Source: Cytophagaceae bacterium (GTDB lineage: Bacteria; Bacteroidota; Bacteroidia; Cytophagales; Cytophagaceae). From it: a stretch of DNA of 33,989 nucleotides. Both the position numbers and the translations under genes were made by a program. The stretch covers positions 1 to 33,989 of the forward strand of contig JBJMLY010000037.1 of assembly GCA_045805025.1 (NCBI GenBank), read 5' to 3'. This document shows, piece after piece, positions 1 through 33,989 of the stretch (positions are counted from its first letter, which is position 1; each line of letters starts with the position of its first letter). Below the pieces are notes generated by a model, which made no database searches, was not told where the DNA came from, and saw nothing but the letters and a program-made list of their open reading frames with translations.

Positions 1-35
1 CTTTTGGTAAACTTCAGAAATTAGAGCTTTAGCCT

Positions 36-749
36 ATGCCATTCTCCACTGAGCCCGTAGCAAGCGTTAAAGACCTGAGCATTTTTTATGAAAAAAACGC
101 TACTCTGAGCGACATAAGCTTTGATATTCAGAAAGGAGAATTCGTATACCTCATCGGCAGGACAGGCAGTGGAAAAAGCTCACTCCTTAAAACATTATAT
201 GCCGATTTACCCATCACAAAAGGGAGCGCCCAGGTTACCGGCTACCAGCTCGAGAAAATCAAAAGATCTCAGATTCCATACCTGAGAAGGAAAATCGGAA
301 TCATTTTTCAGGACTTTCAGCTGTTACATGACCGCAGCGTGGGGGAAAACCTGCTTTTCGTCATGAAGGCAACGGGCTGGAAGGACCGTTCAAAGATCAA
401 ACAGCGATTGTCAGATGTACTTATGAGAGTCGGTCTTGCTTCCGCCGTGGATAAAATGCCACACCAGCTTTCCGGAGGCGAGCAACAGAGAATTGTGGTA
501 GCGAGAGCTCTCATCAACGAACCTACCCTGCTGATTGCCGACGAGCCTACCGGAAATCTTGATCCGGAAGTGGCCGAAGGAATATTGAAGCTGTTCCAGG
601 AAATCAATAAAGCAGGAACCACCATTCTGATGGCCACCCACAACCATACTTTCCTTGACAGATATCCGGCCAGAGTTTTAAAAGTAGAAAACTCTACGGT
701 GCTCGATTCATCCAAAGAAGTATTCAGCTTCAGTTTCAAAAATGTCTGA
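36..749 (+). CDS. ftsE: FtsE-like cell-division-type ABC transporter ATP-binding protein
   Basis: 237-aa ORF with Walker A GRTGSGKSS, ABC signature LSGGEQQR, Walker B LLIADEPTGNLD and H-loop MATHN. Size and layout match FtsE-type ATPases. No FtsX-like permease gene is adjacent. Confidence 0.85.
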   Translation: MPFSTEPVASVKDLSIFYEKNATLSDISFDIQKGEFVYLIGRTGSGKSSLLKTLYADLPITKGSAQVTGYQLEKIKRSQIPYLRRKIGIIFQDFQLLHDRSVGENLLFVMKATGWKDRSKIKQRLSDVLMRVGLASAVDKMPHQLSGGEQQRIVVARALINEPTLLIADEPTGNLDPEVAEGILKLFQEINKAGTTILMATHNHTFLDRYPARVLKVENSTVLDSSKEVFSFSFKNV

Positions 750-1641
750 GCTTACCGGACTATCGATACTTATTCCCATATATAATCAGGATGTCAGGCC
801 GCTTATTAATCAGCTGCTGGAACAACTAAGCAGGCTATCCATACCGGCCGAAATACGATGTTACGACGACGGATCAGACACCGCCATTAAACTTCTTAAC
901 CAGGAACTCAGGCAAAATAAGTCTGTTGTTTACATGGAACTTCCTCTCAATATCGGACGGTCTGCCATCAGAAATAAACTCGCACAGGAGGCTGCCTATC
1001 CCCAGCTGCTTTTGCTCGACGGCAATGTAGAGATCACTAAAAAGGATTTTCTGGAGACCTATATTAAACAAGCTTCGCAATCGCCGGTGCTGATCGGAGG
1101 CTCAGTATACGACTATGTGCCGGAAACAGCACAATCCCTTCGCTGGAAATACGGAAAGAGCCGGGAATCTAAACCTGCCGTCTTACGATCGGCCCACCCA
1201 TACCGGGGCATTACACTTAAAAATATTCTGATCAGAAAAGAGGTTTACCTGCAAAATCCCTTAGACGAAAGCATCCGTACCTATGGACATGAGGACACCA
1301 AGTTTGCTTACATGCTGAAAGAAAAAAAAGTAACGATACTGCACATAGAAAATCCGGTCAGACATATTAATCTGGATAACAACGAAGTATTTATCGGCAA
1401 AACACTGGACGGAGTTAAAAACTATTACCGGCTGATCAGAGAAGGATATGCGGGGGATTCCCGACTTTACGATATGTATAAAATTTTCAGGCTGTTCCCT
1501 TTCAAACAGCTGTTCAAAAGCTTCTACGCATTATTAAAACTGCGTATTGACAAAAACCTGCGCTCCGGAAATCCTTCCCTGCTTTATTTTGATCTGATGA
1601 AACTAAGGGCTCTGCTGCAGGAAAAGGAATCGAACGCCTGA
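742..1641 (+). CDS. Family-2 glycosyltransferase (GT-A fold)
   Basis: 299-aa ORF with N-terminal LSILIPIYNQ followed by YDDGSD, typical of GT2 enzymes. The ATG at 742 overlaps the ftsE stop (ATGTCTGA), which suggests translational coupling. Confidence 0.8.
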   Translation: MSELTGLSILIPIYNQDVRPLINQLLEQLSRLSIPAEIRCYDDGSDTAIKLLNQELRQNKSVVYMELPLNIGRSAIRNKLAQEAAYPQLLLLDGNVEITKKDFLETYIKQASQSPVLIGGSVYDYVPETAQSLRWKYGKSRESKPAVLRSAHPYRGITLKNILIRKEVYLQNPLDESIRTYGHEDTKFAYMLKEKKVTILHIENPVRHINLDNNEVFIGKTLDGVKNYYRLIREGYAGDSRLYDMYKIFRLFPFKQLFKSFYALLKLRIDKNLRSGNPSLLYFDLMKLRALLQEKESNA

Positions 1642-3069
1642 TTACAGTTCTTTAGCCGGAATAAGATTATATTTTTCTCTGGCAAGCTTAATCATATACT
1701 CAAAAACCTCTTCGTACGTATTATTTACTTTACCTTCCAGAATCGCCTCCCGCAGTTCTGTTTTGATCTCTCCTACGATCTTTGAAGGTTTAAGCGCGAA
1801 GATCTCCATGATCTGCTCCCCCGTTATCACTGGCTGAAAATTCCGCAGGTAATCTTTTTCCTCCACCTCGGCGATCTTCTGTTCCACCTTATCAAAATTT
1901 TCCAGGTATCGCTTTACCTTGGTGTTGTTTTTGGAGGTAATATCGGCACGGCAAAGAATCATCAGGGCTTTAAGATCCTCTCCTGCTTCGAACATAAGCC
2001 TTCTCACCGCTGAATCAGTAACCTCATCCTTTACAAGCGCGATGGGCCTCAGGTGAAGCTTCACGAGATTAGATACCGATTTCATTTTTTCATTCAATGG
2101 AAGTTTCATTCTCCGGAAGATACCGGGCACCATTCTGGATCCTTTATCTTCATGTCCGTGGAAAGTCCATCCTACTCTCTTATCAAAACGCTTGGTAGCC
2201 GGCTTGGCAATATCGTGCAGAATGGCAGCCCAGCGCAACCAGAGGTCGTCTGAATGCTGGGCAGTATTGTCCAGCACCTGGAGCGTATGATAAAAATTAT
2301 CCTTGTGCGACTTATTATCGATGGTGTGTACCCCCTGCAAATCCACCAGCTCAGGAAATATCATATGCAGGATCTCAGCCTGAAATAAAAGCTTGAATCC
2401 ATATGATGGCTTAGGTGAAAGAATGATCTTATTAAGCTCTTCCGAAATTCGTTCCATCGAGACGATCGAAAGCCTTTCCCGGTTCCGGATAATGGCGTCG
2501 AAGGTATCAGGGGCAATGTCAAAATTGAGCTGTGAAGCAAAGCGTATAGCCCGCATGATCCTCAGCGGATCATCTGAAAAAGTAATGTCGGGATCCAGCG
2601 GTGTTTTCAGGTTCTTCTTCTGAATATCTTCCAGTCCGCCGAAAGGATCCAGCAATTCCCCATAATTTTTCCTGTTAAGGCTGATCGCCATCGCGTTGAT
2701 GGTAAAGTCCCTTCTGTTCTGATCGTCTTCGAGTGTCCCATCTTCTACGACAGGCTTCCGTGAATCCCTGTTGTACGATTCCTTTCTGGCACCTACAAAC
2801 TCCACTTCCCACTCACCAAATCGAAGCATCGCCGTACCGAAATTCTTAAAGGTCGTCACCTGAACATCCTTACCGATATTTCCGGCCACCTTTTCTGCCA
2901 GACTTATCCCGCTGCCCACACAGACGATGTCGATGTCTTTCGATTCTCTTTTCAGGATCAGGTCCCGCACAAAGCCCCCTACCACATAGGCTTCAATGCC
3001 AAGCTCAGCGGCACTTTGGGCAACCAGTTCAAATACTTTGTGTGCATTTAATGTTTCTGCGAAATTCAT
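1642..3069 (-). CDS. cca: tRNA nucleotidyltransferase (CCA-adding enzyme / poly(A) polymerase family) with C-terminal HD domain
   Basis: 475-aa ORF with nucleotidyltransferase head motifs (VVGGFVRD, DIDIV), the RDFTINAMA motif of the PolyA_pol family, and an HD-type region (ILHDIAKP, HGHEDKG). Its stop codon directly abuts the GT2 stop on the other strand. Confidence 0.85.
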   Translation of the reverse strand: MNFAETLNAHKVFELVAQSAAELGIEAYVVGGFVRDLILKRESKDIDIVCVGSGISLAEKVAGNIGKDVQVTTFKNFGTAMLRFGEWEVEFVGARKESYNRDSRKPVVEDGTLEDDQNRRDFTINAMAISLNRKNYGELLDPFGGLEDIQKKNLKTPLDPDITFSDDPLRIMRAIRFASQLNFDIAPDTFDAIIRNRERLSIVSMERISEELNKIILSPKPSYGFKLLFQAEILHMIFPELVDLQGVHTIDNKSHKDNFYHTLQVLDNTAQHSDDLWLRWAAILHDIAKPATKRFDKRVGWTFHGHEDKGSRMVPGIFRRMKLPLNEKMKSVSNLVKLHLRPIALVKDEVTDSAVRRLMFEAGEDLKALMILCRADITSKNNTKVKRYLENFDKVEQKIAEVEEKDYLRNFQPVITGEQIMEIFALKPSKIVGEIKTELREAILEGKVNNTYEEVFEYMIKLAREKYNLIPAKEL

Positions 3070-3081
3070 CCAGTACCCTGA

Positions 3082-3657
3082 TTATTTTCTTATAAATTTG
3101 ATTTCGCCGTTAAGCTCGAGTTTCATGATCGTGGAAGGTGTCGAAGGGGATGACTCCTGTTGTCTCCAATTTACCACATAATCAACACCGCTCAAAATAC
3201 CCGGATTAATTTGCGAGAAGATAGCAGGAGAAGGATCGCCGCTGAAATTGGCGGACGTAGATACAATCGCTTTGCGGAATTTATTGATCAGATTACGGCA
3301 GAACTCATCGCGCACCAGGCGTATCGCTATAGAGCCGTCTTCTCCCAGCAATTCCTTCGCGACATTTTTTCCCTGGGGGTAAATGACCGTTAAAGGTTTC
3401 TCGGCAAAGTCGACCAGGTCCCAGGCAATTTCCGGAATCTTCTGCACATAGTTGTAAAGCTGACCTATTTCCGAGATCAGCACGATCATGGCTTTATGGT
3501 CGGCTCTTTTCTTTAGCTCAAAAATCTTTTTCACCGCATTTGAGTTACCGGCATCACAGCCGACCCCCCAGATGGTATCGGTGGGATAAAGAATAATCCC
3601 ATCCTTTTTTAAATACTCCAGCGTCTTGGTTATTTCTGACTGCATCATTAATGACAA
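3082..3657 (-). CDS. tsaC: L-threonylcarbamoyladenylate synthase (YrdC/TsaC type)
   Basis: 191-aa ORF with YrdC/Sua5-fold motifs YPTDTIWGVGCDA and VSTSANFSGDP. It lies 12 bp upstream of cca on the same strand, so it is probably co-transcribed. Confidence 0.85.
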   Translation of the reverse strand: MSLMMQSEITKTLEYLKKDGIILYPTDTIWGVGCDAGNSNAVKKIFELKKRADHKAMIVLISEIGQLYNYVQKIPEIAWDLVDFAEKPLTVIYPQGKNVAKELLGEDGSIAIRLVRDEFCRNLINKFRKAIVSTSANFSGDPSPAIFSQINPGILSGVDYVVNWRQQESSPSTPSTIMKLELNGEIKFIRK

Positions 3658-3734
3658 AGTTCTGTATTTTCCCCGTAATCCTTACAGCTTTCTTCCATTT
3701 ATGTTATATTTAATAGCAAGAGCTTGTTTCCTCT

Positions 3735-4364
3735 ATGCCGCTTATAGCCAACCTCAGTACACAAAACCTCCGCGAGAAGTATCCACTGCTCTGGATTCTG
3801 ATTACCAATCTGATTCCGGTTGCGGGAGTTCTTTACGCAGGATGGAACGTCTACGAGATCGTCCTGATGTACTGGTGGGAGACTCTCGTAATAGGCCTGT
3901 TCTGCCTGATCAGCCTGATCATTTCCAATGCAGAAAAAAATCTTCTGGTCCGGGGCGGATTCGCTGTGTTTTTCTTCGTGCATTTCGGACTTTTCTCGGC
4001 CATACAGGGTTTGTTTATTTTCATCATGCTAAAAGGCGACCACATAGATCATGCACAAAGCTTACAATATGGAGTCCTGATTTTATTCTTCAACTACCTG
4101 ATTCATTTTTTCAATGATTATATCTTTTCAGGCAAGTATAAAAGCCGTGAATCCCCTTCCCTGTTTGGAGTATACGGACGAATAGTCATCCAGCAGTTCG
4201 TCATCCTGATAGGAGGTTATATCACTACAAAGACTGCTATGAGTTCAGACATACGAATGCTGACCCTGCTGATCGCTCTTAAAACTTCGGTAGACCTTGG
4301 AGTTTATTTCCTGCAAAAGAAGAGTACTATAAAAACAGCGGAAATTCAAAATCACGATCGATGA
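3735..4364 (+). CDS. Multi-pass membrane protein of unknown function (DUF6498-like)
   Basis: 209-aa ORF with about 5-6 hydrophobic helices. The N-terminal NLIPVAGVLYAGWNVYEIVLMYWWETLVIG resembles DUF6498-family proteins, but that assignment is from memory only. Confidence 0.6.
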   Translation: MPLIANLSTQNLREKYPLLWILITNLIPVAGVLYAGWNVYEIVLMYWWETLVIGLFCLISLIISNAEKNLLVRGGFAVFFFVHFGLFSAIQGLFIFIMLKGDHIDHAQSLQYGVLILFFNYLIHFFNDYIFSGKYKSRESPSLFGVYGRIVIQQFVILIGGYITTKTAMSSDIRMLTLLIALKTSVDLGVYFLQKKSTIKTAEIQNHDR

Positions 4365-4799
4365 TTAAATTATCGGCTTGACCAATCAGGATATTTCTCC
4401 CTATAAAAACAACAATCCTTAATATGGCATATTCGGACTTGCATTTCTGATGATAAAAGCTGTGTGGTGTCTTCATTCAGGCTCAAAAAGGGAAATAAGC
4501 TGTTCTATGAAAAACTGTCAAAGGTTTCTGTCCATCATATAGGCCATATCGGGGGTTTGCCGCATTGCGAAACTTCAGAAAATGCTTCATGACCTCCGCC
4601 AAAGGCGAATTAAAAACCATTGATCTGGAAGATTTCAGATTGTGTAACAATTGCCGGGAAATAATAGGATTAAACCCATAGACAGGAGCTCTCTTTCCTC
4701 GGCTGCCGCTCAGCGATGGATTTTTTTTTCAACACACAAAAATAAGTCGGTTAATTATCCTAACTTCGTACCCCATAAGTTCATGATTCATTATTGCTT

Positions 4800-6431
4800 A
4801 TGGCCTCCGCTAAATATATTTTTGTAACAGGTGGTGTTACGTCTTCCTTAGGAAAAGGGATTATTTCAGCCTCCTTGGGTAAACTTCTGCAAGCCAGAGG
4901 CTTCTCCGTTACCATTCAAAAATTCGACCCCTATATCAACATTGATCCGGGTACGCTTAATCCTTACGAACACGGGGAATGTTTTGTCACCGACGACGGT
5001 GCCGAAACCGACCTGGATCTTGGTCATTACGAACGATTTCTGAATATCCCGACTTCACAGGCTAATAATGTAACGACTGGAAAAATCTACAACACCGTTA
5101 TCTCCAAGGAACGAGAAGGCGCCTTTCTTGGCAAAACCGTACAGGTGGTGCCACACATCACCGACGAGATCAAAAGAAATATTCAGCTTCTGGGTGAAAC
5201 CGGAGAATACGATATTGTAATCACCGAAGTGGGAGGATGTGTGGGGGATATTGAATCCCTGCCTTTCCTGGAAGCCATCAGGCAGCTGAGATGGGAACTC
5301 GGACCGAACGACATCGCTTTCATTCACCTGACCCTGGTTCCCTTCATCAAGACCGCAGGAGAACTGAAAACAAAACCGACACAGCATTCCGTAAAGCAGC
5401 TGTCAGAAGCCGGAATTCAGCCTGATATTCTGGTATGCCGCACAGAATATCCGTTGCCTGCCGATATCCGCAAAAAAGTAGCCTTGTTCTGCAACGTATC
5501 TATTAATTCAGTAATCGAATCCATCGATGCGGAAACGATCTACGATGTACCCCTGCTGATGAGAAAAGAAAAGCTGGACGAACGGGTGCTTACCAAATTG
5601 AAATTACCGCATAAGATTGAAGCGGACATTGACACCTGGAAGGACTTTCTGGGTAAGCTGAAAAATCCGACTTACGAAGTAAACATCGGACTCATAGGAA
5701 AATATGTAGAACTGAAAGATGCTTATAAATCCATCGCCGAAGCGTTTATTCACGCAGGCGCGGAAAACGAGTGCAAGGTGCATCTGAAATGGATCCAATC
5801 AGAAACTTTGAATAAGGAAACGATGGAGCATCAGCTGAGCGAGCTGGATGGAATCCTGGTAGCGCCGGGCTTCGGAGAACGAGGCATTGAAGGAAAGATT
5901 GATGCGGTACGGTTTGCCCGTGAAAAGAATATCCCATTTTTCGGTATCTGCCTTGGAATGCAGTGCGCGGTAATTGAATTCGGACGCCATGTGCTCCATT
6001 TTAAAGATGCCGCTTCAACCGAGATGAACAAAAACACCAGCCATCCGGTCATTGACATGATGGAATCGCAGAAAAAAGTCACTAAGAAAGGCGGAACCAT
6101 GAGACTGGGAGCTTACCCATGCGAGCTTACCAAGGGTTCCAAAGCGCACCACATCTATGGAAAAAGCAAGATTTCGGAACGTCACAGACATCGCTTTGAG
6201 TTCAACAACAAGTATTTAAAGCAATATGAGCATGCAGGAATGATTGCTTCGGGTATAAATCCGCAATCAAACCTGGTCGAGATTATTGAGCTTAAAGATC
6301 ACCGCTATTTCGTTGGCGTTCAGTTCCATCCGGAATTAAAGAGCACCGTGCTGAATCCTCACCCGCTTTTTGTTAAGTTTGTAAAAGCATCAATCGATTA
6401 TTCAAAAGAAAATAAACAGAACACAAAATAA
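4800..6431 (+). CDS. pyrG: CTP synthase
   Basis: The ORF contains [17 protein letters not shown] (synthetase P-loop region) and a C-terminal glutamine amidotransferase with GICLGMQ and HRHRFE. The track begins at TTG 4794; ATG 4800 ([12 protein letters not shown]) is the more likely start. Confidence 0.95.
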
Positions 6432-6443
6432 TTTTAAGTTATA

Positions 6444-8237
6444 ATGGATAGAAATCAGATTACCGGGATCGTGATGATCACCGTTCTGATGCTCGCATAT
6501 TTCGTTTATATGGGCAACAGACAAGACAAGATCGCAGACCAGCCTCTGAACGATACCTCCAGAGTGAAGGGACAAACTACGCTGCCTAAGCTGGCTGCTG
6601 CCGCGGATTCCGCCAAAGCGGATTCAGCTTTCGGCGCTGCCGTACAGGGCGAAGCCAGAGAAATAATTCTGGAAAACAAAAACGAAATCAAAGTACATCT
6701 GAATACAAGGGGTGGAAAAGTAGACAAGGTCTTATTGAAAAAATTCCTGACCTACGATAAAAAGCCTTTGTATGTGATTGATGAGAACAGCAGCCAGATC
6801 AATCTCTTGGTACAGACCAATAAAGGCAAAAAGGATATCTACGATCTTTACTACAAGGCCAGTGAATCTAAAAAAGGCGATACCAGCCTGGTCACCTTCC
6901 GGTACGACCTGGCTCCCGGCAAAGCCATCGTCCAGACCTACAGCCTGGCACCCGAAAGCTATGTGGTAAAATACGACCTGCAGATGATCGGCATGGATCA
7001 GGAAATTCAGAATGTACCCGCCGAATTTGTATGGAACGACAACCTGCCGAAAAATGAAGCGGACATCGAACAGGCCCGTGCCCGCTCAACGATCAATTAT
7101 TATACGAGCGAAGAAGGGTTTGACAACCTGAGCGAAGCTTCAAAAGATAAAGAAACTGAAAAGCTGGACAAAAAAATCAGCTGGGTTTCCATGAAACAGA
7201 AGTTTTTCTGCTCTTCCATTATTTCGAAGAACGGATTTGAAAAAGGAACAGTAACCAGTTCGGTTGACGAAGCCGATATGCAAGGCATCAAACAGCTGCG
7301 GGCGGATCTTTTCATTCCTATCGGCGATCTGAAATCGGGCAAAGGCCAGTTTGAATATTACTTCGGACCGGTCCATTATAATACATTAAAAACAGTAACC
7401 AGCGCCGAAGACTTTGACAAGAACGTAACCCTGGGCTGGCCCGTGATCAACTGGATCAACCGCTTTGTGGTAATTCCTGTGTTCAACTTCCTGAGAGACG
7501 TGATCAGCAGCTATGGTATTATTATCATCATCCTGGCAATCCTGGTAAAACTGATTACACTGCCATTGTCCTATAAATCGCAGATCTCCATGGCCAAGAT
7601 GAGAGTGCTGAAGCCGGAGATGGATGAGATCAAAGCTAAATTCCCGGATGATATGCAGAAGCAGCAGGTGGAACAGATGGCTCTATACAAGCAGGTAGGC
7701 ATTAACCCTCTGAGCGGCTGTATACCCGTGCTGCTTTCCATGCCGGTTCTGCTGGCCATGTTCAGCTTCTTCCCCAATTCTATTGAGCTAAGACAGGAAT
7801 CATTCCTCTGGGCAAATGACCTTTCAACCTACGATGCCCCAATTCTCTTGCCATTCACGATTCCGTTTTATGGTTCGCACGTGAGTATTTTCACCCTACT
7901 GATGACTTTGTCAACACTGGCATTCACTTACTTTAACAATCAGATGAGCGCTTCGGTACAGGGCCCGATGAAAGTAGTTTCCTACCTGATGCCCGTTATT
8001 TTCATGTTTGTACTGAACAGCTTCCCTGCCGGACTAAGCTTCTACTATTTTGTATCCAACATCCTGGCCATCGGACAGCAAATGGGTATCCGTAAGTTTG
8101 TAAATGAAGAGCAGATCAGAGCTACGCTGGATGAAAACAAAAAGAAAAACGCGGCAGGCGGAACCGGTAAGAAATCAGCCTGGATGCAGCGGGTGGATGA
8201 GGCGATGAGAATGAGAGACGATAAGAAGAAAAAGTAA
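6444..8237 (+). CDS. yidC: Membrane protein insertase YidC (long Bacteroidota form)
   Basis: 597-aa ORF with an N-terminal TM helix, a large periplasmic domain and the C-terminal 60-kDa insertase core (LPLSYKSQISMAKMRVLKPEMDEI, NPLSGCIPVLLSMPVL). It follows pyrG, as is common in this phylum. Confidence 0.93.
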   Translation: MDRNQITGIVMITVLMLAYFVYMGNRQDKIADQPLNDTSRVKGQTTLPKLAAAADSAKADSAFGAAVQGEAREIILENKNEIKVHLNTRGGKVDKVLLKKFLTYDKKPLYVIDENSSQINLLVQTNKGKKDIYDLYYKASESKKGDTSLVTFRYDLAPGKAIVQTYSLAPESYVVKYDLQMIGMDQEIQNVPAEFVWNDNLPKNEADIEQARARSTINYYTSEEGFDNLSEASKDKETEKLDKKISWVSMKQKFFCSSIISKNGFEKGTVTSSVDEADMQGIKQLRADLFIPIGDLKSGKGQFEYYFGPVHYNTLKTVTSAEDFDKNVTLGWPVINWINRFVVIPVFNFLRDVISSYGIIIIILAILVKLITLPLSYKSQISMAKMRVLKPEMDEIKAKFPDDMQKQQVEQMALYKQVGINPLSGCIPVLLSMPVLLAMFSFFPNSIELRQESFLWANDLSTYDAPILLPFTIPFYGSHVSIFTLLMTLSTLAFTYFNNQMSASVQGPMKVVSYLMPVIFMFVLNSFPAGLSFYYFVSNILAIGQQMGIRKFVNEEQIRATLDENKKKNAAGGTGKKSAWMQRVDEAMRMRDDKKKK

Positions 8238-8264
8238 TACGTTATACGTTATACTTTTTAAGTA

Positions 8265-8293
8265 AAAAGCGGAAGGTTTCTTTCCGCTTTTTT
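8265..8293 (+). terminator. Rho-independent terminator after yidC
   Basis: The stem aaaagcggaa / ttccgctttt flanks a 7-nt loop, and its 3' arm runs into a 6-nt T tract ending at 8293 (ttccgcTTTTTT). It starts 28 nt after the yidC stop. Confidence 0.75.
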
Positions 8294-8308
8294 AATTAAA
8301 TTATTCTT

Positions 8309-8569
8309 ATGAATCACTTCTTGGAAATACTTTGTGGTATACTGACATGGTTTTCAATACAGCTTTATACGAACTTGCTACTAATTTGCATAGTAGGCGA
8401 AAATCGAAAAAACCAGTTTAAAAAGTTCTCCTATTATTTCCTTATTCCTATACCCACGTTTTTGTCATTATTTTATGACCTGCTTTTTTATGGTGAAATC
8501 CTCCCCACTTCTTTTCCTATAGTTTCTGTTACTATAACTACTACGGTGCTATTAGTCTTCAATATTTAA
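8309..8569 (+). CDS. Small hydrophobic hypothetical protein (possibly the 5' part of a frameshifted gene)
   Basis: 86-aa ORF with about 3 hydrophobic segments, in a visibly AT-rich stretch. I recognised no family motifs. See the overlapping start-less frame at 8497-8811. Confidence 0.45.
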   Translation: MNHFLEILCGILTWFSIQLYTNLLLICIVGENRKNQFKKFSYYFLIPIPTFLSLFYDLLFYGEILPTSFPIVSVTITTTVLLVFNI

Positions 8570-8811
8570 TCAACAGATATATAATTGACAAATTAAATAT
8601 TAGCAAATCAATTCCATGGATATTAATCCTTCAAAGTATTGTAGCAATATTCTTCTTTATTTTTGCAATAGTAAAAAAACAAGAGGCCGATCATTATAGA
8701 GCATTGGCAAAACGAAATGAGTTTGAAACAAAAAACATAAACTTCTATCTTAAAAAAGAGAATGAAAGATTGAAAGAAAATTTAAAGGAATGTCAAAAGA
8801 CCTTAAAATGA
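8497..8811 (+). other. About 104-codon open frame with no ATG/GTG/TTG upstream of its TM segment; possible 3' half of a frameshifted membrane/coiled-coil gene
   Basis: Hand translation of the frame starting at 8497 gives ...NRYIIDKLNISKSIPWILILQSIVAIFFFIFAIVKKQEADHYRALAKRNEFETKNINFYLKKENERLKENLKECQKTLK*. Its stop TGA (8809-8811) overlaps ATG 8808 of the next gene as ATGA. It overlaps the end of ORF 8309-8569 in the -1 frame. Confidence 0.3.
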
Positions 8812-9452
8812 AACACATATATTTTGTCAGCGGACTTGGGGCGGATGAGCGTGTATTTGATTTTCTGACACTGGACGAATCTGTTCAGAAACATTTCATA
8901 CAATGGCTTAAGCCTGAAACTGGTGAAAATATTGAAAGCTATGCGCAGAGGCTTTGTCAGCAAGTCGATCAGCGCAAGGATTTTATTCTGATCGGCGTTT
9001 CTTTCGGAGGAATGATCGCGGTTGAAATGGCCAGGCACATCAGTCCTTCCTGCATAATTATCATCTCAAGCGCCAGACACACCAATGAAATTTCTTCTCT
9101 TTATAAACTTGCCGGAATTTTAAAACTACACAGGATCATACCCGGCTTTCTGCTTAAATCTTCCAATTTTATAAGTCATTATTTCTTCGGCACCGAAACC
9201 ACAGAGGAAAAAAAATTACTCCAATCCATCTTAAAAGACACAGACCTTTATTTTCTGAGATGGGCACTGGGACAAATCGTCTGCTGGAAAACAAAGACAT
9301 CAACACCAGGATTAATCAAGATCCACGGCACCCGGGACCGGATCTTAAAATACCGACAGGCCGATTATACGATACAAAACGGAGGGCATCTTATGATCGT
9401 CAATAAAGCCCATGAAATCTCAGGCATTATCAACTCATTGATCCAAGGTTAA
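8808..9452 (+). CDS. Alpha/beta-fold hydrolase
   Basis: The ORF has N-terminal HIYFVSGLGADERVF and the nucleophile elbow GVSFGG (G-x-S-x-G). The track start is 8790; ATG 8808 (MKHIYFVSGLG) gives the usual N-terminus for this fold. Confidence 0.75.
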   Translation: MKHIYFVSGLGADERVFDFLTLDESVQKHFIQWLKPETGENIESYAQRLCQQVDQRKDFILIGVSFGGMIAVEMARHISPSCIIIISSARHTNEISSLYKLAGILKLHRIIPGFLLKSSNFISHYFFGTETTEEKKLLQSILKDTDLYFLRWALGQIVCWKTKTSTPGLIKIHGTRDRILKYRQADYTIQNGGHLMIVNKAHEISGIINSLIQG

Positions 9453-9585
9453 CTAATCCAGGTCCTTCCTTCGTCAGGATGACACCCCTATCTATTCTCT
9501 GCACCACACCCTGCACTCACGACCTAATGGCTAAAACCATATCTAAGCACTCAACACCTCTACCCTAAGCACTGTGCACAGAGCA

Positions 9586-11247
9586 CTAATCCCCCATCCT
9601 CACCCTCTCCACCTTCAATCCATCCATCGCATTGGCAGGAAAGTCTGAAATATTTTTCTGAGAAAGCCTTAACAAGGCATCGTAATATAAAACGATCACA
9701 GGCGCTTCGTCGACCACGATCTGATCCATCTGGCGGTAGAGTTCGTAACGCTTTTCTTCATCCCCCTCCTGCTGCGACTGCTCATAGAGCTTGTCAAATT
9801 CATCGCTTTTAAAATGCGTGCGGTTGGGACCTGCAGGCGAAAAATTTCTACTGTAGAATAAGACCAGGTAATTTTCAGGATCGGGGTAATCGGCTACCCA
9901 GGCAGAACGGAAAATTTTGGCAATTCCTTTATCGATCATTTCAATATGAGTCGGAAAGGCATTCATTTCGATCGTCACCTTTACCCCGATATTGCTCCAC
10001 TGCTTCTGAAGAAATTCAGCCAGGTCCCGGTAGGTTGGATTTACATAGAGGATCATCTCCGGAAAATGCTTTCCGTAACCCGCTTCGTGCAGCAACTTGT
10101 GCGCTCTTTCAATATCAAACTTCACGCCCTTTACCTGATGTCCCCGCATCAGCATGGGCGGAATGATGCCAGCATGTCCGGGTACACCCAGATCGCTGCG
10201 CAGAAAGCCTATAAGTTCATCCCTGTTGATCGAACAGCTCAGAGCCTGCCTCACCCTTTTGTCCAGTAAAGGATGCTTTCCTGTATAGAATTTGGTGTCG
10301 AGCTGTAGTCCTATATATTCTGTACTGAGATACGGAATTCTGACCACATTAAATTTCCCCTCTATATCCTTTTTTACTTTTCCATCCGGCTGCAGAATCT
10401 GTTCGCGCACGCTTTCTTCCGTAACACTCAACATATCGAGATTACCGGCATAGAAGTTCCGGTAAGTCTGCTGCATGTCCCCGATAAAGGATATTTTAAT
10501 GCCATCGATATAAGGCAGGCTCTCTCCCTTCTCATCCTTCTTCCAATAATCGGGATTCTTCTCAAAGAGCAAGGCGTTGCCTTCGTCCCATCGCTTAAAC
10601 CGGAAAGGTCCGGTACCGATAGGGTTTCTACGGAAGTCTTTCGCATGTTTTTCAATTCCTTCTTTGGGCAGCACAAAGGCAAAGGGCATGCAGAGTATTT
10701 CCAGAAAAGGCGGAAAAGGTTTGTCCAGGTAAATGGCAAAGGTGTAATCATCCACTGCTTTGAAGCAGGTGTCAGAGAAATTGCCATGCTTATCCCGCAG
10801 GACTTTATCGTTAAAGACCCAGGCACCCGGACTGGCTGTATTCGGATCGATGATCCTTTTAAAGCTGTATTCAAAATCAGAGGCTTTGACTTCGCGTCCT
10901 TTTCCGTCGGGAAAGACTTCGGAATCATGAAAGCGGATACCTTTACGCAGGTAAAACGTGTATTTTTTCTGATCTTCGGAAACCGTCCACTTTTCAGCCA
11001 GCGAAGACACGGGCTTTAAGCTGTCGTCAAATTCCAGCAAACCGTTAAAGAGCTGAGATACAGCCCAGGTGTTGGCCTGATTTTTGGCCTGGGCGGGATC
11101 CAGAGAGCTCAGGCCTTCTGCCTGGTTGTATCTGAAAACCTTGAGCTTAGCTTTCCGGTCCGATTTTTTTCCACAGGAGCTCGGTGCAAAACTTGTGAAT
11201 ACAAGTATAAAACATGTGAATAAAGGCAGGATAAGTTGTCTGAACAT
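9586..11247 (-). CDS. ABC transporter substrate-binding protein, family 5 (peptide/nickel type), probable lipoprotein
   Basis: 553-aa ORF with a signal peptide ending ...FAPSSC. Length and motifs (LSSLDPA, KWTVSED, GTGPFRFKRW, PDYW) are typical of OppA/DppA-like SBP_bac_5 proteins. No permease or ATPase genes are nearby. Confidence 0.8.
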   Translation of the reverse strand: MFRQLILPLFTCFILVFTSFAPSSCGKKSDRKAKLKVFRYNQAEGLSSLDPAQAKNQANTWAVSQLFNGLLEFDDSLKPVSSLAEKWTVSEDQKKYTFYLRKGIRFHDSEVFPDGKGREVKASDFEYSFKRIIDPNTASPGAWVFNDKVLRDKHGNFSDTCFKAVDDYTFAIYLDKPFPPFLEILCMPFAFVLPKEGIEKHAKDFRRNPIGTGPFRFKRWDEGNALLFEKNPDYWKKDEKGESLPYIDGIKISFIGDMQQTYRNFYAGNLDMLSVTEESVREQILQPDGKVKKDIEGKFNVVRIPYLSTEYIGLQLDTKFYTGKHPLLDKRVRQALSCSINRDELIGFLRSDLGVPGHAGIIPPMLMRGHQVKGVKFDIERAHKLLHEAGYGKHFPEMILYVNPTYRDLAEFLQKQWSNIGVKVTIEMNAFPTHIEMIDKGIAKIFRSAWVADYPDPENYLVLFYSRNFSPAGPNRTHFKSDEFDKLYEQSQQEGDEEKRYELYRQMDQIVVDEAPVIVLYYDALLRLSQKNISDFPANAMDGLKVERVRMGD

Positions 11248-11321
11248 TTCTATATTAACATTTTATTAAGGCCTATATTTGTGAATTCCGTACAGGTAAA
11301 AAACAGAATAAAAATCGGTTC

Positions 11322-12002
11322 ATGGAAGTTACATATTATGGTCATTCCTGCTTTTTAGTCGACATAGGCGGCTTCAGGGTACTTTTTGATCCTTATATCA
11401 CTCCCAATCCGAAAGCTTCAAATATAGATATTAATACGATTGAGGCCGATTATATTCTTTTATCGCATGGGCATTTCGACCATATTACGGATGCTGAAAG
11501 CATTGCCAAAAGAACCGGGGCGACCATCCTGGCCAATTATGAAATTGTAACCTGGCTGGGTAAGAAAGGTTTGGAAAATACGGTAGCCATGAATATCGGC
11601 GGCAAAGTGATCATGGATTTTGCGATCGTTAAAATGGTGAATGCGGTACATTCGAGTCAGCTTCCTGATGGTTCATACGGAGGTGCAGCAGCCGGATTTA
11701 TCATCGAAACCGGTCAAGGCACGTTCTATTATTCGGGAGATACCGCTCTTCATATGGATATGAAGCTGATCGCAGATATGAATAAGATCGATTTTGCGTT
11801 TATGTCAATAGGCGATACACTAACGATGGACATAAGGGATGCAGTGGTCGCGGCAGGCTTTATTAATACGAAGAAAATCATAGGCATGCATTTCGATACA
11901 TGGCCTAATTTAGAAATTGACCATGAACAAGCAGGTTTATGGGCAAGCAGCAGGATGGTAGAACTCTATCTTCCTGAAATAGGTGAAACAATTAAAATGT
12001 AA
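11322..12002 (+). CDS. Metal-dependent hydrolase, UPF0173 / beta-lactamase-fold family
   Basis: 226-aa ORF with YYGHSCFLV, the metallo-beta-lactamase motif LLSHGHFDH, and YYSGDTAL. Confidence 0.85.
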
Positions 12003-12007
12003 TAAAC

Positions 12008-12784
12008 ATGGGCAAGATCATCGCAATCGCAAATCAGAAAGGTGGAGTTGGAAAAACCACTACAGCCATCAACCTGGCAGCAAGCCTGGCAGCATTGGAG
12101 CAAAAAACGCTATTGGTGGATGCAGATCCGCAGGCAAATTCGACTTCCGGACTTGGCTACGATCCAAGAAAGATCAAGGACGGTATTTATGAATGCATGA
12201 TCGACGGCATTGAAGTGGGCGGCCTGATCAGAAACACAACCGTTCCGTTTCTGGACCTGATCCCTTCCAACATCGAGCTGGTTGGTGCCGAGGTCGAAAT
12301 GATCAACCTTTCCGGCAGAGAGCAGAAGATGAAGGATGTTCTTCAGAAAGTAAAAGACAATTACGACTATGTAATTATCGATTGCTCACCATCCCTTGGT
12401 TTGATTACCGTCAACGCCCTGGTAGCTGCCGATTCAGTACTGGTACCGGTTCAGTGCGAATACTTCGCATTGGAAGGACTCGGTAAATTACTGCACACCA
12501 TTCGACTGATCCAGTCCAAACTAAACCCTGAACTTGAGATCGAAGGAATTCTTCTTACCATGTACGACATGAGAATACGCCTGTCAAATCAGGTGGTGGA
12601 CGAAGTTAAAACACACTTCCAGGACCTTGTTTTCAATACCATCATCCCAAGAAACATCAGACTCAGTGAATCGCCAAGCTTCGGTTTGCCGGCTATTGCG
12701 CATGATGCCGAAAGCAAAGGAGCGATCAGTTACCTGAACCTTGCACAGGAGATCATGGAAAAAAACGGGGTGGCGGTCGCCTAG
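12008..12784 (+). CDS. parA: Chromosome partitioning ATPase ParA/Soj
   Basis: 258-aa ORF with the deviant Walker [12 protein letters not shown], plus DADPQANST and IIDCSPSLG. It lies immediately upstream of parB. Confidence 0.93.
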
Positions 12785-12815
12785 TACCGCCCCCAATTAA
12801 AAATCAATAACGAAC

Positions 12816-12844
12816 AAAGCATAGGGCCTCCGGCTTTATGCTTT
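12816..12844 (+). other. Intercistronic stem-loop between parA and parB
   Basis: aaagcata (12816-12823) pairs with tatgcttt (12837-12844). An inner gcc/ggc stem and two G-U pairs extend the helix around a 3-nt loop. It is followed by aatcttt rather than a clean T tract. Confidence 0.4.
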
Positions 12845-12857
12845 AATCTTTAAAAAA

Positions 12858-13763
12858 ATGAGCGATAAGAAAACACCTGGTAAGAGAAATGCACTGGGCA
12901 GAGGACTGTCTGCACTGATCGACGACAGCGATCTGAAGATGGAAAAAAAGCAGGAAGCCGATGCGGTAGCCAAATCTCTGAACGAAATACCTCTGGAAAA
13001 TATCGAGGTAAATCCTTTTAACCCCAGGACCCATTTCGACCAGGATGCCCTGAAAGAGCTGTCTGATTCCATTAAATTACAGGGGATCATCCAGCCGATC
13101 ACGGTCAGACAACTATCGCTCAACAAATACCAGCTGATATCGGGAGAAAGAAGATTCCAGGCTTCCAAACTGGCCGGACTAAAATCGGTACCTGCCTATA
13201 TCAGAACTGCTGACGACCAGCAGATGCTGGAAATGGCCCTGATCGAGAACATCCAGCGTGAAAACCTGAATGCGCTTGAAATAGCTCTCAGCTATCAAAG
13301 ACTGATCAGCGAATGTAACCTGAAGCAGGAAGAACTGGGAGACCGCGTCAGCAAGAACAGAACCACTGTCAATAACTACCTGAGACTTTTAAAGCTCCCT
13401 CCGGATATTCAGGCCGCTCTCAGAGATAATAAAATCAGCATGGGACATGCCCGCGCCATCATTAATGTGGAGAATGTGGACGTACAGCTGGCTATTTTTA
13501 AAAAGATCATCAGCGAAGACCTGTCGGTAAGAAAAGCGGAGGAACTGGCCCGGGATATGGGTAAAGTACCTGAGAAAAAGCCTTCTAAAGAAACAAAAAG
13601 TTCTTCCGTAAGTTATGAAATCCAGAATCTGCAGAATAAATTGTCTTCGCATTTCGGGACAAAGGTCCACCTGAAAGCCGATCAGGAGAATAAAGGGGAA
13701 ATTAAAATCCCTTTTGTATCCGTCGAGGACCTGAACAGAATCCTGGAAATTCTTAACTTGTAA
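12858..13763 (+). CDS. parB: Chromosome partitioning protein ParB/Spo0J
   Basis: 301-aa ORF with the ParB box GLSALI, NPFNPR, IQPITVR, the arginine patch ISGERRFQAS and an HTH region (QEELGDRVSKNRTTVNNYLRLLKL). Confidence 0.93.
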   Translation: MSDKKTPGKRNALGRGLSALIDDSDLKMEKKQEADAVAKSLNEIPLENIEVNPFNPRTHFDQDALKELSDSIKLQGIIQPITVRQLSLNKYQLISGERRFQASKLAGLKSVPAYIRTADDQQMLEMALIENIQRENLNALEIALSYQRLISECNLKQEELGDRVSKNRTTVNNYLRLLKLPPDIQAALRDNKISMGHARAIINVENVDVQLAIFKKIISEDLSVRKAEELARDMGKVPEKKPSKETKSSSVSYEIQNLQNKLSSHFGTKVHLKADQENKGEIKIPFVSVEDLNRILEILNL

Positions 13764-13764
13764 G

Positions 13765-14340
13765 ATGTTCAGATATCTTCTTCTCCTGTTTTTTTCCCTC
13801 ACAATCGCCTCTGCTACACAGGCACAGGACAAACCTACAAAGGAAGAACAGAAGAAGATCCGCAGACTTAACTCCAAATCGAGAAAAGCCGCCATCCTGT
13901 CTGCCCTGGCTCCCGGAGCAGGACAGCTCTACAATAAAAAATACTGGAAGGCTCCTATTGTATGGATAGGATTGGGCGCCACCGGCTATCTGTATTACAA
14001 GAACAGCACTTCTTTTCACGCATTTAAAGACGAATACCACAAGGTCAGTGGCAATTCCGGTTATATATCCGACACCATCATCAATGGCTATCATACGTTT
14101 GGAAGAAGTGCCGACCAGCTGGCCCGGGAAAGAGACTCCTACCGATACTACAGAGACCTGGATCTCCTGATCGGACTAGGTATTTATGCCCTGAATATTG
14201 TCGATGCCAGCGTCGATGCCCACCTGAAAGAATTTGACATCAACGACAACCTCTCACTAAAGGTAAAACCGCTTTTATATGCGAATTTAAATCGCCAATT
14301 TACAGCCGGTTTAACACTAAATTTCCGATTTAAGAAATGA
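13765..14340 (+). CDS. DUF5683-family protein (signal peptide, conserved parB neighbour)
   Basis: 191-aa ORF with a signal peptide (…ASATQAQ) and the motif LSALAPGAGQLYNKKYWKAPIVWIGLG typical of DUF5683. It starts 1 nt after the parB stop and ends in an ATGA overlap with dapB. Confidence 0.75.
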   Translation: MFRYLLLLFFSLTIASATQAQDKPTKEEQKKIRRLNSKSRKAAILSALAPGAGQLYNKKYWKAPIVWIGLGATGYLYYKNSTSFHAFKDEYHKVSGNSGYISDTIINGYHTFGRSADQLARERDSYRYYRDLDLLIGLGIYALNIVDASVDAHLKEFDINDNLSLKVKPLLYANLNRQFTAGLTLNFRFKK

Positions 14341-15059
14341 AAATTCTGATTCTGGGCTATGGCAAAATGGGTAAGACCATCGAGCAGATAGCACTTCACC
14401 GCAAGCACAGCGTTCCGCATAAAATCGATGTCAGCAATAAAGAAGAGCTTTCAACGCTAGACAATAAAGCCGTGGATGTAGCCATTGAATTTTCACAGCC
14501 GGAAAGCGCTTACAACAACATCAGATATTGCCTGGAACACGGCATTCCTGTCGTTTCGGGAACAACCGGTTGGCTGGACAAGAAAAAAGAGATTGAAGAG
14601 ATCTGCAAAAAGAATAACGGAGCATTTTTCTATGCTTCCAATTACAGTGTGGGTGTTAATCTTTTCTTCCATTTCAATAAAATGCTCGCCAAGATTATGA
14701 ATGACTATCCGCAGTATGAAGTGACGATGGAAGAAATTCATCACACACAGAAAAAGGACGCGCCCAGCGGAACAGCTATTACTTTGGCCGAAGGCGTTCT
14801 CGCTAATTTTAAGAGCAAGAACAAATGGGTAAACCAGCCAAGCAGTGCGAAGAATGAACTGTCTATTGTTTCCAAAAGGATAGACCCCTACCCGGGCGAA
14901 CATACCATAACGTATCATTCGAACGTTGATACCATTAAAATCCAGCATACTGCTCATAGCCGTGAAGGATTTGCAGAGGGCGCTGTAATTGCCGCAGAAT
15001 GGCTTTATGGTAAAAAAGGCGTGTTTGGTATGGACGATATGTTAAAGATCACTATTTAA
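14337..15059 (+). CDS. dapB: 4-hydroxy-tetrahydrodipicolinate reductase
   Basis: 240-aa ORF with the N-terminal Rossmann motif ILILGYGKMG, plus the EEIHHTQKKDAPSGTA and HSREGFAEGA motifs of DapB. Confidence 0.92.
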   Translation: MKILILGYGKMGKTIEQIALHRKHSVPHKIDVSNKEELSTLDNKAVDVAIEFSQPESAYNNIRYCLEHGIPVVSGTTGWLDKKKEIEEICKKNNGAFFYASNYSVGVNLFFHFNKMLAKIMNDYPQYEVTMEEIHHTQKKDAPSGTAITLAEGVLANFKSKNKWVNQPSSAKNELSIVSKRIDPYPGEHTITYHSNVDTIKIQHTAHSREGFAEGAVIAAEWLYGKKGVFGMDDMLKITI

Positions 15060-15070
15060 TTTCCTATAAG

Positions 15071-16156
15071 ATGAATCTGAAGTTCTGGCAGAAAAATCCA
15101 AAAAAGCCGAAAACAAAAGCAAAAGAATGGACTGATGCCATCATCTTTGCAGTCGTAGCCGCTACGTTAATCCGCTGGCTATTTCTGGAAGCTTTCACCA
15201 TCCCCACTCCTTCCATGGAGAAATCGTTGCTGGTGGGAGACTTTCTTTTTGTAAGCAAGGTTAACTATGGAGCCAGAACACCCAAAACACCTCTTCAGAT
15301 GCCGCTTACGCACCAGAAGATCTGGCTTACTGACATTCCATCGTACCTGACCTGGATACAGCTTCCCCAATACCGCTTGCCGGGCTTGTCAGAGGTAAAA
15401 AGAAACGATGTCGTGGTATTCAATTATCCGGTGGAGTTTGATTATCCGACGGACTTGAAGACCAACTATATCAAACGCTGCATCGCTATAGGAGGTGATA
15501 CGATACAGATCAAAGATATGCAGGTGTATGTCAACGGTAAGGCTGCAGAAAATCCTCCGAAATCGCAGTACAGGTATTTTGTTGTTACCAATGAGCCGAT
15601 GAAAAAGACTTTCAGAAAACTTGGCATCAGCGAATTTCAATCGGTTCAAAACGGCTTCTTTATCTGGACGACTCCTGAGACCGCTAAAGAGCTTGGCAAA
15701 AATCCGGATGTGAAAGAAGTAATACTATCGAAGAGACCGGCCAACGATCCTGAGCCCAGGATCTTCCCGAATGTTTCCAGGTTCCCATGGAACGAAGATA
15801 ATTTCGGACCTCTGTGGATTCCGAAAAAAGGGTCTACCATCAAGCTTGACACCAACAACCTGTTGATATACGGATCGGTGATTGCCAATTATGAAAACAT
15901 CGATGCGGAATATTCCGAAAAAGACAATCAGCTTCTGATCGATGGAAAACCCGTGAAAGAATACACCTTCAACCAGAATTACTATTTCATGATGGGAGAC
16001 AACCGCCACAACTCCCTTGACTCCAGATTCTGGGGCTTTGTGCCTTCAGACCACGTCGTCGGAAAGGCCCTGTTTATCTGGCTATCTGTCGAAAAAAATC
16101 CCGAGAAATGGTATAAGAAAATCCGTTGGGAGAGGTTATTTAATGTAATCCATTAA
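15071..16156 (+). CDS. lepB: Signal peptidase I
   Basis: 361-aa ORF with a TM anchor, catalytic Ser box IPTPSMEKSLLVGD, KRCIAIGGD, and the GDNRHNSLDSRFWGFVP box. Confidence 0.92.
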   Translation: MNLKFWQKNPKKPKTKAKEWTDAIIFAVVAATLIRWLFLEAFTIPTPSMEKSLLVGDFLFVSKVNYGARTPKTPLQMPLTHQKIWLTDIPSYLTWIQLPQYRLPGLSEVKRNDVVVFNYPVEFDYPTDLKTNYIKRCIAIGGDTIQIKDMQVYVNGKAAENPPKSQYRYFVVTNEPMKKTFRKLGISEFQSVQNGFFIWTTPETAKELGKNPDVKEVILSKRPANDPEPRIFPNVSRFPWNEDNFGPLWIPKKGSTIKLDTNNLLIYGSVIANYENIDAEYSEKDNQLLIDGKPVKEYTFNQNYYFMMGDNRHNSLDSRFWGFVPSDHVVGKALFIWLSVEKNPEKWYKKIRWERLFNVIH

Positions 16157-16160
16157 TTAC

Positions 16161-16177
16161 TGTCTGAATCAGGATTT
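16161..16177. repeat. Left arm of the 17-bp perfect inverted repeat bracketing the GxxExxY gene
   Basis: tgtctgaatcaggattt at 16161-16177 is the exact reverse complement of aaatcctgattcagaca at 16611-16627. It starts 5 nt after the lepB stop. Confidence 0.9.
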
Positions 16178-16204
16178 TCAGGATTAAAAGATAAAGAGGA
16201 TCTA

Positions 16205-16612
16205 ATGGAGTTGGATGAGATTACTTATCAAATAAATGGATGTGCTATGAAAGTGCATAACACATTAGGTAATGGATTTCAGGAAGTAATTTATCAAAGA
16301 TGCCTAGGCATAGATTTGGAAAAAGCTGGATTAAAATTTGGCAGAGAAATTGAACAGCAGATATATTATCACGGTTTGGAAGTAGGTACAAGAAGAGCTG
16401 ATTTTATTGTAGAAAATAAAATTGTCGTTGAACTGAAGGCATTGATAAATCTGGAAGATGTTCATCTTGCACAGGCAAAAAATTATGTAATTGCGTATGA
16501 TTTCCCAATCGGGCTATTAATTAACTTTGGAGCAAACAGCCTTCAATTCAAAAAAATATTCAATCCCAAACATCATCAAAACAATAATCCTTATAATCTA
16601 AAAATCAGGTAA
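16205..16612 (+). CDS. GxxExxY protein (PD-(D/E)XK nuclease-like superfamily)
   Basis: 135-aa ORF containing GNGFQEVIY (G-x-x-E-x-x-Y), plus RADFIVENKIVVELK (D...E-x-K-like core) and the LINFG motif characteristic of this family. Confidence 0.85.
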   Translation: MELDEITYQINGCAMKVHNTLGNGFQEVIYQRCLGIDLEKAGLKFGREIEQQIYYHGLEVGTRRADFIVENKIVVELKALINLEDVHLAQAKNYVIAYDFPIGLLINFGANSLQFKKIFNPKHHQNNNPYNLKIR

Positions 16613-16627
16613 ATCCTGATTCAGACA
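16611..16627. repeat. Right arm of the 17-bp perfect inverted repeat bracketing the GxxExxY gene
   Basis: aaatcctgattcagaca. Its first two bases overlap the last two bases of the GxxExxY stop codon (TAA 16610-16612). Confidence 0.9.
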
Positions 16628-16663
16628 ATTTAATACTAACAACTAACAACCAGCAACCAATAA

Positions 16664-17323
16664 CTACCAATCTATTTCCTTCTTCCCCATTTCCCTGAGG
16701 TATTGATTGGCTTTGCTGAAGGGTTTGGTTCCAAAAAATTTCGTCGCGGAAAAAGGTGATGGGTGCGCTGATTTAATAACGAAATGTTTTTTCTCATCGA
16801 TGATGCTTCCCTTCTTCTGTGCATAGGCTCCCCAGAGAATAAAGACCAGATTTTCCTTTTCCTTGCTGAGTACCTTGATTACTGCATCCGTAAATTCTTC
16901 CCATCCTTTCCCCTGATGCGAGCCGGCCGTATGGGCCCGAACCGTGAGGGTGGCATTCAGTAAAAATACGCCCTGCTTAGCCCAACGTTCCAGGTTGCCG
17001 TTATCAGGTATGGGCTTACCCAGATCCGCTTTAAGCTCTTTGAAAATATTTACCAGAGAAGGTGGCGGCTTTACTCCGTCATTCACCGAAAAACATAAAC
17101 CATTGGCTTGCCCGGGCCCGTGATAAGGATCCTGTCCAATGATGACAACCTCCGTCTTATCAAAGGGACAACTATCAAAGGCATTGAAAATTTTACCCTT
17201 CGGCGGATATATTGTATGATTTTTATATTCCTCCCTTACAAATTCAGTCAGTTCTTTAAAATAGTCTTTTTCAAATTCATCCTGCAGATGTTTCTTCCAG
17301 GACTCCTCAATTTTTACATCCAT
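16664..17323 (-). CDS. ung: Uracil-DNA glycosylase (family 1)
   Basis: 219-aa ORF with the catalytic water-activating loop VVIIGQDPYHGPGQANGL, plus GVFLLNATLTV and the HPSPFS leucine-loop region. Confidence 0.95.
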   Translation of the reverse strand: MDVKIEESWKKHLQDEFEKDYFKELTEFVREEYKNHTIYPPKGKIFNAFDSCPFDKTEVVIIGQDPYHGPGQANGLCFSVNDGVKPPPSLVNIFKELKADLGKPIPDNGNLERWAKQGVFLLNATLTVRAHTAGSHQGKGWEEFTDAVIKVLSKEKENLVFILWGAYAQKKGSIIDEKKHFVIKSAHPSPFSATKFFGTKPFSKANQYLREMGKKEIDW

Positions 17324-17477
17324 GTTTAATTGGAATAAGCGTGTTATAAATCATACTAAGATTCGATTTTTTCTGTTGTATTAAAAGATAAGAATGCATC
17401 AATTATAAACATTATAAGAATTAATCAATTATTTATCCAAAGAAGCAAATTCGGGATAAATATTCTCTTTGAAAAGG

Positions 17478-17508
17478 CTTGCAAAAACAAAACTATTGGT
17501 TAAATTTA
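17478..17508 (+). promoter_or_regulatory. Candidate Bacteroidota-type promoter for apaG
   Basis: cTTG (17478-17481), a 19-nt spacer, then TAAATTTA (17501-17508). This approximates the TTTG-N19-21-TAnnTTTG consensus and sits 26 nt upstream of the apaG ATG. Confidence 0.35.
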
Positions 17509-17533
17509 ACTGTCAGCAACTGGACGCAAAATT

Positions 17534-17920
17534 ATGGTTACCGAAATTACAGATGGTGTAAAAGTAAGTGTAGCTACTTCCTATCAGCCTGAATACTCAA
17601 GTCCGGCTCAATCTCATTATGTTTTCACGTACAAGATCCTGATTGAAAATTACAGTCAGAATACCATTCAGCTCCTGAAAAGACATTGGTATATTTTTGA
17701 TGCAAATGGTCTTGTCAGGGAAGTGGAAGGCGACGGCGTTGTCGGACAACAACCAACCTTAGAACCAGGGCAGCATCATGAGTATGTATCGGGCTGTAAT
17801 CTTAAAACCGAAGTAGGGAAAATGAAAGGTACCTACCTGATGGAAAGAATTGTGGACGGTAAGCAATTCAAAGTAAATATTCCCCAGTTTGTAATGGTCG
17901 TTCCTTACAAGCTCAATTAG
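17534..17920 (+). CDS. apaG: ApaG (DUF525) protein
   Basis: 128-aa ORF. The YVFTYKILIENYSQNTIQLLKRHWYIFDANG and VVGQQPTLEPG motifs are typical of ApaG. Confidence 0.9.
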   Translation: MVTEITDGVKVSVATSYQPEYSSPAQSHYVFTYKILIENYSQNTIQLLKRHWYIFDANGLVREVEGDGVVGQQPTLEPGQHHEYVSGCNLKTEVGKMKGTYLMERIVDGKQFKVNIPQFVMVVPYKLN

Positions 17921-17937
17921 CATTCCTTATTTTTTCT

Positions 17938-18723
17938 TTGGGAAAGCTTCGATTTTTATTCCGGTATCTTCATCACTATTTTACGGCAGGCACAGAGCAC
18001 GGGCTCCACTCCCCTTTTGTCTATGAGCTTTACAGTCAGACAATACGTCCGAAGAAAATCTATTATCCCTTTCATGCGATTGAAAAGCTGCGTAAAGAAC
18101 TGCTGCGTTCTTCCGAAACCATTCAAGTAGTTGATTATGGAGCGGGCTCTCAGGTGGAAAGAGGAAGTCTTCGCCCCATCAGCAGTATCGCCAGACATTC
18201 AGAGAAAAGTCCGGTGCTTGCGCAGCTGATCTTTAAACTGGTTGACCACTTTCAGCCTGCAGTTGTTCTTGACCTTGGAACATCACTAGGTATTACCACG
18301 CTCTACGAATCGTTTGCCAGGGAGCAGGCAACTATCTATACTTTCGAGGGATGCCCGAACACAGCAAGAATAGCCCTGCGGAATTTTCATCGTCTGAAAA
18401 GAAAAAATATAAATCTGATCGAAGGAAATATTGATAATACCTTGCCGGCCCTGCTTCCAAAGATCTCAAAAATCGACTTTGTTTTCTTTGATGCAAACCA
18501 CCGCTTTGAACCCACGATAAACTACTTCAATATCTGCCTGAGCAAGGCGCATGAATATTCCGTGTTTATTTTTGACGACATACACTGGTCGGAGGAAATG
18601 GAGCAAGCCTGGGAGAAGATCAAAGCCGACGAACGAGTGACACTCACGATTGACCTCTTCTATATCGGACTCGTATTTTTCAGAAAGAAGCAGCCGAAGC
18701 AGGATTTTAAACTCAAGGTATAG
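17938..18723 (+). CDS. Class I SAM-dependent (O-)methyltransferase
   Basis: 261-aa ORF with a TTG start and no in-frame ATG nearby. It has VLDLGTSLGITT (SAM motif I) and DFVFFDANH (O-methyltransferase family-3-like). Confidence 0.7.
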   Translation: MGKLRFLFRYLHHYFTAGTEHGLHSPFVYELYSQTIRPKKIYYPFHAIEKLRKELLRSSETIQVVDYGAGSQVERGSLRPISSIARHSEKSPVLAQLIFKLVDHFQPAVVLDLGTSLGITTLYESFAREQATIYTFEGCPNTARIALRNFHRLKRKNINLIEGNIDNTLPALLPKISKIDFVFFDANHRFEPTINYFNICLSKAHEYSVFIFDDIHWSEEMEQAWEKIKADERVTLTIDLFYIGLVFFRKKQPKQDFKLKV

Positions 18724-18752
18724 GAATAGCACTAGGTACTCTGCAATGAGCA

Positions 18753-19562
18753 CTATAAAATAGCTTTTCTCACTCTCACCAGCTTCTCAAGCAACTGCTC
18801 CAGCAGATCCAACTGCAGCATATTCGCTCCGTCGGATTTAGCTACGGAAGGGGTTGGATGTGTTTCAATGAAGATCCCATCGGCGCCTACTGCGATGGCA
18901 GCTTTGGCGATGGTTTCTATCAGTGCAGGCTTTCCTCCTGTTACGCCTGAAGACTGGTTAGGCTGCTGAAGAGAATGAGTGCAGTCCATTACGACGGGCA
19001 CACCGGTGGCTTTCATTTCAGGAATATTTCTGTAGTCCACTACTAGATCAGAATATCCAAAGGAGTTTCCACGGTCGGTAAGAATGACATTCGGATTTCC
19101 CAGGGACTGAATTTTTTCTACGGCGAACTTCATGGATTGTCCGGAAAGGAACTGACCCTTTTTCACGTTCACCACCTTACCTGTTTTCGCTGCAGCTACC
19201 AGCAGGTCTGTCTGCCGGCAGAGAAAGGCCGGGATCTGCAATACATCCACATACTTTGCGGCGATGGCAGCCTCCTCCGATTCATGAATATCAGTTACTG
19301 TAGGGATATTGAATTTTTCTCCTACCTCTTTGAGGATCGATAATGCTTTTTCGTCACCGATGCCCGTAAAAGAGTCGAGTTTCGTGCGGTTTGCTTTTTT
19401 ATAGGAGCCCTTAAAAATGTAGGGGATTTTATACTTGTCGGATAGCTTTACAATTTTTTCGGCGATTTCAAGAGCCATTTCCCTGCCTTCAATAGCGCAA
19501 GGCCCGGCGATAAGAAAAAAATTGTTGGAGTCTGTATGCTTAAGCTTGGGTATATTGATCAT
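18753..19562 (-). CDS. kdsA: 3-deoxy-8-phosphooctulonate (KDO8P) synthase
   Basis: The ORF has FLIAGPCAIEG, FKGSYKKANRT and DCTHSLQQP. The track ORF runs to 19607, but MINIPKL at 19562 is the more likely start, because a TATATTTG box (minus strand, 19589-19596) lies inside the extension. Confidence 0.92.
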   Translation of the reverse strand: MINIPKLKHTDSNNFFLIAGPCAIEGREMALEIAEKIVKLSDKYKIPYIFKGSYKKANRTKLDSFTGIGDEKALSILKEVGEKFNIPTVTDIHESEEAAIAAKYVDVLQIPAFLCRQTDLLVAAAKTGKVVNVKKGQFLSGQSMKFAVEKIQSLGNPNVILTDRGNSFGYSDLVVDYRNIPEMKATGVPVVMDCTHSLQQPNQSSGVTGGKPALIETIAKAAIAVGADGIFIETHPTPSVAKSDGANMLQLDLLEQLLEKLVRVRKAIL

Positions 19563-19588
19563 AGTTGGTAATTGGCGGTTGCAATGGG

Positions 19589-19596
19589 CAAATATA
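19589..19596 (-). promoter_or_regulatory. Candidate -7 box (TAnnTTTG) for kdsA
   Basis: The minus strand reads TATATTTG, ending 26 nt upstream of ATG 19562. I saw no clear TTTG -33 element. Confidence 0.3.
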
Positions 19597-19689
19597 AGCA
19601 TTACCATGTGTATTTTATACTTGAGGAGTTGACAATTGACCGTTGAGAGTTAACAAGAGCTCTTTTTTCTATTACCAATTGTCAATTGC

Positions 19690-20271
19690 CTACTTTTTCA
19701 CCAGGCACATAAACAACTCCCTTCCTGCTCTCGGCTTGATGGAATTGTAACAGGGGTCGAAATGCTTGAACCTGAACCATGGTTCAAAATAACGAAGGTA
19801 TTCTTCTTTCGTTCCTCCAAAAGGAGGACCTTCGGGTTTTAGCGGATCATTAAATAGCAAGCCCGCCAGTTTGCCTCCGGGAGAAAGAAGAGAAAAGCAT
19901 TTTTCCGCATATTTCTTCCTGAGCGATGGATCGATGGCGCAAAAAAAGGTCTGTTCCAGAATCAGATCGACCCGGATGTCCAGGTCAAAAAAATCTGCTT
20001 TTAATAGATGTGATTCAGGAATTCCCGGACATCGGTTGTGAAGATTCTTCAGAGGGACTTCGGAAAGATCGCAGACAAAAACATTTTTAAAGCCCTGATT
20101 AATGAGATATTCTGCCTCATAGCCATTCCCGCAGCCAGGGATCAGAATTCGTATTTCCAGATCAGTGAGCTGGTCGATGTATTCTTTCAGGGGTGTAGTT
20201 ACCGAACCTGTATCCCATCCCGCCTCCTGATTGAGGTAGCGGCCTTTCCAATATTCTTCATTCAGCAGCAT
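19690..20271 (-). CDS. SAM-dependent methyltransferase, thiopurine/halide methyltransferase (TPMT)-like
   Basis: 193-aa ORF with W-x-x-RY...GWD at the N-terminus and ILIPGCGNGYEA (motif I), resembling the TPMT family. Confidence 0.7.
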   Translation of the reverse strand: MLLNEEYWKGRYLNQEAGWDTGSVTTPLKEYIDQLTDLEIRILIPGCGNGYEAEYLINQGFKNVFVCDLSEVPLKNLHNRCPGIPESHLLKADFFDLDIRVDLILEQTFFCAIDPSLRKKYAEKCFSLLSPGGKLAGLLFNDPLKPEGPPFGGTKEEYLRYFEPWFRFKHFDPCYNSIKPRAGRELFMCLVKK

Positions 20272-20381
20272 AGTATGCGTTATTTTCTAAAAAATAGGGT
20301 TTTTTTGAACAAAAACCGTGGAAATGAACTAATATATACATATTTTTACAGGCTAAGGAAATTTATAAAACCTATTAACCA

Positions 20382-21317
20382 ATGGCTGAAGCTCAGGAAA
20401 ATAAGAAAAAAGGTGGCAGCAAGAAGGCTTTGATTTTAGCTTTTATTATCATTCTGCTTGCTATCAACGCGGTTCAGGTGTGGATGAATATCGACAAAAC
20501 CCAGGAGCTGGATAAGAAAGATAAAACCATTGTCACCCAGCAGACTAAAATTGACAGCGTTTCATTAAAGCTGGACGAAGCCATTAAAGACCTGGAAAGC
20601 AAAAAGCAGCAGATCGCCTCCCTGGGCGGAGATACCACCAAATTCGGAGAGCAGATCAGATCCCTCATCACCGAAAGAGACAAGTATAAAAAAGAAGCCA
20701 AAAACAATTATACCAAATTTGATAACCTGCAGAAAAGACTGGACGAAGCCAACAAGCTGAGAAGCGAAGCCGAGGCGGAAGTGGTCAAATATAAAAAACT
20801 GCTGGCCATGGCCGACACTGAAAATGTCCGTCTCAAATACCAGATCAATGAAAAGCTGGACACGATCAACAACCTGAAAGTCTCCAGAAAAGAACTGGCC
20901 CAGAAAGTAGCTCTGGCCTCTGTCCTCAAAGCTCAGAACATTAAAATTGATGCGATCAACAATAAGGGCAAGGAAAAAGAAGGCGGAGAGTATAAAGCCA
21001 AAAACCTTGATAAGATACGTATCACATTTATCCTGGGAGAAAATAAAGTAGCGACCAAAGAAGGAAAAGATGTATATATCCGCGTGATTGAACCGGATGG
21101 CGCTGCCCTGTTTGATCTCGCTACCGGAGGCGGAAGCTTTATATTCGAGAATAAAGAGATTTTCTACACAATGAAAACCAATATTCTTTACACAGGCAAC
21201 GACCAGCGCGTAGGCTTCGAATATAAAAAAGGAAGCCCTTACAAGCCTGGAGGACACAAAGTGGAGGTTTACTGTGAAGGAAACAAGATCGGAGAAGGAA
21301 CCTTCCTGGTGAAATAA
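20382..21317 (+). CDS. Membrane-anchored coiled-coil protein of unknown function
   Basis: 311-aa ORF with a basic N-terminus, one TM helix (ALILAFIIILLAINAVQVW), a K/E/Q/L-rich heptad-like region of about 170 aa, and a C-terminal beta-rich domain of about 110 aa. I recognised no family. Confidence 0.65.
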   Translation: MAEAQENKKKGGSKKALILAFIIILLAINAVQVWMNIDKTQELDKKDKTIVTQQTKIDSVSLKLDEAIKDLESKKQQIASLGGDTTKFGEQIRSLITERDKYKKEAKNNYTKFDNLQKRLDEANKLRSEAEAEVVKYKKLLAMADTENVRLKYQINEKLDTINNLKVSRKELAQKVALASVLKAQNIKIDAINNKGKEKEGGEYKAKNLDKIRITFILGENKVATKEGKDVYIRVIEPDGAALFDLATGGGSFIFENKEIFYTMKTNILYTGNDQRVGFEYKKGSPYKPGGHKVEVYCEGNKIGEGTFLVK

Positions 21318-21336
21318 TAAATAAGCAGATACAATT

Positions 21337-21370
21337 AAAAAGACCTTCGGCAATCCGAAGGTCTTTTTAA
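21337..21370 (+). terminator. Rho-independent terminator (symmetric, potentially bidirectional)
   Basis: aaaaagaccttcgg / caat loop / ccgaaggtcttttt gives a 14-bp perfect stem whose 3' arm ends in a T run. It starts 20 nt after the stop at 21317. Confidence 0.85.
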
Positions 21371-21607
21371 TTTAATACCAGTGACAAAGCGGATAATTGC
21401 TTTATTGGGATTCCTGGCCCTCACCTTTCCCGTTTTTATGATATACGAGGATCTCCAATTCAATAATTCTGCTTATTTATAAGTCAGACCGAGGGAAAGA
21501 AAGCAGGCCGCTTTATGGCTTAAAATGAGTAAAAGCCTGTTTTTATTAAAAAAAGCCCCAAAATCCAGCAAAAAAGCAAAAGTGACCGCATAGAGCTTAG
21601 GCAATTC

Positions 21608-21638
21608 TTTGTTTTTTAGTTGAAAACCCTTAAATTTG
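21608..21638 (+). promoter_or_regulatory. Candidate Bacteroidota sigma-A promoter of the rpsF-rpsR-rplI operon
   Basis: TTTG (21608-21611), a 19-nt spacer, then TAAATTTG (21631-21638). This matches TTTG-N19-21-TAnnTTTG, and the -7 box ends 32 nt before the rpsF ATG. Confidence 0.55.
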
Positions 21639-21670
21639 CAACCCTAATTAATAACAATTAAAAAAAGAAC

Positions 21671-22036
21671 ATGGAATTGAAAAACTATGAGACGGTATTC
21701 ATTTTAACTCCCGTTTTGTCTGATAATCAGATGAAGGATACCGTTGAAAAATTCAAACAACTCCTGAAAGACAATGGAGCAAAGTTTGTGAATGAGGAAA
21801 ACTGGGGACTCAAAAAGCTGGCATATCCTATCCAGCATAAAACTACAGGATTCTATCAGTTGTTTGAATATCAGGCTAAGCCTAGTTTTATCAACACACT
21901 GGAAGTCGAATTCAGAAGAGATGAAAAGGTCATGAGATTTCTGACTACTGTTCTGGATAAACACGCCATTGAATACAACAAAAAAAGAATGAAAGGCGAC
22001 TTCAATAAAAAAGATAAGGAGGAAGTAAAAGCATGA
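21671..22036 (+). CDS. rpsF: 30S ribosomal protein S6
   Basis: 121-aa ORF with YETVFILTP and [10 protein letters not shown], plus a basic/acidic tail. Confidence 0.95.
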
Positions 22037-22284
22037 CACTCGTAAACGAACCGGTAAACAGAACCGAGAATCGCAAAAAGTATTGCAGATTCAAAAAGAA
22101 TGGAATCCAGTATATTGACTACAAGGATGCCAACTTCCTTTTAAAATTTGTGAATGAGCAAGGAAAGATCCTTCCAAGAAGATTAACAGGAACAAGTCTG
22201 AAGTTTCAGAGAAAAGTGGCTCAGGCCGTAAAAAGAGCGAGGCATTTATCCCTGCTCCCATATGTTACAGACTCTTTAAAATAA
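22033..22284 (+). CDS. rpsR: 30S ribosomal protein S18
   Basis: 83-aa ORF with [19 protein letters not shown] and [19 protein letters not shown]. It has an ATGA overlap with rpsF. Confidence 0.95.
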
Positions 22285-22291
22285 GAACGAC

Positions 22292-22735
22292 ATGGAAGTA
22301 ATATTAAAAGAAGATATAAAAGGATTAGGATACAAAAATGATATCGTGAAGGTGAAAGCCGGACACGGAAGAAATTACCTGATCCCACGCGGTTATGCAA
22401 TCATGGCCAGCGAATCAAACAAGAAAGTGGTCATCGAAAATACCAAGCAGGCTGCACACAAAGCTGAAAAAATCAAAACCGAGGCTTCTGGCCTGGCTGA
22501 AAAAATCGGCAGCACCGTGCTTGAGATCAAGGCAAAAGTTGGAGAAAGCGGCAAGATTTTCGGCGCCATCACCACGCTTCAGATCTCTGATGCTTTAAAG
22601 GACAAAGGTTTCTCTGTTGACAGAAAGAAAATCGCTTTCAAAGGCGATGTAAAAGAAGTAGGTGAATATACCGCCCTTCTTGACCTTCATAAAGAAGTGA
22701 AACACGAAGTAAAATTCAAAGTGGTAGCTTCTTAA
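22292..22735 (+). CDS. rplI: 50S ribosomal protein L9
   Basis: 147-aa ORF with MEVILKEDIKGLGYKNDIVKVKAGHGRNYLIPRGYA. Confidence 0.95.
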   Translation: MEVILKEDIKGLGYKNDIVKVKAGHGRNYLIPRGYAIMASESNKKVVIENTKQAAHKAEKIKTEASGLAEKIGSTVLEIKAKVGESGKIFGAITTLQISDALKDKGFSVDRKKIAFKGDVKEVGEYTALLDLHKEVKHEVKFKVVAS

Positions 22736-22756
22736 ATCCAACGTAAACAAATTGTT

Positions 22757-22790
22757 AAAAGTCCGGTCCAAAGCCGGACTTTTTTATTTT
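22757..22790 (+). terminator. Rho-independent terminator after rplI
   Basis: aaaagtccgg / 7-nt loop / ccggactttttt followed by atttt. It starts 22 nt after the rplI stop. Confidence 0.8.
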
Positions 22791-22859
22791 ATACGATTCT
22801 ACCCGAAAATAATATATTAAAATAAAAACTATCTTTGCCCGTCACATACCGGTTAAGCG

Positions 22860-23423
22860 ATGTCCTTTTTATCAAATGAAAACAGCAGTTTAAAGCCTTC
22901 CGCCAACAGCGCCGAAGACTTTGAGGCTGTCTTCAGGAAATGGTATCCCTCCCTTTGTCATACCGCTTTCCGCATCGTAAGAGATAAAGACAAAGCGGAA
23001 GACCTGGTGCAGGACGTATTCGTGAAAATGTGGGAAAACAGAAAAACGATTCAGATCAATATCTCGATCAAATCATACCTGTTCCGCTCCTGCATGAATG
23101 CCGCTTTAAATGATGCGGCAAAAGCTAAAAAACACCAGCACGTATCTGCGGAAGACGCACCGATTGCAGGTACCCATCAAACAGAAGAGCGTATTGAGCA
23201 GGAAGATCTTCAGAAAAAGATCGATGAAGGATTAAATCTTCTTCCTCCGGCCTGCAGGAGCGTATTTATTCTAAGTCGTTTTGAGGAAATGAGTTATAAG
23301 GAAATTTCGGAAACACTTCAGATTTCCATAAAAACTGTTGAAAATCAGATGGGTAAGGCATTAAAAATACTCAGGGAGCATCTGAAAGATTACCTTGTAC
23401 TACTAATTTTACTGTTGTATTAA
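22860..23423 (+). CDS. ECF-type RNA polymerase sigma-70 factor (Bacteroidota expansion type)
   Basis: 187-aa ORF with region 2 (AEDLVQDVFVKMWENR) and region 4 HTH (MSYKEISETLQISIKTVENQMGKALK). It lies immediately upstream of a FecR-type gene. Confidence 0.9.
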   Translation: MSFLSNENSSLKPSANSAEDFEAVFRKWYPSLCHTAFRIVRDKDKAEDLVQDVFVKMWENRKTIQINISIKSYLFRSCMNAALNDAAKAKKHQHVSAEDAPIAGTHQTEERIEQEDLQKKIDEGLNLLPPACRSVFILSRFEEMSYKEISETLQISIKTVENQMGKALKILREHLKDYLVLLILLLY

Positions 23424-23434
23424 AAAATATTTTC

Positions 23435-23454
23435 TACCTACGTAGGGGTAGGTA
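23435..23454 (+). other. Hairpin / palindrome between the sigma and anti-sigma genes
   Basis: tacctac (23435-23441) pairs with gtaggta (23448-23454) around a 6-nt loop. This overlaps the perfect 10-bp palindrome cctacgtagg. Confidence 0.4.
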
Positions 23455-23479
23455 CTCATAGATTTGTCATAGTCACAGA

Positions 23480-24496
23480 ATGGCCGAAGAACTACATAAC
23501 AGGAACGAAGAATTCATTCACGATCTGATCGCGAAGCAACTGCAGGGCGAGCTTTCGGAAAGAGAACAAAAAATCCTTCTGGCATGGATAAGCGAGAAGG
23601 AAGAGAATAAATTCCTTTATGAGAAAACGGTGAAAGCATGGGAATTTTCAGGCCGGAAACAGGAAAATTTTCAGGTGGATACCGAGGCAGCCTGGGCCAA
23701 AGTAAGACAAAGAACAGCACAAGATCCGAAAGTGATACGAATCTGGGAGCGGCCGGCGTTCCAGATTGCCGCTTCTCTTGTCTTTCTGATCACATTAGGC
23801 TACCTGACGAATTCATTTTTCAGGTCCGCTCCCGAATATACCACCGTGGCTTCGGGCAGCGAACGGATGAAGATCTACCTGCCCGACAGCAGTATTGTCT
23901 GGCTTAACAAACACAGCTCTGTAAAGTACTCAGACGCGTATAACAAATACCTGAGAGAAGTGCAGCTCGACGGAGAAGCATTTTTTGATGTGCGGAGAGA
24001 TGAATCCAGAAAATTCGTAGTGAAAGGTCACCATTCGCTTACGGAAGTGCTGGGAACATCCTTTATCGTGAAATCCTACCATGACAGGCCGGAGGAATCC
24101 GTAGAAGTGGTGACAGGAAAGGTATCCTTTACCAGCCGCACCGACAGCAGAAAATCAGTATTGCTGACGCCCGGATTACAGGGAAAGCTGGACGGGAACG
24201 GAATGGTTACCATGCAGCAGATCCAGGATCAGAACTTCAAGGCATGGAAAGAGAAAAAACTTGAATTCGACAACACGAACCTTTCCCAAGTGATCCAGTC
24301 GCTGAACAGCTATTTTGACAATCAGGTAATCGTCTCGGACTCCGCCCTATTACAGTGCAGCTTTACAGGAAGCTTTGAAAATCCTGAGCTTGAACAGATC
24401 ATCAGCATTATTTCAGTATCGCTGAATGTTGATTACAAAAAAGAGCAGAACAGATACATCCTTTCCGGCCAGGGATGTACAGACAAAAATCATTAG
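23480..24496 (+). CDS. FecR-family anti-sigma factor / transmembrane sensor
   Basis: 338-aa ORF with a cytoplasmic N-terminal domain, one TM helix (FQIAASLVFLITLGYL), a periplasmic FecR domain (VWLNKHSSVKY, GEAFFDV, VLGTSFIV) and a C-terminal DUF4974-like module (NLSQVIQSLNSYF...). Confidence 0.9.
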   Translation: MAEELHNRNEEFIHDLIAKQLQGELSEREQKILLAWISEKEENKFLYEKTVKAWEFSGRKQENFQVDTEAAWAKVRQRTAQDPKVIRIWERPAFQIAASLVFLITLGYLTNSFFRSAPEYTTVASGSERMKIYLPDSSIVWLNKHSSVKYSDAYNKYLREVQLDGEAFFDVRRDESRKFVVKGHHSLTEVLGTSFIVKSYHDRPEESVEVVTGKVSFTSRTDSRKSVLLTPGLQGKLDGNGMVTMQQIQDQNFKAWKEKKLEFDNTNLSQVIQSLNSYFDNQVIVSDSALLQCSFTGSFENPELEQIISIISVSLNVDYKKEQNRYILSGQGCTDKNH

Positions 24497-24520
24497 AAAC
24501 TTTTAAACGAAAAAAATCAA

Positions 24521-26317
24521 ATGAGGCTTTACATAAACCTTATAATGGCCGTACTATTTCTTTTCCTATCGATGTCCCTGCAAGCGCAGGTGCTCGAAAA
24601 GAAGATCACGCTACATGAAGACAGAATTGAGCTTGGACAGGCGCTGAAAAAACTGAAGCAGAATTTCGGAGTCAAACTTTCCTATGCCAATAATGCCATT
24701 CCTGAAAAGAAAATCATCAGCATTGATGTAAAAGAAGTTAGCTTGAAGGAGGTGCTGGACAAACTTTTTATAGGTACGAATGTCTCCTACCAGCTTATCG
24801 GAGACCAGATCGTCCTGAAAAGCGATAAAAAGAAAGAAGTAAAAAAGATCAGCAAAGCAATTAAAGAAGACAGCAGTAAAACGCAACCGCTGAATCAGAA
24901 TGTGCCGACGCAGAACGAAACCGTCAACAACGAGGAGACCGTTCTGCCCGACACTTCACAAACTACGGTAGTGCAGGAAATAAAACCAGGCCCTACCCCT
25001 TCTCAAAAAGAGCTGCGCAGAGCTTACCGGCTTGAGAAGAAAAGGCTGAAGTATTCTTATATGCTGAAGAGAGACAGTCTTTACCGCATGGAGAACACTC
25101 CCGGCACGGCCAACCAGCAGCGCTGGAATGAAACTGTGCAGAACCTTAAAAGAGAGATCAGGGAAATCAGAGACAGCATTCAGCAAGGAAGCTATAAGTT
25201 ATTTCCTCCTGCAAAAGCAGATTCTTCGAGGAGCAAAACGGACTCCGCGTCTGCACCGCTCTCAGGAGATAGCATCCACTACGAAACAAGACCAGCGCAG
25301 GTAACTTTTGTAAGTCCGATAGGCACCAATGGCATCCGCTGCGGAAGGATCGTGAACGGCGTTTCTCTGAATATCCTTGGCGGATACTCGGCAGGATTGC
25401 AGGGATTTGAATTCGGCGGACTCGTAAACCTGGAAAGAGATTATGTGCATGGAGCACAATTTGCCGGACTTGTGAACCTGGTACGTAACCAGGTGAATGG
25501 CGGGCAATTCAGCGGATTGGTTAATGTAGCAGGCAGACGAGTAAAAGGCGGACAATTCGCCGGCCTTATCAATGTTGCCGGCGACAGTGTGACGGGCGCG
25601 CAATTCGCCGGACTCATTAATGCCACCCACGGTTCCTTCAAAGGAGTTCAGGGAGCGGGATTGTGCAATGTTGTTACCGGTAATTTTCACGGACCCCAGT
25701 TCGGCTTTATCAATGTAACGGCGAAGGAACACAGAGGAACACAGGTGGGCTTTATTAACTATAGCAGCAAACTGAAAGGTGCACAGATCGGCTTCCTCAA
25801 CGTATGCGACTCTGCCCAGGGGATCCCTGTCGGATTCCTGAGTATTGTAAGACATGGTTATCATAAAATGGAATTGTATGGAGGAGAATCCATGTACGGA
25901 AACGTAGCCCTTAAAACCGGCGTAAGGCATTTTTATAATATCCTTTATGCAGGAGGAGAAGTAAGCTCCAATTATTACCGCTGGGCATTCGGATATGGAA
26001 TAGGTACAGAACACGCAATCGGCGACAGAATAAATCTGGGACTGGATCTGATTGCCATGCACGTCAATGAAAACCAGGCTTTCACCGCGAAGCTGAATCT
26101 CCTGAATCAGGCAAGGCTTAATCTGGGCGTGGCGATATCCCGTTCCGCTTCCCTGTTTGCCGGACCTACCTTCAATGTGATGGTCTCACAATATGTAAAT
26201 CCTGACTATACCTTCGGGTCCAAGTTGGGTAAAGGACAGCTCTATAACAGCACAACAGGCTCCACTCCTACCAATATCAGAATGTGGATAGGATTTAACG
26301 GAGGAATACGATTCTGA
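24521..26317 (+). CDS. STN-domain outer-membrane protein with a 14-16-residue repeat array; apparently not a TonB-dependent receptor
   Basis: 598-aa ORF with a signal peptide (…SLQAQ), then an STN-like domain at about residues 27-100 (LGQALKKLKQNFGVKLSY...VSLKEVLDKLFIGTNVSYQLIGDQIVLK). A K/E/S/T-rich linker follows, then about 10 G-x-Q-[FVI]-x-G-[LF]-[IV]-N repeats, then a C-terminal region of alternating strands ending ...GFNGGIRF. I saw no plug or large-barrel motifs, and the protein is too short for a SusC/FecA-type receptor. Confidence 0.75.
   Translation: MRLYINLIMAVLFLFLSMSLQAQVLEKKITLHEDRIELGQALKKLKQNFGVKLSYANNAIPEKKIISIDVKEVSLKEVLDKLFIGTNVSYQLIGDQIVLKSDKKKEVKKISKAIKEDSSKTQPLNQNVPTQNETVNNEETVLPDTSQTTVVQEIKPGPTPSQKELRRAYRLEKKRLKYSYMLKRDSLYRMENTPGTANQQRWNETVQNLKREIREIRDSIQQGSYKLFPPAKADSSRSKTDSASAPLSGDSIHYETRPAQVTFVSPIGTNGIRCGRIVNGVSLNILGGYSAGLQGFEFGGLVNLERDYVHGAQFAGLVNLVRNQVNGGQFSGLVNVAGRRVKGGQFAGLINVAGDSVTGAQFAGLINATHGSFKGVQGAGLCNVVTGNFHGPQFGFINVTAKEHRGTQVGFINYSSKLKGAQIGFLNVCDSAQGIPVGFLSIVRHGYHKMELYGGESMYGNVALKTGVRHFYNILYAGGEVSSNYYRWAFGYGIGTEHAIGDRINLGLDLIAMHVNENQAFTAKLNLLNQARLNLGVAISRSASLFAGPTFNVMVSQYVNPDYTFGSKLGKGQLYNSTTGSTPTNIRMWIGFNGGIRF
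25301..25855 (+). repeat. Intragenic array of about ten 42-48-bp (14-16 codon) repeats inside the STN protein gene
   Basis: Consecutive units read GAQFAGLVNLVRNQVN / GGQFSGLVNVAGRRVK / GGQFAGLINVAGDSVT / GAQFAGLINATHGSFK / GVQGAGLCNVVTGNFH / GPQFGFINVTAKEHR / GTQVGFINYSSKLK / GAQIGFLNVCDSAQ / GIPVGFLSIV. The central units show strict 48-nt periodicity from 25451. Confidence 0.85.
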
Positions 26318-26354
26318 TATTCTAAACAAAACTTTTTATTCAAAATTTAAGACT

Positions 26355-27068
26355 ATGAAAAAAATCATTTTATACCACTGCTATGTCTTTTTAATAATCC
26401 TGAGCTTCAGCGGCTGCAACAATTGCAGGCAAGGCTCGGGCAACATCACCACGATGAGTCGTCCGGTAAACAGCTTCAACTCTATAAAGATCGATGGCAG
26501 CTTCTTTGTAACACTGAGAAAGGACACTGTATCAAAAGTAGAAGTGATCACGGATGAAAATCTGCAGTCGGACGTGCTGACCTATGTATACGGTAATACG
26601 CTGACCGTGGAAACCAATTCAGAAAGGTGCATCCGTAAAGCCAGCATCATGCATATCACGATTTCCGCTCCATCTTTTAATAAAATTGAACTGAGAGGTT
26701 CGGGAAATATTACCGGCCTGGATACGATCCCCGGCGACTATCTTCAGGTCGTCAGCGAAGGGTCAGGCGATATAACTCTGACAGCCAAAGCGATTGATAT
26801 CAATGTCAGCATCCGGGGCTCGGGGCATACGGAGCTCTATGGAACGACAGCCAGTCTCTCGGAAAAGATAGATGGTTCCGGCTCTATACAGGCATTCGGA
26901 CTTAACGCCTCTACCGCCAATGCAAACATTACCGGATCAGGCCTTATTGAAACCCGTGTGAGCAGCACGCTGAATGCATCGGTAAACGGAAGCGGAAATA
27001 TTACCTATGCCGGTAATCCCACTGTGAGCAGCCATGTGAAGGGTTCAGGGAGTGTTACGCATCAGTAA
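26355..27068 (+). CDS. Head GIN domain (DUF2807-like) beta-helical protein, probable lipoprotein
   Basis: 237-aa ORF with a signal peptide ending ...LSFSGC. Eight GSG-x-[IVT] motifs are present; seven of them recur about every 20-22 residues from RGSGNI onward (RGSGNI, EGSGDI, RGSGHT, DGSGSI, TGSGLI, NGSGNI, KGSGSV). Confidence 0.8.
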   Translation: MKKIILYHCYVFLIILSFSGCNNCRQGSGNITTMSRPVNSFNSIKIDGSFFVTLRKDTVSKVEVITDENLQSDVLTYVYGNTLTVETNSERCIRKASIMHITISAPSFNKIELRGSGNITGLDTIPGDYLQVVSEGSGDITLTAKAIDINVSIRGSGHTELYGTTASLSEKIDGSGSIQAFGLNASTANANITGSGLIETRVSSTLNASVNGSGNITYAGNPTVSSHVKGSGSVTHQ

Positions 27069-27124
27069 TAATATTCCATACTGAATTTGTTTGTGATGAC
27101 ACAAACGGGTGAAGAGTATGTCAT

Positions 27125-27220
27125 TTCTATGTCAGCCTGAGCGTAGTCGAAAGCTCTTATCACTGAAAGCACAGGCTTCGTGTATCAGACAATGCTTCGA
27201 CTACGCTCAGCATGACAGAA
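27125..27220. repeat. REP-like long imperfect palindrome between convergent genes
   Basis: gtcagcctgagcgtagtcgaaagc (27131-27154) pairs with gcttcgactacgctcagcatgac (27194-27216). There is a 15-bp perfect core ctgagcgtagtcgaa / ttcgactacgctcag, flanking gtca/tgac pairs, and a partly self-paired loop of about 38 nt. Confidence 0.8.
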
Positions 27221-27225
27221 ACAAT

Positions 27226-30129
27226 TTACATGCTGGCATGGATCACATGTACCCAGCCCTTGTATTTATTTTCAGTCTGACTATCGCTGATCAGGTAGTA
27301 ATACATCCCGTCATGGACTTTGCTCAGATCCCAGTTGTTGGTATAGCCCTTCTCCAGGAATATTCGTTCGCCCCAGCGGTTGTAGACTTCCAGATCAAAG
27401 CGGTTGCCGATGTTGGTGATTTCAAACCCATCGTTGAAAGAATCGCCGTTCGGAGTGATCAGATTCGGAATGAAGAAATAATCGACATTCAGGTGAGAAG
27501 AAATAGTATCCAGGCATTGGTCGTCTTTCACAACCAGGTAAATGTCATAGCTGCCATGAGCGTGATGCCCTCCTCTTCCTTTGTAAGAAAAGTCAAGAGA
27601 GGCTATAGAGTCGTTTGAAAATGCCTGGGTTGTGTCCGCACTTCCGATCATCCAGTAATATTGTTTAGGAGAAGGACCTGCAGAGAAAGTGCTGGCTGTT
27701 CCGTCGAAATCGACATTTACGACATCGTCGAGTCCGACAATCGCTTCGTTAACTGCTTTTATTTTTGCATCTACGAGGGCACAAGGATCATAATTGACAT
27801 TGAAGGTGATCATAGCTGTATCCAGACAAAGTCCCTGGTTGGTGACCAGGTAAATGGTATAAGCACCCTGAGGGAGACTTCCTCCAGCTCCGTTATAAGC
27901 AAAGCTCAACGATGGAGTCGCTGTAGTGGCAAATGCCAGAGAGGTATCGGCGCTTCCATTGATCCAGTAGAATTTATGAGCTTCGGTGCCAATCGCATCA
28001 AAAATACTTGAGGTCCCCGAGAAGTTCAGTGTAATTGGCGAGAAGCCATCTACGGCAGTATCAGTCACAGCCGCAATGTTTGCCTGCAGGTTATAGGTAC
28101 AGACAGGATGCACCACTTTAAAGGTTCTTGTAGCCGTATCGAGACAAAGTCCCTCTCTGATGACCAGGTAAACAGTATAAGTCCCTTCCGGAAGATTTCC
28201 CCCTGCCCCCCCGAATGCGAAAGTGCGGGATGAAGTGGGAGAAGAGGAAAAGGCAGTACTCGTATCTGCGCTTCCCATCATCCAGTAATATTGATGCGGC
28301 TCAGTACCGGCAGCATCAAAAACACTGTTCGTTCCGTTGAAATTCACCGTGGTAGGATTGGTATCATCGACCGTCGTGTCTGCCACCGGATTAATAGCTG
28401 ACTGAATAGTATAAGTACAGTGAGGATGTACCACGTTAAATGTTCTTGTCGTGGTATCCAGACAAAGCCCTTGCCTGATCACCAGGTAAACAGTATAGGT
28501 ACCTTCCGGAAGATTTCCTCCAGCTCCGCCGAATGCGAAAGTGCGGGATGAAGTGGAAGAAGTAGAAAAAGCAGTATTCGTATCTGCACTACCGATCATC
28601 CAGTAATACTTATGAGGCTCGATACCCACAGCATCAAAAACGCTGTTCGTTCCGTCAAAATTAACAGTGGTAGGATTTGAATTGTCTACTGTAGTATCTG
28701 CCACAGGATTGATGCTGGCCTGAAGGTTATAGGTACAGGACGGAGGAGGCACGCAGCCGCTGATGGTTATTTGTTTGGTAGCGGTAAAGGTATGACCGCA
28801 GGTAGCATCGTTCACACTCATAGTAACTGTATACGAACCATTCGCCGCATATGTATGAGAGGGACTTGCCAGGCTGGAAGTCGGACTACCATCGCCGAAA
28901 TTCCAGACTATGCTGGCAGGATTAATGCTTACATTGCTGAGAAAATAATTCTTGAACTGATAAGAGAAGCTGGCATTACATGCAGTTGACGAAGCAGAAA
29001 TTACCGGCAGTTCGGGGCTGAGCCAGGCTACATTAATTAGCCCTCTGAAGGTGCTGCCTGAACCTATGGAAAGAGTGCTATAAGTAGCCGAAGCAGGCGT
29101 ATTAAGATTATTGATCACTCCTATAAAATTACCAGTAGAGGGAGAGCAATAAAGATTGCCGTCGGGCCCTAATTGCATGCTCCAGGAAGCGCTGCCAGAA
29201 ATTGTTCCTGAAGCCGCCGAATTTACATCAAACCATTGAACTATCGTTCCCTGCCCTGACGTATAAATTGTATTTCCATCGGGAGAAAATTCGAGACCAA
29301 CGCCATGAACCCCGGTATTTGCCGATTTAATTTGTGAGCCTATCGTTCCGGTTGTTCTGTCAAAATTATAGATAACGAGATTTGTGCCGCCCGCCCATGC
29401 AATTTTATTCTGACAAGGGCTCAATTTAAGATATGACTGGTTGTTACTTACATTATAGCTGGAAGGAGTTTTTACCTGATCGGCTAGTGCTGTTACACCC
29501 GATGCAGTTACACTCCAAACTTTAAATGTATTACTTCCCTGAGCGTGACTGATGATCCAGTAATTTCCTTTCCCGTCGTTTCCCGCAGTAATCGATTCAT
29601 CCACCTGAGCTGACGCAATAAGCAAGGTTGGTCCGCTCAAATAAACAGCCTGTCCGGATCCATTCTTTTTGAATTTATAGTAATTGATTCCATTCCCACC
29701 ACACAACCCTCCGGTAATATCATTACCTACAAAAAGATAATATACGCTATCAGGATTGGCAGGGTCAGGAATTGCAGTGCCCCCACCCGTTGAAGATCCT
29801 CCACAAGTAACGTCGGTGATCATATTTCTTACCGTGGCGTTGGCGACATTCCTGGCTTCCATCGTATTGCTGTAAATGGCCATATTACCCGCCCGGTCGC
29901 TGACCGCTGTGGATGCTTCGACGAATTCAGATCCTGGATTAGAAGCGGCTCCTGTTGCAGTGGGCACTGTTGATGTAGGAAAATTTCCTGTTGGAAAATT
30001 CACCCCCCCGCCAGCGCCAAAGCGCCATTGAGGAGAAAGCGTATAAGGTGATACCACCTGTGCAAACAAACTCCCGTTCACGAAAAGAAAAAACAGAAAG
30101 AGAGAGACGGATTTCAGTAAAATCTTCAT
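27226..30129 (-). CDS. T9SS type-B (gliding-motility-associated) C-terminal-domain secreted protein with beta-propeller-like N-domain, PKD domain and four tandem repeats
   Basis: Likely start is MKILLKSVSLFLFFLFVNGSLFAQ (ATG at 30129); the track ORF extends to 30204. The N-terminal ~400 aa carry SPDGNTIY / GPDGNLY motifs. A PKD motif is present (WNFGDGSPTSS...HTYAANGSYTVTMSV). Four 102-106-aa repeats follow. The C-terminal 83 aa (IPNLITPNGDSFNDGFEI...LEVYNRWGERIF...YYYLI) match the type-B T9SS sorting domain. Confidence 0.85.
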   Translation of the reverse strand: MKILLKSVSLFLFFLFVNGSLFAQVVSPYTLSPQWRFGAGGGVNFPTGNFPTSTVPTATGAASNPGSEFVEASTAVSDRAGNMAIYSNTMEARNVANATVRNMITDVTCGGSSTGGGTAIPDPANPDSVYYLFVGNDITGGLCGGNGINYYKFKKNGSGQAVYLSGPTLLIASAQVDESITAGNDGKGNYWIISHAQGSNTFKVWSVTASGVTALADQVKTPSSYNVSNNQSYLKLSPCQNKIAWAGGTNLVIYNFDRTTGTIGSQIKSANTGVHGVGLEFSPDGNTIYTSGQGTIVQWFDVNSAASGTISGSASWSMQLGPDGNLYCSPSTGNFIGVINNLNTPASATYSTLSIGSGSTFRGLINVAWLSPELPVISASSTACNASFSYQFKNYFLSNVSINPASIVWNFGDGSPTSSLASPSHTYAANGSYTVTMSVNDATCGHTFTATKQITISGCVPPPSCTYNLQASINPVADTTVDNSNPTTVNFDGTNSVFDAVGIEPHKYYWMIGSADTNTAFSTSSTSSRTFAFGGAGGNLPEGTYTVYLVIRQGLCLDTTTRTFNVVHPHCTYTIQSAINPVADTTVDDTNPTTVNFNGTNSVFDAAGTEPHQYYWMMGSADTSTAFSSSPTSSRTFAFGGAGGNLPEGTYTVYLVIREGLCLDTATRTFKVVHPVCTYNLQANIAAVTDTAVDGFSPITLNFSGTSSIFDAIGTEAHKFYWINGSADTSLAFATTATPSLSFAYNGAGGSLPQGAYTIYLVTNQGLCLDTAMITFNVNYDPCALVDAKIKAVNEAIVGLDDVVNVDFDGTASTFSAGPSPKQYYWMIGSADTTQAFSNDSIASLDFSYKGRGGHHAHGSYDIYLVVKDDQCLDTISSHLNVDYFFIPNLITPNGDSFNDGFEITNIGNRFDLEVYNRWGERIFLEKGYTNNWDLSKVHDGMYYYLISDSQTENKYKGWVHVIHASM
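27478..28737 (-). repeat. Four tandem intragenic repeats (318, 318, 318 and 306 nt) in the T9SS protein gene
   Basis: Repeat boundaries are set by the leading Cys codons at 28737, 28419, 28101 and 27783. Units 1 and 2 are identical at about 88 of 106 residues by eye. All units share YYW-x-x-GSADT, a G-rich loop, Y-x-[IV]-YLV and CLDT. Confidence 0.9.
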
Positions 30130-30513
30130 TGCAGAGTTTTTTGTTTTTATGATTTTATAATTGACTTTTTTGATATAATTATTGTAGTTTTCTACGATAA
30201 CCATAAATATGACTTACATTATTAATATTAAATATATGAAATGTTAATATTCAACTGGATTTATAGGGAAATTTAAGGAGTATTTCGGTCAACTTGCGAT
30301 GTAAATTTCAGGCAAAATAAGAACTTTAAAAACAAGCAATATCGTGAAGCCAGGAGTAAGAAACTTCCCGTCAATCCAAATGAAAAGAAATTTTAAGGTA
30401 TCGGGAAGACTATTAAAAAAAAATCAAGAGTATATAAAACATATGCTTGCCCCAAGCCTCTGAATTTGTATATCGGAGTAAAATCTTCTACATTCATAGA
30501 CTAAGAAACTCAG

Positions 30514-31485
30514 GTGTTCAGAACAGAAATTTCCATTAATCCCTCTCCCTTCAGGATTGATCACAGATCGAAATTTTTTACGATCGGATCCTGCTTTTCC
30601 GATGTCATGGGTGAAAAGCTTCTGGAAAATAAATTCAGAACATTGGTCAATCCATTCGGGACTGTATTCAACCCTCATTCCATCTTCAGCCTCCTGAATG
30701 CCAGCCTGGGTAAGGATAATCCTTTTGAAGATGATTCTGTCGAATCGAATGGTATCTGGTACAACTACCACTTCCATTCGGAAGTTTCGGCCCTAAGCCG
30801 GAAAGAATTAAACGATACGATCCATAAAAAATTAACGTTTGCTTCAGATTTCCTGAAGCAAACGAAAGTTCTGACGATCACCTTCGGTACTGCTTTTGTC
30901 TATAAGCTTCAGTCAAATCAGCATCTGGTCTGCAATTGTCATAAGCAGCCTTCTGCCCTTTTCAGCCGGGAACTATTGAGTGCTGAACAAATCAGCAACG
31001 CCTTTCATGCTTTTTATGAAAAACTTATCCGCTTTAATCCGGACCTGAAAATTATTCTGACCGTTAGCCCGGTCAGGCATATTAAAGATACCATCCCCCT
31101 GAACAGCCTGAGCAAATCTATTCTGCGACTGGCCTGTCATGAAATTTCTGATAAGCATGAAGACATCTCCTACTTCCCCGCTTATGAGATCATGATGGAC
31201 GATCTGCGCGATTACCGGTTTTATAAAAAGGATATGATCCATCCTTCGGAAGTTGCCGAAGAATACATCTGGGATAAATTCTGCGACACATACATCGAAC
31301 CTTCCTCCCTTGATTTCATGAAAGAATGGGCCGGGATCCGGAAAGCACTGGATCATAAAGCATTTCATCCGGAGTCTGCCAGCCATCAGGCCTTCATCCG
31401 GGAAACAATACGCAAAATCAAAAGTTTATCCTCACAGGCAGACCTCAGTGCTGAATTGTCCCAATTGGAAAATCAGCTGAAATAA
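30514..31485 (+). CDS. GSCFA-domain protein
   Basis: 323-aa ORF. The GTG start is the only start after an in-frame TAA. The N-terminal [10 protein letters not shown] matches the eponymous GSCF(A) motif, and SPVRH is also present. Confidence 0.85.
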
Positions 31486-31507
31486 CACACTGCCCGAACA
31501 CACGATC

Positions 31508-33556
31508 ATGACGCATTTGACAAACCAACATAACTCAAATTCAAAACCCAATAGTCTTCTTCACGAGACCAGTCCCTATTTGCTGCAGCACGCTTACAAT
31601 CCGGTGGAATGGTATCCCTGGGGGAAAGAGGCGTTGGACAAAGCGAAAAAGGAAGACAAGCCTATTATTGTCAGCATCGGATATTCGGCTTGCCACTGGT
31701 GCCATGTGATGGAACGTGAATGTTTTGAAAATGAAGACGTGGCCAGCCTGATGAACCAACATTTCATCAACATCAAGGTCGACCGTGAGGAACGTCCCGA
31801 TGTCGATCAGATCTACATGGAAGCTTTGCAGTCCATGAGCCTGGGAGGAGGATGGCCATTGAATGTATTCCTGACTCCTGATGCAAAACCTTTTTATGGA
31901 GGCACCTATTTCCCTGCCCCGCATTGGATGAATTTACTGGAGCAGATTCACCAGGCATTCGGAAGCCACCGTGCCGACCTGGAACATTCGGCGGAGGAAT
32001 TCACCAAATCGCTGAATCATAGCGACAGTCATAAATATGGCCTCAGCAGCAAAACCGTAACCTTCAGTAAAGAAGAGCTTGATCCTATCTTTCAGAAGCT
32101 GGAAGCGAAGTTCGACAAAAAAGCCGGAGGCCCGAACAAAGCGCCCAAGTTCCCTATGCCTTCCACGTACCTGTTCCTGCTCCGGTATTACCAGATTACA
32201 AAAAACGAAGCTGCGCTGAGGCATATTAAACTGACCCTTGACCGCATGGCGCACGGAGGTATCTATGACCAGATCGGCGGAGGCTTTGCCCGCTACTCGA
32301 CCGATGCCGAATGGTTCGCGCCCCATTTTGAAAAAATGCTCTACGACAACGGACAGCTATTGAGTCTTTATTCAGAAGCTTATACCCTGACGAAAAATCC
32401 ATTGTACAAAGAGGTCGTTTATGAAACCATTGCCTGGCTGAAGAATGAGATGGTAAATCCGGAAGGCGGATTTTATTCGGCACAGGATGCTGACAGCGAA
32501 GGCGTGGAAGGAAAATTTTACGTCTGGACGGCTGAAGAAACAGGAGAAATTTTAAAAGAAGACGCTTCTTTGTTCAACGAATATTACAATATCGTGCCGG
32601 CTGGTAACTGGGAGCATGGCGTAAACATCCTGTTCAGAAATTTATCCAATGAAGCATTCGCCAATAAGCATAAGATCAGCCTGGGGGCATTGGAAAATAA
32701 AGTCAGAAGCTGGAAAAAAATCATCCTTGAAAAAAGAAATAAAAGAATCAGACCCGGACTTGACGATAAAATCCTTGCCTCCTGGAACGGCCTGATGCTG
32801 AAAGGACTTGTAGACGCCTACAGGGCCTTCGATGAGGAAGAGTTTCTAAAGCTGGCGGAAGCGAATGCCCTTTTCCTGAAAGAAAAAATGAGAGCCGGAG
32901 ATAGACTTTTCCACAGCTATAAAAATGGCAAAGCGACGATCGATGGATACCTGGAAGATTACACCTTCGTAATGGAAGGCTATATCGCCCTTTATGAAGC
33001 AGGCTTTTATGAACAGTGGCTGCGTGAAGCAGAAAAGCTTTGCACCTATACCCTTGAAAATTTTTATGATGCTGAAGAAGAGCTGTTCTTCTTCACCGAC
33101 AATAATTCCGAGAAGCTGATCGCGAGAAAGAAAGAACTGTTCGACAATGTGATACCGGCATCCAACTCGGCCATGGCTGCTAACCTTTTCAGACTCGGGA
33201 TCCTGCTCGATAAAAAGGAATATTCGGAAATCTCTCAGAAGATGCTTTCCAGGGTTAAACACCTGGTCAAAGAAGAACCTGGATTTCTTTCCAACTGGGC
33301 CAGTCTGTTTGCCAGTCAGGTCTCTCCTACTGCCGAAGTCGTTATCTCAGGAAAAGAGTATCTGAAATTCAGAAAAGATATAGACAAAGTTTATCATCCC
33401 AATAAAGTTATGGCAGGAACAGAAACGTCAAGCGACCTACCTTTACTTCAGGACCGAAATGCTGTAGATGGCAAAACCATGGTGTATGTGTGTTATAACA
33501 GAGCCTGTAAGCTACCGGTGGACCGGGTAGATAAGGCTTTGGAACTGCTTCAATAG
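31508..33556 (+). CDS. Thioredoxin-domain protein (YyaL/DUF255 family, N-terminal thioredoxin fold plus (alpha/alpha)6 barrel)
   Basis: 682-aa ORF with [52 protein letters not shown] and EGKFYVWT. Confidence 0.9.
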
Positions 33557-33625
33557 AGCCTTGGAGTGATTTGAACCGTTCAACAAGCTCAAAGACCAGG
33601 AAGTGGGAAGGAGATTAGAAATTTA

Positions 33626-33989
33626 CTATTCGGAAGTAATTTTCAGAATGGTTGAAAAACCTTTTTTAACTTTGTACTCTTCCCCGAAGGTCTTACCCGC
33701 TGTAAAGCTTTTCTGAAATAAAACGTTGCCTGCTTCATCGTATACCGATAAGAGCAGGGATTGATTTCGGTGCAGCCAGAAATAAGGAACCCCTTTATTT
33801 TCCCAGATTACTTTTCCTTTCACCGACATATGAGGAGCCGACTGATATAAAACCATCGGCTTTCCTGATTCGACACTTATAGAATAATAAAAAAGAGCAT
33901 TTTCACTGTTACTGAATTTTCTTGACTTAAAAGATATAAAATTCAGTTTCTTTCTTAAGTAATCAGGAGAATTAAAAAGAAACGTCGTA
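33626..33989 (-). CDS. Hypothetical protein, probably 5'-truncated by the window edge
   Basis: The track lists 33626..33856 from the first ATG. Hand translation shows the same minus-strand frame stays open to the window end (…TTFLFNSPDYLRKKLNFISFKSRKFSNSENALFYYSISVESGKP-MVLYQ…). I recognised no family. Confidence 0.45.
   Translation of the reverse strand, partial: TTFLFNSPDYLRKKLNFISFKSRKFSNSENALFYYSISVESGKPMVLYQSAPHMSVKGKVIWENKGVPYFWLHRNQSLLLSVYDEAGNVLFQKSFTAGKTFGEEYKVKKGFSTILKITSE

Follow-up and report, generated by a model that had tools for sequence, protein, structure and literature searches.

What does an ECF sigma/FecR operon report on when its STN-bearing gene does not encode a TonB-dependent transducer? 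This question is raised by four plus-strand genes at positions 22860-27068 of the window (the whole 33,989-nucleotide stretch of DNA that was analysed), singled out in an earlier note made from the letters alone. They encode an ECF sigma factor, a FecR-type anti-sigma factor, a 598-aa STN protein and a DUF2807/GIN lipoprotein, and are separated by 56, 24 and 37 bp. The co-directional layout and the gaps were reproduced exactly as first described, and all four identities, including the DUF4974-like C-terminus of the FecR, were matched in Pfam (Table 1). It appears reasonably probable that the operon is a cell-surface-signalling-type ECF system in which the TonB-dependent transducer has been swapped for a small outer-membrane protein, and that it monitors or remodels the outer membrane.

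Table 1. Features of the sigma/FecR/STN/GIN operon and its upstream region, in window coordinates.
Feature	Position	Strand	Basis
Intrinsic terminator after rplI	22757-22783	+	11-bp stem, 5 G-C pairs, then T-run
TATCTTTG, Bacteroidota housekeeping-type -7 box (TAnnTTTG), 22 nt 5' of sigma ATG	22830-22837	+	Sequence read
ECF sigma factor, Bacteroides-type FecI-like subfamily, 187 aa	22860-23423	+	Pfam Sigma70_r2 and Sigma70_r4_2
Candidate ECF-type promoter TAGGGGTA-N13-TTGTCATA, sigma-FecR gap	23443-23471	+	Motif search, weight matrix
FecR-type anti-sigma factor, 338 aa	23480-24496	+	Pfam FecR E 4e-18, FecR_C E 3e-13
STN protein ORF, 598 aa	24521-26317	+	ORF call, Pfam STN
Signal peptide of STN protein, aa 1-22, ...SLQAQ	24521-24586	+	Hydrophobic N-terminus, AlphaFold helix
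STN (signalling) domain, aa 27-101	24599-24823	+	Pfam STN, pLDDT 92-97, Foldseek/profile matches
Flexible linker, aa 105-254	24833-25282	+	pLDDT < 50 in disordered parts, polar composition
N-terminal cap strands and ten repeats, aa 255-446 (repeats from aa 295)	25283-25858	+	Predicted beta-solenoid
C-terminal small beta-barrel-like region, aa 447-598, and stop codon	25859-26317	+	Alternating strands, partial Foldseek matches
DUF2807/GIN lipoprotein, 237 aa, Toastrack-superfamily beta-helix	26355-27068	+	Pfam DUF2807 E 5e-39

The sigma factor is assigned to the Bacteroides-type ECF family TIGR02985 of NCBIfam (165.8 bits against a cut-off of 126.4). The FecR starts with a cytoplasmic region and crosses the membrane through a single helix (aa 96-114), which is followed by a FecR domain and, at the C-terminus, the STN-like FecR_C domain (aa 260-327; formerly DUF4974). 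A single Gly-Thr site in the FecR domain (aa 192-193, EVLGTSFIV) corresponds in position to the autoproteolysis site of E. coli FecR, G181/T182 (PMC12036975). The GIN protein carries the lipobox LSFSG-C21.

The terminator after rplI delimits the transcription unit of the module on its upstream side, and the TATCTTTG box is likely the basal promoter of the sigma gene. TAnnTTTG is the established consensus of Bacteroidetes promoters, and clusters of the window type (L002, L009-L011 and L079) likewise carry such a box 5' of their sigma gene. The candidate ECF promoter ends 8 nt before the FecR ATG and is the window's best match to GGGGTA-N14-TGTCT (1 mismatch; 19.2 bits by weight matrix); FecR, the STN protein and GIN would be transcribed from it together, almost without a leader. 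The motif occupies the same place in the sigma-FecR gap at 22 related loci, and its family-wide form is TAGGGGTA-N13-TTGTC(T/A)TA. The weight matrix, which was seeded from the same loci that were first scanned, gave 81 matches, all on the coding strand, versus 1 in shuffled sequence. The genes downstream of these sites were FecR (22), sigma (21), short C-domain genes (15), GIN (11) and a TonB-receptor-like (TBDT-like) gene (9). In a metagenome scan with the motif only, which served as the independent control, a gene of the cluster families lay downstream in 63 of 119 instances, versus 6 of 121 on the control side. A strand-specific two-block motif stands upstream of the cluster genes, and the sigma factor is the candidate for its recognition.

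The 598-aa protein begins with a hydrophobic stretch (aa 1-19, mean Kyte-Doolittle 1.81), modelled by AlphaFold as a helix at 2-21. An STN-like domain had been placed at about aa 27-100, and Pfam STN matches residues 53-100 above its cut-off (E 5e-9, 36.1 bits versus 28.4). The same domain is also FecR_C-like (Pfam, E 7e-5), and Foldseek and profile searches match it to PilQ N0, DotD and the signalling domain of PupA, as well as to the periplasmic domain of a Bacteroides anti-sigma factor. The linker is indeed polar and charged (rich in K, S, E, T, Q, R and P). AlphaFold leaves it disordered over 106-155 and 219-251 and models two helices over 162-221; no conserved TonB-box-like motif was found in it. 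About ten G-x-Q-x-x-G-L-x-N repeats had been noticed and exactly ten were counted, each 14-16 residues long with the unit G-x-Q-x-x-G-(L/F)-x-N. They start at residues 295, 311, 327, 343, 359, 375, 391, 406, 420 and 434, with six periods of 16 followed by 15, 14 and 14. The repeats match the NCBIfam model LA_2272_repeat (43.4 bits, cut-off 25) and are modelled with pLDDT > 95, each with paired short strands; Foldseek returned no structural match in the PDB for this region. Amphipathic strands with hydrophobic/polar alternation occupy 460-597, and the protein terminates in ...GFNGGIRF, the terminal Phe that had been pointed out. Among homologues, W589, G591, G595, R597 and F598 show little or no variation.

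The AlphaFold model has a pLDDT of 84 at full length, and the C-domain alone reaches pLDDT 93.5 and pTM 0.80. Foldseek partly matched OprF-N (TMt 0.61), Opa60 (0.58) and NspA (0.55), which are 8-strand outer-membrane barrels; these matches are all confined to the C-terminal half of the body, with a best E of about 1e-3 and TMt no higher than 0.61. In these models the C-terminal region resembles an 8-strand-type outer-membrane barrel, of which the closure and strand number are candidate features, and standard barrel topology would place the solenoid on the periplasmic side. Pfam gave no match to Plug, TonB_dep_Rec, CarboxypepD_reg, Secretin or Autotransporter even at E <= 1. The earlier note was therefore right that the protein is not a TonB-dependent transducer: neither a plug, a TonB-box-like sequence nor a 22-strand barrel was detected, and the fold is like small 8-strand barrels only.

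There is no Pfam model for the C-terminal repeat and barrel body, and its family is large. At least 704 homologues of the 598-aa protein were found in the first search, the body family comprises 6,268 clusters at 50% identity, and 18 columns are invariant across 90 of its sequences. The closest relatives (69% and 50% identity) share the four-gene layout of the window. A chance or degenerate ORF is excluded by these homologues, clusters and conserved layout. A survey of 79 genomes placed FecR directly upstream of 56 of the 57 assessable STN-bearing members and of none of the 26 STN-less ones. The distance from the FecR end to the long-form start was -37 to +185 bp in 56/57 long forms, and sigma lay upstream in 51/57. 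An STN match was present in 55 of 61 long-form N-termini, with STN followed by CarboxypepD_reg in 32 of the 61, and a GIN gene was present in 20 of 50 related clusters. FecR and sigma accompany the STN-bearing members almost without exception, and the link first proposed from a single locus is conserved as synteny. As the STN-less paralogues demonstrate, the repeat and barrel body functions in its own right; the description of the repeats as a sensor was an assumption. The module represents a variant of cell-surface signalling that is widespread but unstudied.

From sequence, models and synteny we infer the signal and mechanism of the module, including STN-FecR binding, the outer-membrane location of the protein and the sigma-dependence of the motif. 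The barrel would be the outer-membrane anchor of the 598-aa protein, and the tethered STN domain would span the periplasm and bind the C-terminal STN-like domain of FecR. This binding would shield FecR from degradation in the way described for FoxA, whose signalling domain binds FoxR in the absence of signal and guards it against proteolysis (PMC11637429). A change at the anchor (perturbation, mis-assembly, loss, or occupancy of the solenoid or barrel) would break the contact. The freed FecR would then be degraded via the usual site-1 and RseP cascade, for which the FecR cleavage literature provides the basis (PMC12036975), and sigma would be released to transcribe from promoters of the family-wide form. 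In the window its target would be the FecR-STN-GIN operon, giving negative feedback. In other genomes the targets may additionally include STN-less paralogues, GIN lipoproteins, other small barrel proteins and the STN-less TonB-receptor-like protein. Canonical signalling works by TonB force acting on the TonB box; since no TonB box is detectable in the 598-aa protein, canonical release of FecR by TonB force has no obvious counterpart here.

The input might alternatively be an imported nutrient, with the STN protein acting as the detachable signalling arm of an STN-less TonB-dependent receptor. Of 42 assessable related clusters, 23 have the TBDT-like gene (~790 aa, STN-less) after the STN gene. 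Its product, which ends in Phe, has CarboxypepD_reg, an EVVVVG TonB-box-like motif (KEVVVVGQK) and a borderline Plug (22.7-23.7 bits versus a cut-off of 23.9), and the gene carries the same candidate promoter (9 sites in the weight-matrix scan, 7 in the metagenome scan). The ~790-aa protein would import the substrate, and a TonB-dependent conformational change would be passed to the STN protein and on to FecR. This arrangement is unlikely. The gene was not found in the 34-kb window or in the operons of the closest relatives, its association with the STN gene is far looser than that of FecR, it may be a plain regulon member, and there is no sign of a complex between the two outer-membrane proteins. 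The suggestion that the input is probably not an imported substrate is not secure family-wide, and a transport-coupled signal is possible in the clusters that have the gene. The module itself probably reports on the outer membrane, not on an imported nutrient, and monitoring or remodelling of that membrane is its most likely role.

It is quite improbable that the STN protein is a decoy for feedback, induced by sigma merely to stabilise FecR and shut the response off, with the true signal sensed elsewhere, e.g., by the FecR periplasmic domain or the GIN lipoprotein. The candidate sigma-dependent promoter 5' of FecR-STN-GIN would indeed make the STN protein itself inducible, and overproduced signalling domains are reported to inhibit cell-surface signalling in Pseudomonas (PMC11637429). 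However, a pure decoy needs no conserved ~350-aa outer-membrane anchor on a long tether, and, to judge by the Dma-like fusions that attach it to an anti-sigma-like N-terminus, the body seems to be where the pathway receives its input. It is hardly credible that the ORF is a decayed or truncated SusC/FecA-type transducer, or is related to secretins or autotransporters, and lacks a biology of its own. In favour of that reading, the Pfam description otherwise places STN domains in TonB-dependent transducers and secretins, and half of the long forms have STN before CarboxypepD_reg, as is typical of the N-termini of SusC proteins. The reading is effectively refuted by the missing transducer, secretin and autotransporter domains and by a body with its own confidently modelled fold, 6,268 clusters and invariant columns; Foldseek lists BtuB no higher than rank 40 (probability 0.51).

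Among known systems, FecIRA, FoxIRA and PupIRB share with the module a FecI-like ECF sigma, a FecR with FecR domain, GT site and FecR_C, and an outer-membrane partner with N-terminal STN encoded beside FecR; a relay by regulated FecR proteolysis would be expected in the module as well. In contrast to theirs, the partner in the window has no plug, 22-strand barrel or detectable TonB box. Nothing in the module clearly corresponds to the TonB-powered pulling step of FecA-FecR (PMC12036975), and its candidate regulon is made up of outer-membrane proteins instead of an uptake operon. The SusC-like transducers of polysaccharide utilisation loci under sigma/anti-sigma control (STN, CarboxypepD_reg N-terminal extension, plug, barrel) are found in the same phylum with the same sigma subfamily, TIGR02985, and their domain order is echoed in the 32 long forms mentioned above. 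The window's protein, however, has a disordered and helical linker where SusC-like proteins have CarboxypepD_reg, an LA_2272-type solenoid and small barrel replace the DEVVVTGYG-type TonB box, plug and 22-strand barrel, and the module has no SusD-like gene. The repeats score above the cut-off of NF047436 ("LA_2272 family surface repeat") and match NF047437 ("VC2662 family") weakly. These NCBIfam entries are repeat-level or small-protein models without known function, and cover neither STN, the barrel nor the sigma/FecR link. VC2662 itself is uncharacterised beyond its enrichment in an ompU mutant of V. cholerae (PMC10865864).

The closest characterised analogue is the Dma family of Bacteroides, described in 2024, in which anti-sigma factors are covalently joined to an 8-strand outer-membrane barrel in one polypeptide (PMC10927553). 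The earlier statement that no characterised example was known has to be tempered by this close functional analogue. Both systems are restricted to Bacteroidota, and in both an ECF sigma would be under a small 8-strand-type barrel tied to the anti-sigma factor by a long disordered periplasmic tether. Sensing of outer-membrane perturbation or external stimuli via proteolysis is proposed for both, with a regulon of envelope proteins. They differ in that the link in the window would be non-covalent, between FecR and an STN protein with a cleavable signal peptide, and in that its sigma is FecI-like (TIGR02985) whereas that of Dma is ECF21. The window's barrel also lacks an OMP_b-brl_2 match and is preceded by the ten-repeat solenoid. 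Dma1 controls vesiculation through NigD1 (PMC10927553); no NigD gene was seen in the module. At three loci (L037, L042 and L043), and likewise at L054, which is cut at the contig start, the window's C-domain is fused to a sigma-adjacent N-terminus with ~48 polar residues, one hydrophobic segment and a ~350-aa linker rich in K, Q, P and T; the fusion start in L037 overlaps the sigma stop by 8 nt. These fusions have the single-chain Dma architecture (PMC10927553). Our reading is that the module combines FecIRA-type signalling with Dma in a two-piece hybrid, and in function it would be the two-piece counterpart of the single-chain Dma anti-sigma factors.

The four genes of the module are co-directional on the plus strand, separated by gaps of 56, 24 and 37 bp, and lie exactly where the earlier note had put them. 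The sigma factor belongs to TIGR02985, a FecI-like subfamily expanded in Bacteroides (NCBIfam). It is encoded together with a FecR anti-sigma factor that has a FecR domain, one transmembrane helix (aa 96-114) and a FecR_C domain. The single GT site of this FecR (192-193) matches in position the autoproteolysis site of E. coli FecR. A strong terminator lies behind rplI, and the module is therefore its own transcription unit.

Coordinates of the module, of neighbouring features and of related loci (positions in the window, unless preceded by the handle of a surveyed homologue locus, L)
Feature	Position	Strand	Remarks
311-aa ORF	20382-21317	+	no Pfam match
Strong terminator	22757-22783		3' of rplI
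ECF sigma, 187 aa	22860-23423	+	Pfam Sigma70_r2, Sigma70_r4_2; NCBIfam TIGR02985
Palindrome	23434-23451		CTACC TACGTA GGGGTAG
Candidate ECF promoter, TAGGGGTA GGTACTCATAGAT TTGTCATA	23443-23471		sigma-FecR gap; ends 8 nt before FecR ATG
FecR anti-sigma, 338 aa	23480-24496	+	Pfam FecR E 4e-18, FecR_C (ex-DUF4974) E 3e-13
STN protein, 598 aa	24521-26317	+	Pfam STN 36.1 bits (cut-off 28.4)
Antisense ORF, 266 aa	25262-26062	-	within repeat-coding region of the 598-aa gene
DUF2807/GIN protein, 237 aa	26355-27068	+	Pfam DUF2807/GIN E 5e-39
Antisense ORF, 169 aa	27109-27618	+	over 3' end of the 992-aa gene
Gene for 992-aa protein	27226-30204	-	convergent with the GIN gene
Genes for ~790-aa receptor-like protein	L004:8006-10384; L001:8208-10586; L005:8987-11344		three of 23 clusters
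Second sigma or sigma/FecR genes	L047:10948-13696; L014:251-1993; L059:17211-17711	- (L014)	adjoin clusters
One-piece fusions	L037:4014-7038 (sigma 4014-4604, fusion 4597-7038); L042:6918-9224; L043:6840-9413; L054:6-2318		Microscillaceae

The module is flanked by housekeeping genes (CTP synthase, YidC, rpsF-rpsR-rplI, signal peptidase, DAHP synthase). No Rfam family at the gathering threshold and no tRNA or tmRNA gene were found in the whole window (1-33989). In the 992-aa protein, a PKD domain and four internal repeats (~120 aa each) accompany a CHU_C sorting domain for type IX secretion. On contig P0002, from the closest relative (69% identity), GSCFA and DsbH-like genes come directly after GIN, which makes the 992-aa gene look like a lineage-specific insertion in the window. 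The 311-aa ORF combines a basic N-terminus and one hydrophobic segment with a long coiled-coil-like stretch rich in K, E and Q, followed by a beta-rich C-terminus. The two antisense ORFs are most likely shadow ORFs of G/C-patterned repeat sequence and not genes.

A signal peptide (aa 1-22) opens the 598-aa protein; next comes an STN domain, which the earlier note had claimed and which Pfam matches above cut-off at residues 53-100. In the AlphaFold model the domain extends over aa 27-101 with a pLDDT of 92-97. The linker of ~150 aa that follows is disordered at 106-155 and 219-251 (pLDDT < 50) and carries two helices in between (162-221). The remainder of the chain (255-598) is modelled as an all-beta body, with pLDDT > 95 in the full-length model; modelled alone together with STN-less homologues, the body reached a pLDDT of 93.5 and a pTM of 0.80. 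Within it, ten G-x-Q-x-x-G-(L/F)-x-N repeats start at 295, 311, 327, 343, 359, 375, 391, 406, 420 and 434. All ten are in register and match the LA_2272 surface repeat of NCBIfam (NF047436; 43.4 bits, cut-off 25). Every unit is predicted to form two short paired strands with a V/I-N-V core, a pattern typical of beta-solenoids. Behind the repeats come roughly nine longer strands, whose alternating hydrophobic/polar pattern fits lipid-facing barrel strands. The chain ends in ...WIGFNGGIRF, where W589, G591, G595, R597 and F598 are invariant or nearly so in the family.

Structural comparison of the whole protein and of the body alone gave no PDB entry at E <= 1e-3 in Foldseek, and the solenoid had no match at all. 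Partial matches over 145-190 columns were obtained to OprF-N (TMt 0.61), Opa60 (0.58) and NspA (0.55), then OmpA, OmpW and PagP, and the N-terminus gave partial matches to PilQ N0 and DotD. A weak resemblance of the predicted barrel to 8-strand outer-membrane barrels (TMt 0.55-0.61) is thus suggested. Barrel closure, strand number and the side on which the solenoid lies are inferences. A single-sequence search against solved structures found nothing relevant. The family profile, run against PDB sequences, gave weak matches in the STN region only (PilQ N0, the PupA signalling domain and a Bacteroides anti-sigma periplasmic domain).

Profile and structure checks agree with the earlier claim that the third gene does not encode a TonB-dependent transducer. 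There is no Pfam match to Plug (PF07715) in the 598-aa protein at E <= 1 and no plug-like segment in its modelled secondary structure. TonB_dep_Rec, CarboxypepD_reg, Secretin and Autotransporter are likewise unmatched there even at E <= 1. The protein is short, 598 aa against ~700-1100 aa for a TonB-dependent transducer, and Foldseek matches only barrels of 8-12 strands, with BtuB at rank 40 (probability 0.51). A transducer of the FecA/FoxA/SusC type can be rejected, since neither the PF07715 plug nor the PF00593 22-strand barrel is present, and a degenerate transducer is ruled out on Pfam and fold evidence. A secretin is rejected as well (no PF00263 match; only the N0/STN region resembles PilQ), as is a classical type Va autotransporter (no PF03797 match; Hbp barrel probability 0.33). 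Pfam and fold evidence therefore describe an STN domain tethered to a solenoid and a small barrel. The SusC-type DEVVVTGYG motif after the STN or CarboxypepD_reg module is absent from every long form, i.e., every homologue with an N-terminal extension. No TonB box is detectable in the 598-aa protein or in the long forms; such boxes are weakly conserved, and sequence alone cannot prove their absence. One candidate, a linker motif of the form 'DT...hydrophobic-x-hydrophobic', was found in 8 of 30 sequences against 3.5 +/- 1.7 in shuffled ones and is not enriched.

Homologues of this protein are numerous. The first search found at least 704, none with a name beyond 'STN domain-containing'. With only the body as query, an exhaustive search gave 6,268 clusters at 50% identity (E <= 1e-3), or 1,446 at E <= 1e-30, with a bimodal length distribution. 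Scanning one genome per species with a 17-sequence alignment confirmed 340 relatives; the same scan queried with a single protein recovered none. The 79 loci kept are almost all from Bacteroidota (Cytophagales, Cyclobacteriaceae, Chryseolinea, Saprospiraceae, Bacteroidales and others), and the family is common in the five groups named. The neighbourhoods of these and of further homologue loci were probed by tblastn with the window's four proteins and a ~790-aa neighbour. Counts are given after correction of three start-codon miscalls.

Long forms carry an N-terminal extension of ~200-290 aa, and short forms have a signal peptide directly before the body. Synteny with FecR holds for the former: a FecR gene ends -37 to +185 bp upstream in 56 of 57 assessable long forms, compared with none of 26 assessable short forms. 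The sole long form without it (locus L044) also lacks STN. A sigma gene lies upstream in 51 of the 57. STN was matched in 55 of 61 long-form N-termini, and CarbopepD_reg_2 also in 32. Two types of long form can be distinguished, one with STN then CarboxypepD_reg, which is the N-terminus of SusC-type transducers, and one with STN then a linker, as in the window's protein. The 31 short forms comprise 12 second copies inside a long-form cluster and 19 stand-alone genes. GIN genes are present in 20 of 50 clusters. The closest relatives keep the four-gene layout, and P0002 also keeps the rpsR-rplI context. In a neighbour-joining tree without support values, long and short forms are interleaved in at least two deep clades, suggesting that the N-terminal module was gained or lost repeatedly.

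A two-block motif was found in the regions upstream of the sigma genes. From 28 strict instances a weight matrix was derived, with TAGGGGTA(A)-N13-TTGTC(T/A)TA as its consensus. Scanned over 2.4 Mb, counting both strands, the matrix gave 81 matches at or above 14 bits versus 1 in shuffled sequence, and all 81 are on the coding strand of the cluster (L001-L087). They lie upstream of FecR (22), sigma (21), short-form (15), GIN (11) and receptor-like (9) genes, with 3 unassigned; some of the short-form genes behind the motif stand alone (e.g., at L007, in Larkinella). Because the matrix was seeded from the same loci, a metagenome collection was also scanned with the motif alone, giving 127 instances in L088-L207. 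The first recognisable downstream gene belonged to a cluster family in 63 of 119 instances, versus 6 of 121 on the control side. These 63 were sigma (33), FecR (10), body (8), receptor-like (7) and GIN (5) genes. Among the other ORFs downstream in the metagenome are some for diverged GIN-like lipoproteins and some for further small barrel-like proteins with a terminal Phe.

The only match in the window lies between the sigma and FecR genes, and a site is found at the same position upstream of FecR in 21 other loci. Fixed spacing and a GTC-containing downstream block are typical of ECF promoters, and the motif is a candidate sigma-dependent promoter of this kind. It marks a candidate regulon of sigma/FecR operons, STN-less paralogues, GIN lipoproteins, a TonB-receptor-like gene and small barrel-like proteins. 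The palindrome that overlaps its upstream block in the window is not a terminator, since no T-run follows. The window's sigma gene is preceded by TATCTTTG, which we take to be a housekeeping-type -7 box of Bacteroidota; a sigma-70 consensus scan of the operon gave 8 sites versus 8.1 by chance. Second sigma or sigma/FecR genes adjoin three clusters (L047, L014, L059), and their sigmas resemble the window's sigma about as closely as the cluster's own sigma does. In L047 a weak TonB-receptor-like match follows the second pair. The TAGGGGTA...TTGTC motif is on none of these second genes, which suggests that it is specific to the solenoid-barrel clusters.

Four loci from Microscillaceae (L037, L042, L043, L054) encode a one-piece protein of 770-860 aa in which an N-terminal part of 380-470 aa precedes the same body. 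This part comprises an anti-sigma-like start (~48 polar residues and a single segment of moderate hydrophobicity) and a ~350-aa linker rich in K, Q, P and T, with no signal peptide, STN domain or Pfam match. In all three assessable loci an ECF sigma gene, distantly related, immediately precedes the fusion gene; in L037 the two overlap by 8 nt, from the fusion ATG to the sigma stop. In Dma1 of Bacteroides thetaiotaomicron, a sigma-binding N-terminus is joined through an inner-membrane helix and a long disordered stretch to an 8-strand outer-membrane barrel at the C-terminus, a layout backed by fractionation and pull-downs, and Dma proteins are proposed to sense outer-membrane perturbation via the barrel (PMC10927553). 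The Microscillaceae fusions share this single-chain architecture, built on an outer-membrane domain other than that of Dma1. Such Dma-like fusions are an argument for placing the body at the outer-membrane end of an anti-sigma pathway.

Cell-surface signalling has been defined by the TonB-dependent transducer, and current models need TonB force to free FecR. FecR of E. coli cleaves itself at G181/T182; its C-terminal fragment is freed by TonB via FecA, which sets off a cleavage cascade (PMC12036975). FoxR of Pseudomonas is shielded from proteolysis by the FoxA signalling domain, which binds it in the absence of signal (PMC11637429). Going beyond architecture, synteny and motif statistics, a mechanism can be proposed in which the barrel would anchor the 598-aa protein in the outer membrane while the tethered STN domain guards FecR. 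Contact of STN with the FecR C-terminal domain is presumed on genetic grounds, the adjacency in 56 of 57 loci. Disturbance of the anchor or solenoid would break that contact, and FecR would be degraded. The freed sigma would then act on the motif-bearing genes, including its own anti-sigma/STN/GIN operon, a negative feedback. We regard this mechanism as the probable one, by a modest measure. The observation made in the earlier note thus stands, and its interpretation, a relay kept while the transporter is exchanged for a repeat sensor, is supported in part.

An STN protein might instead serve a separate receptor. A conserved outer-membrane protein of ~790 aa follows the STN gene in 23 of 42 clusters; it has CarboxypepD_reg, a TonB-box-like motif (KEVVVVGQK), a borderline Plug match (22.7-23.7 bits, cut-off 23.9) and a terminal Phe, and no STN was found in it. 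Its gene is often behind the same candidate promoter motif. A transducer split between these two proteins suits the clusters that carry the receptor-like gene. The gene is absent from the closest relatives and from the window, which holds no TonB-receptor-like gene anywhere; with a contig of only 34 kb, a partner receptor could sit elsewhere in the genome. The split arrangement fits neither this window nor the tighter pairing with FecR, and we consider it unlikely, though it is the leading alternative. Less likely still is a role of the STN protein as a feedback decoy, which leaves the conserved outer-membrane body and the Dma-like fusions unexplained.

With the STN domain as guard, a broader proposal can be made tentatively, as something possible and a little short of probable. 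Bacteroidota may possess a third, widespread, TonB-independent trans-envelope ECF route, in which a small solenoid-barrel protein of the outer membrane keeps a flexibly tethered STN guard against FecR. If a disturbance of the outer membrane, or of the protein's own assembly, broke this contact, sigma would be freed for an outer-membrane regulon reached via TAGGGGTA-N13-TTGTC(T/A)TA, and the body would be interchangeable between STN (two-piece) and an anti-sigma N-terminus (one-piece, Dma-like). If true, this is modular evolution of sensors spanning both membranes.

Searches of open-access literature yielded no description of the STN-repeat family or the promoter motif and none of a function for LA_2272 or VC2662, and TAGGGGTA-N13-TTGTC(T/A)TA appears previously undescribed. 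A large, conserved family that keeps the STN-FecR-sigma relay without a transporter or detectable TonB box raises two options, TonB-independent release of FecR or a signalling arm supplied in trans. To our knowledge, Bacteroidota lack the well-studied sigma-E/RseA and Rcs paradigms; the motif and its candidate outer-membrane regulon could open a route to outer-membrane homeostasis in this phylum. DUF2807 proteins are Toastrack-superfamily beta-helices tied to envelope-stress signalling (PMC11237479), and in P. gingivalis one of them has an effect on adhesion and on the formation of biofilms (PMC10949514).

The family also bridges FecR-type signalling and the recently found anti-sigma factors of the Dma type, regulators of vesiculation and of envelope properties in gut Bacteroides; the one-piece fusions are the 'Rosetta-stone' connection between the two. 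Compared with FecIRA, the window's module keeps the sigma, FecR and STN parts and lacks the plug and 22-strand barrel. Like Dma, it would tether an outer-membrane barrel to an anti-sigma function, and the 598-aa protein has a long disordered tether (106-155, 219-251). In contrast to Dma, the anti-sigma function is on a separate FecR, and the 598-aa protein starts with a signal peptide and then STN. Judged by its TIGR02985 match, the sigma is FecI-like, whereas Dma sigmas are of the ECF21 group. The barrel bears a solenoid and has no OMP_b-brl_2 match. With its two pieces, putative STN-FecR contact, FecI-like sigma and solenoid-bearing barrel lacking OMP_b-brl_2, the module is not a member of the Dma group.
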